From NCBI GenBank assembly GCA_965656495.1, contig CBFHKU010000009.1:18098-82097 (forward strand): a stretch of 64,000 nucleotides of DNA, in the 5' to 3' direction. The position numbers and the translations under genes were made by a program. The notes beneath the pieces are model-generated. The model saw only the letters and a program-made list of their open reading frames with translations, ran no database searches and was not told the origin of the DNA. Positions 1-64,000 of the stretch are shown one piece after another. The stretch's first letter is position 1. The number at the start of each line of letters is the position of its first letter. Source of the stretch: Coraliomargaritaceae bacterium. GTDB taxonomy: Bacteria; Verrucomicrobiota; Verrucomicrobiia; Opitutales; Coraliomargaritaceae.

Positions 1-305
1 CCGGAATCGCCAAGCATCGCGGGCAAATCTGCGATGTCATCGTTTATAACCGCCCCGGAAGAACCAAAACCCTCCGCTATTTCTCGCGCAAAGAAGCAAA
101 ACTCGTTGCGACCATCCAGGAAGTGTCCGGTGAACAGGTCGAAGTGGTCGAGGACGGCGACCTTTACGTGGACGGGATTCGCTTCCCGAGGGCGCAGCTT
201 TATTTTCAGGACAAGCAGCCCCTCCACCGCATGGAAGTGGATAAAGTCCTCGTAAATTCGGTCCTCGAGGAGGGAATCTTTGATATTCCCGAACAAAAGA
301 AATAA
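1..305 (+). CDS. 3' end of a hypothetical protein (possibly LolA-like/outer-membrane sorting fold), truncated by the window edge
   Basis: The frame is open from position 3 (GIAKHRGQICDVIVYN...) to TAA at 303-305; the C-terminus ...VDGIRFP...VLVNSVLEEGIFDIP resembles the ends of LolA-like proteins. Confidence 0.55.
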   Translation, partial: GIAKHRGQICDVIVYNRPGRTKTLRYFSRKEAKLVATIQEVSGEQVEVVEDGDLYVDGIRFPRAQLYFQDKQPLHRMEVDKVLVNSVLEEGIFDIPEQKK

Positions 306-355
306 TTCTACCCTGTCTTGCACGCAGGGCGGCGAAGTGTTTGCTTAGGGGCATC

Positions 356-1651
356 ATGCAAAAGCTGGAGTTTTCCGACACCCCGAAATTTAAAACCTCC
401 CTGCGTCGTTTCTGCGCCAAAGCGAACGTCACGGGTGACCTTGCCCAAGTCGTCAGTGGCATCCTTCAAGAGGTCAGCGCCAAGGGTGACCGCGCCGTCC
501 TCGCCGCCACCGAACGCTTTGACGGCGCGCGATTGACCGCCCCCGCGATGCGAGTCGCACCGGCTGAACTCAAGGCCGCCCTCAAAAGCCTCTCCGCCAC
601 CGAGCGCAAAGCGATCCGCGAATCGATTGCGATGGTCAAAGATTTTCACCGCAAAACCCTCCCCAAAAACTGGCAGGCTAAAAATGCCCACGGCGCGACC
701 GTCGGCGAGCGTTTCTATCCCATTCAGCGCGTAGGCCTTTACATCCCCGGCGGCAACGTCCCGCTGGTCTCCACCGTCATCATGACCGCGGTACTCGCCA
801 AACTGGTGCGTTGTCCGGAAGTCGCGGTCTGCACCCCGCCGCGCCCCGATGGCAGCATTGCCCCCGGCATGCTCGCCGCGCTCGCGATGGTTGGCATTGA
901 GGAAGTTTACAAAGTCGGAGGCGTGCAGGCAATCGGCGCGCTGGCATACGGCACCAAGACCATCGCCCCCGTCGATAAAATCTTCGGTCCGGGTAATGCC
1001 TACGTGATGGAAGCAAAACGCCAGGTACTCGGCACGGTCGGTATCGATCTCCTCCCCGGGCCCAGCGAAGTCATGCTCATTGCAGACGGCGGCGCGAACC
1101 CCCGTCACCTCGCCGCCGATCTCCTCGCGCAGGCGGAACACGGCAGCGGCAAGGAAATCCTTTATTACGCCACCACCAGCAAAGCGCAGGTCGCAAAAGT
1201 CGAACGCGCCATCGCGGCGCAATTGCCCGCGCTCTGCCACGGAGAAAAATGCGCGGCGATCCTCAAGGATCGTTGCCTCGCGATCATTTGCCGCAATCTC
1301 CCGCAGACCGCCGAGGTCGCCAACTACATCGCTCCCGAGCACCTCGAGCTACAGGTCGCCGACAAAGCCTTACCCGCGCTCAATCAAGCCATCACCACCG
1401 CCGGCGCGATCCTGCAGGGCTATTACACCCCCACCGTCCTCGGTGACTTCACCGCCGGGCCCAGTCATACCCTTCCCACCGGACGCGCCGGGCGGTTCTT
1501 CAGCGGGCTTCAGGCAACCGACTTTCTGCGCCGTTCCAGCACCGTCCGTTACGATGCCCGCAGCCTCGCCAAAGCCGCCCCGGTGGTTGAAACCTTCGCC
1601 CGCCTCGAGGAACTCGACGCCCACGGCAATTCCCTCAAGATCCGCCTTTAG
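356..1651 (+). CDS. hisD: histidinol dehydrogenase
   Basis: Motifs [61 protein letters not shown] at 356 preferred over TTG at 341. Confidence 0.97.
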
Positions 1652-1659
1652 GAGCACCC

Positions 1660-2751
1660 ATGAAAAAATCCTTTGAGGCTCAAGCGCTGGCGCAGGCGCA
1701 TATTCAGGCATTGCACGCTTACGTGCCGGGTGAACAACCGCAGGGTGGGGGCTGGACGAAGCTCAACACCAATGAAAATCCTTATCCGCCCTCGGCGGCG
1801 GTGGCTCCGGCGGTCGCAGCAGAGGCGGCGAAATTGCAGTTTTATCCGGAACCGACCAGTGCGGCGCTGCGCGCTGCAATCGGCGAGTCCTTTGGCCTCA
1901 GCTCCGCGCATGTCATCATCGGGAATGGTTCGGACAACATCCTGGATTTGATCACCCGTTGTTTCGGGCAGACGCCGGGGGTGGGGCATACTGTGCCGAG
2001 TTATTCGCTCTATCCGGTGGTGGCGGGGATGTCGGGTCAGGAATTATTGGAAGTGCCCTTTGATCGTTCGATGCGGCTCGATGTCGCGGCGATTGCGAGC
2101 CTGCAGGCGCGGGTCTTTTTCCTGACAAATCCCAATGCTCCGACCGGGGTGGCGTTTTCCCTAAAGGAAATCGAGCAGGTGTTGCAGTCGATTGACGGGC
2201 TCCTGGTGGTGGACGAGGCCTATGTCGATTTTGGGGGCGAGAGTGCCTTCCCGCTTCTGGAGGCGTATGAAAACCTGATCGTGGTACGCACTTTCTCAAA
2301 ATCCTACAGCTTGGCGGGCATGCGGGTGGGTTTCGCCCTCGCCGCGCCGGAAATCATTGAATTGCTCGATCGGGTGCGCGATGCCTACAACCTCGACCGC
2401 ATCGCGCAGGCCGCCGCCCTCGCGGCTTTTACAGACCGCGCCTATTTTGAAGCCCGCTGTGCGGAGGTCATCGCCACCCGCGAACAGACCCGCGCGGCGC
2501 TCGATGCGCATGGCTGGTTCACTTATCCCTCGAGCGCCAATTTCCTGTTTACCGAGCCCAAAAACGCGGCGGGGGAATCGGGCCCCGAAGTTGCCGCCGC
2601 CCTCTTTGAACACCTCAAGGCGCAACGCGTTTTGGTGCGCTATTTCCCGGGGCATCCTTTAACTTGCGCTTTTATCCGCGTCAGCATAGGAACAGAGGCA
2701 GAAATGCAGGTATTTTTAACCGCGATCAACTTATGGCTGAACCACGCATAG
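1660..2751 (+). CDS. hisC: histidinol-phosphate aminotransferase
   Basis: [44 protein letters not shown] (PLP lysine); lies in the his operon. Confidence 0.96.
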
Positions 2752-3335
2752 CATCCCTTACCCGTAATACCAAGGAAACCCAGATCACGATGGAACTCGC
2801 GATCGACGGCAACGGCGTCTCGGAAATCGAGACCGGTATTCCTTTTCTCGACCACATGCTCACCCTCTTTGCGCGCCACGGCTTCTTTGATTTAAAGCTC
2901 AAGGCGACCGGCGATATTGATGTCGATTACCACCACACCGTTGAAGACACCGGGATTGTCCTCGGGCAGGTGCTCAAGCAGGCGCTCGGCGAGAAACGCG
3001 GCATCCGCCGCTATGGCTATTTCCTTTTACCGATGGATGAATCCCTCGCGCGGGTCGCCCTCGATCTCTCGAATCGCCCCGCCTTTGTTTACAAGGTCGA
3101 TTACAAGGACGCGATGGTGCGCGATTTTAGCATCGGCTTGGTGAAGGAATTTTTCCAGGCATTTGCGAACGAGGCGGGCTGCAACCTGCACATCAACCTC
3201 GAATACGGCGAAGAACCGCACCACATTGCGGAGGCCATCTTTAAAGGCTTCGCCCGCGCGCTGGACAGCGCCACCACGATTGACCCGCGCCTCGGGGATG
3301 CCGTTCCCTCCACGAAGGGCAGCCTCAGCGAATAA
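2733..3335 (+). CDS. hisB: imidazoleglycerol-phosphate dehydratase
   Basis: [40 protein letters not shown] at 2733 overlaps the hisC end. Confidence 0.97.
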
Positions 3336-3392
3336 GCGGCTTCAAATTTAAAAAGGTTTGGCTGCGCGGGATTTATGACGGATTGAATAGGA

Positions 3393-4838
3393 ATGGCAAA
3401 AGTATTGGTAATCGATGACGACGCGGATTTGCGTTACTCGCTGAAGCGCGTGCTCAGCGGGGAGGGTTATGACATACTCGAAGCGGAGAGCGGGGAGGCG
3501 GGTCTGAAGGTGGCGGCGGCGGAAAAACCGCAGGTGATTTTGTTGGACAACCGTATGCCGGGAATGACGGGCATCGAGACTTTGCAGCATTTGCGCGGGG
3601 AAAACCCGAATGCCATGATCATTCTGATGACGGCCTTCGGGACGACACAGACCACGATTGAGGCGATGAAATTCGGGGCCTTTGATTACATCATGAAGCC
3701 CTTTGATCCGAAACAAATCGTGGGTTTAACGGCGGCGGCTCTGGCAGCTTCTTCGGATTTGGATAAAGCGAGTGCGAGCATGGGCGGGGATGCGGATTCG
3801 CATTCGCATGTGAGTGCAGAGGATTTGGAAGGTGGGATCATTGGGAGCTCGGAGCCGATGCAGGCGGTTTTCAAGACAATTGGCCAGGTGGCGGCGAGCG
3901 ACGCCACCGTGATGGTCACGGGTGAAAGCGGCACGGGTAAGGAATTGATTGCGCGGGCGATTCACCAGAACAGCTTACGATCCAACAAGCCCTATATCGC
4001 AGTCAACTGCGCCGCGATTGCGGAGAATTTAATCGAGAGTGAATTGTTTGGTCATGAAAAGGGCGCTTTTACCGGAGCGACGCAGCAACACATCGGGAAG
4101 TTTGAGCGTTGTGACGGGGGTACTATTTTTCTGGATGAAATTGGTGACATGGCGTTGGCGACCCAGACGAAAATTTTGCGTGCCTTACAGGAGGGAGAGA
4201 TTCAGCGGGTGGGCGGTTCGGAAACGATCAAGGTGGATGTCCGGATGCTGGCGGCTACGAATAAACCTCTGGAAACAATGGTGGAGGAGAAGACCTTTCG
4301 GGAGGATTTGTATTATCGTTTGAATGTGGTGCGGGTGCAATTACCCGCCTTGCGCGAACGGATGGAGGATGTGCCTTCGCTGGTGGATTTCATGCTGAAA
4401 CGTTTGGCGCGGGACAGCAAAGCGGAGTTAAAGCATATATCAGCGGAAGCGATGGCGGTTTTGCAGGCATATGATTGGCCGGGCAATGTTCGGGAACTGG
4501 AGAATTTGATTTATCGCAGCGCGGTAATGGCGCAAGGAGAGGCGATTTTGGTCAAGGATTTGCCGGAGGAGGTGGTGAAAGCGGCGGGCCTTGAACCGTC
4601 GGAACAGGCCGAAGAATCGGGATCGGGTACAGGGGCGGCGAGCGGCGATGCTTTGGACGCAGCGTATGCGCATTTGCGGAGGGAGACCGACGTGGATTTA
4701 TTACAAGCGGCAGAGCGCGCCATGATAGCGCGGGCACTTCAGGAAACCGGGGGTGAGCTTGGAGCGGCGGCAACGATTTTAGGGATGACGCGTCCCACGC
4801 TCCGCAAACGCATCGAGCAACACGGCTTGAGTGCTTGA
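3393..4838 (+). CDS. sigma-54-dependent response regulator (NtrC/AtoC family: REC-AAA+-HTH)
   Basis: Receiver domain (LVIDDD...LLDNRMPG...KPF), Walker [41 protein letters not shown]-terminal Fis-type HTH. Confidence 0.95.
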
Positions 4839-4851
4839 GGAAAGCGAGGCG

Positions 4852-5529
4852 CTAGGTGGGGCGCACCGAGATCTGGATGCGGGCTTCCGCCGGAGCACCG
4901 AAGTTGTCGATGCCACGAATGATGACGGTGTCGCGGAGCGGCAGGTTGAAGTTCAGGGGGACGACCTGCAGGATAAAATCATTACGTTTGTTGGGGTCGG
5001 TCTCACGGCTTACATCCAGTCGCAAGGGGTCGTAAACGATCGCCTCAATCGATTCAATGTAGCGTTGATCGAGATTCACCTCGATTGTTTTAGGGGTACG
5101 CAAGCTGTCGGGTGCCCAATAGAGAACCTGAGGACTCGCATCAACGAGGACGGGTATTTGAACGAAGAGATGGAGGGTGGTGGTCGGCTCGTCCTGACCG
5201 TCCAGATAAACGAAGAGGCGCTCGTGATGTTTGCCGGTGCGCTTTCCTTTGTTGAAAATAGCAGTGACAATGCTTTTTCCCTTGGCGCGGACGATGCGTT
5301 GATCGACTAATGAGGAAACATTTCCGGCGCTACTCTCAATGCGATTAATGCGGATGGGTTTATTGCCGTTATTCGTCACGACAAACTGAAGCTTGGCCTG
5401 CGTATCGCTGGGGCGCATTTCGGTGCGTGCCTCGGTTTGCAGCCATTTGAGCGCGTATTCTGCCTGAGCCGCTAGACAAGGGAAAGCGAGGCAGGCCAAC
5501 AAAGCCAGGGATTTGAAATGGGTAGACAT
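4852..5529 (-). CDS. exported hypothetical protein, Ig-like (DUF1573-like)
   Basis: Signal peptide (LALLACLAFPCLAAQA) followed by FVVTNNGNKPIRINRIESS, typical of DUF1573/ASH Ig folds. Confidence 0.6.
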   Translation of the reverse strand: MSTHFKSLALLACLAFPCLAAQAEYALKWLQTEARTEMRPSDTQAKLQFVVTNNGNKPIRINRIESSAGNVSSLVDQRIVRAKGKSIVTAIFNKGKRTGKHHERLFVYLDGQDEPTTTLHLFVQIPVLVDASPQVLYWAPDSLRTPKTIEVNLDQRYIESIEAIVYDPLRLDVSRETDPNKRNDFILQVVPLNFNLPLRDTVIIRGIDNFGAPAEARIQISVRPT

Positions 5530-5624
5530 TGAATTAACATTATAAAGTGGAGCAGAGCTGGCAAGTTTGAAGCGGCAGGGTTTTATTGCTTCACCTTGGT
5601 ATTATTCCTTATTAGGATTTGGTA

Positions 5625-6044
5625 ATGGGAGTCTATACTGAACAAATCGAGGCGCAGGCACCGGGCAAATCAACCGCAGAATTTACAGATGCGGTGGCAT
5701 CGGGTTTGCGCAAAAGTGGCCTGCGGAATGGGAGCGTGACGGTCTTTTGCTGTCATACCGGTTGCAGTCTCGTCATTATGGAAAACGCGGATCGCTCCGC
5801 GCGGCGCGACCTCGAGCGTTTTATCGAGCGTCTCGTTCCGGAGCACGATCCCGATTTTACCCACACCCTCGAAGGGCCGGACGATATGCCCAGCCATATC
5901 AAGATGGCGCTCACGCGAACCGCCGAGGTGATTCCATTTGTGGACGGACAGCTCTGCCTCGGTACCTGGCAGGGCGTTTTTCTATGGGAGCACCGGGCGC
6001 AGAGCCAGAAACGCCGCATCGTCCTGAGCTACCAGGGGGAGTAG
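5625..6044 (+). CDS. yjbQ: YjbQ/UPF0047 family protein (secondary thiamine-phosphate synthase)
   Basis: HTGCSLVIMENAD, H...EGPDDMPSHIK, LGTWQGVFLWEHR. Confidence 0.92.
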   Translation: MGVYTEQIEAQAPGKSTAEFTDAVASGLRKSGLRNGSVTVFCCHTGCSLVIMENADRSARRDLERFIERLVPEHDPDFTHTLEGPDDMPSHIKMALTRTAEVIPFVDGQLCLGTWQGVFLWEHRAQSQKRRIVLSYQGE

Positions 6045-6062
6045 GGCGGCGGCTTTCGATAC

Positions 6063-7013
6063 TTATGCCCGAGAGCTTCGCTGCGTGATAATATATACGG
6101 TAAATAAAATCGCGAATGCGATGGCAGTCAAAATGACCAGGTGTAGCGCCGCATTATCAAATTTTTCAAAGAGCCATTTTATAAGACCGGTTGCGATCAG
6201 TGCGATGCTGCAAAGGCTGCCGATCAGCCATAAAAGTTTGTCTTTGATCATGTTTTCGAAGCTGGCCTTTAACTTTGCCTCATATTGTAGGAATTTCTCA
6301 TCTATATCTTGCGTGAGGGAGTCTATTTTTTCTGAAATTGTCTGAATTTTTTCATCGAGCTTGATGAGTTCGCTTCCGATATAATTGAACGGGTAGCCGG
6401 CTTCCTGTAATCGTTTTTTTGGATCCAGTTTATATATGGATGATGACACAATGAGGTCATCGTCAATGTCTACCGGTAATGAGCGGGCAGAAGTTTTGAT
6501 TCCATCGGTGTCTTGGTAGATGTGGTCACTTTGTGAGCCGTATGGGTTTTCGGGGGTTTCGTTTTCATCAAGCAAGAGGAGGGTAAGTTTAAAGAGGTGC
6601 CCTCCTTCCTTAAGGGTGATCGGGTTGGTGGAGCCATTTCTGATTCCCCAGTTCAGGTGACCTTTAAAACCGGCATCAATTTTTGTAGCGGCTTGTACAA
6701 TACCTTCCCGCATCATGGTGGTGGTAGGGGTTACGAAGCCCATTATCATTTGTCCCGGGTATTCCGCTTCCAGGGCAGCCGATGAGAAGTCTATTTTTTC
6801 TTTACTCGAAACAATAACCGATTCGCCCGGATTAATCTTCAGGAAATGTCCTTTAGGGATCTTCTTTTCCTCTTTTGTTGCGAGGAAACGAACCGCATTA
6901 CCCAAGCGCAATTCTACTCCATTGGGATTGATTTTTATATTACTGCTCTGGTCTCCAACAATGATGCTGGATAGGATTTTTCTAATTTCCTTATCGGGAA
7001 GCAATTGAGCCAT
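6063..7013 (-). CDS. dCTP deaminase/dUTPase-fold protein with C-terminal coiled coil and two TM helices
   Basis: Residues 1-178 align by eye with Dcd (LPDKEI, INPNGVELRLG, INPGE, MREGI, KIDAGFKG, N...PITL..G, PYG...YQD); heptad-like segment at about 213-258; two hydrophobic helices at about 260-282 and 288-310; visibly more AT-rich than its neighbours. Confidence 0.75.
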   Translation of the reverse strand: MAQLLPDKEIRKILSSIIVGDQSSNIKINPNGVELRLGNAVRFLATKEEKKIPKGHFLKINPGESVIVSSKEKIDFSSAALEAEYPGQMIMGFVTPTTTMMREGIVQAATKIDAGFKGHLNWGIRNGSTNPITLKEGGHLFKLTLLLLDENETPENPYGSQSDHIYQDTDGIKTSARSLPVDIDDDLIVSSSIYKLDPKKRLQEAGYPFNYIGSELIKLDEKIQTISEKIDSLTQDIDEKFLQYEAKLKASFENMIKDKLLWLIGSLCSIALIATGLIKWLFEKFDNAALHLVILTAIAFAILFTVYIITQRSSRA

Positions 7014-7062
7014 ATTTATATTCTTTATAAATTAGGCTGTTTATCAACAAAAATAAATTTAT

Positions 7063-8610
7063 TTACTGGGCGATTGCGAGCAGCGTTTCGATGGCGGGGA
7101 CATCCTTGATGATTTGGCTGGGTTCGGGGCCGACGCCGATGTAGCGGAGGTTGGGGAGCTTGGCAGGGCCCTGGTCGCCGTGGTTGGCGACGTCCACGAG
7201 GGCTTTGAGCATCCATGCCACGTAGTTTTGGGCGTTGGCGGGAAGCGCAGCAAAATGGCGCACGGTCGAGATGTCTTCGCTCCAGCCGGGGAGTTCCTTG
7301 TAAACGGGTTGCAGGGTGCGGCGGTAGCTGTCGTCGCGGGGGACGTGGTGGATGCTGCGGCCCTCGGCGTCGCGGTAGGCGGTGCAGATGCGGAGCGATC
7401 CGTTCCAGTCGCCGGAATGGGAGAGGGCATCGAGTTTGTTGAGGACGAGGTCCTGATAGCCACCGTAACGGAGGGCATCGCCCTTTTCAACGGCGTCATA
7501 CCAACCGACCATGCGTTGGCGTCCGGTGGTGGCTCCGAATTCGATTTGGCGGAGTTGTTGACTGAGGGGGTGGTCGAGTTCGATTTCGGAAATAAAGGCG
7601 TGGGTGCCGACCTTGGTATCGTAGGCTTTGCAGCAACCGACATTGTGGATGGCTTGGACGGGGATGCCGGCGGACTGGAAGAACTCGGGGGTAAAGGTAT
7701 GGGAGGCGGTGACGTTGGGCGGGAAGCCGTGCCGTTTGTCGAGCCAGTAGGCTTGGCCGAACTCGCCGATGACGTAGCGGCCCTGGTCGACTTCGCGGAG
7801 GATGAGTTCGCGCACGTCGGTGATTTGCGGGGCGAGGATTTGACCGGCGGCCCAGTAGGTTTCGATGAGGGCTTCGGTGTTTAGGGTGAAGGGTTCGGCG
7901 CTAGCGAAGGCGGCAAAATCAAAATCCTGGGCGGGGGCTTTTCCGGCTTGGATGATTTCGGCATTGGCGCGGGATTCCGCTTCGCCGAGGGTTGCGAAAG
8001 CGGCGAGCCAACGCTCGGGGGAAATTTGGCAGACGTGTTGAATGATGCGGCAGGTGCGCTCGATGCGTTCACGGAATTTTTCCACGAAGTGGTCTTTGGG
8101 GCCGTGGAGGTCTGCGTAATAAATTTGGAATTGCCCGACTTCATCGAGGTAGGCGGGGGTGATTCCGCGACCGGTGGAACCTCGGGCTTCGCCGCCGGGG
8201 AGGCGTTGGCGGTAGTCTTCCCATGCCAGGTCGAGGAGGCGGTGACTGAGGTCGGAGAGGAGGCAACGCTCGTCGATGGCAAGGCGTTCGAGGGCGCGGT
8301 GACCGTGGAGTTCGGCATAGGCGCATTCCCAGAGGAATTTGCGGGGATCGGCGACCACCCCACAACCGATCGGCAGGTGTGGTACTTCGGGATCGGCGAC
8401 GCCGCCCGGCAGGAGGTTGAGCTTGAGGCCTGCGACGGTGTGACCGGAGTTGGAACCGCCGTTGACTTTCATGACGGCGCCCACCGCATCGCGGTGTCCG
8501 GTGGATTCCCGTAGTTCGTTGACGATCTCAAGGATGACGCGGCCTTTGCCCTCGTCGCCGGTTGAGATGCCGGTATCGGCAATGAGTTGACTCTGAAATG
8601 GAGTGAGCAT
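7063..8610 (-). CDS. purA: adenylosuccinate synthetase (divergent, with insertion)
   Basis: [71 protein letters not shown]. Confidence 0.93.
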
Positions 8611-8621
8611 GCGGGTGCAGT

Positions 8622-10199
<1,578 letters not shown>

Positions 10200-10255
10200 G
10201 CGCTGAGTGCATCAAATAGTTGTCTTTTCTCAAGCCGAAAACACATTGGAATGAA

Positions 10256-11242
10256 ATGAGAGAAATCAGGTACCAAAGCTACTCGCGTCGATTTGAGCGT
10301 CCATTGCGGACGGCACGGGGTGAATGGGCGGTTCGCGAGGGGTATTTGTTGCGGATTCGGGAGGGGGATCGGGTAGGATATGGCGAAGTGGCACCGCTGC
10401 CTGAATTCGGGACGGAAACGCTGGCGGAAGCGGAGGCATATCTGGCGGCTTTATCGGCGGGCGGGGAGTTGGCGCTGCCGGAGCACTTACAGTGTTGCGC
10501 TTTTGGAATAAGTGCGGCCTTGGCTGGGCTACAAGGGGCAATGGTATTGCCAGATCGCGATTTTGAAGTGGCGGGGCTCTTACCGGCGGGTGAGGCAGCG
10601 GAGTCGGCCATGCTAGAAAAATGGAGTGGTGGTTATGAGGTTTTTAAATGGAAGGTGGGGGTCGAGGCGGCTGCAAGTGAGATGGCAGTTTTTGAACGAC
10701 TGGCGGAGCGATTGCCGGAGGGGGGTCGTTTGCGTTTGGATGCGAACGGGGCGTGGTCGGTTGAGTTGTTGAATGAATGGCTGGAATTTTTAAAGGGCTG
10801 GGTGAATGTGGTGGAATTTGTGGAGCAGCCTTTGGCTGTGGGATTGGAGGCGGAAATGTTGGCGGCGCGGGCGGAATCGGGAATCGAGATTGCGCTGGAT
10901 GAAAGTTTGAACGGAGCGGGGGCGGCACGCTGGTTGGGTGAATGGCCGGGCGTACTGGTGGTTAAAGCGCCCTTGATGGGGGACTTGGCGCGATTGCAGG
11001 CGCAACTCGAACCGGTGGCGGAACGGGTGGTGCTATCCTCGGTTTTTGAAACGGGTATCGGGTTTTTGAATACGATGGTATTGGCGGGGGCCTTGCCGAA
11101 GCTCAACTTAGCCTTGGGGTTTGATACTTTGCAGTTTTTGGATGCACTAGGGGGTCGTAAGGAGGGTGCCGTGATTGCGGCATCGGATTTGGTAGCATTG
11201 AATCCTGAAGAAATATGGAACGCGAACCGCCATTTGATTTAG
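10256..11242 (+). CDS. menC: o-succinylbenzoate synthase (enolase superfamily)
   Basis: GEVAPLP, KWKVG, LRLDANG, EQP, IALDES, SSVFET; adjacent to menE; ATG at 10256 preferred. Confidence 0.88.
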   Translation: MREIRYQSYSRRFERPLRTARGEWAVREGYLLRIREGDRVGYGEVAPLPEFGTETLAEAEAYLAALSAGGELALPEHLQCCAFGISAALAGLQGAMVLPDRDFEVAGLLPAGEAAESAMLEKWSGGYEVFKWKVGVEAAASEMAVFERLAERLPEGGRLRLDANGAWSVELLNEWLEFLKGWVNVVEFVEQPLAVGLEAEMLAARAESGIEIALDESLNGAGAARWLGEWPGVLVVKAPLMGDLARLQAQLEPVAERVVLSSVFETGIGFLNTMVLAGALPKLNLALGFDTLQFLDALGGRKEGAVIAASDLVALNPEEIWNANRHLI

Positions 11243-12546
11243 CATCCCTGAAGCGGGATTGGATTGAGGGAGTTCCGGGTGGGCAGTTCACGGAGCGGGT
11301 GGCGGCATGGCTGGAAGATTTGGAGGCGACGCGCCCGGGGCCGGTTCTGCTGGCGTTGGAGGATGGATTTGAATTTGCGGCGGTTTTTATGGCAGCGGTC
11401 TATCTCCGGCGTCCGGTGGTCTTGGGCAATCCGGCGTGGGGTTCGGTTGAATGGGGGGCGGTCGCTGGGCAGTTGAAGCCGGCGCGGGTGGTTGGTGATG
11501 CACCGCTGGAGGTCACCGAGGCGGTGAGTGATTTGGCGGCAGGGGCGATTTTGATTCCAACCGGCGGTACGAGTGGAGGGGTCCGTTTTGCGCATCACGA
11601 CTGGGGAACGCTTCGTGTCGCGGCGGAGGGTTGGCTGACTTTTGCGGGTGCCGGGGTGGAGCGCGTTTTATGTGTGCTGCCGCTCTACCATGTGAGTGGA
11701 CTGATGCAATTGGTGCGCAGTTTTGTTGGTTCGATGCAGTTTGCGATGGGGACTTGGGCGGATATCCCGCGTTGTGCGGGGCGCGCGAATCAAGGGGTGG
11801 CAATTTCGCTGGTGGCAACGCAACTGGAGCGTTTGTTGGAGGATGATGCTTCGGTGGAGGCCTTGCGCGGGATGGAGGCGATTTATATGGGTGGTGGCCC
11901 GATGCGGGTGGAGACGGCGGAACGGGCGCGCGCCGAAAAGTTGCCGCTGGTTTTAAGTTATGGCATGACGGAAACGGGAGCGATGGTCGCCGCTTTGAGC
12001 GTCGAGGCATTTATGTCCGGTGCCTTTGATGCGGGTCGGGCGCTGTGTCATGCAAGCCTCAGCATAATCGATGAGGCGGGGAAAATCTGCGCGCCGGGGG
12101 AGGTGGGGCGCATCCGGGTGGCGTCAAAGGCGTTGTTTCATGGTTATCATGCGGCGCGGGCAGATGGTTTGCGGGATGGGGAATTTTTGACGGACGATGC
12201 CGGTTTTTTGGATGAAGACGGGCAGTTGCACGTGGTCGGTCGAATCGATCGTTTGATTCAAAGCGGGGGAGAAAAGGTAGATCCTCAGGAGGTTGAGACC
12301 GCGATGCTACAGGTGGAGGGGGTCGAGGCGGCGCTCGTTCTCGGGCAAGCGGATGCGGAATGGGTTGAACGGGTGGTGGCGTTTTATGTGGCGGAGTCGG
12401 ATTTGGATCTCACCGCGCCGCTTGCGGGCTTGTTGGCACCGCATAAGCTTCCGAAGTTGTGCCTGCGGGTGGCGGCGTTACCGCTGAATGCATCCGGGAA
12501 AGTGGACAGCGTAAAGGTGGCGGCGCTGTTGGGGGCGGTTCAGTAA
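11215..12546 (+). CDS. menE: o-succinylbenzoate--CoA ligase (AMP-binding enzyme)
   Basis: [42 protein letters not shown]; overlaps menC. Confidence 0.85.
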
Positions 12547-13790
12547 AGCCAGTAACGGCGAAAATGTTGCTGGAAATCCTGCGCCTGGCGGGACCATTGA
12601 TTCAGGAAGGGGGTCACGCGCGCGCGGTAGTCACGTGTGCTGATTTCGTTCCACCAGGCGGAACTGCCAACGTGTTTATTGAAGAGCTCGACGCGCTTAA
12701 TGGCGGCGAAGTTGTTGCCGGGTTCCCATGCGGCGGTGAGCTGCATCATATGAAAACTGACTTCGGTCGGGCGCAGGCGTTTCCAGTCGGTAACGTGAAC
12801 GTAGACGCCTTCAATTTCAGTGCCGGATTTTGTTTGGGTGCGCTTGATTTGGAATTGGAGTCCGGGAATGCGGAGGCGGGTGAGGGCGCCTTGTACTTCG
12901 GCGGCGGATTTCCCTTTATAGCGGAGGAAGCGGAAGGGGTAGGGGGTGCCGATACCGTGGCTGAAGCCGCCTTCCTGTGCGCCAAGCCCAAGCATGGCAT
13001 AACCGAGAACCGCCGCGAGATTCGGGATATAGGGGGAAGTGGGAATCCAGCGAAGTCCGGTCTCGGGCCAGAGCATGTCGCGTTTCCAGCCGCGCATCGG
13101 AATGATCGTCAGTTTGGCGCGGCGAAGCTGTTCGGGATTGACCTTCTCGGGGCGAAGCCAACCGGGCGTATTGCGTGCAATGTAGGCAATTTCTCCGATG
13201 GTGAGTCCGTGCACGTAGGGGGTGAAAATATCGCCGACGTAGGAACGCCATTCGGGATCCAGCGGCGGGCCATCCACCTTCAGTCCGCCGAGGGGGTTGG
13301 GTCGGTCGAGGACGATGACTTCAACCCCATTGGCGAAGCAGGCCTCCATGGTTCGAATCATGCAACTAACGTAGGTGTAGGAGCGGACGCCGATGTCCTG
13401 CAGGTCGATGACAATGGCATCGAGTCCCTCCAGCATGTCGTTGCTCGGCCAACGGTATTTTCCATAGAGGGAGTAGACCGGGAGGCCAGTGCGTGAGTCG
13501 ATGCGGTTGGGGATGGGTTTATTGGCTTTTTCGTCGCCGTAGATGCCGTGCTCAGGGCCAAAGAGGGCAACGAGGCGGGTATTGTTTGCGCGGCGCAGGA
13601 CATCGATGGTGCTTTGTCCGTGGCGGTTGACTCCGGCGGGGTGGGTTAGGAGTCCGATGCGCTTTCCGGCGAGCTGTCGAAATCCGTTTTCCTGAAGGAC
13701 GTCGATGCCGAGATGAATGGATTGGGCTTGAAGGAAGCCGGAGAGGAGGAGGCCAAGGATGGGGAGTGCCAGGGCGGGTAATTTAAGCAT
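12540..13790 (-). CDS. exo-beta-N-acetylmuramidase NamZ/YbbC (DUF1343) family, exported
   Basis: Signal peptide MLKLPALAL..., then [50 protein letters not shown]. Confidence 0.9.
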
Positions 13791-14439
13791 CGTCTTTAGG
13801 CGTAGTAGGTGAGGGTTTGGAATTACGGAGCTGTTCGATCTTATGATGGAGTCGTTGATAGCTGGCGGTGGTGCGCTTGGCAATGAAACGGTAAAGGCTC
13901 CCTGCGACGGCGCCAAGAAAAGTTCCGATAATCACACCGCCGAGCGTTGTGACTGAAAAGACGGAAAGTAGGGTGTCGAGATTGTTGCCCCAGTTGCCGG
14001 TAAAGAAGTTGTGTATGAGCGCATCAATTTCATTTTTACCAAAGGGACTGGTCTCAATGGCGAGCAAGCCGAGTGTCATGCGTCCGATTTGATAGAGGGC
14101 AAACCAAATGGGGAGGACGGTGAAGGGATTGGTTATAAGTTGAAGTCCGGCGAGGATGGGGAGGTTTGCCCGCATGAACAGAGCGAGCAAGAGTGCCAGT
14201 GGTATTTGGAGGCCATAGATGGGTAAGAGGGTGAGAATACAGCCAACACGTAGGGCCGGAACCGCCTGCTCCGGACGAAAGCTCCAAAGGTAGATCCGTT
14301 GGCGCGCCGCCTTCGCAAACCAATTGAGCACGGGGTAGCGGTGAAGATTGGCGCGTCTTGGAAGGGGTCGCAGCCAACGCTTGAGGCGACGGATCCGGCG
14401 CCGCTTCTCTTCAAACAAGCGATGGGATTCGTTTGTCAT
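13783..14439 (-). CDS. DUF2062-family membrane protein
   Basis: Basic N-terminus, then LW...LPIYGLQ...RANLP...ITNPFT and several TM segments. Confidence 0.75.
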
Positions 14440-14480
14440 GGAGAAGCGGTCACAATGCTGCGCGGCGACAAGGGTGGGTG

Positions 14481-16244
14481 CTAGCGTTGCTCCTGTCCGG
14501 TTTTTGCGTCGATGATCTTGAAGTTTTCGACGTGGTAGACCGGGTCGGCACGGAAGGCGAGTTTGACGCCGTAGGATTGTTCGATTTCCAGAAGCAGGTG
14601 CTCGTCCTCATTGCGCAGGCGCTCGAGGTTGGAGGGATGCAGGAGGATGCGAAGGCTGATTTCTTCGTCGACTCCATCGCGTGCCCGCAGGTGGCGAATG
14701 ACGCTGATGAGACGGCGCTGGATTTCGACGCTCATGGTGCGGGAGGATTTGACGGAGCCGCGGCCGTTGCAATAGGGGCAATCGACGTTGGTGCCACTGG
14801 AATGGCTCTCGCTGTGACGTTGGCGTGTCATCTGCATGATCCCAAGGGTTGAGATGGGCAGGATTTGACTCTTGGCTTTATCGCCGGCCATTTCGCGGCG
14901 CATGCGCTGTAGGACCGAGTTGCGGTCTTTTTTGGATTTCATGTCGATGAAATCCATAATGACGAGTCCGCCGATATTGCGCAGACGGATTTGGCGGGCG
15001 ATCTCGGTGGCGGCTTCCAGATTGACCTGAAGGATAAAGTTTTTGCCGTCTTTATTCTTGTTTTTGTGGGCGCCGGTATTGACGTCGATCGAGATGAGGG
15101 CCTCGGTTTCTTCGATGACAATTTCGCCGCCGGAGGGAAGGGGTACGCAACGCATATACGTTTGCTGTATTTGGCGTTCGATATTGAACCGCTCAAAGAC
15201 GGGGATGTCATCTTTGAAGAGTTGGATTTTTGACTTCGAGCGGGGTGAGATTTTTATCACCTCTTCCATGACGCGGTCGTAGTCCTCTTTTTTATCAACG
15301 AGGACGCGGTCCACTTCCTCGGTGAGGAAATCGCGCACAGTCCGCCCGACGAGATCGGGCTCAACGTAGAGGCAGGTGGGTTTGCGTGCGGCGTCCATTC
15401 GCTCGGTGATCCCTTCCCAGCGCTTGAGGAGGATGTGGATATCGCGAATGAAATAGCGGGCTTTTTTTCCTTCACCGGCGGTGCGAATGATAACGCCCAT
15501 TCCCTCGGGAAGGGTGAGTTCGCGGAGAATACCCTTGAGGCGTGAGCGTTCCTTCTTGTCTTCGATCTTACGAGAGATGCCCATTGTACCGGCGTAGGGC
15601 ATCAGGACGAGGAAACGCCCCGGCAGTGCAATATTGGTGGTGGTGCGCGGGCCTTTGGTGCCGATTTGTCCTTTGGTTATTTGGAGGACAATTTCGCTGC
15701 CGATTGGATAGAGCTTGGGGATATCCTTGGTGGTGATTTTTTCCTGCTCTCTTTTGCGCTGCTTGTCGGATTTGTTGTCGCGCACCACTTCAATGGTGCT
15801 GTCGTTGGCGGCGGGCAGGATGTCCCAGTAATGAAGGAAGGCGTTTTTCGGCTGCCCGATATCAACGAAGGCGGCTTTGAGGCCGTGCTCGAGGTTTTGG
15901 ATGCGCCCCTTGAAGATGGCGCCTACTTCGCGTGCGTCTCCGGCGCGCTCCACCTCGAATTTCTCAAGGACGCCGTCTTTTAATTGGGCGACGCGCTTTT
16001 CGAGTGGCTCGGAGTTGATGATGAGTTCCGAATAGGCCTTATCTTCTTTTTTGATGGCCTTGATGATACGGCTGACAAGCGGTTGTTTCTTAGCGCGCTT
16101 GGCAGCGGCGTCGCGAAGTTCCCTAGGGTTGATTCGCTCTGCTTTTTCCTCCGCGGGCGGAGTGGTCAGGTCTTGATCGTAGTTATCGCCACTGGGCTGT
16201 TCGTTGTTGTTGTCGTTGGAATGGATGGTGTTTGATTCTTGCAT
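14481..16244 (-). CDS. rne: ribonuclease E/G family protein
   Basis: S1 region (GRIQNL...AAFVDIG), [52 protein letters not shown] zinc link. Confidence 0.93.
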
Positions 16245-16324
16245 GGCTTGGGAGTTTCCCGGGTTGAATGGGAGGTTGCCACGTCTCTGAAGTTTTTACT
16301 CATAGGTCGGATACTGGCATGTGG

Positions 16325-17581
16325 TCAGGTGTAGTCCTTGCGGTGCCTGTAAATACTTTGTATTAGACCTTGGAGAAAGAAACAGCTCAAGACGAAGGAA
16401 CCTCCGTAGCTTAAAAAGGGAAGCGGTAGTCCGGTGATAGGAGTAATGCCAATTGTCATACCAATATTGATAAAGAAATGGATGAGGAAGAGGACACTCA
16501 CGCCGCAGGCGAGGTGCATTCCAAATCTGTCTTTAGCAAGTCCGGCGATACGGATGCCGTTGGAAACAAGGATGGCAAAGAGCCCTACAATGAAGACGCT
16601 TCCAAGAAAACCAGTTTCTTCCGCGATTACGGAGAAAATGAAGTCGTTGTGTGCAACCGCCTTTGGCAGATAACCGAGTTGTGCCTGGGTGCCTTCGAAG
16701 AGGCCTTTCCCGGTGGCACCGCCGGTGGCGGCTGATATCTTTGCTTGCATGGCATTCCAGCTTGCGCCAGTGCCATTTGGATCGACAACCTTTGGTGCAA
16801 CAAAGGTGAGGATCCGGTTACGTTGATAATTATGGATGGGTAGGATGGAACGGTAGGCCTCGGCGGAAACAGCGCTAGAGTCGCTTTGTTTGATGAGGCG
16901 TGCGCGTTCGAGGTGCTGGCTGTAGGCGTAAATGTCAATACCGACGACTGACACAGCGAGCATAAATATGGCGAATGCACCGAGGAAGAATTTCCCTGAA
17001 AGGCGGGAAATATATAGAAGTGCAAAAATCATAGGTGGAAAAACAAGCGATGAGCCTAGATCAGGCTGCATAAAAATCAACCACATAGGTAACAAAAAAA
17101 TAAGGGCGACTTTGGCAATAACGAGGATCGATTCACTGATGGAGCCGACCTTGGAGCGTGCCAGAATGCTGGATGCCATGATGAGGGTGCCGATTTTGGC
17201 AGCCTCGGTGGGTTGCACGGTGGTGATCCCAAGGTCAACCCAGCGTCGCGCTCCCATCATTTCGACGCTGAACGGGCTTTCGGGTCGGGCGAGCAGGAGG
17301 CCAGCGATGCCGAGGGCATAGAGGATATGGGCGTAGGACAGGAAGATTTTGTAATTTGCAACTGCAACGATTGCGTAGGTACAAAAACCGAGGAGGGTCC
17401 AGACGATTTGTTTCTGCCAATCATTGCCGGTGTGGGATACCTGTGCCGAGAAGATAAAGAGTATGCCTGCGGCGCAAAGTAGGGCAATCGCCAGTGGGTT
17501 AATCCAGTCCATGCGAGAGAGCCGACCCGCTCCTGCGAGGTTTTGATGGTCTTGGCTGAATCGTTGGCTGCTGGCTCGCAT
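16325..17581 (-). CDS. rodA: SEDS-family peptidoglycan polymerase RodA/FtsW
   Basis: [55 protein letters not shown]. Confidence 0.9.
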
Positions 17582-17606
17582 GGCTCCGGGGAAAATCCTT
17601 CAAGTT

Positions 17607-18068
17607 TTAGTTGATATCACCGAGGTAGCATTTTTCAGCGATAAAACCATTGGCGGTGAAAAAAGATTTGATGACATCGGGAAGCAGACGACATTCTTTG
17701 ATTTGGGTGAGCGGAATCCACTCGAGGCCAATTTGCTTTTTGTCATGTTCGGTTCCGGTACCAAAACCCTCAATGGTTTGAAGCGTGCAATGAAAGATGC
17801 ATTCAACCTGGTGGAAATTGGCATGACTGGCGCGAAAGGCGTGGTTTTTTCCGATGTATTCACGAATGTAGGCAAATTCGCCGATTTCAATCGGGACGCC
17901 GATTTCCTCCTGTGCTTCCCGTGCGAGGGCTTGATGGAGGGTTTCGCCGTGTTGCTGACCACCGCCGGGAAGGATATAGAAGACCCCGCTGGAGTCGCGC
18001 ATTTTGATGGTAAGGAGTTTGCCATCTTCGATGATGAGGGCTCGTGCGGCAGTTCGTATATGGGTCAT
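17607..18068 (-). CDS. NUDIX hydrolase
   Basis: Nudix box [25 protein letters not shown]. Confidence 0.9.
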
Positions 18069-18195
18069 GGGATGAGCAATGGATTAAAATGGGAAAGGCA
18101 CAAGACTCAAGCCTTTGAAATAGTAAGATAAAAAAATGAAGTTGAATTTTCGTGTCTTTACTTAGCTGCCTTGAAGGGCTTAGTTGTAACGCGTA

Positions 18196-19545
18196 ATGAT
18201 AGAGGAGGTAAAAAGCACGGAAGCAGAGGTCCGGCAATTGATTGCCGGGCAACGCTACCCTGCGGTGGTCGCGGCGCTTGAGAGCTGGGCGGATCCCGAG
18301 ATTGCAGACCTGCTGATCAATCTGGAAAAGGGACAGGAAATGCTCGTCTATCGCGCCCTCCCGAGGCAACGGGCTGCGGATGTATTTTCGTATCTTGAAC
18401 CAGAGGCACAGGATGATTTCCTGAAGGCTTTGACGGATGCAGACACCCGAAGCCTTCTGGCGAATTTGAGTCCGGATGACCGTACCGCACTGTTGCAGGA
18501 ATTGCCGGCACAGGTGACGCGGCGTTTGATGCAATTGTTGGGGCCGGAGGATTTGGCGGAATCGCGCCAATTGCTGGGTTATCCGGAAGAAAGCGTGGGA
18601 CGTTTGATGACGCCCGACTATATCCGGATTCGGGCGGAATGGACGGTTGGCATCGCCTTGGAACACATACGCAAATACGGGCGCGATTCGGAGATTTTCA
18701 ATATACTTTATGTGACAGATGGGAATGGCAAGTTGGTTGATATAGTTCGTATGCGCCGTTTGATCATGGCTCCACTGGATCGGGCGATTGGAGACATGTT
18801 GAATTACAACTGCGTGAGCATCTCAGCTTTTGAGGATCGCGAGGTGGCGGTTGAAATGATTCAGCGCTACGACGTGAGTGCGCTGCCGGTGGTGGATTCG
18901 GATGGCGTGATTGTGGGCATCGTCACGGTGGACGATATCATGGACGTGGCGGAGGAGGAAACCACGGAGGACATTCAGAAGAGTGTGGCGATGGCACCGT
19001 TGGAGACGAAATACAGCATGGCGGCGCCCTTACAATTGTTCCGCAAGCGGATTGTATGGCTCCTTGTTTTGATTTTCGTGAACCTGATCTCGGCCGCAGT
19101 CATATCGAGTTACGAGGAGTATGTGATGGAGTTCATCACGCTGGCTCTCTTTATGCCATTGGTGATTGCGGGTGGTGGTAATTGCGGGGCGCAGTCTTCT
19201 ACCCTGATGGTGCGCGCGATTGCGACGGGGGATCTTGAATTGAAAGATTGGCTCAGCGCTACCGGAAAAGAAGTATTTGTTGGGCTGATGCTGGGTGCTG
19301 CGATGGCGGTCATTGCCGGCCTTATGAGCCAGGTTTATGGCGGCGACAGCCGGATCGCTTGGGTGGTCGGCCTGAGTATGACGTTAATCGTGTTCTCGGC
19401 GAACACCTTCGGCGCTTTGTTGCCATTTATCCTGAGCCGCTTGCGGGTGGATCCTGCGACTGCGAGCACGCCCTTGATCACCTCGGTGATGGATGTGCTG
19501 GGGCTGATTATCTACTTCGGCGTTGCGGTGCTGGTCTTGGGCTAG
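18196..19545 (+). CDS. mgtE: magnesium transporter MgtE
   Basis: [14 protein letters not shown] pair, [29 protein letters not shown]. Confidence 0.96.
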
Positions 19546-19566
19546 CCTGCGCTGCGTGGGGCCGGG

Positions 19567-20532
19567 CTATTGAAGCCACTGGTGCCATTTTTTGCGATAG
19601 TCCTTGATGTTGAACTGATTGATTATCTGAGGCTCGGTTTCCATGCGGGGCGAATCGGGGAATTTGTCATTGTGCAGGCGCTCAACCAGAGTTTCGACGC
19701 TCATGCGTCCCCATTCATAATAAGGGTGTACTACGAGGGCGTTCAAATAGCCCTGGTCGATGTGGATGAAGGCGGTGGGGGATGATTGAATCGCAACGGA
19801 GGGGCGTTCTCCCGCTTTCCAAGGGTAGGCGGGCATGCCAATGAGGGGCCAGTCATCGAGGAAAATCCATCCGTTGATGAGGTCGTTACGGTCTTTGTCC
19901 TCGGCGTTGCGGATTGCCTCAATCGCTGAGAAATAATTGGGTTCGCATTGTACGATGGCTTCGATGGCTTTGTAGCCAATGGCGTTGCGGACCCCGCGCA
20001 GGCGTTCTTTTTGGGCGAGGTTGGGGTTGGTGGCCATGAGGATCGCAATGCGCGCGCGCGAGGGTAGATATTCCTTGATGGTTTGCCCCGCGAGCAAACC
20101 AGCTTTGTATTCATCTGCGACAATTGCGGCGAGCGGATTAAAATCCTCAAGTTCTGTTTCAAAGAATATTATTTTTTGCCCCTGTTCCTGAGCAAAGCGA
20201 ATCGCGGAGTGCGTGGTGGATTCGGTGCCCGGGCTAATGATGATACCGTCCGCATTGTTGATAAAAAGTTTGCTGAGCGAACTTTCCTGATCTTGCCCCA
20301 GCGAGCTGTCCGGGGTCAGGACGACCACCTCAACATCAATGGAATCTCGTTTACTGATGGCATGTGCGGCATCCATCGCCCCGAGTTGGGTCGCCTGGTA
20401 AATGCTGTCTTCCCGGTCTTGTCCTACGATTCCAATACGGTATTCGCCCAGCATCTCGCGGTTCTGCGCAAAAACACAGGAGGCGATCAGCAGGGATGAG
20501 GTGGCTAAAAATTGGAGACGTGAAAGCAACAT
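19567..20532 (-). CDS. periplasmic sugar-binding-like protein (RbsB/type 1 PBP fold)
   Basis: Signal peptide; GAMDAA, ADGIIISP, DEYKAG, ERLRGV, PYYEWGRMSV; no ABC permease or ATPase adjacent. Confidence 0.75.
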   Translation of the reverse strand: MLLSRLQFLATSSLLIASCVFAQNREMLGEYRIGIVGQDREDSIYQATQLGAMDAAHAISKRDSIDVEVVVLTPDSSLGQDQESSLSKLFINNADGIIISPGTESTTHSAIRFAQEQGQKIIFFETELEDFNPLAAIVADEYKAGLLAGQTIKEYLPSRARIAILMATNPNLAQKERLRGVRNAIGYKAIEAIVQCEPNYFSAIEAIRNAEDKDRNDLINGWIFLDDWPLIGMPAYPWKAGERPSVAIQSSPTAFIHIDQGYLNALVVHPYYEWGRMSVETLVERLHNDKFPDSPRMETEPQIINQFNIKDYRKKWHQWLQ

Positions 20533-20622
20533 TATAAAAAAACTGCCCTGAAACAGAGCATTAAAAATAAATGACTGCAGCGCGGGTATTGCCAGTCTTT
20601 TTTGGCCTTGGCTCGCGATCTA

Positions 20623-21819
20623 TCAGGCTTCGACGATATAGGTATGCGTCTCGCCGTCGTGAGTGATGCTCAGATGATTGCGGGCATCTGCCTCGGTGCT
20701 TGCTTCGGTGTAGCCGATTTCGCGTGCCGGGATTCCGTGACTTTCTGAGAGGGTAATGATTTCGGGAACGGCTGCGGGTTCACAGTATATTTCCATGCGG
20801 TGCCCCATGTTGTAGACTCGGAACATTTCTTCCGCGCTCGTATTGCTGGCTTTTTGAATCGCTTCAAAAACGGGGGGTACGGGGAGCAAATTGTTTTTGA
20901 CGAAGTGAACGCCGGAGCCAAAGCGCAGGCATTTTGTTTGGCCGCCGCCGGAGCAATGCACCAAACCGCGCACCGACGGACGGTGTGCCTCGAGGAGGTC
21001 GCGGATGACCGGGGCGTAGGTACGGGTGGGGCTCAGCAGGGCCTCGCCAACGCTCAGTTTGGATCCCGGCAAGGGGTCCTCCATTTTGTAGGGCCCGCAA
21101 TACAAAAGCGCCGGATCGGTGCGCGGGTCACAGGTCTCGGGGTATTTTTCCAAATAGTAAGGTGCCAGCAAATCGTGGCGTGCGCTGGTGAGTCCATTGC
21201 TGCCGATCCCGGAATTTTCAAAATCCTCGTAGTTTGCCTGACCGGCGGAGGCGAGGCCAACAATCGCAAGGCCGGGGCGAATGTTGGCATTGTCGATGAC
21301 GGCGTTGCGGGGCATCACAGCAACCGCGCAGGAATCAACGGTTGCGGTTCCGGTTAGGTCACCCACGTCGGCGGTTTCACCACCACCACTCACCACGCCT
21401 ACGCCGTATTCGCGGAGTCGTTTGAGGAAATCCTCGGTGCCGGAAATAAGTGCGCCGAGAGCCTCGGCGGTAATGGCGCGGGCGTTGCGGTTAATGGTGC
21501 TGGAAATGAGGATCCCATCGATGGCGCCGATGCAGAGGAGGTCGTCGATATTCATCACGAGGCTGTCCTGGGCGGTTTTACGGAATGCCGAAGGGTCACC
21601 GGTCTCGCGGTAGTGGAGGTAGGCGAGGGTGCTTTTTGTGCCGGAACCATCGGCATGAATGACCGCGCATTTGGTGGGGTCGCCCGTCAGGACGTCGGGG
21701 CCGATTTTGCAGAAGGCGCCCGGGAAAATTCCGCGGTCGAGGTGATCGACGACGGCGTGCACTTCTGATTTTGAAGAGGAGACGCCGCGTTGGGCGTAGC
21801 GATCGGAGGCAGAACTCAT
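20623..21819 (-). CDS. purM: phosphoribosylformylglycinamidine cyclo-ligase (AIR synthetase)
   Basis: [64 protein letters not shown]. Confidence 0.93.
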
Positions 21820-21839
21820 AAGATGGGTGGTATGCGCTT

Positions 21840-22490
21840 TTAAATGATGGAAGGATTCGGTGCTTGCAACGCCTCAATGTGTTTCATGATTCGACGGGAA
21901 GCTTCAAGATAACGTTCGGGATGTTCGGGTCCGGGGTCAATCGTTTCGCTTGAAATCGGTGCACCGTAAACAATATCGATTGGGCCTCCGATGGAGGGGG
22001 TTTTGCGGTGCCGTCCATAAGCTTCATAGGTTCCGAAGAGCCGGGTGGGGATCACGGTGGCGCGGGATTTACAGGCAATCATACCGGCACCGGGTTTGGG
22101 GGGGAGGAGGGCGCCGTCGTTGGAGCGGGTGCCTTCAGGGTAAATCGCAACCGCACCTTCCTTTTTCAGAGCTTTGAAGATTGCCTTGAGTGAGCGGATG
22201 TCGGCGTTGTCGCGTGACACCGGGATGGTGTCGAGGGCGAGCAGGTATTTGCCGAACCAGCCCCGGTAGAGCGTGTCGCGGGCGAAATAATTGATTTGGC
22301 GCGGGATGCGTGCGCCGATCGCGGGGGGATCGAAAAAACTGACATGATTGGCGGCGAATATGACACTGCCTTGCAAGGGGATATTCCCGGCGCCATGGTT
22401 TTCAAAATCATAGCAGGTGCTGAAGAACCAATCCGCGAGGATTCGAGTGGCTTCATAGAGCGGGGGTATGGGGATGTTGCGATCAGTCAT
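21840..22490 (-). CDS. plsC: 1-acyl-sn-glycerol-3-phosphate acyltransferase
   Basis: NHVSFFD (HxxxxD) and YPEGTRS motifs; ATG at 22490 overlaps the cmk stop. Confidence 0.92.
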
Positions 22491-23151
22491 TGGAGGGATG
22501 GATGTGTTCGCAGATGAGTTCAACGACTGCTTCAAGTGAGTGCGGGCCGGTGTCGATTTTAACTGCGTGCTCTGGGCATGTGAGGGGAGCGGTCTTTCGG
22601 TTAGAATCGATTTGGTCGCGTTGGGAGATGGAATCGGTGAGCCCTTCTTTGGCGCGCCGTGCCGCGCGGGTTTCGGCGTCCGCATGCAGGAAGAAACAAA
22701 AATCGGCGTCGGGGAAAATGACGGAGCCGATGTCGCGACCTTCCATGACTAAGCCGGGAAAATTTTTTTCACGGGCGAGCTGAGCTTGATTGCGCTGGTA
22801 TTGAAAGAGAAAATCCCGGACTTCCGGCAGGGCGGCGATCAGGGAGACTGCGGCGTTGACTTGGGGTGAACGGATGTCGCTTTCTTCCGGAACGCAGCCA
22901 TTGACCGCGAGTTGTGCGCTGGAATCAAGGAGGCGGGTTTCGACCGCAAGGGATTGCAGTAGGGCGGGGATTTGCTTGGGGCAATTCGGATCAGCGCCTG
23001 CCTCTAGGAGGGCATGGGTAAGGGTGCGGTAATGGGCGCCGGTATTGACATGCATGAGGCCCAGACGCGCGGAGAGGGCGCGCGCGGTGGATGATTTCCC
23101 GGTGGCGGCGCCACCATCGATCGCCACGATTATAAAGGAGGCATCATTCAT
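22483..23151 (-). CDS. cmk: cytidylate kinase
   Basis: IAIDGGAATGKS-type P-loop, TGAHYR, MEGRDIGSVIFPDA, RDQID...APL; ATG at 23151. Confidence 0.94.
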   Translation of the reverse strand: MNDASFIIVAIDGGAATGKSSTARALSARLGLMHVNTGAHYRTLTHALLEAGADPNCPKQIPALLQSLAVETRLLDSSAQLAVNGCVPEESDIRSPQVNAAVSLIAALPEVRDFLFQYQRNQAQLAREKNFPGLVMEGRDIGSVIFPDADFCFFLHADAETRAARRAKEGLTDSISQRDQIDSNRKTAPLTCPEHAVKIDTGPHSLEAVVELICEHIHPSND

Positions 23152-24505
23152 GGCGCAGGCTTTCAAGGGTTTGGAAGAAGTCGGGGAAGGTTTTGCCACA
23201 GCAGGCGGGGTCTTGGATTGCGAGCCAGGGTTGTCCGTCTTCGAGGAGGTCGTAGGTCCCAAGAATTGCAAAGCTCATGGCGAAACGATGATCCTCGTAA
23301 GTCTCGATTTCAAGCAGTTGGTTTTTTGCACGCGCTTCGCTGGCGCGTTGTTTCAGGGCGTCAAGATCCGGTGTGATAGTGAGGCTGTCGTCGGTTTCGC
23401 TGACGGCTTGACCCAGTTTCTGTAATTCACGCGCCATTCCGGCGGGTCGATCGGTTTCCTGTTTGCGGGTATGGGCGATTCCTTTGATCGATATTGCTGC
23501 GCCGAGTAGGGGGGATAGGGCGGCGTAGGTGAGGAAGGTGTCGGAGAAGTTGGCGAAGTCGATCGCGGTGGCTTGCTGAGGAAAGGCAGTGAGAGATTTC
23601 CCCCGGGCGATCCAATCGGAGGCGTTTTGCTGGACTTCAAGCCCGAGCGGTTGGAGCACCTCGACAAAGCGGGCGTCGCCCTGAAGGGGTTCGGGGCTGA
23701 GCTTGGGGATTTGTAGGCTGCCTCCGTGGAGGGCGGTGAGGGCAAGGAAATAACTGGCTGCGGACAGGTCGGGTTCAATGGAATAAAAGCCTCCCTCCGG
23801 GACGGTGTAATGCACTGCGGGGAGGAGATAGGCGCCGACTTCGTCGGGCGCTGCGGGGTCCGCTCCAAATGCCTGTCGAACCGCGAGCGTAATGCCAATG
23901 TAGGCGGGGCGCACATGCGGTGCGATAAACTGGACATTGGCGGGGCCTGCGGGTGCAGCCATCAAGAGGGCCGACAGGATTTGACTGCTGGCGGAGGCGT
24001 CCACCGCAACCGCGCCACCCTTGAAACCCTGCGTGTGCATCGTAAAGGGGAAATGTCCGGGTTTTTCGTGGAATTCAAATCTTGCCGCACCATTTTCAGT
24101 CAAGGCCTTGAGGAGGCCAAAGATTGGGCGTTCACGCATCGCGGGGTCACCATCGAGGGTGTAGCATCCGCCTGCTTCAATTGCCAGCAGGGCAGTCAGG
24201 AAACGGGCGGCGGTTCCGGCGTTGCCGACCTCGAGGCGTGCGGTTTTTTTTGGGATGCGACCGCCTTCTCCTTGCAAGCGAATCGAGCAGGTGTCCGGAT
24301 CTGCTTGGATTTTAAAACCGAGGGTTTCAAGCGCTTCCAGCATGATGTGCGTATCGCGACTGAAGAGGGCGCCCTCGAGGCGGGTTTCACCTTGTGACAA
24401 AGCCGCGAGAATGAGGGCGCGATTCGTGATGCTTTTGGAGCCGGGCAGGCGAAGGGTTCCCTCAATCGGACGGGCAAAGGGCGTGATTGGCAAAGGGTCA
24501 ATCAT
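23144..24505 (-). CDS. aroA: 3-phosphoshikimate 1-carboxyvinyltransferase (EPSP synthase)
   Basis: PGSKSITNR, GNAGTAARF, SSQILSALL, RKQETDR, DHRFAMSF, KTFPDFF. Confidence 0.96.
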   Translation of the reverse strand: MIDPLPITPFARPIEGTLRLPGSKSITNRALILAALSQGETRLEGALFSRDTHIMLEALETLGFKIQADPDTCSIRLQGEGGRIPKKTARLEVGNAGTAARFLTALLAIEAGGCYTLDGDPAMRERPIFGLLKALTENGAARFEFHEKPGHFPFTMHTQGFKGGAVAVDASASSQILSALLMAAPAGPANVQFIAPHVRPAYIGITLAVRQAFGADPAAPDEVGAYLLPAVHYTVPEGGFYSIEPDLSAASYFLALTALHGGSLQIPKLSPEPLQGDARFVEVLQPLGLEVQQNASDWIARGKSLTAFPQQATAIDFANFSDTFLTYAALSPLLGAAISIKGIAHTRKQETDRPAGMARELQKLGQAVSETDDSLTITPDLDALKQRASEARAKNQLLEIETYEDHRFAMSFAILGTYDLLEDGQPWLAIQDPACCGKTFPDFFQTLESLRHE

Positions 24506-25349
24506 GGTTCAGCTGATCACGGAAGTCTTTGCCCATCTTTAGCAGGCGGTGAATGGTTTTGGCATCTTCGGCTTGAAGGGCGTGCTTGAAAGCGGCGAGG
24601 CTGTTTTCAAATTCCGCGAGTGCTTCCAGGAGCGGGCCTTTATTGTGGAGCATGATTTGTTGCCAGAGCTCCGGGTCGCCGCCCGCCACGCGGGTGGTAT
24701 CGCGCAATCCCGGGCCACTGAGTTGTCTCCAGACGGGATCTTTCTCGCTTAGATCCTTGCAAAGCGCCGAGGCGAGCAGGTGTGGCAAATGACTGATAGC
24801 GGCGACGCTTTGGTCGTGCTTTTCGGGGCTCATGACATGGATGCGGGTGCCGACTGCTTCCCAAAATGCCCTGGCTTTGTTGAGGGCATCGGGCGGGGTT
24901 TGTTCGGTGGGGGTAAGGATGCAGGCCGCGTCCTGAAAGAGGTCTGATCGTGCGTTTTGCAGTCCTGATTTCTCTGAACCCGCCATTGGATGTGCGCCGA
25001 CAAAAGTGAAATCTTTGCCAGAAATATGTTCGAGGTCTTGGCAGATTCCTAGTTTGGTGCTGCCGACATCGGTGACCAGTGCACCTTTTTTTATGGCAGG
25101 CACGATTTGTTTGAGCAGGGGGGCGATGCTTGCAACGGGGGTGCAGCAAATGATGAGATCGCTGTCGGCAACTGCTGCTTCAGCTTCGCAAAAAGCGGCG
25201 TCGCACCAAGTCTCGGCAAGGCATGCATCGCGACTCTCGGTTCGGCGCGTTCCGACCACCAAGCGTTGGCATAGCTCAACTTCCTTGGTTTTCATGGCCA
25301 GTGAAGCACCCAGAAGACCGGGCCCGAGGATAGTGATTTGCTCAAACAT
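24498..25349 (-). CDS. tyrA: prephenate/arogenate dehydrogenase
   Basis: GPGLLGAS, TDVGSTK, HPMAGSEKSG, HD...SHLPH, RDTTRVA. Confidence 0.94.
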   Translation of the reverse strand: MFEQITILGPGLLGASLAMKTKEVELCQRLVVGTRRTESRDACLAETWCDAAFCEAEAAVADSDLIICCTPVASIAPLLKQIVPAIKKGALVTDVGSTKLGICQDLEHISGKDFTFVGAHPMAGSEKSGLQNARSDLFQDAACILTPTEQTPPDALNKARAFWEAVGTRIHVMSPEKHDQSVAAISHLPHLLASALCKDLSEKDPVWRQLSGPGLRDTTRVAGGDPELWQQIMLHNKGPLLEALAEFENSLAAFKHALQAEDAKTIHRLLKMGKDFRDQLNHD

Positions 25350-25494
25350 CTTATATTCTTGAAACTTTCTTTAGCTTTTGAAGTCGAGCGATAAATACAA
25401 GCTCAGTTGGGCTTGTATTGCGAGCAATGCTTTAGACTTGCGGGATGCGTGCTTGCTGTTTTGGCTAAAAAGCTCGTTAAATAAGTAGTGATCT

Positions 25495-27255
25495 ATGTTT
25501 TTAAAAAAGAATAACAGATTGGGTTGGGCTTCGGGATTGGATCGACAGGCAGAGGATGGATACATCAAGGCGAGCTTGATCTTGCTATGTTGTGTCGCCG
25601 TTTTGGCAGCTTTTTGGATGCTCTCGAAGCTGGGTCCGAAGACTATTGACTATGAGACCATTGACACCTCGCAATATGAAGTAACGGATGCCATGCTTAA
25701 ATTGCAGGAAAAAAGTCTGATTCATGAGGGCAGTTTTGATGAAATCCTGTCGCTGCGTAAACCGAGTGCCGAGGATGTAGCTATTTTAAAACAGGCCTTG
25801 GATTTTCAAGAGGCGTACATCAAGGCGCTTCCAAGTTATGACGTGGAGGGGGAGTTGCGATTAAGAAGCCTCCGGGAGCGCTACGCCGAGCATGCCAGTT
25901 TGCCCATTCTGGAGAAAAGCCGGGCATTGGAGGCGGAAGCGGATGCGCTATCAATGAAGAAGGATTACCTGGCTGCGCACGAGCGCATGAAACACGCATT
26001 TGAACGGCAAAAGCAGATCAACGAGCAATTTCCCCAAAGCCCGCATGTGAACCACGGACGTGCGACCCTCTTGCAACGGAAATCCCGATACCTGATTGCG
26101 GAACCCATTTATCAGGAAAGTTTGGATTTGGAAGCGGTGGCGGATGGGCATATCAAGGCGATGGAATGGGAAGCTGCAGAGGAAACTTTGAACAATGCGA
26201 TTAACATACAGACGGATATCAATCGTTCTTACCGCGGAACAAAGCAGGCCAGCACCTTGCGATTGGAATTACTGAAGACAAAATTACTTGGGATTCAGTC
26301 GGGTCAAAGCAATCTGGAGATTGTTGCGTTGGAAGAGAAGGCTGATGCCTTGAAGGCGCAAGGTGAAATGCTGGAATCCGCGCATTGTTATCAAGAGGCG
26401 GCACGATTACAGGGGGAGCTCAATAAAAACTTTCCGCAAAGCCCGCACGCTTCCTCAGATCGCGCTAATTATTTTTTACGCAAAGCTCAAACCGCGCAAA
26501 GCTTTGAGTTAGGCCGCACTATCGAGGCCAATCATGCCCGGCTTGAACAAATTCTGGCTGAACGCCGCACTTACGACGCAGTTGAACTCATCGCGCAACT
26601 TAGCCGCGATATTCAATACATGCAAGATGCGCATCCCCGCAGCTCGCTCTTTGATGAAGAACTCAAATTAAAGATCAGTTATCTTGCTATCATTAAAAAT
26701 GATTTGGGTTTCATTCAGGATCGTGTTTACGCGATGCTTTTACCTGTTCCTGAAGTGGAAGACTGGCATATGGCAAAAACCGAGGTAACGCAGGTGTTAT
26801 ATCAGTTTATTATGGGGGAAAATCCCAGCCGTAACACCGGCGAGACGAAACCGGTCGATTCGGTGAGCTGGTTGGAGGCGAAGGATTTTTGTAAACGCTT
26901 GGGCTGGATTTTGGGCAAGCCTGTGCGCCTGCCGACCGAGCATGAATTCCGTCAAGCTCTGGGGCCCTTGCGCTATGTTGTGCTTGAGAAACATGTTTGG
27001 AGTGTTTCCGATGCGAGAGAGATCGCGAGACCGGTAGGTCAAAAGGAGCCCTTCTCAAGTGGATATTACGACCTTCTGGGTAATCTCAGTGAATGGCTGG
27101 AATCGATTGATCAATTCGATGAGGAAGATGCGCATCATATCGGTGGTCACGCCGGTGACCGAATTGAGGTGATTTTCAGTGTGCCGCGCCGCAGCACCTC
27201 ACGGGCCGAGCGCAATCGCTTAACGGGCTTTCGTTTTGTCGCAAAATTAAGCTAG
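25495..27255 (+). CDS. membrane-anchored helical-repeat protein with C-terminal FGE-sulfatase (SUMF1) domain
   Basis: N-terminal TM; about five 67-aa helical repeats; C-terminal KTEVTQ, NPS, PVDSVSW, RLPTEHE, YDLLGNLSEW, GFRFV. Confidence 0.82.
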   Translation: MFLKKNNRLGWASGLDRQAEDGYIKASLILLCCVAVLAAFWMLSKLGPKTIDYETIDTSQYEVTDAMLKLQEKSLIHEGSFDEILSLRKPSAEDVAILKQALDFQEAYIKALPSYDVEGELRLRSLRERYAEHASLPILEKSRALEAEADALSMKKDYLAAHERMKHAFERQKQINEQFPQSPHVNHGRATLLQRKSRYLIAEPIYQESLDLEAVADGHIKAMEWEAAEETLNNAINIQTDINRSYRGTKQASTLRLELLKTKLLGIQSGQSNLEIVALEEKADALKAQGEMLESAHCYQEAARLQGELNKNFPQSPHASSDRANYFLRKAQTAQSFELGRTIEANHARLEQILAERRTYDAVELIAQLSRDIQYMQDAHPRSSLFDEELKLKISYLAIIKNDLGFIQDRVYAMLLPVPEVEDWHMAKTEVTQVLYQFIMGENPSRNTGETKPVDSVSWLEAKDFCKRLGWILGKPVRLPTEHEFRQALGPLRYVVLEKHVWSVSDAREIARPVGQKEPFSSGYYDLLGNLSEWLESIDQFDEEDAHHIGGHAGDRIEVIFSVPRRSTSRAERNRLTGFRFVAKLS

Positions 27256-27264
27256 TATTATATC

Positions 27265-27396
27265 TTGAGTGAAGGAAACGAAAGTGATCCTGAGGACTTG
27301 AAACGCGCCCTCAAAAGCCAGCGAATTATTCTTTATGTCATGCTGTTGGGGATGTTGCTGCCTGTACTTTTAGCCTTCTTTTATTTCGAGCTTTGA
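27265..27396 (+). CDS. small (43 aa) single-TM membrane protein
   Basis: Read manually because it is below the ORF-track cutoff: TTG start, MSEGNESDPEDLKRALKSQRIILYVMLLGMLLPVLLAFFYFEL*; begins 9 nt after the FGE gene stop. Confidence 0.55.
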   Translation: MSEGNESDPEDLKRALKSQRIILYVMLLGMLLPVLLAFFYFEL

Positions 27397-27514
27397 GGAG
27401 TGATTTTTCTTGATTGGCGAAGGCACCGCTAGAATTTGGTATTATTTATACGGGTTTTTCGCCCCGCTTCTGAAAAATGTTTGCAATCTCACTCATTTTT
27501 GAAATCGTTACAAT

Positions 27515-27712
27515 ATGCTAAAGCATAATGAATTTAACGTTAAAAAAAGCGCAGGCTTTGCTCTGATCGAGATTTTAATCATCTTTGTTATCGTTGTTTT
27601 GCTCGCGGTAATGACTGTTCCCGTGTTCAAAAAAATGAACGAAATGACTAAGGATGATGCCAACGCGAGCGCAACGCCCGTTCCAATTGAAGAACAGGGC
27701 ATGCCGGAGTGA
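27515..27712 (+). CDS. very short prepilin-type N-terminal cleavage/methylation protein
   Basis: KKSAG|FALIEILIIFVIVVLLAVMTVPVF class III signal with Glu at +5. Confidence 0.75.
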   Translation: MLKHNEFNVKKSAGFALIEILIIFVIVVLLAVMTVPVFKKMNEMTKDDANASATPVPIEEQGMPE

Positions 27713-27715
27713 TTG

Positions 27716-29188
27716 CTAGGTCTCTTTGAGAAATGCAACAAGACGCTTGGCTGTGAGTTTTCCAATTCCCGGAACTTCGCAAAATTCCGCGATGGAGGCC
27801 TCGCGCATTTTGGGTAGCGAGCCGAAATGAGCCAACAGGGCGTGGCGTTTGGCCTGACCCAGCCCCTTGAAATCCTCAAGGATGGATTCGCGCAGTCGCT
27901 GACTGCGTAATTCGGCATTAAAACTGTTGGCAAAATGATGCGCCTCATCCCGCAAATGTTGCAGGAGACGCAGAGCAGGATCGTGCGCTTCCAGATTGAG
28001 GGGGTCGCGTCCATCGCTAAAAAGAATGGTCTCATTTTTTTTGGCGAGCCCGATCAACGCAGGCGGTTCGATGCCTTGGTTCAGGAAAGCACGCATCGCG
28101 GCACCGACCTGTCCCGCGCCCCCATCCACCACGATTAAGTCTGGAAAAGCGGCACCCTCGTCATGAAGACGGCGATAGCGTCGCCCCACCACTTCCTCCA
28201 TCGCACGAAAATCATCGTTCCCGACAAAGGATTTTATCTTGTAGCGCCGGTATTGCTTGCGGTCGGGACGCCCCTTTTTAAAAGAAACCATCGAAGCCAC
28301 GCAGAAACTGCCGGAGATATGCGAAATATCGAAGCACTCAATTTGGTCGGGTCGTTTCCGGAGGGCAAGTTGCTCCATCAGCAATTGGAGGGCCGCTTTG
28401 GGGTCGGATTGCCCCAGGAGGTTGCGCTCAAATTTTCGGGTTCGCTGCGCGGTTCGTTTGAGCGCCTCAATGCGATCCCGGAAGGCGGCGGCCTTTTCGT
28501 AGTTTCGTTCGCTGGCGGCGGCCTGCATTTGCTCCTGAAGTTCCCGAAGCCATTCTTTTGCCTTGCCCTCCAGAAACTCACAGGCCGCTTCCAGTCGTTG
28601 GTGGTAATCCGCTTCGCTTATCTCATTGGGGTGTCCGTAAATTTCTGCCCGGGCGTCATCGTAGAGACGCCACAATCCGTTGCCCAAATTGACCGGTTTG
28701 GCATCCCCCAGTAGAATCCCGAATTTGCGCTGCAAGGCCGCAAGGGTTTGACGCAAATGACCCGAGTGTGCAAAGGGTCCAAAATGGCGCGAGTGCGCGT
28801 CGATGCGGTTGCGCGTCAGTCGAAAACGGGGCAAGGCTTCGCGCAAATCAATCCGCACGAGCAGGAAACGTTTGTCGTCCGTGAAATCGGTATTGTAGCG
28901 CGGGCGGTATTTTTTGATGAGCTGGCCTTCGAGTAGGAGTGCCTCCGCTTCGGATTTAACCCGGATAATGTCAAAATCATGGATCAGTTCCAGCATCGCC
29001 CGTATTTTGGGTTGCGCGACAACCAGCTTGCGGGATGCCTGGAAATAAGTGGAGACGCGTTTCTTGAGGTCTTTGGCTTTGCCAACATAAATCGTCTGCC
29101 CGAGGCGATCCTTCATTAGATAAACACCGGGTTGATGTGGCAGACGCCGCACTTTTTCTTTGAGATTTATCGGATCAGGCTCTGGCAT
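27716..29188 (-). CDS. uvrC: excinuclease ABC subunit C
   Basis: GIY-YIG (PGVYLMKD...IYVGKAKDLKKRVSTYF), UVR domain, IECFDISH, DGGAGQ, LRDEAHHFA, HhH. Confidence 0.96.
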   Translation of the reverse strand: MPEPDPINLKEKVRRLPHQPGVYLMKDRLGQTIYVGKAKDLKKRVSTYFQASRKLVVAQPKIRAMLELIHDFDIIRVKSEAEALLLEGQLIKKYRPRYNTDFTDDKRFLLVRIDLREALPRFRLTRNRIDAHSRHFGPFAHSGHLRQTLAALQRKFGILLGDAKPVNLGNGLWRLYDDARAEIYGHPNEISEADYHQRLEAACEFLEGKAKEWLRELQEQMQAAASERNYEKAAAFRDRIEALKRTAQRTRKFERNLLGQSDPKAALQLLMEQLALRKRPDQIECFDISHISGSFCVASMVSFKKGRPDRKQYRRYKIKSFVGNDDFRAMEEVVGRRYRRLHDEGAAFPDLIVVDGGAGQVGAAMRAFLNQGIEPPALIGLAKKNETILFSDGRDPLNLEAHDPALRLLQHLRDEAHHFANSFNAELRSQRLRESILEDFKGLGQAKRHALLAHFGSLPKMREASIAEFCEVPGIGKLTAKRLVAFLKET

Positions 29189-29248
29189 TTAGGCAAAATT
29201 GATGTAAGTTACTTAGATTAAGCAAACCCGATCCCTATTAATCAAGCC

Positions 29249-30493
29249 ATGTCATCTCGCGCAAAAGTAGAAATCATAAATTTTGGCGACGAGCTACTCG
29301 TTGGGATTCGCGCCAATTCACATTTGGAATACCTGGGTGCAGAATTGGCGCGTTATGGCTTGCCGGTACGCCGCGCGAGTGTGGTCTGCGATGCCCCGGA
29401 AGAAATAAGCGGTGCGATTAAAGCGGCACTGGCGCAGTCGGATTTGGTCATCACGACCGGCGGCTTGGGGCCTACCTCGGACGACCTGACCCGCGAAACG
29501 ATTGCGGAAGCGCTGGGTGCCGCGCTGGTATATGACGCGGCGGTGGAAGCTGCCATCAGTGATTACTTTCGCGTGATCAATCGCCCGATGGCGGAGCATC
29601 ACCGCAGGCAATGTTATGTTTTTGAGGGAGGTGAGGTCTTGCCAAATCGAAAAGGAACGGCACCCGGTTTGTATTACCGTACCCAAGGCAAAACCGTGGT
29701 CTTGCTCCCGGGGCCCACTCAGGAGTTGCGGCCCATGTTTGAGGAGGAAGTCATTCCGCGTTTGCGCCGCGATGGTTATTTGAGTGAAACGGCGGCGTAC
29801 ATTCAATTGCGTACCTGTGGCTGTGGGGAATCCAGTATCGAGGCGCGTATAAAGCCTATTGTGGAGGCCGAGCCGGATTTGCAGGTGGCGTATTGTGCGC
29901 ATTATGGAATCGTAGATGTCCGTTTGAGTAGCCGTGCGGGGCACTTGGACACCGCCGATCTGGAGCGAATTGCGCAGGCCGTCGCCTATGAATGCGGCGA
30001 GGATTTCTTTTGTTACGGCGATGGTAGTCTTGCGGAGGTCGTTCACCGGAAGCTGCGCGAGACCAATGGAACACTGGCGGTTGCCGAATCCTGCACCGGT
30101 GGAATGCTGAGTGATGCATTTACCAATATTTCAGGGGCATCCAAGACCTTCATCGGTGGCATTGTGTGCTACTCGAATGAAGTTAAAGTGAGCCAGGTCA
30201 ATGTGCCGGAATCGATCTTATTGCAGCACGGGGCGGTGAGTCCGGAATGTGCGATTGCGATGGCGGCGGGCGTGGCGGAAAGCCTGAGCGCGCATCACGG
30301 CTTGAGCGTGACCGGTTTTGCGGGACCGGAGGGTGGCAATAAAAAGAATCCGGTCGGGACGATTCACCTGGGCTATCATTCCCCGGCGGGGGTTTGGTCG
30401 AAGACGGTTCGCTACACCGGTGGGCGTCTGGATGTGAAGGCGCGGGCGGTGCATGCGGCGCTGGACTGGATGCGGCGCGAGTTGTTCAAGTAA
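29249..30493 (+). CDS. cinA: CinA/PncC family NMN deamidase with MoCF N-terminal domain
   Basis: GDELL, TTGGLGPTSDDLT, GTAPG, AESCTGG, GAVS.ECA..MA, TGFAGP.GG...PVGT. Confidence 0.93.
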   Translation: MSSRAKVEIINFGDELLVGIRANSHLEYLGAELARYGLPVRRASVVCDAPEEISGAIKAALAQSDLVITTGGLGPTSDDLTRETIAEALGAALVYDAAVEAAISDYFRVINRPMAEHHRRQCYVFEGGEVLPNRKGTAPGLYYRTQGKTVVLLPGPTQELRPMFEEEVIPRLRRDGYLSETAAYIQLRTCGCGESSIEARIKPIVEAEPDLQVAYCAHYGIVDVRLSSRAGHLDTADLERIAQAVAYECGEDFFCYGDGSLAEVVHRKLRETNGTLAVAESCTGGMLSDAFTNISGASKTFIGGIVCYSNEVKVSQVNVPESILLQHGAVSPECAIAMAAGVAESLSAHHGLSVTGFAGPEGGNKKNPVGTIHLGYHSPAGVWSKTVRYTGGRLDVKARAVHAALDWMRRELFK

Positions 30494-30586
30494 AAGCCCG
30501 GGGAACCGCAGGCGTGCAGCGATTCCGAATCTGGGGGGTGATTTCTCGTTGCGCTGTGCGGTGCAGGGCGCAAAATTCCCTGAACT

Positions 30587-31684
30587 ATGCCGAATAAGCC
30601 CTTTACTTTTATTTGCGGAGATGACGACTACCTCGTCTCAGAGGAGGGCAGGGCTTGGTTTGCGGCGCAAACGGAAGGGCTGGCGGATGATCTCTCGAAA
30701 GAGGTGGTCGACGGTCGGGCAGCGAACGTCGCGGAGGTGGAAGATGCCTTGCAACGTTTCACCAGTGCGGTTCAGACCCTGTCCCTCTTTGGGGAGCGCA
30801 AGGTGGTTTGGTTGAAGGATGTCAATTTTATGGCGGACAGTGTGACGGGTCGGGCGCAGGGGACCTTGGATTTGTTGGAGGTTTTAAAGGCGGCCTTGGA
30901 GGGGCTGGACCCCGAGGCGGTCGGGGTTTTGATAACGGCCTATCCAGTGGACAAGCGTCGCAGTTTTTATAAGTGGGTTCAAAAGACGGCAGATTTCAAG
31001 GCGATGGATGCGGGACGAGATGCGGCTCAGAGGTGTGCAGAATTGGTACGTACCAGTTGTGCGAAGAGCGGCATAAAAATAGAAGCGGGTGCGGTTGAAG
31101 TGCTGGTGGCAAAAGTGAACGGCAACACCCGCCTCTTGGTGGAGGAGTGTCGCAAGCTTTGCACCTATGTCGGCGATGGCGGTGGCCCCATCACAGAGCG
31201 GGAAGTGATGGAGCTCGTTCCGAATTTCGGAGAGGCTGATTTTTTTGAGGCGGCGGATGCTTTTTTCTCATTGGATTTGGAATGGACCCTGCAGGCGCTG
31301 CGGCGCCATTTCTTCACGAACAACGACGCTCGCGGGCTTTTGGGTAGTCTGCAGTCCCGGAATCGTTTATTGATTCAGTTGCGCGTTTTGTTGGATGCGG
31401 GGGCAATCCGTTTGGGCTCAAGGGGCTTGAACAAGCAAGATTTAGAGGGCGCGGCTAGGAGCTACGCTATGCATTTTGGTGATGTTGAAGAAAAGAGTAA
31501 TTTGAATGTTTTCTCGCAGAATCCCTTTTATTTGGGACGGATGGCGGGAACGGTCGGCAAGGCACCGCTCAAGAAGTGGATTGATTTCCAGTTGGCGTTT
31601 TCGGAGGCCTTCGAAGCCATCATTCAGCGGCCCAACGAACAGGAAGAAGTGTGCCGTGAGTTGGTGGTCAAGTGCCTCAGTTAG
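30587..31684 (+). CDS. holA: DNA polymerase III subunit delta
   Basis: ICGDDDYL, SLFGERKVV, DKRRSFYK, ECRKL..Y. Confidence 0.8.
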   Translation: MPNKPFTFICGDDDYLVSEEGRAWFAAQTEGLADDLSKEVVDGRAANVAEVEDALQRFTSAVQTLSLFGERKVVWLKDVNFMADSVTGRAQGTLDLLEVLKAALEGLDPEAVGVLITAYPVDKRRSFYKWVQKTADFKAMDAGRDAAQRCAELVRTSCAKSGIKIEAGAVEVLVAKVNGNTRLLVEECRKLCTYVGDGGGPITEREVMELVPNFGEADFFEAADAFFSLDLEWTLQALRRHFFTNNDARGLLGSLQSRNRLLIQLRVLLDAGAIRLGSRGLNKQDLEGAARSYAMHFGDVEEKSNLNVFSQNPFYLGRMAGTVGKAPLKKWIDFQLAFSEAFEAIIQRPNEQEEVCRELVVKCLS

Positions 31685-31766
31685 GGATGCGGCGATTCCG
31701 GGCGGGTTTTTTTCTAGCATGTTGCCGCAAAAGCATGCAATTTGAAGGTTTCTCAATTTACAGATC

Positions 31767-33191
31767 ATGGAAACCACGCCCAATGTCCTAGCTTCTCGAT
31801 ACGCCTCACCCGCAATGTGCGGTATTTGGAGTGCGGAGGGACGGGTATTGCTCGAGCGGGACTATTGGCTCGCAGTCTTGCGGGCGCAACGGGATCTCGG
31901 TCTGGACATTCCGGAGGGCGCGATTGAGGCCTATGAAGCGGTGAAGGAACAGGTGGATTTGGAATCCATCCAAGAACGGGAAGCCGTTACGCGTCACGAT
32001 GTGAAGGCCCGGATTGAGGAATTTTGCGCTTTGGCGGGCTATGAGCACATCCACAAAGGTTTAACGAGTCGTGACCTGACAGAAAATGTGGAGCAACTCC
32101 AGATTCTGCGCGGCTTGGAGTTGATACGTACCAAGACGATGGCAGTGCTCCTCAAATTAGCGGATCGTGCGGAGTCCTGGAAGGATCTCGTCATCACAGC
32201 GCGCACGCACAATGTGCCGGCGCAGCCCACCACTTTCGGTAAGCGCCTCGCGATGTTCGGGGAGGATTTACTCGGTGCGGCGCGTGAACTGGATCGTTTG
32301 ATCGACACATATCCGGTGCGTGGACTGAAAGGCCCAGTCGGCACTCAAATGGATTTGTTAACGCTGTTTGAGGGGGATGCCGAAAAAGTAGGGGATTTGG
32401 AGGCGCGTATTCTGGATCATCTGGGAGTGGGCGCCTCGCTGGATACCTTGGGGCAGGTTTATCCGCGCGGGCTGGATTTTGAGGTGGTTTCTAATTTTGT
32501 TCGGCTTGCTTCGGGCCCCTCCAGTTTTGCAAAGACCCTGCGGATCATGGCGGGTCATGAACTTGCAAGCGAGGGCTTTGCAAAGGGACAGGTCGGTTCA
32601 TCCGCGATGCCGCACAAGATGAACAGCCGCAGTTGTGAACGGCTGAATGGATTTGCGGCGATTCTGAAGGGGCATTTAACGATGGCGGCGGAATTGAGCG
32701 GGGATCAATGGAATGAGGGCGATGTTTCGTGCTCGGTGGTGCGGCGTGTTTTTCTGCCGGATAGTTTCTTTGCGATTGATGGTTTATTGGAGACATTCTT
32801 GACGATTCTGAATCAAATGGAGGTGTATCCCGCCGTGATTGATCAGGAAAATCAACGTTACGGTCCCTTCTTGGCAACGACCACGCTCTTGATGGAGGCG
32901 GTCAAGGCAGGTGCGGGTCGCGAAGCAGCCCACGAAGCGATCAAGACACATGCGGTGCAGGCGGTTCGGGATTTACGTGCCGGCAAGATTCTGAAAAACG
33001 ATCTGGTGGAGCGCTTGGCAACGGACGGGCGCTTGGGCTTGCCGGAAGCTCAAATCAAGGAATTGGTGGAGCGCTCCCAAACCTTGACCGGTCAGGCGAA
33101 GCAACAGGTGGAGGCTTTTTGCGCGGTGGTGCGTCAGGAGGCGGCGCATTTCCCGGAAGCGGCCAACTATCAACCCGGCGCGATTCTTTAA
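31767..33191 (+). CDS. purB: adenylosuccinate lyase
   Basis: TRHDVKA, IHKGLTSRD, RTHNVPAQPTTFGKR, GSSAMPHKMN. Confidence 0.96.
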   Translation: METTPNVLASRYASPAMCGIWSAEGRVLLERDYWLAVLRAQRDLGLDIPEGAIEAYEAVKEQVDLESIQEREAVTRHDVKARIEEFCALAGYEHIHKGLTSRDLTENVEQLQILRGLELIRTKTMAVLLKLADRAESWKDLVITARTHNVPAQPTTFGKRLAMFGEDLLGAARELDRLIDTYPVRGLKGPVGTQMDLLTLFEGDAEKVGDLEARILDHLGVGASLDTLGQVYPRGLDFEVVSNFVRLASGPSSFAKTLRIMAGHELASEGFAKGQVGSSAMPHKMNSRSCERLNGFAAILKGHLTMAAELSGDQWNEGDVSCSVVRRVFLPDSFFAIDGLLETFLTILNQMEVYPAVIDQENQRYGPFLATTTLLMEAVKAGAGREAAHEAIKTHAVQAVRDLRAGKILKNDLVERLATDGRLGLPEAQIKELVERSQTLTGQAKQQVEAFCAVVRQEAAHFPEAANYQPGAIL

Positions 33192-33253
33192 GGATTGCCA
33201 TTCTGCAATCGCCATTTACACACAAACTGAACTTCTCAACAACCCAATCAAAC

Positions 33254-34516
33254 ATGTCAGAACAACTAACAGGCAACTGTCTGATCGCCCAATCGGGCGG
33301 TCCTACTTCCGTTATTAATTCCAGCCTCGCCGGTGCGATCACCGAGGCACTCAACCATGAGGCAATTGAGGAAATTTATGGCGGGCTGAACGGAATTTTG
33401 GGGATTTTGAATGAAAACCTCATCGACCTCGCGGCAGAATCGCAGCAAAGCATCCGTGCCTTGCGCCATACCCCGGGGGCGGCCTTGGGCACCTGTCGCT
33501 TTAAGCTCAAGCGTCCGGAAGATTATGCCCGCGTGCTCGAGGTCTTTGAAGCACATAATATCCGCTATTTCTTTTATGCCGGTGGCAACGATTCTCAGGA
33601 CACTGCCGACAAAATATCGAAACTGGCAAAGGAACGCGGTTATGAACTCCGCGTGATCGGAATCCCTAAAACCATTGATAATGATCTCGTCACAACAGAC
33701 CACACGCCCGGTTATGGCAGCGTGATCAAGCATGTTGCTACGACCGTTAAAGAAGTCGCCTGCGACAACGCCGGGATGGGTCAACACGACCTGGTGCAAG
33801 TGATCGAGGTCATGGGCCGCAGCGCGGGCTGGATTGCTGCTGGCGCCGCACTTGCGAAGCGCCGTGATGACCCCACTGGTGCGCCGCATCTCATTTATCT
33901 GCCGGAGGTGGCTTTCAGTCCGGAGAAGTATATCGCGGATGTGCAGCGCGTGCTTCAAAAAGAGAATTATTGTGTGGTAGTTGTCGGTGAAGGTCTTCTC
34001 GATAGCGATGGCAATTACATCTCAACCGATAGCACGGGATCTGACGCCTTCGGTCATTCCCAATTAGGCGGCGCGGGAGACTACTTGCGCAAGCTCGTCG
34101 AAGATAATCTACAGATCAAGGCACGCTCCATCAAGCTCGGCATGGCGCAGCGCGCCGCCGCCAATTGCGCCTCGGCGGTGGACAATGACGAGGCATTCCT
34201 CGCAGGTCAGGCTGCGGTTCAAGCTGCGATCAACGGTGAGACCGATAAGATGGTCACCCTCCTGCGCGGCGAAGGTGAAACCTACACTTGCGAGACCGGT
34301 TTGGCGCCGCTTTCCGAAATTGCGAATGGAGTCAAGATGCTGCCTGAAAATTGGATCAATGAAGATGGGGTCAGCATGAGCTACCACTTCTATAAATATG
34401 CGCTTCCGCTGATTCAGGGAGAGGCGGCGATGCCCTTTGAAAATGGTGTGCCAGTTCACGCAAAATTGAATTGCGAAAGAGTGGAACGCCATCTTCCCCC
34501 GCATAACTTCGAGTAA
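33254..34516 (+). CDS. pfkA: 6-phosphofructokinase, probably PPi-dependent
   Basis: QSGGPT, GGNDSQD (Asp at the donor-specificity site), IPKTIDNDL, EVMGR.AGW. Confidence 0.92.
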   Translation: MSEQLTGNCLIAQSGGPTSVINSSLAGAITEALNHEAIEEIYGGLNGILGILNENLIDLAAESQQSIRALRHTPGAALGTCRFKLKRPEDYARVLEVFEAHNIRYFFYAGGNDSQDTADKISKLAKERGYELRVIGIPKTIDNDLVTTDHTPGYGSVIKHVATTVKEVACDNAGMGQHDLVQVIEVMGRSAGWIAAGAALAKRRDDPTGAPHLIYLPEVAFSPEKYIADVQRVLQKENYCVVVVGEGLLDSDGNYISTDSTGSDAFGHSQLGGAGDYLRKLVEDNLQIKARSIKLGMAQRAAANCASAVDNDEAFLAGQAAVQAAINGETDKMVTLLRGEGETYTCETGLAPLSEIANGVKMLPENWINEDGVSMSYHFYKYALPLIQGEAAMPFENGVPVHAKLNCERVERHLPPHNFE

Positions 34517-34541
34517 ACGCGGGCAAGCTTCGAATTTCTGG

Positions 34542-34571
34542 ATGCGCTCTCTGATCGGGGGCGCATTTTTT
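34542..34571 (+). terminator. probable intrinsic terminator after pfk
   Basis: ATGCGCTCT...GGGGCGCAT stem (with G-U pairs) followed by a T run. Confidence 0.6.
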
Positions 34572-35088
34572 ATACACCCAAAGTTTGGATGCAGCGAATC
34601 GCGGTCTGCAGGCGTTCCTCGGGGCTGCCACCAATCGGTGTGAATGGCAACTGCAAGGCCTCCAGTCGCAGCAGGAATTTTTGGTGGAGGGAATCGCGGG
34701 CCTCCGGACCTTCGCGTTGACCGTGGTCTGGCACCCATGGGAAATCCGGCAAACACAGCAGGTACAGGTCATAGTGGCGGGCATTAAACTGCGCCACCAG
34801 CCAATCCAAATTTCCGCCGAAATAATGCTCCGCGTAGATTAAGTTGGAGAGCAGGTTGGTATCATGGATAACGAGTCCCTCATTGTTTGAGGGCCGGCCG
34901 GCATCCTCGAGCGCGATTTGACCCTTGGCGATTCTTTCGAGGTCGGTGGCCTGGGGCGCACGCTGAGTCTCGTCGACAAAAGCTCGCACGTATTCCGTGC
35001 TGTGGGGCGCGTTGAAATGCCGCGCAAGTTCGCACGCCAGGGTGCTTTTTCCGGTCGATTCAGCGCCGGTTAGGACGACTCGTTTCAT
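34570..35088 (-). CDS. NadR-like ribosylnicotinamide kinase/AAA_28 P-loop protein
   Basis: TGAESTGKST, EYVR, IAKGQ...E, HDT, YDLYLLC.PDFPWVPD..R; ATGA overlap with pnuC. Confidence 0.85.
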   Translation of the reverse strand: MKRVVLTGAESTGKSTLACELARHFNAPHSTEYVRAFVDETQRAPQATDLERIAKGQIALEDAGRPSNNEGLVIHDTNLLSNLIYAEHYFGGNLDWLVAQFNARHYDLYLLCLPDFPWVPDHGQREGPEARDSLHQKFLLRLEALQLPFTPIGGSPEERLQTAIRCIQTLGV

Positions 35089-35687
35089 GCGCTTTCCGAT
35101 TGTATGGAGGTATTCCACTCGCGCCAGCCTTTGGTCGCAAGGGCTATGAACATGATAAACAAGGTGGCACTCACGTAGTAACCCTGTGCGGCCCAGAGGC
35201 CCACAAAGATGCAGTCCGCCACAATCCAGAATATCCAGTTTTCAATATATTTGCGACTCAACATCCACTGCGCGACAAAGGCACAACTGGTCGCAAAGGC
35301 ATCAAGATAGGGCAGGTAAGCCTCGCTGTAACGATCGAGCAGGCCGCCGAGAAAAAGGCTGAAGCAGGCAATGACGAGACCGCAGCGCAGCAATAATTTT
35401 CGGGGAGTCCGTTGAATGTGAACCTTGGGCTTGCTGGTTTGGCTGGCCTTGAGCCAGTTGGACCAACCGTAGAGTGAGATAAAAATAAAGACGGTGTTGA
35501 GGAGCAAGGTGGCAAGCAGGGCGGCCTCCCAACTGAGGTAAACGTAGGTTGCGTAGCAGAGAATGAAGAGCGGCCAAGCCAGAAGCTTCTCTTTGATGCT
35601 GAGATAAACCCCGCTAACCCCCGTCAGCATTCCAAACCATTCTGCCGGAGGGACGGCTGCAAGCTGACTCCCAATATCCTGTAGCAT
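35085..35687 (-). CDS. pnuC: nicotinamide riboside transporter PnuC family
   Basis: YGWSNW, PYLDAF, AQWMLSRKYIENWIFWIVAD, multiple TM segments. Confidence 0.92.
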   Translation of the reverse strand: MLQDIGSQLAAVPPAEWFGMLTGVSGVYLSIKEKLLAWPLFILCYATYVYLSWEAALLATLLLNTVFIFISLYGWSNWLKASQTSKPKVHIQRTPRKLLLRCGLVIACFSLFLGGLLDRYSEAYLPYLDAFATSCAFVAQWMLSRKYIENWIFWIVADCIFVGLWAAQGYYVSATLFIMFIALATKGWREWNTSIQSESA

Positions 35688-35699
35688 GCTCTCGGGAGG

Positions 35700-35999
35700 T
35701 TAATCCGCGTCGATGATACGAACACGCTCCCAATAACTTGCAAAGCGTTCGAGGAAGGCCTTGTGCAAGGGGTCGACCTGATAGGCATCATGGGCGGCGA
35801 GATCCGGCAGCAGAACCGTGAGGCAAAAGTCGTAGGAGCGGTCGATTACGGGCCGATCACCGGTTTGAGCGGGGGTTCCCAGATGAAGCGATGCGATCGA
35901 CTCAATACCCTCAAGGCTTTTCAAGCCTTCGAGAAATTCGGCGCGTTCCTCGCTTTGGAGATCCTTGCGCAGCCAAAATATAACGGTGTGTACCAGCAT
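35700..35999 (-). CDS. Dabb-family stress-responsive alpha/beta barrel protein
   Basis: HTVIFWL, YD, HDAYQVDPLH. Confidence 0.85.
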   Translation of the reverse strand: MLVHTVIFWLRKDLQSEERAEFLEGLKSLEGIESIASLHLGTPAQTGDRPVIDRSYDFCLTVLLPDLAAHDAYQVDPLHKAFLERFASYWERVRIIDAD

Positions 36000-36011
36000 G
36001 ACAGATGGGTG

Positions 36012-36620
36012 CTATGCAAGTTGAAGCGCGTTTTCAATGCAGGCTCTCAATTCATTGTGGTCATGCGCGACCTTGAGGTCCGGGCGTTCCTGAATCAAAC
36101 GTTCAGGGGGGCAAAAGAGCGCCTTATGGTCGGCGGTTTCTATCATACTGAGGTCATTGTAGGAATCACCTGCCGCGAAGGTTTCAAAATTCAGGCCCTT
36201 AAAAGCTTCAACCGCCTTCCGTTTGTGGTCGGGCAAGCGGAGGCGATAGTCTGCGATGCGACCGTCCGTGGCGATTTCGAGTTCGTGGCAGAAAAGGGTG
36301 GGGTTCCCAAGTTTGGCCATGAGCGGTCCTGCAAATTGGCTAAAGGTGTCCGAAAGAATGACGAGCCGAGTTTGTGCCGAGACCCAGTTTACGAATTCGA
36401 CCGCGCCGGGTAAGGGTTCCAGCGTGCCAATGACCGCTTCGATATCCTTTAGCTTGAAGCCTTCTTTGTCCAAAATATCGAGGCGATAGCGCATGAGGGT
36501 GTCATAGCAGGGCTCATCGCGAGTGGTACGTTTGAGCGCCTCGATTCCTGTGGTTTCTGCAAAGGCAATCCAGATTTCAGGGATGAGCACTCCTTCTAAG
36601 TCAAGGCAAACAATATGCAT
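36012..36620 (-). CDS. thrH: phosphoserine phosphatase/homoserine phosphotransferase
   Basis: CLDLEGVLIPEIWI, TTRDEP.YD.LM, LSDTF, AAGDSYND; ATG at 36620. Confidence 0.93.
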   Translation of the reverse strand: MHIVCLDLEGVLIPEIWIAFAETTGIEALKRTTRDEPCYDTLMRYRLDILDKEGFKLKDIEAVIGTLEPLPGAVEFVNWVSAQTRLVILSDTFSQFAGPLMAKLGNPTLFCHELEIATDGRIADYRLRLPDHKRKAVEAFKGLNFETFAAGDSYNDLSMIETADHKALFCPPERLIQERPDLKVAHDHNELRACIENALQLA

Positions 36621-36657
36621 GACTTCTAAAGCGTTGGAAAGTGGGCTTGAGTCAATC

Positions 36658-37221
36658 TCAATCCAGAGTGCGGACACTCAGTGGCGGGAAATTCATGAGG
36701 ATGGCATCCACCACGGCCTGCGCCTGTATGGGGCTCAAGGCATTGCGCTCCAAGCGGCGGGTATGCACCCCGCGCCAGACCAGTTGGCCATTTTGCGTAT
36801 CAATCACATCGATCACGAGGGTTCCTTCTTCATATTTGTCGATGAAGAGGCGCCCATAGCTGTAATCCCCGAAATACGGTTCGCGTCCAAATGGTGCCGG
36901 CCCATGACCTAGGTCATGAACTTCGGTGCGATCTTTAGTAACGGTATGGAAGTTGATACGGAAGTCAGCTGGTTTACTGCGTGCGTAACCTTTTGCCTCA
37001 AGGCTATTCCCGATGGCGTTTTGCACGCGCCGATCCACCAGCGGACTGAGGGCAATCGTGCCATAACCCGCTCGCTCTTCGCGCGTATCAATTTGAAAGG
37101 TGGTGTATGCCTTAATGCGATCGATTTGAGCGCGGTCAAAATCCACCGCTACGGGACTCTGGCAACCTGCGATTAGTAACACTGCTCCCAGTGGAAGCAT
37201 TTTGAATAAATGGGTCTTCAT
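36658..37221 (-). CDS. DUF4136-family lipoprotein
   Basis: Lipobox LIAG|C; YEEGTLVIDVID...LVWRG. Confidence 0.85.
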   Translation of the reverse strand: MKTHLFKMLPLGAVLLIAGCQSPVAVDFDRAQIDRIKAYTTFQIDTREERAGYGTIALSPLVDRRVQNAIGNSLEAKGYARSKPADFRINFHTVTKDRTEVHDLGHGPAPFGREPYFGDYSYGRLFIDKYEEGTLVIDVIDTQNGQLVWRGVHTRRLERNALSPIQAQAVVDAILMNFPPLSVRTLD

Positions 37222-37275
37222 GTTGAATAATATAAGTACTCAATCAAAAATGGCAAATCTTTGCTGATCCGGTGA

Positions 37276-37863
37276 TTAATTTTCCTCTTTGGGCGCATTT
37301 CCTTCAAAAGCAGGGCGTGTGACTGTTTCAGACGCATTGATATCCTTGCGGCTCAGTACGGTGTATAGGGTCAGGCCAAGAATCCTGAAGTCCAAGAAGA
37401 GAGATTTTTTTTCAACATACCAGAGGTCGAGTTCAAATTGGCGATCCCAGGTCAGGCCATTGCGCCCATTAACCTGAGCCCAGCCGGTGATCCCCGGACG
37501 CACTTCATGTCTGCGCGCCTGCTCTTTGGAATAACGTGGCAAATATTCGGTTGGAAGGGGTCGTGGGCCAACGAGGCTCATCTCTCCGCGCAGGACATTC
37601 CAGAGTTCAGGGAGTTCGTCGAGGCTGGTGGAGCGCAGAAATCGTCCCCACCCGGTGGTACGCGCGGCATCGCTGCCGGAACCCGCCTGCATACTGCGGA
37701 ATTTCACGATTTCGAAGGGCAGCCCCCCGCGACCCGCGCGGATTTGTCGAAAGAAAAGCGGCCGTCCCATTATGATATATTGCAGGATGCAAAGGGTCGT
37801 CAAGAGGGGTGCGAGCAGGATGAGCCCCAGTGAACTGGCGATGATGTCGATGGCGCGCTTCAT
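37276..37863 (-). CDS. bacterial sugar transferase (PglC/WcaJ C-terminal type)
   Basis: KRAIDI, KFRSM, GRFLRSTSLDELPELWNVLRGEMSLVGPRP, RPGITGWAQVNGRN. Confidence 0.93.
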   Translation of the reverse strand: MKRAIDIIASSLGLILLAPLLTTLCILQYIIMGRPLFFRQIRAGRGGLPFEIVKFRSMQAGSGSDAARTTGWGRFLRSTSLDELPELWNVLRGEMSLVGPRPLPTEYLPRYSKEQARRHEVRPGITGWAQVNGRNGLTWDRQFELDLWYVEKKSLFLDFRILGLTLYTVLSRKDINASETVTRPAFEGNAPKEEN

Positions 37864-37981
37864 GGATATTTTGAATGAAATTAGGCAATCTCGCCGGATT
37901 TGGCTATTAATATTTGGTTTTCATTTGATCCTGATTTATTTTGTGCATATCGTAAGATCCAATTTAACCTATTACACTATT

Positions 37982-39154
37982 ATGATACTCGACGCGGCAG
38001 CACGCAACTTTTCGCCTTTTAGTCTTACCCGCTTGCTCACCACCTGCTTTGGTGCGGGCAATGGTGAGAGAGCCTGTATTCTGATTGATCTCCCCGATCC
38101 ACATGACATCAAGGATTTCAAATTCCTCGAAGACGAGACCCTCTCCATCCAAAATTACGGGCACGAAGTTTTCTACAAGGGTTTCAAGGAAGGCGCCCTC
38201 GAGGTCATGAATTGGACCGGAGGTGAAATTTTCGCTTATCAGGAAACGGGTGGCAGCAATCTCGACATGGAGGATCTCTGTTGCGATCCCAGCGGCAAAG
38301 AATTGAGTCTCGATCGGGACATATACCCGAATTACGACATCATCTTAACCGTTTCCACTTTTTCTGCGACTGCCCCCCTGACCGCCAAATGCAAAGAATT
38401 CGGCTTCCGTGGCGCAACCTTGCACGGGCTCAATCAAATCATTCTCGATACCGGGTTGGCGGTTGATTACGATCTCGTAAGTGAAGAAGCGGAGCGTTTG
38501 CGCCTTGGTTTGACTCAGGCAGATCGTTTTGAAATCGACTTTCAGGTTGAGGGCGAAGTCTATACCCTGCTCCTTCACACCAACGGTCAAGAGGCCCAAA
38601 AGAGCCATGGTTTATGTCCTCCGGGCAAACCGGACGTCGCCAATCTTCCTGCAGGCGAAGTTTACTTTGTCCCTGAAAGCGCGGAGGGTGTCTTCCCTTT
38701 TAAATACAGTGAAGAAACCATAGGTCTTTTGCACGTGAAGGATGGCACCATCTACAAATCGCAGTTCGTCTATGGCGACTATGCGGAAATTGAAGCGCAT
38801 AACCAGCGCCTTGCGGATGATCCCATGGTGGGAGCGATTGGCGAACTCGGCTTTGGCACGCAGGTCTTACCCTTCTCAGGGCGCGATATTCAGGACGAGA
38901 AAATTCTGGGCACGATTCATGTCGCCACCGGGCGGGATGATCACCTCGGTGGAAAAATAACCCCGGATCTTTTCAAGGAGCATAAGAATGCCTCGCATGA
39001 CGACGTCCTTTACGCGCCGCACAAGACCCCTGAAATTCGTCTCCCCGAGGCGCGAATGATTAAAGACGGAAAATCCACGGTCCTCATTCGCAACTACAAG
39101 CCTGCGGAGTTTATGGTTGCCTGCCTGGAAAACGAAACTCCGGTTGAGGTTTAA
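37982..39154 (+). CDS. M29-like (aminopeptidase T-type) metallopeptidase
   Basis: NLPAGEVYFVP, IGELGFG, DEKILGTIHVATG, HDD; ATG at 37982. Confidence 0.7.
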   Translation: MILDAAARNFSPFSLTRLLTTCFGAGNGERACILIDLPDPHDIKDFKFLEDETLSIQNYGHEVFYKGFKEGALEVMNWTGGEIFAYQETGGSNLDMEDLCCDPSGKELSLDRDIYPNYDIILTVSTFSATAPLTAKCKEFGFRGATLHGLNQIILDTGLAVDYDLVSEEAERLRLGLTQADRFEIDFQVEGEVYTLLLHTNGQEAQKSHGLCPPGKPDVANLPAGEVYFVPESAEGVFPFKYSEETIGLLHVKDGTIYKSQFVYGDYAEIEAHNQRLADDPMVGAIGELGFGTQVLPFSGRDIQDEKILGTIHVATGRDDHLGGKITPDLFKEHKNASHDDVLYAPHKTPEIRLPEARMIKDGKSTVLIRNYKPAEFMVACLENETPVEV

Positions 39155-39157
39155 CCG

Positions 39158-39916
39158 ATGCCGGAGAATCCCTACGAGACAGATGCGCTCTTGCAGCAGT
39201 ATCTCGTATTTCACTACGCGAATGAGGCGAAACAATTTCCCTATCCTTTTGGGGCTTCGGATGCGTTGGGTTTTCCAGTTCGCTGTGTCACGGAGGGGCT
39301 GGATTTTGAATCAATAAAACCGGAAGCCCGGGCCCTGGATTTGGGCTGTGCGGTTGGGGGCAGCAGTTTCGAACTCGCGCGCCACGCTGCGGAGGTAATT
39401 GGGATTGATTACTCCGAGGCTTTCATTGCTGCGGCAAGGCAGTTGCAGTCCACCGGGAAAGTTTCGGCATCACGTTTGGACGAGGGATCTTCGCAAACCC
39501 GACTGGCATTGGAAATCGACGCCGCTATCGATCGCACCAAATTATCGTTTGAAACCGGGGATGCGCAGGATTTGCGTGCCGACCTCGGGCAATTTGATGT
39601 GGTGCTGGCATGTAATCTTATTTGTCGCTTGCCGGAACCGATGCGTTTGTTGAGTCGTTTGCCGGAATTGGTGCGCCCCGGCGGGCAGCTTTTTATTACG
39701 ACTCCCTTTACCTGGCTGGAAGCATACACGCCCCGGGCGAATTGGCTCGGGGAGGGGGTAGCCGATTCCTTTGCCGGTTTGCGCGCTTCACTGGAGCCCA
39801 TGTTTACACTGGAGCGTTCTTGGGATATGCCCTTCCTAATACGCGAGCATGCGCGCAAATTCCAATATAGCATCGCGCAGGCAAGCCGGTGGCGACGTTC
39901 CGATACGAGGCCGTAG
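39158..39916 (+). CDS. class I SAM methyltransferase resembling the OvoA C-terminal (mercaptohistidine N-methyltransferase) domain
   Basis: YETD.LL.QYL.FHY, ALDLGCAVG.SSFELA, GIDYS, GDA, NLICRL..P, TPFTWLE.YTP...W, F.IREH.RKFQY. Confidence 0.8.
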   Translation: MPENPYETDALLQQYLVFHYANEAKQFPYPFGASDALGFPVRCVTEGLDFESIKPEARALDLGCAVGGSSFELARHAAEVIGIDYSEAFIAAARQLQSTGKVSASRLDEGSSQTRLALEIDAAIDRTKLSFETGDAQDLRADLGQFDVVLACNLICRLPEPMRLLSRLPELVRPGGQLFITTPFTWLEAYTPRANWLGEGVADSFAGLRASLEPMFTLERSWDMPFLIREHARKFQYSIAQASRWRRSDTRP

Positions 39917-39934
39917 TTATGCGCTTGATTGCCC

Positions 39935-41614
39935 TTATGCTTCCAGGATGCCGGAGCTCTTGAGCAGACTCCCAATGTAGGGAATCAATTGCTTTTTACG
40001 GCTCACGATCCCGGAAAGGAAGTATACATTGTTTTTGCCGCGCTGAGGGTAATTGATCCAATCCAGAACCTGTTGTTCACCGCTCACAACGAGCAGGGAG
40101 TCCTGTGAGTTGACGTCGGTAATCAAGAGAAAGCTCAAGCCCAGTCCCTCGCTTTTGCGGTGCGCTTTCAAGGCCGCGTCCAAGGCATCGCTGTGGGCGT
40201 TGAAATTATCAAAGCCCAGTTCCTCGATCTGCGAGACGCTGTAACGGAAGTGGTTTTCAACGTATTCCTTGCAGTCGGAGCGGATGACATCTTCAGGGCT
40301 GGAATTAAGGATGACCGACCCGGATGAGAAAATGAGTTCAGCCAAGGTCTTGCTCTCAATGCCGGCAATCGGGCTCAACCATTCCAGCAATTCGCCTTCC
40401 AGCGGTGTGGTCGTCGGACTATTGAGATGCAGGGTATCCGATATAATTCCGGACATCATCGCTCCGGCAATAGGGCGTGAAGGGGTGAGTCCACTTTTGC
40501 GAAAGAGGTCAGCTACAATAGAACAGGTCGAACCCACCGGGCGGTTGATGAAGAGGATCGGTTTTTGCGTGGGCAAGTTGCCGAGTTTGTGGTGATCCAG
40601 GATTTCGGTAATCTGTACCTTGTCGGCGCCGTTAACGGCTTGGTTCAATTCATTGTGATCGACCAGAGCGATCCGCGTTTTGCTCGGGCGCAGAATGTCG
40701 CTCTTGGAGAAAACTCCAAGCAATTGATTGCTGTCGTTTGTGACCATGTAGAGCGGGTCATTGAGCGAGGCAATGCGGTGCTTGACCGATTGAATGCTGT
40801 CCTCCGCTGAGAAACATTTCACTTTTTTCTCAAAGAGACTATCGATATGAGTGGCGGTTCGAATGATCCAGGAGGTGGAGGCAGAATCATAGGGACTGAT
40901 AATGAGGGAAACGCCCTTATCTTTTGCAAGTTGTAGGACTTCAGGGTCCACCTCGAGTCCGCCGGTGATGACGAGGAGGCGGACGCCTTTCTCGATGCAC
41001 AGTTCCTGGATGTCACGTCGGTCACCCACCACAATGATGGATTGCTCGGCGGGCATGTCGCTTTCTCTGCGGTAATTATTGAAGGATTTTATGTGCATCG
41101 CCCCGACACGTACGTAGAGTTCCTGCACGTCCAAAGGCGAAACAAGGTTTAGCGCCTCGGCGTTCAGTGAGCGCACAATGGAGTCCATATTGGTTTTTAC
41201 CCGGCGCATGTCCTTGGATGAGCGGGGCTTTGGCACAAAAAATTCCCCAAGCTGGAAGAAGCTGATGACTCCGAGCAGTCGGTCCGCGGTATCGGTAACC
41301 GGGAGCGCCCGCACGTCGTATTTATCGATCAATTCGAGCGCTTCCGCACAGGTGCTTTGTGGAGTCACCTTGTGAAGCGTGCGGCTCATGATTGCCTCGA
41401 TGCGCGGTGTGACATCGCCCAGGAAGACCGGAACCGGCAATTGGAAATGCTCGAGAATCGCGTCAATACGCGGGTTGGTGTTCCCACAACGCGCCGCGAC
41501 ATAATTTTTCTCGCCCATCGCATGCTTGTAGGCGGAGTATGCCAGTGCAGAGCAGATGGCATCTGCGTCAGGGTTTTTGTGCCCCAGGACGTAGATTGGA
41601 CTCTCTTTTTCCAT
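39935..41614 (-). CDS. ppaC: Mn-dependent family II inorganic pyrophosphatase with CBS-DRTGG insert
   Basis: GHKNPDADAICSA, CBS-DRTGG (VGDR)-CBS, LVDHNE, ILDHH, ISDTL..SPTTT, VSRKKQ. Confidence 0.93.
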   Translation of the reverse strand: MEKESPIYVLGHKNPDADAICSALAYSAYKHAMGEKNYVAARCGNTNPRIDAILEHFQLPVPVFLGDVTPRIEAIMSRTLHKVTPQSTCAEALELIDKYDVRALPVTDTADRLLGVISFFQLGEFFVPKPRSSKDMRRVKTNMDSIVRSLNAEALNLVSPLDVQELYVRVGAMHIKSFNNYRRESDMPAEQSIIVVGDRRDIQELCIEKGVRLLVITGGLEVDPEVLQLAKDKGVSLIISPYDSASTSWIIRTATHIDSLFEKKVKCFSAEDSIQSVKHRIASLNDPLYMVTNDSNQLLGVFSKSDILRPSKTRIALVDHNELNQAVNGADKVQITEILDHHKLGNLPTQKPILFINRPVGSTCSIVADLFRKSGLTPSRPIAGAMMSGIISDTLHLNSPTTTPLEGELLEWLSPIAGIESKTLAELIFSSGSVILNSSPEDVIRSDCKEYVENHFRYSVSQIEELGFDNFNAHSDALDAALKAHRKSEGLGLSFLLITDVNSQDSLLVVSGEQQVLDWINYPQRGKNNVYFLSGIVSRKKQLIPYIGSLLKSSGILEA

Positions 41615-41677
41615 TATTTTTATTAATCAATGGTTTGAGTGATATTTATACAAACCAATAAATTCTGAAAGTTGATA

Positions 41678-41713
41678 TAAAGAGGAAGGCCGGACTGCAA
41701 GAGCCCGGCCTTC
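41678..41713 (-). terminator. possible terminator hairpin after the prepilin gene
   Basis: GAAGGCCGG...CCGGCCTTC perfect 9-bp inverted repeat; weak U tract. Confidence 0.5.
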
Positions 41714-41741
41714 GTGTTAAACTTGGATAGGCCGAGTGGCT

Positions 41742-42434
41742 CTAGTCAGCGCGAACGATGTCGTTGCTGCTGTGAACATCGAGAATGTTGCTGGTGGGTT
41801 GCCCGTTGGTGGGGTCGACGAGTTGCCCGTCTTCGCCCTCAAGGTCATTGTAGAATTGAACGTGCCCATCGAGGTAGGCAATGTGCCCGCCCAAGCCCCA
41901 GGGGGAATCCTTTGGCCAGGTTCCTGAACTGGTGAGTCCGCGGGTCCAGGTCAAAGGGGTGGTGGTTGCAGGGTCATTGCCTCCGGCAGCGAGTGCGAAG
42001 TCATAGCCCAGAGGAACACGGGTTGTCCAGTCAGTGCTGGTTTGGAAGGCGTTGTTGGAGTCGCGATACCCGATGATCGCGGGGACATCACCGCCGTCGT
42101 TTTCGAAATCAATAAACTTGGGGTCTGAGTCGATGATCCAAACACTGGCGTCATAGAGCTCAACCTGTTTGGCAAGGAACTCAGCAACGGCATGAATGTT
42201 TTTGGTATTCAGTTTGGAAGCAGTGAGGGTGCGGACCCGCCCTCCGGAAGATGAATAGGTGGCATAGGAAACCGCGATGGAACGAATGTTGGCGGAAGAG
42301 CGCATCTTATTGGCGGTCTCACGCACTTTACCCACCGCGGGGATGAGAATCGCGGCGAGGATGCCGATGATTGCAATAACGGTGAGGAGTTCGATCAGGG
42401 TAAAACCTGCGTTGGCTGATTTCTTTTGCTTCAT
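41742..42434 (-). CDS. prepilin-type N-terminal cleavage/methylation protein with H-X9-DG-like C-terminal motif
   Basis: AG|FTLIELLTVIAIIGILAAILIP.VGKVRE.A; GGHIAYLDGHV. Confidence 0.9.
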   Translation of the reverse strand: MKQKKSANAGFTLIELLTVIAIIGILAAILIPAVGKVRETANKMRSSANIRSIAVSYATYSSSGGRVRTLTASKLNTKNIHAVAEFLAKQVELYDASVWIIDSDPKFIDFENDGGDVPAIIGYRDSNNAFQTSTDWTTRVPLGYDFALAAGGNDPATTTPLTWTRGLTSSGTWPKDSPWGLGGHIAYLDGHVQFYNDLEGEDGQLVDPTNGQPTSNILDVHSSNDIVRAD

Positions 42435-42562
42435 AATTTAAATGTGGGGTTTGATTTGTCTGTATAAGCAGGCAAAAGCGATTTTGTTTAAAGATTGCCT
42501 TCAGGAATAGCTGGAAGCAATACTATTTTTGTGAGCCTTCCGCAGGCAGACGGCCTTCCCGT

Positions 42563-43834
42563 TTAATAGGGAAGGGGGTACTTTGCGCAGAGCGCCTGTG
42601 CGATCTCGCGGGCCTTTGTGATGGCCTCGGCATCTTCCGGAGCGTTGAGCACCGTGTCGATGGCTTCCGCGATCTGTGCCATATCCGCCTCATTCATTCC
42701 GCGGGAGGTGACTGCGGGTGTCCCAAAGCGGATCCCGCTGGTCTGGAAGGGGCTGCGTGTTTCACCCGGTACGGTGTTTTTGTTGGCGGTGATATGGGCT
42801 TGGTCGAGTGCTATCTGGGCGACTTTACCGGTGAGCTCAGGGTCTTTTTTGCGCAGATCCAGCATGAGCAAATGGTTGTCGGTACCGCCGCTGATAACGT
42901 GGTGGCCGCGCTCACTGAGGGCATTCGCAAGCGCATTGGCATTGGCGGCAACCTGTGCCTGGTAGGCTCGGAATGATTCATTTGCGGCTTCTTTAAAACA
43001 AACGGCTTTGGCGGCGATGACGTGCATGAGGGGGCCGCCCTGTGTTCCGGGAAAGACCGCACTGTCGATTTTCTTGGCGTGTTCACCCTTGCAGAGGATC
43101 AGCCCGCCTCGGGGGCCGCGGAGGGTTTTGTGCGTGGTGGTGGTGACAAAATCGGCATGGGGTACCGGCGAGGGGTGAACCCTCGCCGCGACCAGACCTG
43201 CGATGTGCGCGATATCGGCCAGCAGGTAAGCGCCCACTTCGCGCGCGATTTCACCCATTCGGGCAAAATCAATGGTGCGGGAATACGCCGAAGCGCCCAC
43301 CGTGATCATCTTGGGTTGTTCGCGGCGCGCACTCTCCGCGATGAGGTCGTAGTCGATGCGACCGCTCTCGGCGTTGACCCCGTAGTTGACGACTTCGTGA
43401 TAGATGCCGCTGAAATTCATCGGGTGCCCATGTGTGAGGTGACCACCATCGGAGAGGTTCATCGTGAGGATTTTGTCACCGGGGCGCAGAACCGAAAGGT
43501 AGACGGCGGCGTTGGCCTGACTGCCCGAGTGGGGTTGGACATTGGCATGGTCGGCGCCAAAGAGGTGCTTGGCGCGCTCGATGGCGAGTTCCTCGACGCG
43601 GTCAACGTGTTCGCAGCCGCCATAGTAGCGTTTGCCGGGGTAGCCCTCAGCATACTTGTTGGTGAGGACCGAGCCTTGTGCTTCGATTACGGCGGGTAGG
43701 GTGAAGTTTTCGGAAGCGATCAATTCAATGTGGTTTTCCTGACGCTGCCGTTCCGCGGCAATTGCCTCCGCAATTTCGGGATCCAATGATTGAAGGGGTT
43801 TGTCGTCCAATTGATTAAGCGTGGTGGTAGTCAT
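42563..43834 (-). CDS. glyA: serine hydroxymethyltransferase
   Basis: [47 protein letters not shown]. Confidence 0.98.
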
Positions 43835-43869
43835 TACATTTAGATTACGGATTTTTCAAAAGCTGCAAA

Positions 43870-45345
43870 TCAGAAGGGCCAATACCATTTATTTTTTTCT
43901 ACATGTAGCGGTTGTAGCCCGGTCTTTGTTATAGGTTCTTCGCTTTCCGGTTCGGCGTCAAGTGTGGCATCGCCACTTTCCGTTTCGTTTTCGCCAATGG
44001 GGCTTTCTTCGCTCCAAAGGGGCCACCACCATGGATCGTTCGAGTAACCGGTTTCTCCGGTTCGATCTCCGGTCAAGAGCGCCTCGCCTGCTTCGCTTTT
44101 CTGGCGACTGAAAGGCCAGACCCAGTCGCCCGGGCCCGCTTTGCCCTGATCGTCGGGATTGATGCCGGCAGCCTGTGCGCGGGCAAGCAAGGTTTCGGCA
44201 AATGCTTTGCGCCCCGCTTGTAGGGTCGACAATTTTTCAGCTCCTTCGGGCGTCGCCGGGCGAATCCGGGTGGGTACACCGTCCAGTGGTTGGCCGGGCG
44301 CATAGCTGTAGTAAACGAAACCGCGACCGGCTGGACTCAGGATTTTTCGCATGCCGTCATCCCAGCGGAACATGACATTTTGACCGGAAAGGAGCCAGTC
44401 GCCGTGGAGGCTCCTATCGCGTGAGGTTTCCAGACCGCCGTATTTCCGGATTGTGATCCGTTCATAAATTTCGTCAGCATGTTGAATGAGCCACGTGCCG
44501 CGATAGAAATTGCGGGCATCCTTGCGGGAAGAAAAAATATAACCGCTGGGGGTTGCCTCTTGCTGAGCGCGGTAAGTATCGAGCCAGTCAGCGGGGGCGT
44601 TCTCGGTCGCGGTTCGGGCGATGGCGCGAAAGTCCCGGGGGGCGTCTTCGAGAATCATCCCGGCTGGAATGCGGGTGAAGTCATGACCTTTGGCGGCTTC
44701 GCGCAAGATGGAGTAATCCCCGTTTTCCCAGATCAAGTGCAGTTCGCTCCCCTGTTTTATCCAGGCACCGTGCAGGCCGCTTTCATCCGAGCCGCCCACA
44801 GTCGTGGCGGCACTGCGATCCGGGGAGACCATCACAAAAATTTTCTCTCCCGCAGCGGCTTCCATTTCCCATAATCCAAAGAAGGTATTTTCCAAGTCGG
44901 CAGCGTCTGCATCATCCCTCGCAGGCGGTTTGGCCCATTGCCCCAAGATACCATTGGGAATCGCTTTTGCAGTCAGACCTTTGGTTTCCTCGCCGGCAGT
45001 ATCAATGAAGGTAGCGACGAGATCAAAGGCACCTTGGCGAAAACGGTGCTCGGAACCATCGGGCCATTTCGCGGTGGCCACACCTTCAAGGGTGGACCAT
45101 TCCCCCTTGTAGACGGTTCGATCCGATCCTTTAGCTTGAAAATAAGAGGCCTCGCCGCTGGGCTTCAGGAGCACAATGACTGCTTCGCTTGTCTTGGAGG
45201 CCACCGCCCAGGAACCTTGAAAGGGATCTTTTTCGCTTTGGCCCGCTAGATTGGCTGTAGCGATCCAATTCAGGCTCAAGCAGACGAGAGCGTGGGATAG
45301 GCTCACCTTTGGGAAGGGTGGCAATTTCAAAAAAGGAATGCGCAT
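43870..45345 (-). CDS. exported hypothetical protein with three tandem GxW beta-rich (lipocalin-like) repeats
   Basis: Signal-like N-terminus; repeats begin FQGSW, FFGLW and YRGTW. Confidence 0.65.
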   Translation of the reverse strand: MRIPFLKLPPFPKVSLSHALVCLSLNWIATANLAGQSEKDPFQGSWAVASKTSEAVIVLLKPSGEASYFQAKGSDRTVYKGEWSTLEGVATAKWPDGSEHRFRQGAFDLVATFIDTAGEETKGLTAKAIPNGILGQWAKPPARDDADAADLENTFFGLWEMEAAAGEKIFVMVSPDRSAATTVGGSDESGLHGAWIKQGSELHLIWENGDYSILREAAKGHDFTRIPAGMILEDAPRDFRAIARTATENAPADWLDTYRAQQEATPSGYIFSSRKDARNFYRGTWLIQHADEIYERITIRKYGGLETSRDRSLHGDWLLSGQNVMFRWDDGMRKILSPAGRGFVYYSYAPGQPLDGVPTRIRPATPEGAEKLSTLQAGRKAFAETLLARAQAAGINPDDQGKAGPGDWVWPFSRQKSEAGEALLTGDRTGETGYSNDPWWWPLWSEESPIGENETESGDATLDAEPESEEPITKTGLQPLHVEKNKWYWPF

Positions 45346-45403
45346 CGTATTGGAATATTTTTAGGGTACGGATTGCGCAAGTCCGTAATGCATGCCTGTG
45401 GGA

Positions 45404-46180
45404 TTAAAGGCAGCCGATACGTGAAAAATCCAAGCGACTGCGGCTGATGCATCCGCGTTCCAGTACGGCGCGGTCGCTGCGTGGATTATTTTCAATGTTC
45501 CTGCCTTCACTAAAGCGAAAACGAAAACTGCCCGAGCCGCAGGGTTCATAGAGCGATCCCAGTTGCACTTTGGCGGGCACGGTTTCTTCGAGGAGGGTTT
45601 CAGCGGTGGTGTGCTCCGGGAAGTTGACGTTGATGACCTGTCCGGCGGGCGGCGGCGCGGCGAGCAATTCCGTAGTGAGGCGGGCGGCATGCTGTGCGGC
45701 GGCGGCCTGCGAAGCCGCAAAGCTACCTTTCGTTTGTCCTTTGGAATCACGAATCGCCTCGAAGTCAGCAAACGGAACGCATTGACTGAAGGCGATTGCG
45801 GGCAAGCCCCACTGCGCCCCCTCCATCGCACCCGCCACCGTGCCCGAACTGAGAATCAGGCATTCGGTCGTGTTGTAGCCAATGTTGATCCCTGAAACAA
45901 CCGCATCGGCCGGGTGCTCCAGCAAATGCCCCATCGCGATGTTGACGCAATCGGTGGGGGTTCCGTTGATTGCCCAGGCGCTTACCTCGGCGGGGAAATG
46001 GGCGGCCCCGCACAGGACTTCAATTTCCTTGTGTCGGCTGATGGCGCGACCGATCCAGCTCTGTTCAAAGGCAGGGGCGGCGACTGAGACCCGGAAATCC
46101 GGCACGAGCGCCGCTACCAGACGGTGCAGAAACGCGGATTCGATCCCATCGTCATTGGTTATTAATAGATGTGGTTTCAT
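45404..46180 (-). CDS. surE: 5'/3'-nucleotidase SurE
   Basis: [37 protein letters not shown]. Confidence 0.95.
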
Positions 46181-46215
46181 TGCGGGTGGGTTCAGTAGCT
46201 GTGTTCAGCTCGGGT

Positions 46216-46680
46216 TCAAAGCCCTGTAGGGCGTGCCAGCACCTCCGGCGGGGCGGGGCAGATGCGTTCCCGTACCTCAGCTGGCAATTCCATACTCCGC
46301 AACTCCCCAGAGGGTAAACGCTCGGCGTGAATGGTGGTCAGGTGTCCCTTGCCCGCCTGCGTGCGGCTGCCGTCCTCGTTCAAACGAAAGATGCGAAAGC
46401 GGAAATCGAGGGATCGATCCTTGACCGCGACCACCGCGAGATGGATTTCAATCGTGTCTCCAAAATACAAGGGGGCCGAAAATTTGCACTCGGCTCGGGT
46501 ACGGGGCCAGCCGCGCAAGGGGCCCGCGCCCGTTTGGATCAAATCCAGCCCCGCTGCTTCAAAGAAGTCCCGCTCCGCGCTTTCCATATAGCGAAAGTAG
46601 TTCGAGAAATGCACCAAGCCCGCCATGTCGGTCTCGGAAAACTCTATTTTTCGGGTGGTTCGTTGCTCGTAATGCGCCAT
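46216..46680 (-). CDS. acyl-CoA thioesterase (4HBT/YbgC hot-dog fold)
   Basis: [25 protein letters not shown] at 46680. Confidence 0.9.
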
Positions 46681-46805
46681 CGAAGGCAAAAAAATCAATA
46701 ATTTACTTAAAAGCAAGAACCGCTTCGCCTTCACGATCCCAAATACCAATCAACCCGCTTGTTTTCTACAATTAGGTGACAATTTGAATCGGATTGTGAA
46801 TAGAT

Positions 46806-46814
46806 TGTGGATAA
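46806..46814 (-). promoter_or_regulatory. perfect DnaA box (TTATCCACA) with an adjacent near-consensus copy at 46795-46803
   Basis: + strand TGTGGATAA at 46806-46814 and TGTGAATAG at 46795-46803, in an AT-rich intergenic region. Confidence 0.45.
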
Positions 46815-46915
46815 GTATTTGTGACATTTTGACGCTATTTTTACCTTGTTTTAAGGAGTTAGAGTGTTTTTTTCTTGTCAGATTGGTGTTTTTAAGAAAC
46901 AAACTCGTATCTTTT

Positions 46916-47425
46916 ATGCGTATTAGCCCTATTAATACCGCCTTACTGTTAACCCCTGCATTGCTTCTCAGCACCGCAGTAGGGGCAGGCGACTCACCCT
47001 CTCTTGAAGCGCGCATCACCAGCCTTGAAGTGCGTCTTGCTGCGCTCGAGCAACGCCTCGCCACCAACGAGAAGGCCACCGAGACCGCGCAGATCATGGC
47101 GGTATCAGGCGGTGTGGGCAATTCCCTCTCCAACAGCGCGGCGCTCGACATCATGGCAAATAGTGCGTGGCGCAACCTGCGCTGGACGCGTCCGGTACAA
47201 TGGCAGGGCGTGGTGCCGGGTATCACCGAGGCCGAGGTGATCAAATTTCTCGGCGAGCCGCCCCGCTCGGTCAAATCCCTCAAGCCCCGCGTCGATAAAG
47301 TCTTTTATTACGAAACCAGTCTCGGTGACCAAAGCAATGCCCTCAGTGGACGCATCAGCTTCCGGGAGGGAAAAGTTATCGAGGTTCGTAAACCCAATTT
47401 TCAGACCAAGGAAACCGCGCAGTAG
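46916..47425 (+). CDS. exported hypothetical protein (coiled coil plus SmpA/BamE-like motif)
   Basis: Signal peptide, heptads LEARITSLEVRLAALEQRL, then PGITEAEVIKFLGEP. Confidence 0.65.
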   Translation: MRISPINTALLLTPALLLSTAVGAGDSPSLEARITSLEVRLAALEQRLATNEKATETAQIMAVSGGVGNSLSNSAALDIMANSAWRNLRWTRPVQWQGVVPGITEAEVIKFLGEPPRSVKSLKPRVDKVFYYETSLGDQSNALSGRISFREGKVIEVRKPNFQTKETAQ

Positions 47426-47476
47426 CGCCGTTTAACCGGGTTCGAAACAAGCAAACTAACACAACTACATATATAT

Positions 47477-48376
47477 ATGAAAAAACAAATTGCTATCGCA
47501 TCTGCAATTCTTGCAGCTACTAGCTACTCCTTCGCGGAGATCGCCTTGACTGAGTCGCTCTCAGTGGAAGGTTTCGTGGATATGTCCTATTCGGACTCCG
47601 ACAATGGGGAAAGCCGCATTGGTATCGATCAAGTCGAGTTCGACTTCCTCTTCAACGCTGGTGCGGTTTCCGCTCAGGTTGATGTACAGTATGAAGGCGA
47701 CAATGACGGCAATGGTCAAGATGATGGTACTTTCATCGAGCAAGCCTTCGTCACATACGACCTTGGCAACGGCGCTGCCCTCACTGCAGGACGTTTCGCT
47801 TCTCAACTTGGTTTTGAAGCTTTCGAGCCCACTGGTCTCTATCAGTATTCTCTTGCATATGCCAACACTGCGCTTCCCGGCTATGACCAAGGTGTGAAAT
47901 ACACCAACGGTTCATTCGGCATCGCTATTGTTGACGAAGCTGGTGACGATCAAATCGGCGACGGCAGCGACTACTCCATTGAAGTTGCTTACTCAACCGA
48001 CCTTGGTAACGGCCTCGGTGCTTTCCTTGGCGGTCGCTACAATTCTGTTGATACTGGCGACGACCAATTCGTGATCGACGCCTACCTCACCTACGAAACC
48101 GGCGCATGGCTCTTCGCAGCTGAAGTTGTTCACGCCGATGACGGCGACGACGTTGACACCTCTGCTCTTGCAATGGCTAACTACAGCTACAGCGACGCAG
48201 CTTCGGTAACCGCTCGTTACAGCGTTGAAGACGGTTCTGATACCTCCAAGATCACTCTTGCTCACAACTACGCTCTTGCTGACAACCTCGCGCTCATCGC
48301 CGAAGTTAGCTCGGTTGACGTAGACGGTGATGACGAGGACATCCAGTCTGCAGTTGAACTGCTCTTCACCTTCTAA
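47477..48376 (+). CDS. outer-membrane beta-barrel porin
   Basis: Signal peptide, amphipathic beta strands, IEQAFVTY, TAGRF...GFE, C-terminal VELLFTF; codon usage suggests high expression. Confidence 0.88.
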   Translation: MKKQIAIASAILAATSYSFAEIALTESLSVEGFVDMSYSDSDNGESRIGIDQVEFDFLFNAGAVSAQVDVQYEGDNDGNGQDDGTFIEQAFVTYDLGNGAALTAGRFASQLGFEAFEPTGLYQYSLAYANTALPGYDQGVKYTNGSFGIAIVDEAGDDQIGDGSDYSIEVAYSTDLGNGLGAFLGGRYNSVDTGDDQFVIDAYLTYETGAWLFAAEVVHADDGDDVDTSALAMANYSYSDAASVTARYSVEDGSDTSKITLAHNYALADNLALIAEVSSVDVDGDDEDIQSAVELLFTF

Positions 48377-48400
48377 TTCGGTTTAACTGAATTTTTCTTT

Positions 48401-48433
48401 AAGCCCCGTGGTCATCCGGCCACGGGGCTTTTT
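48401..48433 (+). terminator. intrinsic terminator of the porin transcript
   Basis: AAGCCCCGTGG / CCACGGGGCTT perfect 11-bp stem followed by TTT. Confidence 0.88.
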
Positions 48434-48455
48434 GTTGTATGCTGGGTCTACAGAC

Positions 48456-48490
48456 TTGACCGCCCGGAAAATGGCATCATGATGCATTTT
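48456..48490 (+). promoter_or_regulatory. vapBC promoter with palindromic operator
   Basis: TTGACC (48456-48461) and CATGAT (48478-48483); perfect palindrome GCATCATGATGC at 48474-48485. Confidence 0.6.
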
Positions 48491-48757
48491 ATGCGGACGA
48501 CCCTCAACATCAATGATGCCTTGCTGCGGGAATTAAAGCACCGCGCCCGCGAGGAGCGGCGACCTCTGACGAAGGTGGTCAATGAGGTTTTGCAGCGTGG
48601 TCTTGGGCATGCCCCCCAGAAGCGTCCGGTCGTGAAACTGCCTGTTTTCGATTTGAAAATCAAGGATGCCTATCGCGGCATGAGTCTCAATCAACTCTAT
48701 GATCAGTTGGAGGCGGAACCTAATGATCCGGCTTTGGGTGCAGTTGCGGAGGAATGA
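48491..48757 (+). CDS. vapB: VapB-type RHH antitoxin
   Basis: MRTTLNINDALL..LK..A.......VVNE.L..GL; ATGA overlap with the PIN gene. Confidence 0.85.
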   Translation: MRTTLNINDALLRELKHRAREERRPLTKVVNEVLQRGLGHAPQKRPVVKLPVFDLKIKDAYRGMSLNQLYDQLEAEPNDPALGAVAEE

Positions 48758-49182
48758 TTTTACCGGACGTCAATCTACTGGTTTACGCGCACGATGCCAG
48801 CACCCCGGAGCACTCAAGGGCGCGGCGCTGGTGGACCTCGGCGCTCAGCGGTGAGGAGCCGATCGTGATTCCCTGGGTGGTGTTGCTCGCTTTTGTTCGT
48901 TTGAGCACCCACCCCCAGGTTTGCCGGAATCCGGTGGGGGTTGCCGAAGCGCGTGGAGTAGTGGAGAGCTGGCTCCGTCAACCACAGGTGCGGGTCGGGC
49001 AACTCTCGCAGGAAGCCCTCCCGGTCTTTTTTGATTTATTGGAGGCGAGCGGTCAGGGGGGCAATCTCAGCACCGACGCCTGTATCGCGACTCACGCCCG
49101 GGAGTATTCCGCCACAATTTATACCAATGACCGCGACTTTGAACGTTTCCCCGGAATCAAATGCGTCAACCCGCTTCGCTAA
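48754..49182 (+). CDS. vapC: VapC PIN-domain ribonuclease toxin
   Basis: ILPDVNLLVYA, TDACIA, YTNDRDFERFPG...NP. Confidence 0.92.
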   Translation: MILPDVNLLVYAHDASTPEHSRARRWWTSALSGEEPIVIPWVVLLAFVRLSTHPQVCRNPVGVAEARGVVESWLRQPQVRVGQLSQEALPVFFDLLEASGQGGNLSTDACIATHAREYSATIYTNDRDFERFPGIKCVNPLR

Positions 49183-49261
49183 AAAGAGACTCCCTGAAGG
49201 CTGAAGCTCAAAAGCGCGCTTGCCACGCGTGGTACCCTTGCCCTATCGATAGTGTCAAAAT

Positions 49262-50488
49262 ATGAAAATCGTACTCGCATACTCGGGAGGGCTCGACACC
49301 TCCGTTCTCGTCAGTTGGCTCAAGGAGCATTACTCCGCTGAGATCATTACCTTTGCGGCGGATGTCGGACAGGAGGAGGAACTCGACGGCCTCGAGGAAA
49401 AAGCGAAGGCCACCGGCGCGAGCAAGCACTACACCCTCGACCTCGTGGAGGAATTCGCCGCCGATTTCATCTATCCGATGTTGCGCGCCAACGCCATCTA
49501 TGAAGGCCAATATTTATTGGGCACCTCCATTGCCCGCCCCCTCATTGCAAAGGCGCAAATCGAAATCGCGGAGCGCGAGGGCGCCGACGCGGTGGCACAT
49601 GGCGCGACGGGGAAGGGAAACGATCAGGTGCGCTTCGAATTAACCTACGGCGCACTCGCCCCGCAGGTGCAGATTATTTCACCTTGGCGCATGCCGATTT
49701 TCCGGGAAGCCTTCCCCGGACGCACCGAGATGATCGACTATTGCCGCGAGCAAAAAATTGACGTGGAGGCGAGCGCCTCGAAGCCCTACTCAATGGATCG
49801 CAACCTCCTCCATATTTCCTACGAGGCCGGTATTTTGGAAGATCCCTGGTTTGATCCCACCACCGAAGACAACAAGGGGATGTATAAACTCACCACCGCC
49901 CCGGAGGATGCCCCCGACGAAGCGGAATACGTGGAGCTTGATTTTGAACAGGGCAACTGCGTCGCGGTCAACGGGGTCGCCATGAATCCCGCCCAGGTGA
50001 TGCGTCACCTCAATGCCCTCGCCGGAAAACACGGGGTGGGGCGCGTCGACATCGTCGAAAACCGATTTGTCGGGATGAAAAGTCGCGGGGTTTACGAAAC
50101 CCCCGCCGGCACGATTCTCCTGCACGCGCACCGCAATATGGAGACCCTCACGATGGACCGCGACCTCATGCATCTGCGCGACAGCTTGATTCCGCGTTAC
50201 GCCCAGCTCATCTACAACGGCTTCTGGTATGCCCCCGAGCGCGAGGCCCTGCAGGCCCTCATCGACGATTCGCAAAAGACCGTCACCGGAACGGTACGTC
50301 TCAAACTCTACAAGGGTAACCTCACCACCGTCGGTCGCAAATCCCCGCTCTCCCTCTACGATGAAGACATCGCTTCGATGGAAGGAGTCGCCAGCGACTA
50401 CAACCCCGATGACGCCAGCGGCTTCATTCGCCTCAATGCCTTACGGCTTCGCCGCCGCGCCGAGTCGCAGGGCGGACCGGAACTGTAG
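49262..50488 (+). CDS. argG: argininosuccinate synthase
   Basis: [48 protein letters not shown]. Confidence 0.98.
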
Positions 50489-50510
50489 TTGCGTCTCCGG
50501 GCGATGTTTC

Positions 50511-50859
50511 GTGGAAGCGACAATCGTGTCGCTTTGGGAGCGAGGCGTGGAAAAGCGGCAGGATTGCCGCTTCCACGGGCGGCGCTTTGGGTGCGAGGTG
50601 TTTTTGTGGAAGCGACAATCGTGTCGCTTTGTGTGTAAGGCGTGAAAAAGCGGCAGGATTGCCGCTTCCACGGGTGCCGCTTTGCGTGAGAGGTGTTTTT
50701 GTGGAAGCGACACTCTTGTCGCTTTGTGTGAAAGGCGTGGAAAAGCGGCAGGATTGCCGCTTCCACGGGCGGTGCGTCCACGGGTTGTGTTATGTGGAAG
50801 CGACACTCTTGTCGCTTTGTGTGAAAGGCGTGGAAAAGCGGCAGGATTGCCGCTTCTAC
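50511..50859. repeat. BIME/REPIN-like array of four ~95-bp units, each with two convergent REP hairpins
   Basis: REP-A GTGG-AAGCGACA-N4-TGTCGCTT (+) at 50511, 50606, 50701, 50794; REP-B GT(G/A)G-AAGCGGCA-ATCC-TGCCGCTT (-) at 50553-50576, 50648-50671, 50743-50766, 50836-50859. Confidence 0.92.
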
Positions 50860-50917
50860 GGGCGGTGCTTCCACGGGTGCCGCTTTGTGTGTACTCCCTC
50901 AGTTCTATCTTCTGAAT

Positions 50918-51526
50918 TTAAATAGTATGGTTTGAGATATACCGCCGGATTTTTTCTAGAGCTTCAGGCGTGCGCACGATTTGATCATAGCTTTCTTTCT
51001 GCCATAGTGTACCGCTGCGTTTGAGGATGCGGTTAATCTTTCGGGCACTGATGCCTTTCCATGTCTTGAGTATTTTTGAAAGTGAATTATCGATTCCCGG
51101 TGCTACAAGAACATGCACATGGTTGGCCGCAATGACGTAAGTGTCGATTTGATACCTTACTCCGTCATGATACTCTAAGCACTCAGCCAAAGTTTTTCTG
51201 AGCTCCTTGTTTTTTAAAAGGCACGTGCCGTGCGATTGATCCAGCCAACGCTCCACTTTGTGTTTAAAATGATTTAAATATTCCTGCGTTTGATGATTAC
51301 TCCAAGGTTTTGGATTTTTGGAAAGCCAAGAACGGTGTTGGGAATTCCAGTTTCGCAACTTTATTGAGGGGATTGAATCTGCGAGGCGAAAGGTTACAAA
51401 ATACAGACAGTTGTTTTGTTGCCAGTGCGGCAGATTCGAGCGGCGCATATCAATATGTTTATTAGGGTCGAGGAAGACAAAGTCTTTACCGGGAGTCAGT
51501 GCAGCGATTTTTGGTTTTTTATTCAT
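50918..51526 (-). mobile_element. REP-associated tyrosine transposase (RAYT, HUH/Y1 family)
   Basis: LPHW....LYFVTFRLADS, NHVH (HUH), LSKILKTWKG.SAR.IN, LWQKESYDQIVR, RYI (catalytic Tyr); flanked by REPs; ATG at 51526. Confidence 0.9.
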
Positions 51527-51545
51527 GGAGTTGTCGGGTTGCTTT

Positions 51546-51668
51546 GTGGAAGCGACACTCTTGTCGCTTTGCGTGTGAGAGGCGTGAAAAAGCGGCAGGA
51601 TTGCCGCTTCTACGGGTGTCGCTTTGGATGCGAGGCGGTGTTTCGTGGAAGCGACAATCGTGTCGCTT
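51546..51668. repeat. REP cluster upstream of the RAYT gene (A-B-A)
   Basis: REP-A at 51546-51569 and 51645-51668; REP-B (GTAG form) at 51590-51613. Confidence 0.9.
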
Positions 51669-51689
51669 TGCATGCATGGAGTTTTTTCA

Positions 51690-54659
51690 TCATTCATTGG
51701 CGTAGGATTCCCACTTGAAGTTGGAGATGTGAAAGCGCCTGCCGAAGGCGGCATTTGGGTGTGCTTGGGGCAAACGCTGTGCTTGAGCGCGGCAGCGGGC
51801 TTCACCCACAATGACTCCGCTTGAAGGGTCGCGCATCCGGGCGGCGGCATGCAGGGTAAAGCTGTCGGACCGCACGAAGGTGAAGGGAGCCAGCGAGTTG
51901 AGCAGGGTGGCCTGGCTGAAATGCGCGGGGCCGCCGGGCGGGATCAAATCGATTCCGCTATCCCGGAGGTTGAGGGTGGGGACCGCATCAATGGCGTTTT
52001 GCAGCACTTGCGCCTCAATGAAGGATTGCATACTGAGAGGCGGGTGCCCCTTGGTGTGGTAGTAATTCTTGAGTTCGCGGAGGATCGCTTGGGCGAGCGC
52101 CTCGATTTCGGCTGGGTCTATTTCGCGAAGGTTTTGAATGAAGGCGGGATGTTGTCGCTGACTGCGCCAGTCGGTGGAGGTAGTGGCGAAACAGGCGGGG
52201 TAATCCTCTGTTTCGGCGCGGGTCTGGATTTCGTAGGCGGGATCCTCGCTTTGTTCGGTCAAACCATAAACCGCGTTTTGGGGATGATTGAAATGGAGAT
52301 TCCGAAGGGTTTCAGAGGGCTTGAACCATTCGGGGCTTTGCTCGTAGCGTAATTGCAGGCTGGAGGGCGGAAAGGATTGCCCCGCGAGCACTGCGATCCA
52401 GGAGGCGAGGTCGGTGCTGTTGCAGTTGAACCCGTTGTGCAGAAGGAGCTCGCGGGCGCTTGCCGGGGAATCGAGGCGGGGCGGTTGTTGTGGATCGAGG
52501 GGTCGCAGGCGGGCGTTAAACAAGGCTTGTTTGCCGTCCCAGTCCGCGAGCTGTGGGTCTGGGAGGGTCGAGAAGAAATAAGAATCATGGGGGCTGGCGG
52601 TGGGAGGAAAGGCTTGTAAGTCCTGCAAAATTCCGGGGTTCATTTTCTCCGCAATGGGGGCGTCACAGGCCCGCACAATGCGGTGCCGACGTCCAACGCT
52701 GCTGCCAGCGTTCTCATAGTGAAACAAATCATTGGCAGAAAAGAATTGCGCGGGGTCGAAGTTCGCGGGGTCGCAGTCACGGTCGTTCACGCGAAAGTCG
52801 TAGGGCAGGGGTGGATCACGCTCCCATGCCTGCGCGGGATCCCAGTCCGCGAGATCCACTTCCAATTCCGGATTTCGAAATTCATACTCGTCGAGGTAGC
52901 GTTGCCAGTCGGCGCGGGTGCGGTCCAGCACTTTGAAGCGCAGGCTGAAGGCGTAGCCCGGAACCTCGAGCGATTCATTATTCATCCCGTACTTTCCGTC
53001 GGCGGAATCAATTTTCCGTTGAAACCATGCCGCCCGGTTTGCATTGCCGTGTTGATAATGGATTGTGAAGTCCGGGTAATTTTCGACTTCCACCGTAAAC
53101 AGGAGGGCGGAATCACCGTTTGAATTTTCGGCGTAGAGATGGATGCGTATCGGATCGCGGCCGAAGCGATAGTATGCCGTGACGCGGTCTTCGGGAGCGA
53201 TAGGGAATTCCATACCAATGGCGCTGCGGCGGGTACCCACGCCCCCGTCGGCGGAGTCTTCCGGTAGGGATTTATTAAAGACCATTCCGGATCGCAGGAC
53301 TTTGCCCGGCGCTTCCTCGCTCCAACGGAATTGCAGATCGGCAAGGCTTCCGTTGAGGCTGTTCCCGTTGTCGTGGTTCACGAGGGAATAGCGCGGCAGG
53401 TTTTCAATTTTAACAACAAGGTCGGAGTAACCGAGGGCTGCGGGCCAGGCGGGGTCGCCGATGCGCAGCGGAACGTTGTAGGGATTCCAGAGTTCAAGGT
53501 AGACTTTGCTAACGAGATATAGGGCACCGGATTTGGTATCGGCATTGGCGGCGAGACCAGCGCTGAAGCGAAATTCGGTAAGCACGGGAGCGAGGCTGTG
53601 GATAGCCCCGCCGGTAGCAATCGCGGTGCGCGGAGGGAGGATGCCGCAGTCGAGCAGTTCGAACTGTCGGTCGAGCGGACGCCGGGTTTGAACCATGCGG
53701 GCGATGTCCAGATGGATCAGGCCGGTTGGCTTGGGGTAGAGGGCTTGAAGTTCGGCATCTGAAATCGTTCCCAAATCGAGCGTTTTAAGAAAGCTGAGAT
53801 CATCCTTCAGGCCCCCGTCGAGGGGATTGCTCAAGACAAAGGCATTGCGCAGGCAACGGCTGGCACGGAGTTCCGCCCGGACCTCGGGCGTGGGTGGGGA
53901 ATCCAGCGATTCAAAGGAGAGTTCCAACTCACTCCAATCTTGGGCGCGGCGCAAGTATTCGGGAGCCGGGTTCGTCTCACCGGGATTGGCACAATCATAG
54001 AGTGGGGGGCAATCAAAGAGCGAGTCCTGCCGCAGTTCTGCCAAGTCGAGGGTCGTTTTGCGGTAGTCGAGGTAGGGGAGGGTCGCACCCTTCGCGAGCG
54101 TGTCCAATATACCATCGGTATAGGCGAGGGGCGCACGCATCCCGAGGTCCTCAATCCACCAGGCGATCTCAAGCGATGCGTCGATCCGTTGCCAAGGTGC
54201 TCGGGCGGGGGCGACATCCCCCGCGCTGGTAAATTGACCGTCACGGTCCGCATCATAGCCCGGGCTAAACTCACAGAAAAGTTCAGGATATTCCAATCTC
54301 GGGTCGGCCTGCGGGCCTGAGACCAACCACTGCGGCGTTGCATCCGGTTTGGCGGCGTCCCAAACGCCAATCCAACGACGGTTACCGTTCTTGCAATAAT
54401 CTCCGAGCAAATCTGCCCGCGCGCTAATCCTCCGGTCAGGACCCATTGCTTCCTGAAGGGTGCCAGCCGCCAGCTTCAGCGCCAGACGGGCGTGTTGTTT
54501 CACTTGCAAGCTGAGGGCGTGGCGGCTGCCGCTGCGCAGTTCAGTCTCTAGCAAAGTCCCAAGGCTCAGGCTCAAACACAGCACCAAGCCCGTAAGAAGC
54601 AGGCAGATTACAATCGCAAAACCTCGCTGCGAGTGAAACGTTCTGAAGGTTTTTATAAT
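51690..54659 (-). CDS. large PilX-like/Verru_Chthon cassette protein A-like protein
   Basis: The frame extends upstream of TTG 54587 to QRGFAIVICLLLTGLV (prepilin-like); A.LAL..A.G.LQ..MGPDRRISARA; C-terminal SQATLLNSLAP...RSDSF...GRRF.I..F.W; start codon uncertain. Confidence 0.75.
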   Translation of the reverse strand: MIKTFRTFHSQRGFAIVICLLLTGLVLCLSLSLGTLLETELRSGSRHALSLQVKQHARLALKLAAGTLQEAMGPDRRISARADLLGDYCKNGNRRWIGVWDAAKPDATPQWLVSGPQADPRLEYPELFCEFSPGYDADRDGQFTSAGDVAPARAPWQRIDASLEIAWWIEDLGMRAPLAYTDGILDTLAKGATLPYLDYRKTTLDLAELRQDSLFDCPPLYDCANPGETNPAPEYLRRAQDWSELELSFESLDSPPTPEVRAELRASRCLRNAFVLSNPLDGGLKDDLSFLKTLDLGTISDAELQALYPKPTGLIHLDIARMVQTRRPLDRQFELLDCGILPPRTAIATGGAIHSLAPVLTEFRFSAGLAANADTKSGALYLVSKVYLELWNPYNVPLRIGDPAWPAALGYSDLVVKIENLPRYSLVNHDNGNSLNGSLADLQFRWSEEAPGKVLRSGMVFNKSLPEDSADGGVGTRRSAIGMEFPIAPEDRVTAYYRFGRDPIRIHLYAENSNGDSALLFTVEVENYPDFTIHYQHGNANRAAWFQRKIDSADGKYGMNNESLEVPGYAFSLRFKVLDRTRADWQRYLDEYEFRNPELEVDLADWDPAQAWERDPPLPYDFRVNDRDCDPANFDPAQFFSANDLFHYENAGSSVGRRHRIVRACDAPIAEKMNPGILQDLQAFPPTASPHDSYFFSTLPDPQLADWDGKQALFNARLRPLDPQQPPRLDSPASARELLLHNGFNCNSTDLASWIAVLAGQSFPPSSLQLRYEQSPEWFKPSETLRNLHFNHPQNAVYGLTEQSEDPAYEIQTRAETEDYPACFATTSTDWRSQRQHPAFIQNLREIDPAEIEALAQAILRELKNYYHTKGHPPLSMQSFIEAQVLQNAIDAVPTLNLRDSGIDLIPPGGPAHFSQATLLNSLAPFTFVRSDSFTLHAAARMRDPSSGVIVGEARCRAQAQRLPQAHPNAAFGRRFHISNFKWESYANE

Positions 54660-54774
54660 TTACTAATATGGGTTATAAGAGCCAAAATGTAAATTATTAT
54701 AAAATACCGGTGCCCTTGGGTAAACTTGGCATAATGGATTGCCTCAGAAGGGATATGTTAACTTATATGGTGCG

Positions 54775-55611
54775 ATGCGTGAGGATGACCCAGAGGCGGA
54801 AGCCGATGAATCAATCGATGACTTTCCGGAAGATTTATTTCCGGATGAGTTGGATCCGACTGAAGACGAACCGGACGCCATGAGCTTTTTAGAGCACATG
54901 GAAGAATTTCGCTGGACAGTAGCACGCAGTTTACTGGCTTTTGTGCTGGGAGTGGTCGTAGTGGTGGTATTGATGCCCAAAATCGGCGGTTTTTTGCAGA
55001 TGCCCTTGATACAAGCCTATGGTTCGCCCGATTTGGTCGCGCAAAAATTGATCACCTACAAACCGATGGGCGTCTTCTCGGTCTTCATTCAAATCGCGCT
55101 CTTGGGAGGGTTGGTTTTGTCGATGCCCTTTGTGCTTTATTTCCTCGCCTGTTTTGTGGCACCGGGCCTGACCGAGCGTGAGCGCAAGGTCATTCGTCCC
55201 GCCTGCCTCGCCGCATTCATCCTTTTCCTCTTTGGGGTGGCGGTCGCATTTTTTATAATCCTGCCGCTCACCCTTATGGTTTCGGTGAAGTTTAATCAGT
55301 TAATGGACTTTCAAGTACTCCTGGCAGCTTCGGAATACTATAACATGGTCGTGTGGTTTTCCCTCGCCACCGGAGCCATCTTTCAATTCCCGCTCATTCT
55401 TGTTATTTTGGTCTTCATTCAAGTCCTTGCGATCACGCAATTGAAGTCCCTGCGCCGCGTTGTATTTGTTGGCATGATGGTGTTCTCCGCTTTCCTGACC
55501 CCCGGGGGCGACTTCCTCTCGCTTCCGCTAACGACTGCGATTCTCTACAGCCTCTACGAATTGGCCATCTTTGTGGGTGGACGAATTGAGGCGCGCCGTC
55601 CGCAGGCATAA
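54775..55611 (+). CDS. tatC: twin-arginine translocase subunit TatC
   Basis: [34 protein letters not shown]. Confidence 0.93.
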
Positions 55612-55659
55612 AAAAAGCGCCCCGTAGGACGCTGCTTTTCAAGTCAAGGTGCGTTCGCT

Positions 55660-55908
55660 TTATTGATTTTCCTGCTTCTGCTTCCGCTGATCCGCCAGGA
55701 CAATCATGAACATATTGACTGAAAACCAAAACGTTGTGGCAACCGGAACCGCCGCAAAACAAGCCTGCATTTGCGCAATCACGGGGTCCGGTGAAAAAGT
55801 ATAAGGCACCAGTGTTTTGCACATATAGGCGTAAAATACCAAGGAGAGCACCACGCCTAATGCGATTTGCCCCTTGCCGAGTAATTTCTGGTAGATCGTT
55901 GTTTCCAT
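55660..55908 (-). CDS. small two-TM hypothetical membrane protein (82 aa)
   Basis: Two hydrophobic segments; fills the gap between tatC and secG. Confidence 0.65.
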   Translation of the reverse strand: METTIYQKLLGKGQIALGVVLSLVFYAYMCKTLVPYTFSPDPVIAQMQACFAAVPVATTFWFSVNMFMIVLADQRKQKQENQ

Positions 55909-56050
55909 AATTTAAACCTTACAAAGAACTTCCTGTCTGGCTCCCTGTCAAAACGAAATTGAATTTCAGGCTCGATTCCTTTCCTGATTTCTCGCTTGAA
56001 TTCAATCTTCCCCTCCCCATGGTCTTAACTTTGCTAATAAATCATAGCTC

Positions 56051-56503
56051 ATGACTCAACTTCTCATCAGTCTTTTAATTTTACTCCTCCTTCTCGCTTC
56101 GGGCTTCGTCGTCTTGATTGTCTTGATGCAGCGCACCGGGCAGGGTGGGGGCATGGGTGCAGCGCTTGGCGGTGGCGCTGCGGAATCTGCTTTTGGGGCG
56201 GACACCAACGACGTCCTTACCAAGACCACCATCTATTCCATCATTGTCTTTTTCATTCTGGCACTGGTGCTCTTTCTTTTGTTTCAGGCCAATTCCACTG
56301 AAAAACTCGAAGCGACCGACCCGATCATTCTGGCAGCGCCGGTTGAAGCAGCAGAACCCGCCGCGACCACCGAGGCAGCGCCCGCACCAACCGAGGCAGC
56401 GCCCGCAGAGGTCGAGCTTAGCACCGCAGACGATTTATTTAAGGACAAGCCGGCAGGGGTGGATGTGGAGGCCGATTCCGGCAGCACCCCCCAACAACCT
56501 TAA
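56051..56503 (+). CDS. secG: preprotein translocase subunit SecG
   Basis: [16 protein letters not shown]...FGA....L.K.T, two TMs, acidic Ala/Pro tail. Confidence 0.92.
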
Positions 56504-57408
56504 TGTTTCCTTTTTATAAGCGCATTGCCCAAAGGATCCTGCGATTAACCGATCTTAACCGGTTTATCACAGGTCTTTTTTTTGCGCTAATCCTGATCTC
56601 AAATCAATCCGTGGCAGATGGGGCGCGTCCGCGTTTTGCGGAGGGGCTGCCACCGGAAGCAGTGCATCCCTTTTTGGAAAGCTTCCGCGCGCAGGGTTTG
56701 CAGGGTGACTACAGCTTCAAGTTTCTTTTGGAACACCTTCCGCGTCGTGGCAAGACCATGCGTTACGAGGGAACCCTCTGGGGTTCATGGAATGAGAACG
56801 GCCCCGTCAGTCGTTTTGCGATTGATTCTGGGGTGGCAGACCGGGGGAGCGTTCCTGCTGCTGCGAGAGAATGGATTGTTCAAAATGGAAGGCAGCAACA
56901 GATCTGGGCACGCGAAGGTATGCATGCTACTTTTGAACCCATCGATGTAACGGCTCTCATGGAACCGCTTTTTGAGGGCGTGCTTTACCGGCCCTTTGAT
57001 CTCCTGATGCCCTTTATATACTGGGATGACTATGAATACGAGGGGTCCAAGGCGATTGGGACGCGGCTCACACACCAGTTTCTTATGAAGCCGCCCGAGG
57101 GGCTTGACCTGCCGCAGATCGACGCGGTACGGCTGAGTCTGGACAGCGAATACCGCGCTTTGATGCGTATTGAAATTTTGGATACATCGGGCGAGGTGCT
57201 CACACGTTTTGAAGTAGAGAGCTTCAAGAAAGTGCAGGGTCAATACATTGTTAAGCGGATAACCCTCGGCGAGCAAGCGAGTGGCGATCGCACCCGTTTT
57301 CGCGTGACGGGCGCGGTTCTGGATTTGGAATTACCGGTGCAAATTTTTGATGCAGAAAAAAACATCAAGGCACCGGAAATTGCGCCGGAAAAATTTACCG
57401 CGCTGTAA
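56503..57408 (+). CDS. outer-membrane lipoprotein-sorting (LolA-like) protein
   Basis: P.F.G..Y.P.DL, FKKVQGQY.V, C-terminal beta-rich region; overlaps the secG stop. Confidence 0.65.
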   Translation: MFPFYKRIAQRILRLTDLNRFITGLFFALILISNQSVADGARPRFAEGLPPEAVHPFLESFRAQGLQGDYSFKFLLEHLPRRGKTMRYEGTLWGSWNENGPVSRFAIDSGVADRGSVPAAAREWIVQNGRQQQIWAREGMHATFEPIDVTALMEPLFEGVLYRPFDLLMPFIYWDDYEYEGSKAIGTRLTHQFLMKPPEGLDLPQIDAVRLSLDSEYRALMRIEILDTSGEVLTRFEVESFKKVQGQYIVKRITLGEQASGDRTRFRVTGAVLDLELPVQIFDAEKNIKAPEIAPEKFTAL

Positions 57409-57450
57409 GTATTTTTTAAACGCAAGGTTGAGAACTTTTGCGTCGTAAAA

Positions 57451-57465
57451 TGTATTGACAATACA
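57451..57465 (+). promoter_or_regulatory. perfect palindrome overlapping a consensus -35 (candidate RHH operator)
   Basis: TGTATTG-A-CAATACA containing TTGACA at 57455-57460. Confidence 0.55.
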
Positions 57466-57502
57466 GCTACATCGGTCAGTTCTTTTATTCCGTAACTACT
57501 AT

Positions 57503-58303
57503 ATGACGCAAGTTGCGACCAGCCCTTTAACTTTTGATCTGCACCAAGATTTATTAATCAAGTTGCAGCAACTCCAACGACAGAGTGGAGCACGATCAAT
57601 CAGCGAAGTTGTTAGAGAAGCGCTGACGGTTTTTAATCCGGGACAGCTCAGCGCTAAATCAAAAAAGCATCGCCAAATTTCAGTTCGCCTGCCGAATGAA
57701 TTACGCCGTCACCTCACGCAATTGAGCCGCAAATACAAGCTGAGTGCGGGGGAGATCCTTCGCGAAGCTTTATTGGAAATTTCTAAAGTAGATGCTACTT
57801 TTAACCCCAAAACAAAAACTATGCCTAAGAAAAAAGTAACCAAGAAAAAAGCGCCTGCGAAAGCAGTTCGCAAAGCACCAGCCAAGAAAAAGGCTGTTAA
57901 GAAAGCCGTAAAAAAAGCTGCTAAAAAGGCACCTGCCAAAAAAGCCGCTAAAAAGAAAACCGTGAAGAAAGCGGTTAAGAAAAAAGCACCTGCCAAAAAA
58001 GCCGCAAAGAAAGCGGTAAAAAAAGCAGTTAAAAAGAAGGCGCCCGCTAAAAAGAAGACCGTGAAGAAAGCGGTCAAGAAGAAGGCACCTGCTAAAAAAG
58101 CTGCAAAGAAGGTGGTGAAAAAAGCGGTTAAGAAAAAAGCACCGGCTAAAAAAGCTGTGAAAAAAGCGGTTAAAAAGAAGGCACCTGCTAAAAAAGCCGC
58201 GAAGAAAGCGGTGAAAAAAGCACCGGCCAAAAAGAAAACCGTAAAGAAAGCAGCTAAGAAAAAAGCACCGGCTAAAAAAGCTACCAAGGCTCGTAAGAAG
58301 TAA
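57503..58303 (+). CDS. tandem ribbon-helix-helix protein fused to a histone H1-like (Hc2-like) Lys/Ala/Pro/Val repeat tail
   Basis: LTFDL...SISEVVREAL and ISVRLP...SAGEILREAL RHH motifs; KKAPAKKAVKK repeats from the internal ATG at 57821. Confidence 0.82.
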   Translation: MTQVATSPLTFDLHQDLLIKLQQLQRQSGARSISEVVREALTVFNPGQLSAKSKKHRQISVRLPNELRRHLTQLSRKYKLSAGEILREALLEISKVDATFNPKTKTMPKKKVTKKKAPAKAVRKAPAKKKAVKKAVKKAAKKAPAKKAAKKKTVKKAVKKKAPAKKAAKKAVKKAVKKKAPAKKKTVKKAVKKKAPAKKAAKKVVKKAVKKKAPAKKAVKKAVKKKAPAKKAAKKAVKKAPAKKKTVKKAAKKKAPAKKATKARKK

Positions 58304-58363
58304 CGAGTCCTGGACTCCCTTCTTAGGCTAGGCTTGCTTTTGCCCTAACAGAAGTTTTCACTC

Positions 58364-58418
58364 AGCGCTTCCGGTATTGTCGTAAAAACGACGCTTACCG
58401 GAAGCGCTTTTTATTTTT
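58364..58418 (+). terminator. strong intrinsic terminator after the histone-like gene
   Basis: AGCGCTTCCGGTA / TACCGGAAGCGCT 13-bp stem with an internal GTCGT/ACGAC stem, followed by a T-rich run. Confidence 0.8.
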
Positions 58419-59612
58419 ATGACTGAAACAAATGCAAACTCCCTCTCTTCATGGGCACGCAATGTAGCGCCCTCACCCACGCTGGCGGTTGATGCCAAGG
58501 CGAAAGCCCTCAAGGCCGCCGGGGAAGACGTCTGCGGTTTCGGCGCCGGTGAGCCCGATTTCGATACCCCGGAATTCATCAAGGCGGCCTGCGCCCAAGC
58601 CCTCGCGGATGGCAAAACAAAATATGCCCCCGCGCCCGGTATTCCCGACCTCCGTGCCGCCCTCGCGGAAAAATACCGCAACGAGAATGGCATTGAGGGG
58701 GTGGAGGCCAGTCAGGTTATCGTCAGTCCCGGCGGGAAATTCTCCTGTTACCTTGCGATTCTCGCGACGATCAGCCCGGGGGACGAGGTCATCATCCCGG
58801 CACCGTATTGGGTGAGCTACCCGGAGATGGTGAAGCTCGCGGGCGGCACTCCCAAGGTTGTATTCGCGGGTCACGAGCGCGGCTTTAAGATTACGCCGGA
58901 ACAACTGCGCGAAGCGATCACGCCCCGCACCCGCATGTTGATAATCAACAGCCCCTCCAATCCCACCGGCGCGATCTATACCGAGTCGGAACTGGCGGCC
59001 CTCGTGGAGGTCGCGCTCGAAGCCGGCATATATATAATGTCCGATGAAATTTATGAATACTTGCTCTACGACGGCGTGCAGCATGTAAGCCCCGCGTCTT
59101 TCTCAAAGGAAGCCGCCGCCGCCACTATTACGGTCGCGGGTTTCAGTAAGACCTTTTCCATGACGGGTTGGCGTCTCGGGACTTTGGTGGCAAACCCGCA
59201 GGTCGCCAAAGCGGTTGCGAGTCTCCAAAGCCAGACCAGTTCCAACGCGACCACCTTTGCGCAATACGGTGCCCTCGCCGCGATGCAAAATTGGGATGCC
59301 TCAAAAGCCGCAATTTCCGGAATGCTGGAAGTCTTTGACCGTCGCCGCTTGCGACTCCTTGAGGGTTTGCGTGCCATTGACGGGTTGGAATGCGCCCGCG
59401 CCGAGGGGGCTTTTTATCTTTTTCCCAAGATGGAAGCCCTTGGAATGAGCGCCGCCGATTTCGCGGATAAGCTCCTTGAATCCGAAAAGGTCGCGGTCGT
59501 TCCCGGGGAGGGTTTCGGCGCGCCGGGTTACATGCGTCTCAGTTACGCGACTTCCGACGAAGTAATCGAAAAGGGTCTGGAACGATTGACTCGTTTCTGC
59601 GCGAACCCTTAG
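58419..59612 (+). CDS. aspC: aspartate aminotransferase (class I PLP)
   Basis: [48 protein letters not shown]. Confidence 0.92.
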
Positions 59613-59625
59613 TTGAATTTCCGCC

Positions 59626-61851
59626 ATGAGTAAGAACGCAAAAATCCTATACACCATCACGGACGAGGCACCCGCCCTTGCCACCCATTCACTGCTTCCG
59701 GTCATCGAGCGCTTCGCCACTGCGGCGGAGGTCGCGGTCGAAACCCGCGACATCTCCCTCGCAGGACGCATCCTCGCAAATTTCGCGGATTGCCTCGAAG
59801 CCCATCAGGTCATACCGGATGCTCTCGCGGAACTCGGAGAGCTCGCCAAAAAACCGGACGCCAACATCATCAAGCTGCCCAATATTTCAGCCTCCATTCC
59901 GCAAATGCAGGCCTGCATCAAAGAACTCCAATCCCAGGGGTTCGCCTTGCCGGATTACCCCGAGGAAGCCCGCACCGAGGACGAACGCGCCATCAAGGCA
60001 CGCTACGATAAAATCAAAGGCAGCGCCGTGAACCCCGTCCTCCGCGAGGGGAACTCTGACCGCCGCTGTGCTCCCGCGGTCAAGCAATACGCCCGCAATC
60101 ACCCGCACCGCATGGGAGCGTGGAGCGCCGATTCCAAATCGCAGGTCGCCAGTATGCCCGCGCAGGATTTCTTTGCGAACGAACAATCCCTGACCCTCCC
60201 AGTAGCCACCACCGCCCGCATTGAACTCCACGCTGCCGACGGTTCCACTACCACCCTGAAAGACGGCCTCGAACTTCAGGCGGGGGAGATCCTCGACGCC
60301 ACCTTTATGAGTGCCAAGGCGCTCCGTTCATTCCTCGCCGCCGAAATCAAAGCCACCCGCGAAGCAGGGACGCTCTTTTCCCTCCATATGAAGGCGACTA
60401 TGATGAAGGTTTCCGACCCCATCATTTTTGGACACGCCGTCACGGTCTTTTTTGAATCCGTCTTTGAAAAACACGCCGAGGCACTCGCCGCGCTGGGGGT
60501 CGACCCCAACAACGGCCTCGGCGACCTCCTCGCCAAAATTGAGACCCTCCCCGCCGATCAAAAGACCGCGATCGAGGCAGACCTCGCTTCCGTTTACGCG
60601 GAGCAGCCCGACCTCGCGATGGTCGATTCCGACCGGGGTATCACCAATCTGCATGTCCCGAGCGATGTCATTATTGACGCCTCCATGCCCGCCGCAATTC
60701 GCACCTCCGGGCAAATGTGGAACAAGGACGGACAACAACAGGACACCAACTTCATCATCCCCGACCGTTGCTATGCGGGAGTCTATGCCGAAACCATTGC
60801 CTTCTGTAAGGAGAACGGCGCCTTTGATCCCGCCACGATGGGGAGCGTCGCAAACGTCGGGCTCATGGCGCAAAAGGCGGAGGAATACGGCTCGCACGAT
60901 AAGACCTTTGAGATTCCGCACGACGGCGAAGTCCGCATCGTGAACGCCTCCGGTGAAATCCTGCTGCGTCATAGCGTCGAAGCGGGCGACATCTGGCGCG
61001 CCTGCCAGGTAAAGGACGCCCCGATCCGCGACTGGGTCAAGCTCGCGGTCAACCGCGCCCGCGCCACTGCTTCCCCCGTGATTTTCTGGCTCAATCCCGC
61101 CCGCGCCCACGATGCCCAACTCATCGCCAAGGTCGAGACCTACCTCAAGGATCACGACACTGCGGGACTCGACCTCCGCATCCTTTCGCCCGTCGAGGCG
61201 ACCCGTCTATCCCTCCAGCGCGCCAAGGCGGGGGAAGACACCATCTCGGTCACCGGCAACGTCCTCCGCGATTACCTCACCGACCTGTTCCCGATTCTCG
61301 AACTCGGCACCAGCGCCAAGATGCTCTCGATTGTCCCGCTCATGAACGGCGGGGGCCTCTTTGAAACCGGAGCGGGTGGTTCCGCGCCCAAGCACGTGCA
61401 ACAATTCGAGAAGGAAAATCACCTCCGCTGGGATTCCCTCGGGGAATTCCTCGCGCTCGGGGTTTCCCTCGAGCACCTCGCCACCGTGCATGCAAATCCC
61501 AAGGCCGCGGTACTTGCCAAAAGCCTCGATACCGCCACCGCGCAATTCCTCGAAGCGAACAAATCCCCCTCCCGCAAGGTCGGTGAACTCGACAACCGGG
61601 GCAGTCATTTCTACCTGACCCTTTATTGGGCGCAGGCGCTCGCCGCGCAAAGCGAGGATTCCGAACTGCAGGCCCGCTTCGCACCCCTCGCCGCGCAACT
61701 CGCCGCTTCTGAGGATGCCATCGTCGCGGAACTCAACGAGGCTCAGGGCACCGCGATGGACATCGGCGGTTATTACCGGCCCGATGCCGACCGTGCCGCC
61801 GCCGCGATGCGACCCAGCAAAATCTTTAACGACGCCCTCGCTGCACTCTAA
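59626..61851 (+). CDS. icd: monomeric NADP-dependent isocitrate dehydrogenase
   Basis: [53 protein letters not shown]. Confidence 0.97.
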
Positions 61852-61917
61852 AAAACCGCTGCCGAACCGGCGACGCTTCTTTCTTTCCAAGCAGCCACGC
61901 GAGGCTATCCTGCTGGC

Positions 61918-62226
61918 ATGTTCGGAAAAAGAAAGAAGCCCCTGAGCCCCGCGAATGCGGTGCTGTTGATGTTGGCAGTCGCTTTCCTAATCTTGGTCTT
62001 TTTCTTTGGCAGCATCATTTTGCAGACGCAGCGCGAGTTGAAACAATTCAATGAACGCGAGCTGCGCCTCCAGACAAAGCTCAAGCAGGCCGAGCAGGAA
62101 TTCATTCAAAAGGAAATGTATCTGAGTCAATTACTGGAAGACCCTGAATTCCTCGAGCGGGTCGCCCGGGAGCGCCTCGGTTACACCCGCCCCGATGAAA
62201 TCATCTTTCGTTTTACTCCGGAGTAG
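61918..62226 (+). CDS. ftsB: septum formation initiator FtsB/DivIC family protein
   Basis: Single TM, coiled coil, DPEFLERVARERLGY.RPDE. Confidence 0.85.
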   Translation: MFGKRKKPLSPANAVLLMLAVAFLILVFFFGSIILQTQRELKQFNERELRLQTKLKQAEQEFIQKEMYLSQLLEDPEFLERVARERLGYTRPDEIIFRFTPE

Positions 62227-62306
62227 GACCCGGGGGCGCGAATTTATCCCGGCGGTATCGTTTCAAAGATTGCAATTTTTTTCCGCTTGGCTAGCAAGGT
62301 GAAGCC

Positions 62307-63743
62307 ATGAAAACCGCTCCGAATGCCGAGACATTGATTCAAGCTTTTAAAGACGCCGGTCAGGGACAGGTCTTTGAATATTTTGCGGAGCTGGCGCCCG
62401 CCGCGCAGGAAGCCCTCCTCGCGCAAGCCGCTACGATCGACCTCCAAGAAGTCGCGCAACTCGTGGAGGCGCACGTCCTCGGCGCGCATGAGGGTGGGGT
62501 GAATCTTGAGGGGCTGGAGCCCGCCCCGCACATTGCCCTTCCGGAAAACGGCGGGGACCCCGCTGCGTGGGAGGCCGCCCGCGCCGCCGGTGCCGCTGCG
62601 ATTGCGGCCGGTCGGGTTGCCGCCTTTACGGTGGCAGGAGGGCAGGGGACCCGTCTCGGTTACGATGGCCCCAAGGGAACCTATCCCGTTACGCCGGTGA
62701 GTAAGAAAACCCTGTTCCAGTTATTTGCGGAGAAAATCGCGCGCAGCAGTGAACGCTTCGGCACGCCCATTCATTGGTTCATCCTTACCAGCGAAATCAA
62801 TAACGCCGCGACCGTCGCGGCATTCGAAGCCGCCGATTACTTCGGGCTTTCCCGCGAAACCGTCCATTTTATCGTGCAGGGCCTCGTCCCCGCGGTCGAC
62901 CTCGAGGGTAAAATCCTCCTTTCAGAAAAAGGACGCATCGCCATGACCCCCGACGGGCACGGCGGATCCCTGCGGGCCCTCGTGCGCAGTGGCGCGGTCG
63001 ATACCATGCGTGAACTCGGGATCGATACCGTCAGTTACTTTCAGGTCGATAATCCCATCGTGCAATGCATCGACCCCGCCTTTGTCGGTTTTCACCTCCT
63101 CGGGAAATCCGAGCTCTCCTCCAAGATGGTGCCGAAGGCCTATCCCCTCGAAAAAGTCGGGCATTTCTGTATTCAGGACGGGCGCCAGGTCGTGATTGAA
63201 TACAGCGACATGCCCGCCGCCATGCAGGAGGCTACCACCGCAAACGGGGAACTGCTTTTCCGCGCCGGAAGCGTCGCAATTCATATCTTTGATCGGGAGT
63301 TCATCGCCCGTGCGGGCGGCGACCGTGCCGAGAACGCCCTGCCGTTTCACCGCGCCAACAAGAAGATTCCCTACCTCGATGCGGCGGGCGAGACCGTCCA
63401 TCCCGATTCGCCCAACGGGGTGAAGTTCGAGATGTTCGTCTTCGACGCGCTCCCCATGGCGCAACACCCCGTCATTATCGAAGCAGCGCGCAGCGAGGAC
63501 TTCAGCCCCGTGAAAAACGCCGAGGGAGTGGACTCCCCGCAGAGCAGCGCCGACGACCAGGTCCGGATGTTCACCGCCTGGCTCCGCGCCGCCGGGGTCG
63601 AAATCGAGACCGACGCCACCGGCTTGCCCCCTTTCCCGTTTGAGATCAGTCCCCGCTTCGCCGCCGACCGCGCCGACTTCCTCGCGCAATGGGCCGCCCT
63701 TGAAACGAAGCCAAAAATAACTTCGGGCTTCATCCTGGCATAA
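62307..63743 (+). CDS. UDPGP-family (eukaryote-type) UDP-N-acetylglucosamine/UDP-sugar pyrophosphorylase
   Basis: AGGQGTRLG..GPKG, PDGHGG, QVDNP, EKVG, IEYSD, KFEMFVFD, FSPVKNA. Confidence 0.92.
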   Translation: MKTAPNAETLIQAFKDAGQGQVFEYFAELAPAAQEALLAQAATIDLQEVAQLVEAHVLGAHEGGVNLEGLEPAPHIALPENGGDPAAWEAARAAGAAAIAAGRVAAFTVAGGQGTRLGYDGPKGTYPVTPVSKKTLFQLFAEKIARSSERFGTPIHWFILTSEINNAATVAAFEAADYFGLSRETVHFIVQGLVPAVDLEGKILLSEKGRIAMTPDGHGGSLRALVRSGAVDTMRELGIDTVSYFQVDNPIVQCIDPAFVGFHLLGKSELSSKMVPKAYPLEKVGHFCIQDGRQVVIEYSDMPAAMQEATTANGELLFRAGSVAIHIFDREFIARAGGDRAENALPFHRANKKIPYLDAAGETVHPDSPNGVKFEMFVFDALPMAQHPVIIEAARSEDFSPVKNAEGVDSPQSSADDQVRMFTAWLRAAGVEIETDATGLPPFPFEISPRFAADRADFLAQWAALETKPKITSGFILA

Positions 63744-64000
63744 GCCCGCTGCTCGAACGAGCGCTTGGCAAATCAAAGGGAGCAGTGCTTTTTGGTTAAG
63801 CACTGGGTGGTTACCACCTTGGTAATTGGTATCGTTTAGTTTACACGAACCACATAAATAAACAAAAAGGGAATATTTATATGAAAAAAAATAAAATACC
63901 CTAAAATCAAATAATATTATTGCAATTAGGGTCTTTTCTACGAAAGTCACTCATTTATTGAATTAATCACTAAATAAAAAAATGAAAAACACTAGTCTAT

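Follow-up and report, generated by a model that had tools for sequence, protein, structure and literature searches.

A horizontally acquired Dcd/dUTPase-fold gene with a coiled coil and two predicted membrane helices: a candidate single-gene nucleotide-sensing defence module

Introduction

Why should a protein with the fold of a nucleotide-metabolism enzyme end in a coiled coil and two membrane helices, and why should its gene stand alone, and visibly AT-rich, between yjbQ and purA? The question arises from a 64,000-nucleotide stretch of a Coraliomargaritaceae genome (contig CBFHKU010000009.1; hereafter the window). The initial annotation saw in this gene a catalytically altered dCTP deaminase (Dcd)/dUTPase fold fused to a coil and two transmembrane (TM) helices, and proposed that it might be a single-gene defence system that senses a nucleotide. 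Among the known nucleotide-gated membrane effectors of bacterial immunity, most need a partner enzyme that makes the signal.

Genomic setting of the gene

The gene occupies 6063..7013 on the minus strand, an open reading frame (ORF) with an ATG start and a 316-aa product. Its extent is supported by the ORF itself, a Pfam DCD match, an AlphaFold2 model and the family alignments A1 and A2, and aligned homologues begin at the same 'MA.(I/L)L.D' as the window protein. Pfam identifies both flanks as they had first been named. On one side lies yjbQ (UPF0047; plus strand, 5619..6044; PF01894, 1.3e-36), convergent with the Dcd-like gene, with 18 bp separating the two stop codons. Upstream and on the same strand as the Dcd-like gene is a purA-like gene of the adenylosuccinate-synthetase family (minus strand, 7063..8610; 515 aa; PF00709, 1.1e-74), which shows 83-97% identity to five congeners. 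The AT-rich 49-bp spacer upstream of the Dcd-like gene (minus strand, 7014..7062) contains one sigma-70-like match, TTGATA-16-AAGAAT at 7047-7020. The promoter scan returned this 1 site against 1.4 expected, which is therefore not above chance, and promoter and terminator sites were no more numerous than in shuffled sequences.

The AT-richness noticed at the outset is borne out: the GC content is 0.425 over 6045-7062, whereas the 4044 one-kb windows of the genome average 0.541 (SD 0.046), and just 1.3% of them are that low. Contigs of DNA run X16 and of RNA-library run X20 represent an empty site, in which 6047 is joined to 7088 with 28 other letters. Relative to this empty site, the window carries an inserted or replaced segment of 1040 bp (6048..7087), which takes in the final 25 nt of the purA-like gene. 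Metagenome run X16 contains filled as well as empty sites. A look at the yjbQ-purA junction in relatives, as the initial annotation had proposed, found the insertion missing from all five same-genus genomes, where the purA-like stop lies about 4-19 bp from the yjbQ stop. The sole RNA run, X20, yielded one 268-nt contig over 6826-7093, the remaining gene being uncovered. No transposase lies beside the gene in the window. Together these data support a lone, horizontally acquired gene. The genome itself holds no second PF22769 or PF00692 gene. Neither family is found in four of the six genomes of the genus, which speaks against a housekeeping gene.

Domain organisation and predicted structure

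The assignment of the fold held up well. Pfam DCD (PF22769) matches residues 5-144 (8.4e-12; 45.9 bits against a gathering cut-off of 27), and the NCBIfam model dCTP_deam matches over residues 5-175. Both equivalog models score under their cut-offs, with 53.7 bits against 92.8 for TIGR02274 (dCTP deaminase, EC 3.5.4.13) and 26.2 bits against 130 for NF002598 (Dcd-type dUTPase). The AlphaFold2 model (mean pLDDT 91.3) comprises a beta-rich head, a long helix over residues 209-284 and a further helix over residues 288-315. Each of the top 30 Foldseek matches is a chain of a Dcd, a Dcd-dUTPase or a dUTPase, with E values reaching 9.7e-10; for the top Dcd, Dcd-dUTPase and archaeal dUTPase matches TM(target) is 0.71-0.86. 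The Pfam scan found no additional N-terminal domain in the window protein; its weak matches to XhlA and DUF948, both far under cut-off, are due to coil plus TM only.

The protein can be divided into six parts, all encoded on the minus strand. The Dcd/dUTPase-fold head, residues 1-148 (6570..7013), was delimited by Foldseek, by residue counts and by profile alignments to 2yzj, 8y1w, 9ln0, 4xjc and 2qxx, and carries the motifs PNGVELRLG (30-38), TPTTTMMREG (95-104), KIDAGFKGHLNWGIRN (111-126) and FKLT (141-144). It is followed by an extended C-terminal arm, residues 149-190 (6444..6569), identified from the alignment and the trimer model, with invariant or near-invariant columns at E152, P154, Y158-G159, Y166-Q167 and G171. 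A family-specific collar (LDPKK.L.EAGYPF) comes next, at residues 191-208 (6390..6443), supported by alignments A1 and A2 and the trimer model; D197, K199, L202, A205, G206 and P208 are all invariant in alignment A1, and in alignment A2 G206 is found in 87/88 and P208 in 86/88 rows. The remainder agrees with the coil and two TM helices described earlier. The coiled-coil stalk, residues 209-258 (6240..6389), lies in the first long AlphaFold2 helix and is predicted to be three-stranded. TM helix 1, residues 259-282 (6168..6239), combines a Kyte-Doolittle peak, a helical AlphaFold2 prediction and inter-chain contacts in the trimer model; TM helix 2, residues 288-311 (6081..6152), combines a second peak with the last AlphaFold2 helix, and a basic tail, RSSRA, directly follows it. 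Two such hydrophobic peaks are present in 85 of the 88 aligned family members, and the sequence of the TM helices is poorly conserved across the family.

We modelled the protein as a trimer and obtained an ipSAE of 0.71 (0.70, 0.71 and 0.72 in the runs), the best control reaching 0.00. Of the proteins solved as pairs, 20 out of 30 attain this mark, as does 1 of 23 solved as single chains, and the head part of the score may reflect memory, because Dcd and dUTPase trimers are already solved. The runs showed at least 94% contact agreement and a partner pLDDT of at least 77. The tightest inter-chain contacts are in the coil, at residues 212-233. The arm (151-193) touches residues 29-31, 95-104 and 142-144 of the neighbour, motif 3 (111-115) is in contact with motif residues 30, 95-104 and 142 of the adjacent subunit, and the collar makes inter-subunit contacts. 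The arm is predicted to be placed over the nucleotide site of the neighbouring subunit. Thus far it is at the level of models that a homotrimer, with sites across subunits and with the packing of arm, coil and TM helices described here, is supported. The length of the stalk, counted from E215 to K259, has modes at 40, 51 and 62 residues, that is, in 11-residue steps (60 of 83 members).

Active-site residues

The individual residues read from the sequence at the outset were confirmed. The TTT motif is T97-T99, Gly123 lies ten residues past D113, and the conserved Arg is R102. In the profile alignments, the 'ITLEL' of the B. halodurans and M. tuberculosis proteins aligns with 'LnWgl' of the family, so that the position of the deaminase Glu falls on Gly123; the catalytic Glu in 'TLE' is Glu138 in E. 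coli numbering. The loss is family-wide: Glu occurs at this position in 1/88 rows of alignment A2 and in 1/173 members, and Gly follows the invariant W in 121/173. Several other residues, namely D7, R36, R102, W122, N126, E152 and P154, are each found in 88/88 aligned members. D113 and T98 are present in 86/88 each, and the arm keeps Y158 in 87/88, Y166 in 83/88 and Q167 in 82/88. The basic residue of motif 2 is replaced (T97 in 81/88), as is the Gln of motif 4 (Lys in 73/88). The arm aligns with 'E.P..YG....YQ..G' of the M. tuberculosis Dcd-dUTPase and the T. pacificus dUTPase. What is kept as in Dcd-type dUTPases is therefore the motif-3 Asp, the Arg, the hydroxyl pair (Ser-Ser there, Thr-Thr here) and the arm motif.

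Judged by these residues, the window protein is not a dCTP deaminase, and its head may remain able to bind a pyrimidine dNTP or to hydrolyse it, because the remaining pocket is like that of a monofunctional Dcd-type dUTPase. The term 'catalytically altered' thus applies to deamination, for which the Glu is gone, and does not extend beyond it: since the Asp, the Arg, the hydroxyl pair and the arm motif are kept, the protein could still be a working dUTPase-like hydrolase. A pocket that keeps nearly everything a dUTPase needs would suit a sensor and a plain enzyme equally.

Family members are named 'hypothetical' or 'dCTP deaminase' in their sources, and many are 'deoxycytidine triphosphate deaminase' in JGI. 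The label 'dCTP deaminase' is wrong for them. It is hardly credible that the annotation pipelines named an ordinary housekeeping dCTP deaminase or dUTPase correctly. Such a reading can point to the JGI names, to the Pfam DCD score above cut-off and to the lack of any other Dcd/Dut gene in the genome, but it is opposed by Gly123 in place of the catalytic Glu, by both equivalog scores, by the insertion missing in 5/5 congeners, by the presence of the gene in 2/61 relatives, and by the coiled coil and two TM helices. Its deamination part is already contradicted.

A membrane-anchored, active dUTPase-like dNTP pyrophosphatase, merely localised by its coil and TM hairpin, deserves more weight, and we regard it as possible but on the doubtful side. 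Its target would possibly be dUTP or phage-type modified pyrimidine dNTPs, and its role pool sanitation or a depletion-type defence. The nearest solved relatives of the head are indeed Glu-less monofunctional Dcd-type dUTPases (TM(target) 0.78-0.86; 4.7e-14 for 2yzj, 3.2e-13 for 8y1w and 4.3e-13 for 9ln0 in profile alignment), D113, R102, T98, Y158 and Q167 are conserved in 82-88 of the 88 aligned members, and the genome has no other PF22769/PF00692 gene. Nucleotide-pool enzymes are moreover an established defence class, according to a review (PMC13276650, citing Tal et al. 2022). However, four of the six genomes of the genus are without PF22769 and PF00692, and such an enzyme is therefore dispensable for growth there. 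Known Dcd and Dut enzymes are soluble, with about 150-195 aa; an invariant collar and a stalk that varies in 11-residue steps are not expected of a mere tether; and the replacements in motifs 2 and 4 also speak against it.

Family distribution and mobility

The family comprises at least 562 proteins with invariant motifs, so the observation is far beyond chance. It spreads over at least 10 phyla, mostly of uncultured bacteria, and the invariance of the head, arm and collar motifs across phyla indicates strong purifying selection. Within the relatives of the window genome, the distribution is patchy, as a defence gene had been expected to show: 2 of 61 genomes carry the gene in an alignment-based scan, which was required because a single-protein scan of the genome contigs gave no match. 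The copy in a congener is 46% identical and lies elsewhere, between nadA and nadB, where a low-GC islet also encodes a BrnT-like toxin. Variable low-GC islets with the family gene also carry toxin-antitoxin genes. In a quick IQ-TREE tree, in which the window row has a long branch (1.87) and an unsure placement, cross-phylum pairs carry starred support, and a Terriglobia clade of 13 rows looks mainly vertically inherited.

Clustering of 913 crude ORFs from 50 loci revealed no conserved partner besides an IS1-like DDE transposase, which adjoins the family gene in 7-8 of the 50 loci. Two loci of different phyla have just the transposase and the family gene in common. Further transposase genes or fragments are found at loci L005, L025, L042 and L048. 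A search for terminal inverted repeats of the transposase-gene unit found no consistent pair across four loci. Among 245 Pfam-scanned neighbours, there was neither a cyclase family nor a thymidylate-synthase-family match that would point to a hydroxymethylase partner.

Cultured phage records gave domain-level matches only, to 7 Sulfolobus rudivirus dUTPase records; plasmids gave one match, weak and partial; and 0 of 19 pattern matches on IMG/VR viral contigs were confirmed. As none of these searches returned a solid relative, a typical phage or plasmid gene was dropped as an explanation. A search with the C-terminal region (178-316) retrieved 6 proteins of the same family and no other heads, and residues 185-316 gave no usable match in the Atlas search. 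Longer fusions, of 554-2000 aa, were not seen at E<=1e-5, which is weak evidence. Two long matches, P0208 and P0255, are not relatives; they contain eukaryote-like IQ-motif repeats ('AATKIQAGFKGH') with a chance likeness to motif 3.

Defence-gene neighbourhood

We quantified how often defence genes accompany the family. At E<=1e-15, PADLOC matched 33 of the 349 nearest neighbours (up to four genes per side) against 4 of 150 sampled further-out genes of the same loci, a density about 3.5 times higher near the family genes (odds ratio 3.8; Fisher p=0.008, which is overstated because genes of one locus are not independent). Together with the patchy distribution, this is the pattern for which the initial annotation had suggested looking. 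Judged by eye, credible defence genes are nearby in 14 of the 50 loci, and none lies within four genes in the other 36. These neighbours include Type I RM, AbiE, Hma, PD-Lambda-3, PDC-S37/Hhe (twice), SoFic and PDC candidates. Many copies stand among housekeeping genes such as lpxA/C, secA, dnaK and leuC/D. The window protein itself had 0 PADLOC matches at E<=1; as a positive control, a plain 170-aa Dcd-like ORF at locus L044 matched the PADLOC 'dCTPase' model PDLC02373 (1.7e-42).

The link to insertion sequences (IS) invites the explanation that the gene is cargo of such elements and has a function that does not concern phages, spreading by riding with a transposase. It could serve a membrane or stress function, be an addiction-like selfish module or exclude other mobile DNA, and insertion hot spots in common would then account for its defence neighbours. 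The transposase genes and fragments just described, the insertion into variable low-GC islets with toxin-antitoxin genes, and the 36 loci without a credible defence neighbour all agree with this. Nevertheless, we consider it distinctly unlikely, given strong purifying selection across phyla, a window copy that has no transposase, and PADLOC matches that are denser beside the family gene than a few kb off.

Discussion

The reading that we prefer, tentatively and at a little under an even chance, is a stand-alone module of the abortive-infection type, in which dNTP binding by a trimer would be coupled to a six-helix membrane bundle. The context, that is, insertion, patchiness, IS linkage and enrichment of nearby defence genes, favours a defence reading; the anti-phage role, the ligand, the signalling and the membrane damage are what we infer. 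In the proposed mechanism, three cytoplasmic heads would assemble as a trimer whose nucleotide pockets lie where the subunits meet. Each arm would reach the neighbouring pocket and then, via the collar, enter the three-stranded coiled coil. At its end this coil would pass into a membrane hairpin of two helices per chain, six TM helices for the whole trimer. During infection the level of a pyrimidine deoxynucleotide, such as dUTP, dCTP or a phage-made modified dNTP, would rise; this nucleotide would fill the pockets and bring order to the arms, an effect that substrate has in Dcd and dUTPases. The stalk, rigid and register-preserving, would relay this change to the TM bundle, and the bundle would in turn damage the membrane. 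Residual hydrolysis, if any, would reset the sensor. Alternatively, the TM helices could serve as a simple anchor.

A bolder and, as a whole, unlikely version casts the protein as an innate immune receptor encoded by one gene, which would detect a pyrimidine deoxynucleotide specific to phages through a dUTPase-derived pocket. Candidate ligands would be dUTP, 5-hydroxymethyl-dUTP or -dCTP, or another modified dNTP of this kind. The switch would be the closing of the C-terminal arm upon substrate binding, carried by the register-preserving trimeric stalk to the six-helix bundle, here a membrane pore, and slow hydrolysis would be a reset timer. If true, such a receptor would be the first defence protein with a repurposed dUTPase as sensor and the first nucleotide-gated TM effector without a signalling partner. 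It would represent a new route of infection sensing, in which one mobile gene reads the deoxynucleotide pool itself, and a new use for one of the oldest folds of nucleotide metabolism. Should the protein prove to be just an enzyme, it would still be of an unstudied kind, a dUTPase-like trimer anchored in the membrane by way of a quantised stalk, and the correction of the 'hypothetical' and 'dCTP deaminase' annotations is useful by itself.

The architecture of a Dcd-like head, a coil and two TM helices had been thought undescribed, and a literature search that covered few subscription journals found no publication on it. Closest among known proteins are the archaeal and viral Dcd-type dUTPases (2yzj/2zdc from Sulfolobus tokodaii, 8y1w from Thermococcus pacificus, 9ln0, 'dUTPase P45', and those of Sulfolobus rudivirus), with the same fold and motif order and likewise no Glu. 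They share with the window protein the motif-3 Asp, the Arg, the hydroxyl pair and the 'Y..YQ..G' arm. Whereas they are soluble proteins of 155-169 aa, the window protein continues into the collar, a coiled coil of 50 residues and two TM helices. It also reads TTT where they have (R/K)SS, carries Lys in place of the motif-4 Gln, and its Trp122 is invariant. The Dcd and Dcd-dUTPase enzymes (1xs1 from E. coli, 2qxx/4a6a from M. tuberculosis, 4xjc from B. halodurans and 1ogh from M. jannaschii) have the fold in common with it (TM(target) 0.67-0.76), as well as the E.P..YG arm motif and a conserved Arg that aligns with Arg102. They are homotrimers with inter-subunit sites, which for the window protein is so in the model only. 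In contrast, their 'ITLELxN' is 'LNWGxRN' in the window family, with Glu changed to Gly, and the window protein is membrane-anchored by prediction.

The anti-phage dCTP deaminase (PADLOC 'dCTPase') carries a kinase-like N-terminal domain. This enzyme (Tal et al. 2022) is likewise an accessory protein with a Dcd-family domain, often near defence genes, and action on the dNTP pool, described in the review cited above, may be common to both. The window protein differs from it in having no PADLOC match (E<=1), no deaminase Glu, no additional N-terminal domain in the Pfam scan, and a TM hairpin.

Signalling defence systems such as CBASS and Pycsar include ligand-gated effectors in which a nucleotide-binding domain is joined to TM helices. 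The window protein resembles these effectors, by analogy of design only, in its cytoplasmic, putatively nucleotide-binding domain and small TM module, and its family shares with them poorly conserved TM sequences and an accessory context. Unlike them, the family has no partner cyclase or conserved neighbour, and the window protein no PADLOC match. Its sensor would be a dUTPase-derived trimer instead of the SAVED, cNMP or beta-barrel domain of those effectors, and its ligand would come from the phage or from perturbed metabolism.

A lone AT-rich gene occupies the yjbQ-purA junction

The gene under study is an open frame of 316 codons at window 6063-7013 (-), and its ATG start is assigned correctly, since homologues open with the same 'MA.(I/L)L.D'. 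It is flanked by a UPF0047/YjbQ gene (5619-6044, +) and an adenylosuccinate-synthetase-family (purA-like) gene of 515 aa (7063-8610, -). GC is 0.425-0.468 over window 6001-7200, compared with 0.55-0.63 on either side; for 6045-7062 the value is 0.425, and the genome averages 0.541 (SD 0.046) in 4044 one-kb windows, of which only 1.3% fall as low. The initial annotation had listed the open frame, its AT-richness and the yjbQ and purA flanks; every one of these elements was found present, and the observation is confirmed.

The same annotation took this to be a lone gene, and the synteny of the interval shows it to be an insertion. The gene is missing there from all five other same-genus genomes, in which the purA-like and yjbQ stops lie ~4-19 bp apart with nothing between, while purA (83-97% identity), guaB and yjbQ are conserved. 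Beyond yjbQ lie a DUF1573 lipoprotein-like gene (4852-5529, -) and a sigma-54-dependent response-regulator-type ORF (3393-4838, +); both are conserved in the congeners (shown for DUF1573) and therefore fall outside the insertion.

Metagenome contigs contain both forms of the site. The occupied form was present in all three DNA runs examined, which come from three studies (X14, X16 and X19). In X16, contigs identical to the window over the gene had a word depth of ~9-10, and an empty-site contig of depth 51 joined 6047 to 7088 via 28 other letters. On its yjbQ side this contig carries 17 differences in 148 letters, so the empty form comes from a relative. The same joint appeared in the RNA-library run X20, and X19 gave a matching loose end at 7088. 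The replaced segment is 6048-7087, which takes in the final 25 nt of the purA-like gene and alters its C-terminus. The last eight residues of the purA-like protein differ from those of the congeners because the insertion replaced the 3' end of the gene. At 515 aa this protein is also unusually long, and PF00709 matches it in two stretches, the best spanning residues 242-469 only.

One further X20 contig (268 nt, 0 differences) lies at 6826-7093 and runs from the 3' end of the purA-like gene through the spacer into the gene itself, of which it covers the first 188 nt. Since DNA may contaminate RNA libraries, this is a weak hint of expression; a true transcript here would be consistent with read-through out of the purA-like gene.

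The family is widespread, patchy and mobile

A word-indexed search returned 562 proteins at E<=0.001 among 3862 candidates. Among the 120 matches listed, five are 85-99% identical and the others 41-56%, mostly of 306-340 aa and full-length. An exhaustive search of cluster representatives gave 146 at E<=0.001 and 40 at E<=1e-30. A scan of 185,579 species, each represented by one genome, gave 82 pattern matches, from which 50 loci were confirmed. All 50 lie in metagenome-assembled genomes, whose titles name Acidobacteriota, Verrucomicrobiota, Planctomycetota, Gemmatimonadota, Nitrospirota, Zixibacteria, Stahlbacteria, Binatota, Thermodesulfobacteriota, Vulcanimicrobiota and Gammaproteobacteria. 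Matches in cultured phage records went no further than the domain, in 7 records of Sulfolobus rudivirus dUTPases; the plasmid search gave a single weak partial match, and IMG/VR viral contigs none. Neither the C-terminal module with other heads nor longer fused forms of the family were found. Two eukaryote-like proteins (P0208 and P0255) were rejected: the resemblance of their tandem IQ-type repeats 'AATKIQAGFKGH' to the motif-3 hairpin 'AATKIDAGFKGH' of the window protein is due to chance, a pitfall for sequence searches that use the window protein as query.

A patchy distribution of homologues, one of the checks proposed, was found close to home, with the gene in two of 61 related genomes, its own and the congener G006. 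The G006 copy is 46% identical and sits on another contig; there nadA and nadB enclose a low-GC islet (0.42-0.49) in which it adjoins a BrnT-like toxin (locus L059, 8,400-10,800). At nadA-nadB the window's own genome carries a different low-GC, toxin-antitoxin-like array of ~3 kb (contig C6 ~115,200-118,100, outside the window), with a HicA/HicB-like pair, two BrnT-like ORFs of 104 aa each and small basic ORFs that recur. The interval as a whole is a low-GC hot spot of variable content. In a quick IQ-TREE tree of 43 rows, starred cross-phylum groups included Zixibacteria with Syntrophaceae (98), an Acidobacteriota row within a Verrucomicrobiota clade (99) and Vulcanimicrobiota within Acidobacteriaceae; a 13-row Terriglobia clade appears largely vertical. 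The row of the window protein has a long branch and is not paired with the congener copy.

The neighbourhoods point to mobility as well. When the 913 crude ORFs that our own imperfect greedy caller produced for the 50 loci were clustered, only one neighbour family recurred, an IS1-like DDE transposase at 8 loci; no other conserved partner gene was found in the 50 loci by this clustering. PF03400 scored above its cut-off at L001, L023, L032, L045 and L048, and the transposase lies immediately upstream and co-oriented at L023, L031, L032, L045 and L048. L023 and L045 come from genomes assigned by title to different phyla, and the DNA they have in common is confined to the transposase and the gene (9155-10947, 71% identity). 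No consistent terminal inverted repeats of this unit were found. At L005, L025, L042 and L048 further transposase genes or fragments are found no more than two to four genes away, and several copies separate genes of one pathway, at leuC/leuD-like (L009) and nadA/nadB (L008) sites. At L009 (8258-12355) the large and small aconitase-family (leuC/leuD-like) subunit genes are parted by the family member together with a 211-aa ORF that has no Pfam match, so this insertion sits in a presumptive operon.

Defence genes are enriched beside the family

A gene that travels with a transposase could be IS cargo without any defence role. The recurrent upstream transposase is what such cargo would show; the company that the family keeps speaks for something more, and we consider the cargo explanation improbable. 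Toxin-antitoxin genes are frequent nearby (e.g. MqsA, SocA/Panacea, PIN, BrnT and Phd). Enrichment near defence genes had been proposed as a check, and PADLOC models matched at E<=1e-15 in 33 of 349 nearest neighbours scanned (up to four each side, at least 80 aa), compared with 4 of 150 drawn at random from the 393 outer genes of the same loci, the sampled genes lying at a median distance of 6.6 kb. This corresponds to an odds ratio of 3.8 (Fisher p=0.008), with the control drawn from the same loci and same-locus genes non-independent. Two of the four outer matches prolong islands already counted in the inner set.

Curation by eye left credible defence genes at 14 of 50 loci. The strong cases are Hma (L006), PDC-S37/Hhe (L012, L019), Type I RM (L018, L049), PD-Lambda-3_B (L026), a Type III methylase with SoFic (L036), PDC-S31 (L040), AbiE (L041), PDC-S19 (L042) and PDC-M19 (L048); L011, L017 and L047 are moderate. 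Matches to TopA, DprA, RlmI, IscS, a dynamin-like protein, a sigma-54 activator, Schlafen/AlbA and a weak helicase were discounted as housekeeping look-alikes or weak. At L012 (4749-9356) and L019 (11411-16420), which are unrelated loci, a giant helicase-nuclease (PDC-S37/Hhe, 3.3e-55 and 5.6e-191) lies one small ORF from the family member, which could mean that the two recur as a pair or that they share a hot spot. Overall, this is a lone, mobile, accessory gene with defence genes enriched alongside.

The head keeps a Dcd-type pocket and has lost the deaminase glutamate

Pfam PF22769 (DCD) matches residues 5-144 of the protein (8.4e-12, above cut-off). NCBIfam dCTP_deam matches at 5-175 with 53.7 bits, below its cut-off of 92.8, and the NCBIfam dUTPase equivalog scores 26.2 bits against a cut-off of 130. 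PHROG 1663 'dCTP deaminase' matches at 6.7e-14, and no PADLOC model does so at E<=1. In the AlphaFold2 model built from 88 family sequences (mean pLDDT 91.3), a beta-rich head up to residue 148 is followed by an extended yet confident segment (149-190), short helices (192-204), a single long helix (209-284) and a C-terminal helix (288-315). The predicted fold was recovered by Foldseek, whose top PDB matches are exclusively Dcd, bifunctional Dcd-dUTPase and dUTPase chains (best E 9.7e-10), the highest TM-score (target) being 0.86 for the Thermococcus pacificus and 'P45' dUTPases.

A housekeeping Dcd or Dut would account for the Pfam match, and we regard it as very improbable. Within the genus PF22769 is represented by the two family copies only and PF00692 dUTPase is absent from all six genomes; four of the six have neither, so the protein is dispensable for growth in this genus.

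Profile alignments to solved proteins place the family's 'GFrGtLnWglrN' on 'GFNGQITLELFN' of the B. halodurans enzyme and 'GFSGHITLELSN' of the M. tuberculosis enzyme, which puts Gly123 at the deaminase Glu. This position, which in the family follows an invariant Trp, is Glu in deaminases and Met/Ala in monofunctional archaeal dUTPases; in the family it is Gly in 59 of 88 aligned members and Glu in one (121 and 1 of 173 in a larger count). Motif 2, (R/K)SS..R.G in Dcd-type enzymes, reads (P/T)TT..REG (T98 in 86/88, R102 in 88/88). The motif-3 Asp (D113, 86/88) and the aromatic residue after it (Phe/Tyr, 87/88) are kept, the motif-4 Gln is Lys in 73/88, and the C-terminal arm 'E.P..YG....YQ..G' is present in both groups (E152 and P154 88/88, Y158 87/88, Q167 82/88). 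We take the roles of these motifs to be those of Dcd/dUTPase enzymology. Judged from these residues, dCTP deamination is excluded, in support of the initial suggestion that this is not a working deaminase, and pyrimidine dNTP binding is likely kept, perhaps with hydrolysis too.

The best sequence matches are in fact monofunctional archaeal dUTPases (2yzj, 4.7e-14; 8y1w, 3.2e-13; 9ln0, 4.3e-13), which likewise lack the deaminase Glu. They fit the main rival explanation, a purely enzymatic, membrane-anchored hydrolase of dUTPase type. The way in which the head is joined to the membrane bears on this explanation, which we think unlikely.

A predicted trimer connects the pocket to the membrane

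The two C-terminal TM helices noted initially are seen as hydropathy peaks at residues 259-282 and 288-311, and 85 of 88 aligned members have two peaks within their last 90 residues. Basic residues ahead of TM1 (KDK) and behind TM2 (RSSRA) suggest an N-in, C-in hairpin. Three copies in ESMFold2 gave an ipSAE of 0.71 (runs 0.70, 0.71 and 0.72) against 0.00 for the best control, with at least 94% contact agreement and partner pLDDT of at least 77. In a calibration on proteins of solved structure, 20 of 30 pairs and 1 of 23 single chains attained that score; these counts apply roughly, because the calibration was run with two copies and on different alignments. Since Dcd and dUTPase trimers have been solved, the head interface in the model may reproduce those known structures.

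In the model, motif 3 (111-115) contacts residues 30, 95-104 and 142 of the next chain, and the arm (151-193) rests on the neighbouring chain. The closest inter-chain contacts are in the coil (212-233), and heptad-like contacts extend to residue 256 and through both TM helices. Between arm and coil is a family-specific collar, 'LDPKK.L.EAGYPF..IGSEL', invariant at D197, K199, L202, A205, G206, P208 and E215 in 27 members. Among 83 scorable members, stalk lengths counted between E215 and K259 group around 40 (8 members), 51 (15) and 62 (37) residues, in 11-residue steps; the window protein has 44. This clustering suggests a stiff, register-keeping stalk and not a loose tether. The steps (alignment A2) also hint at gain and loss of a hendecad-type repeat, a pattern with which weak profile matches of the stalk to apolipoprotein 11-mer repeat proteins are consistent.

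A tentative mechanism and its relation to known systems

The family alignment thus offers a conserved, predicted Dcd-type dNTP pocket without the deaminase Glu, together with a TM hairpin. The models would add a trimer with inter-subunit pockets, an arm crossing to the neighbour, a three-stranded stalk and a six-helix bundle. Enzymes of the Dcd and dUTPase type have a C-terminal arm that becomes ordered on top of the bound nucleotide. Here the arm is covalently continuous with the collar and stalk, and because of this continuity nucleotide occupancy could reach the membrane bundle. Its relay to the bundle would cost membrane integrity and lead to abortive infection. The natural class of ligand for this pocket would be a pyrimidine dNTP that rises in infection, with dUTP and modified dU/dC triphosphates as candidates. 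We favor this reading tentatively, at somewhat under an even chance, with both ligand and signalling inferred. The broader proposal of a single-gene defence system is a plausible hypothesis, which the mobility and context data strengthen.

A literature search, with most subscription journals outside its scope, found no description of this architecture. Defence by dCTP deaminases is treated in parts of a review (PMC13276650). The window protein is a member of the Dcd/dUTPase-like superfamily, but it fails the tests of both the dCTP deaminase family and the dUTPase equivalog. Nor does it match the PADLOC anti-phage dCTPase model, whereas a plain 170-aa Dcd-like ORF in L044 does (1.7e-42). Its design is like that of nucleotide-gated TM effectors, from which it differs in having no signal-making partner.
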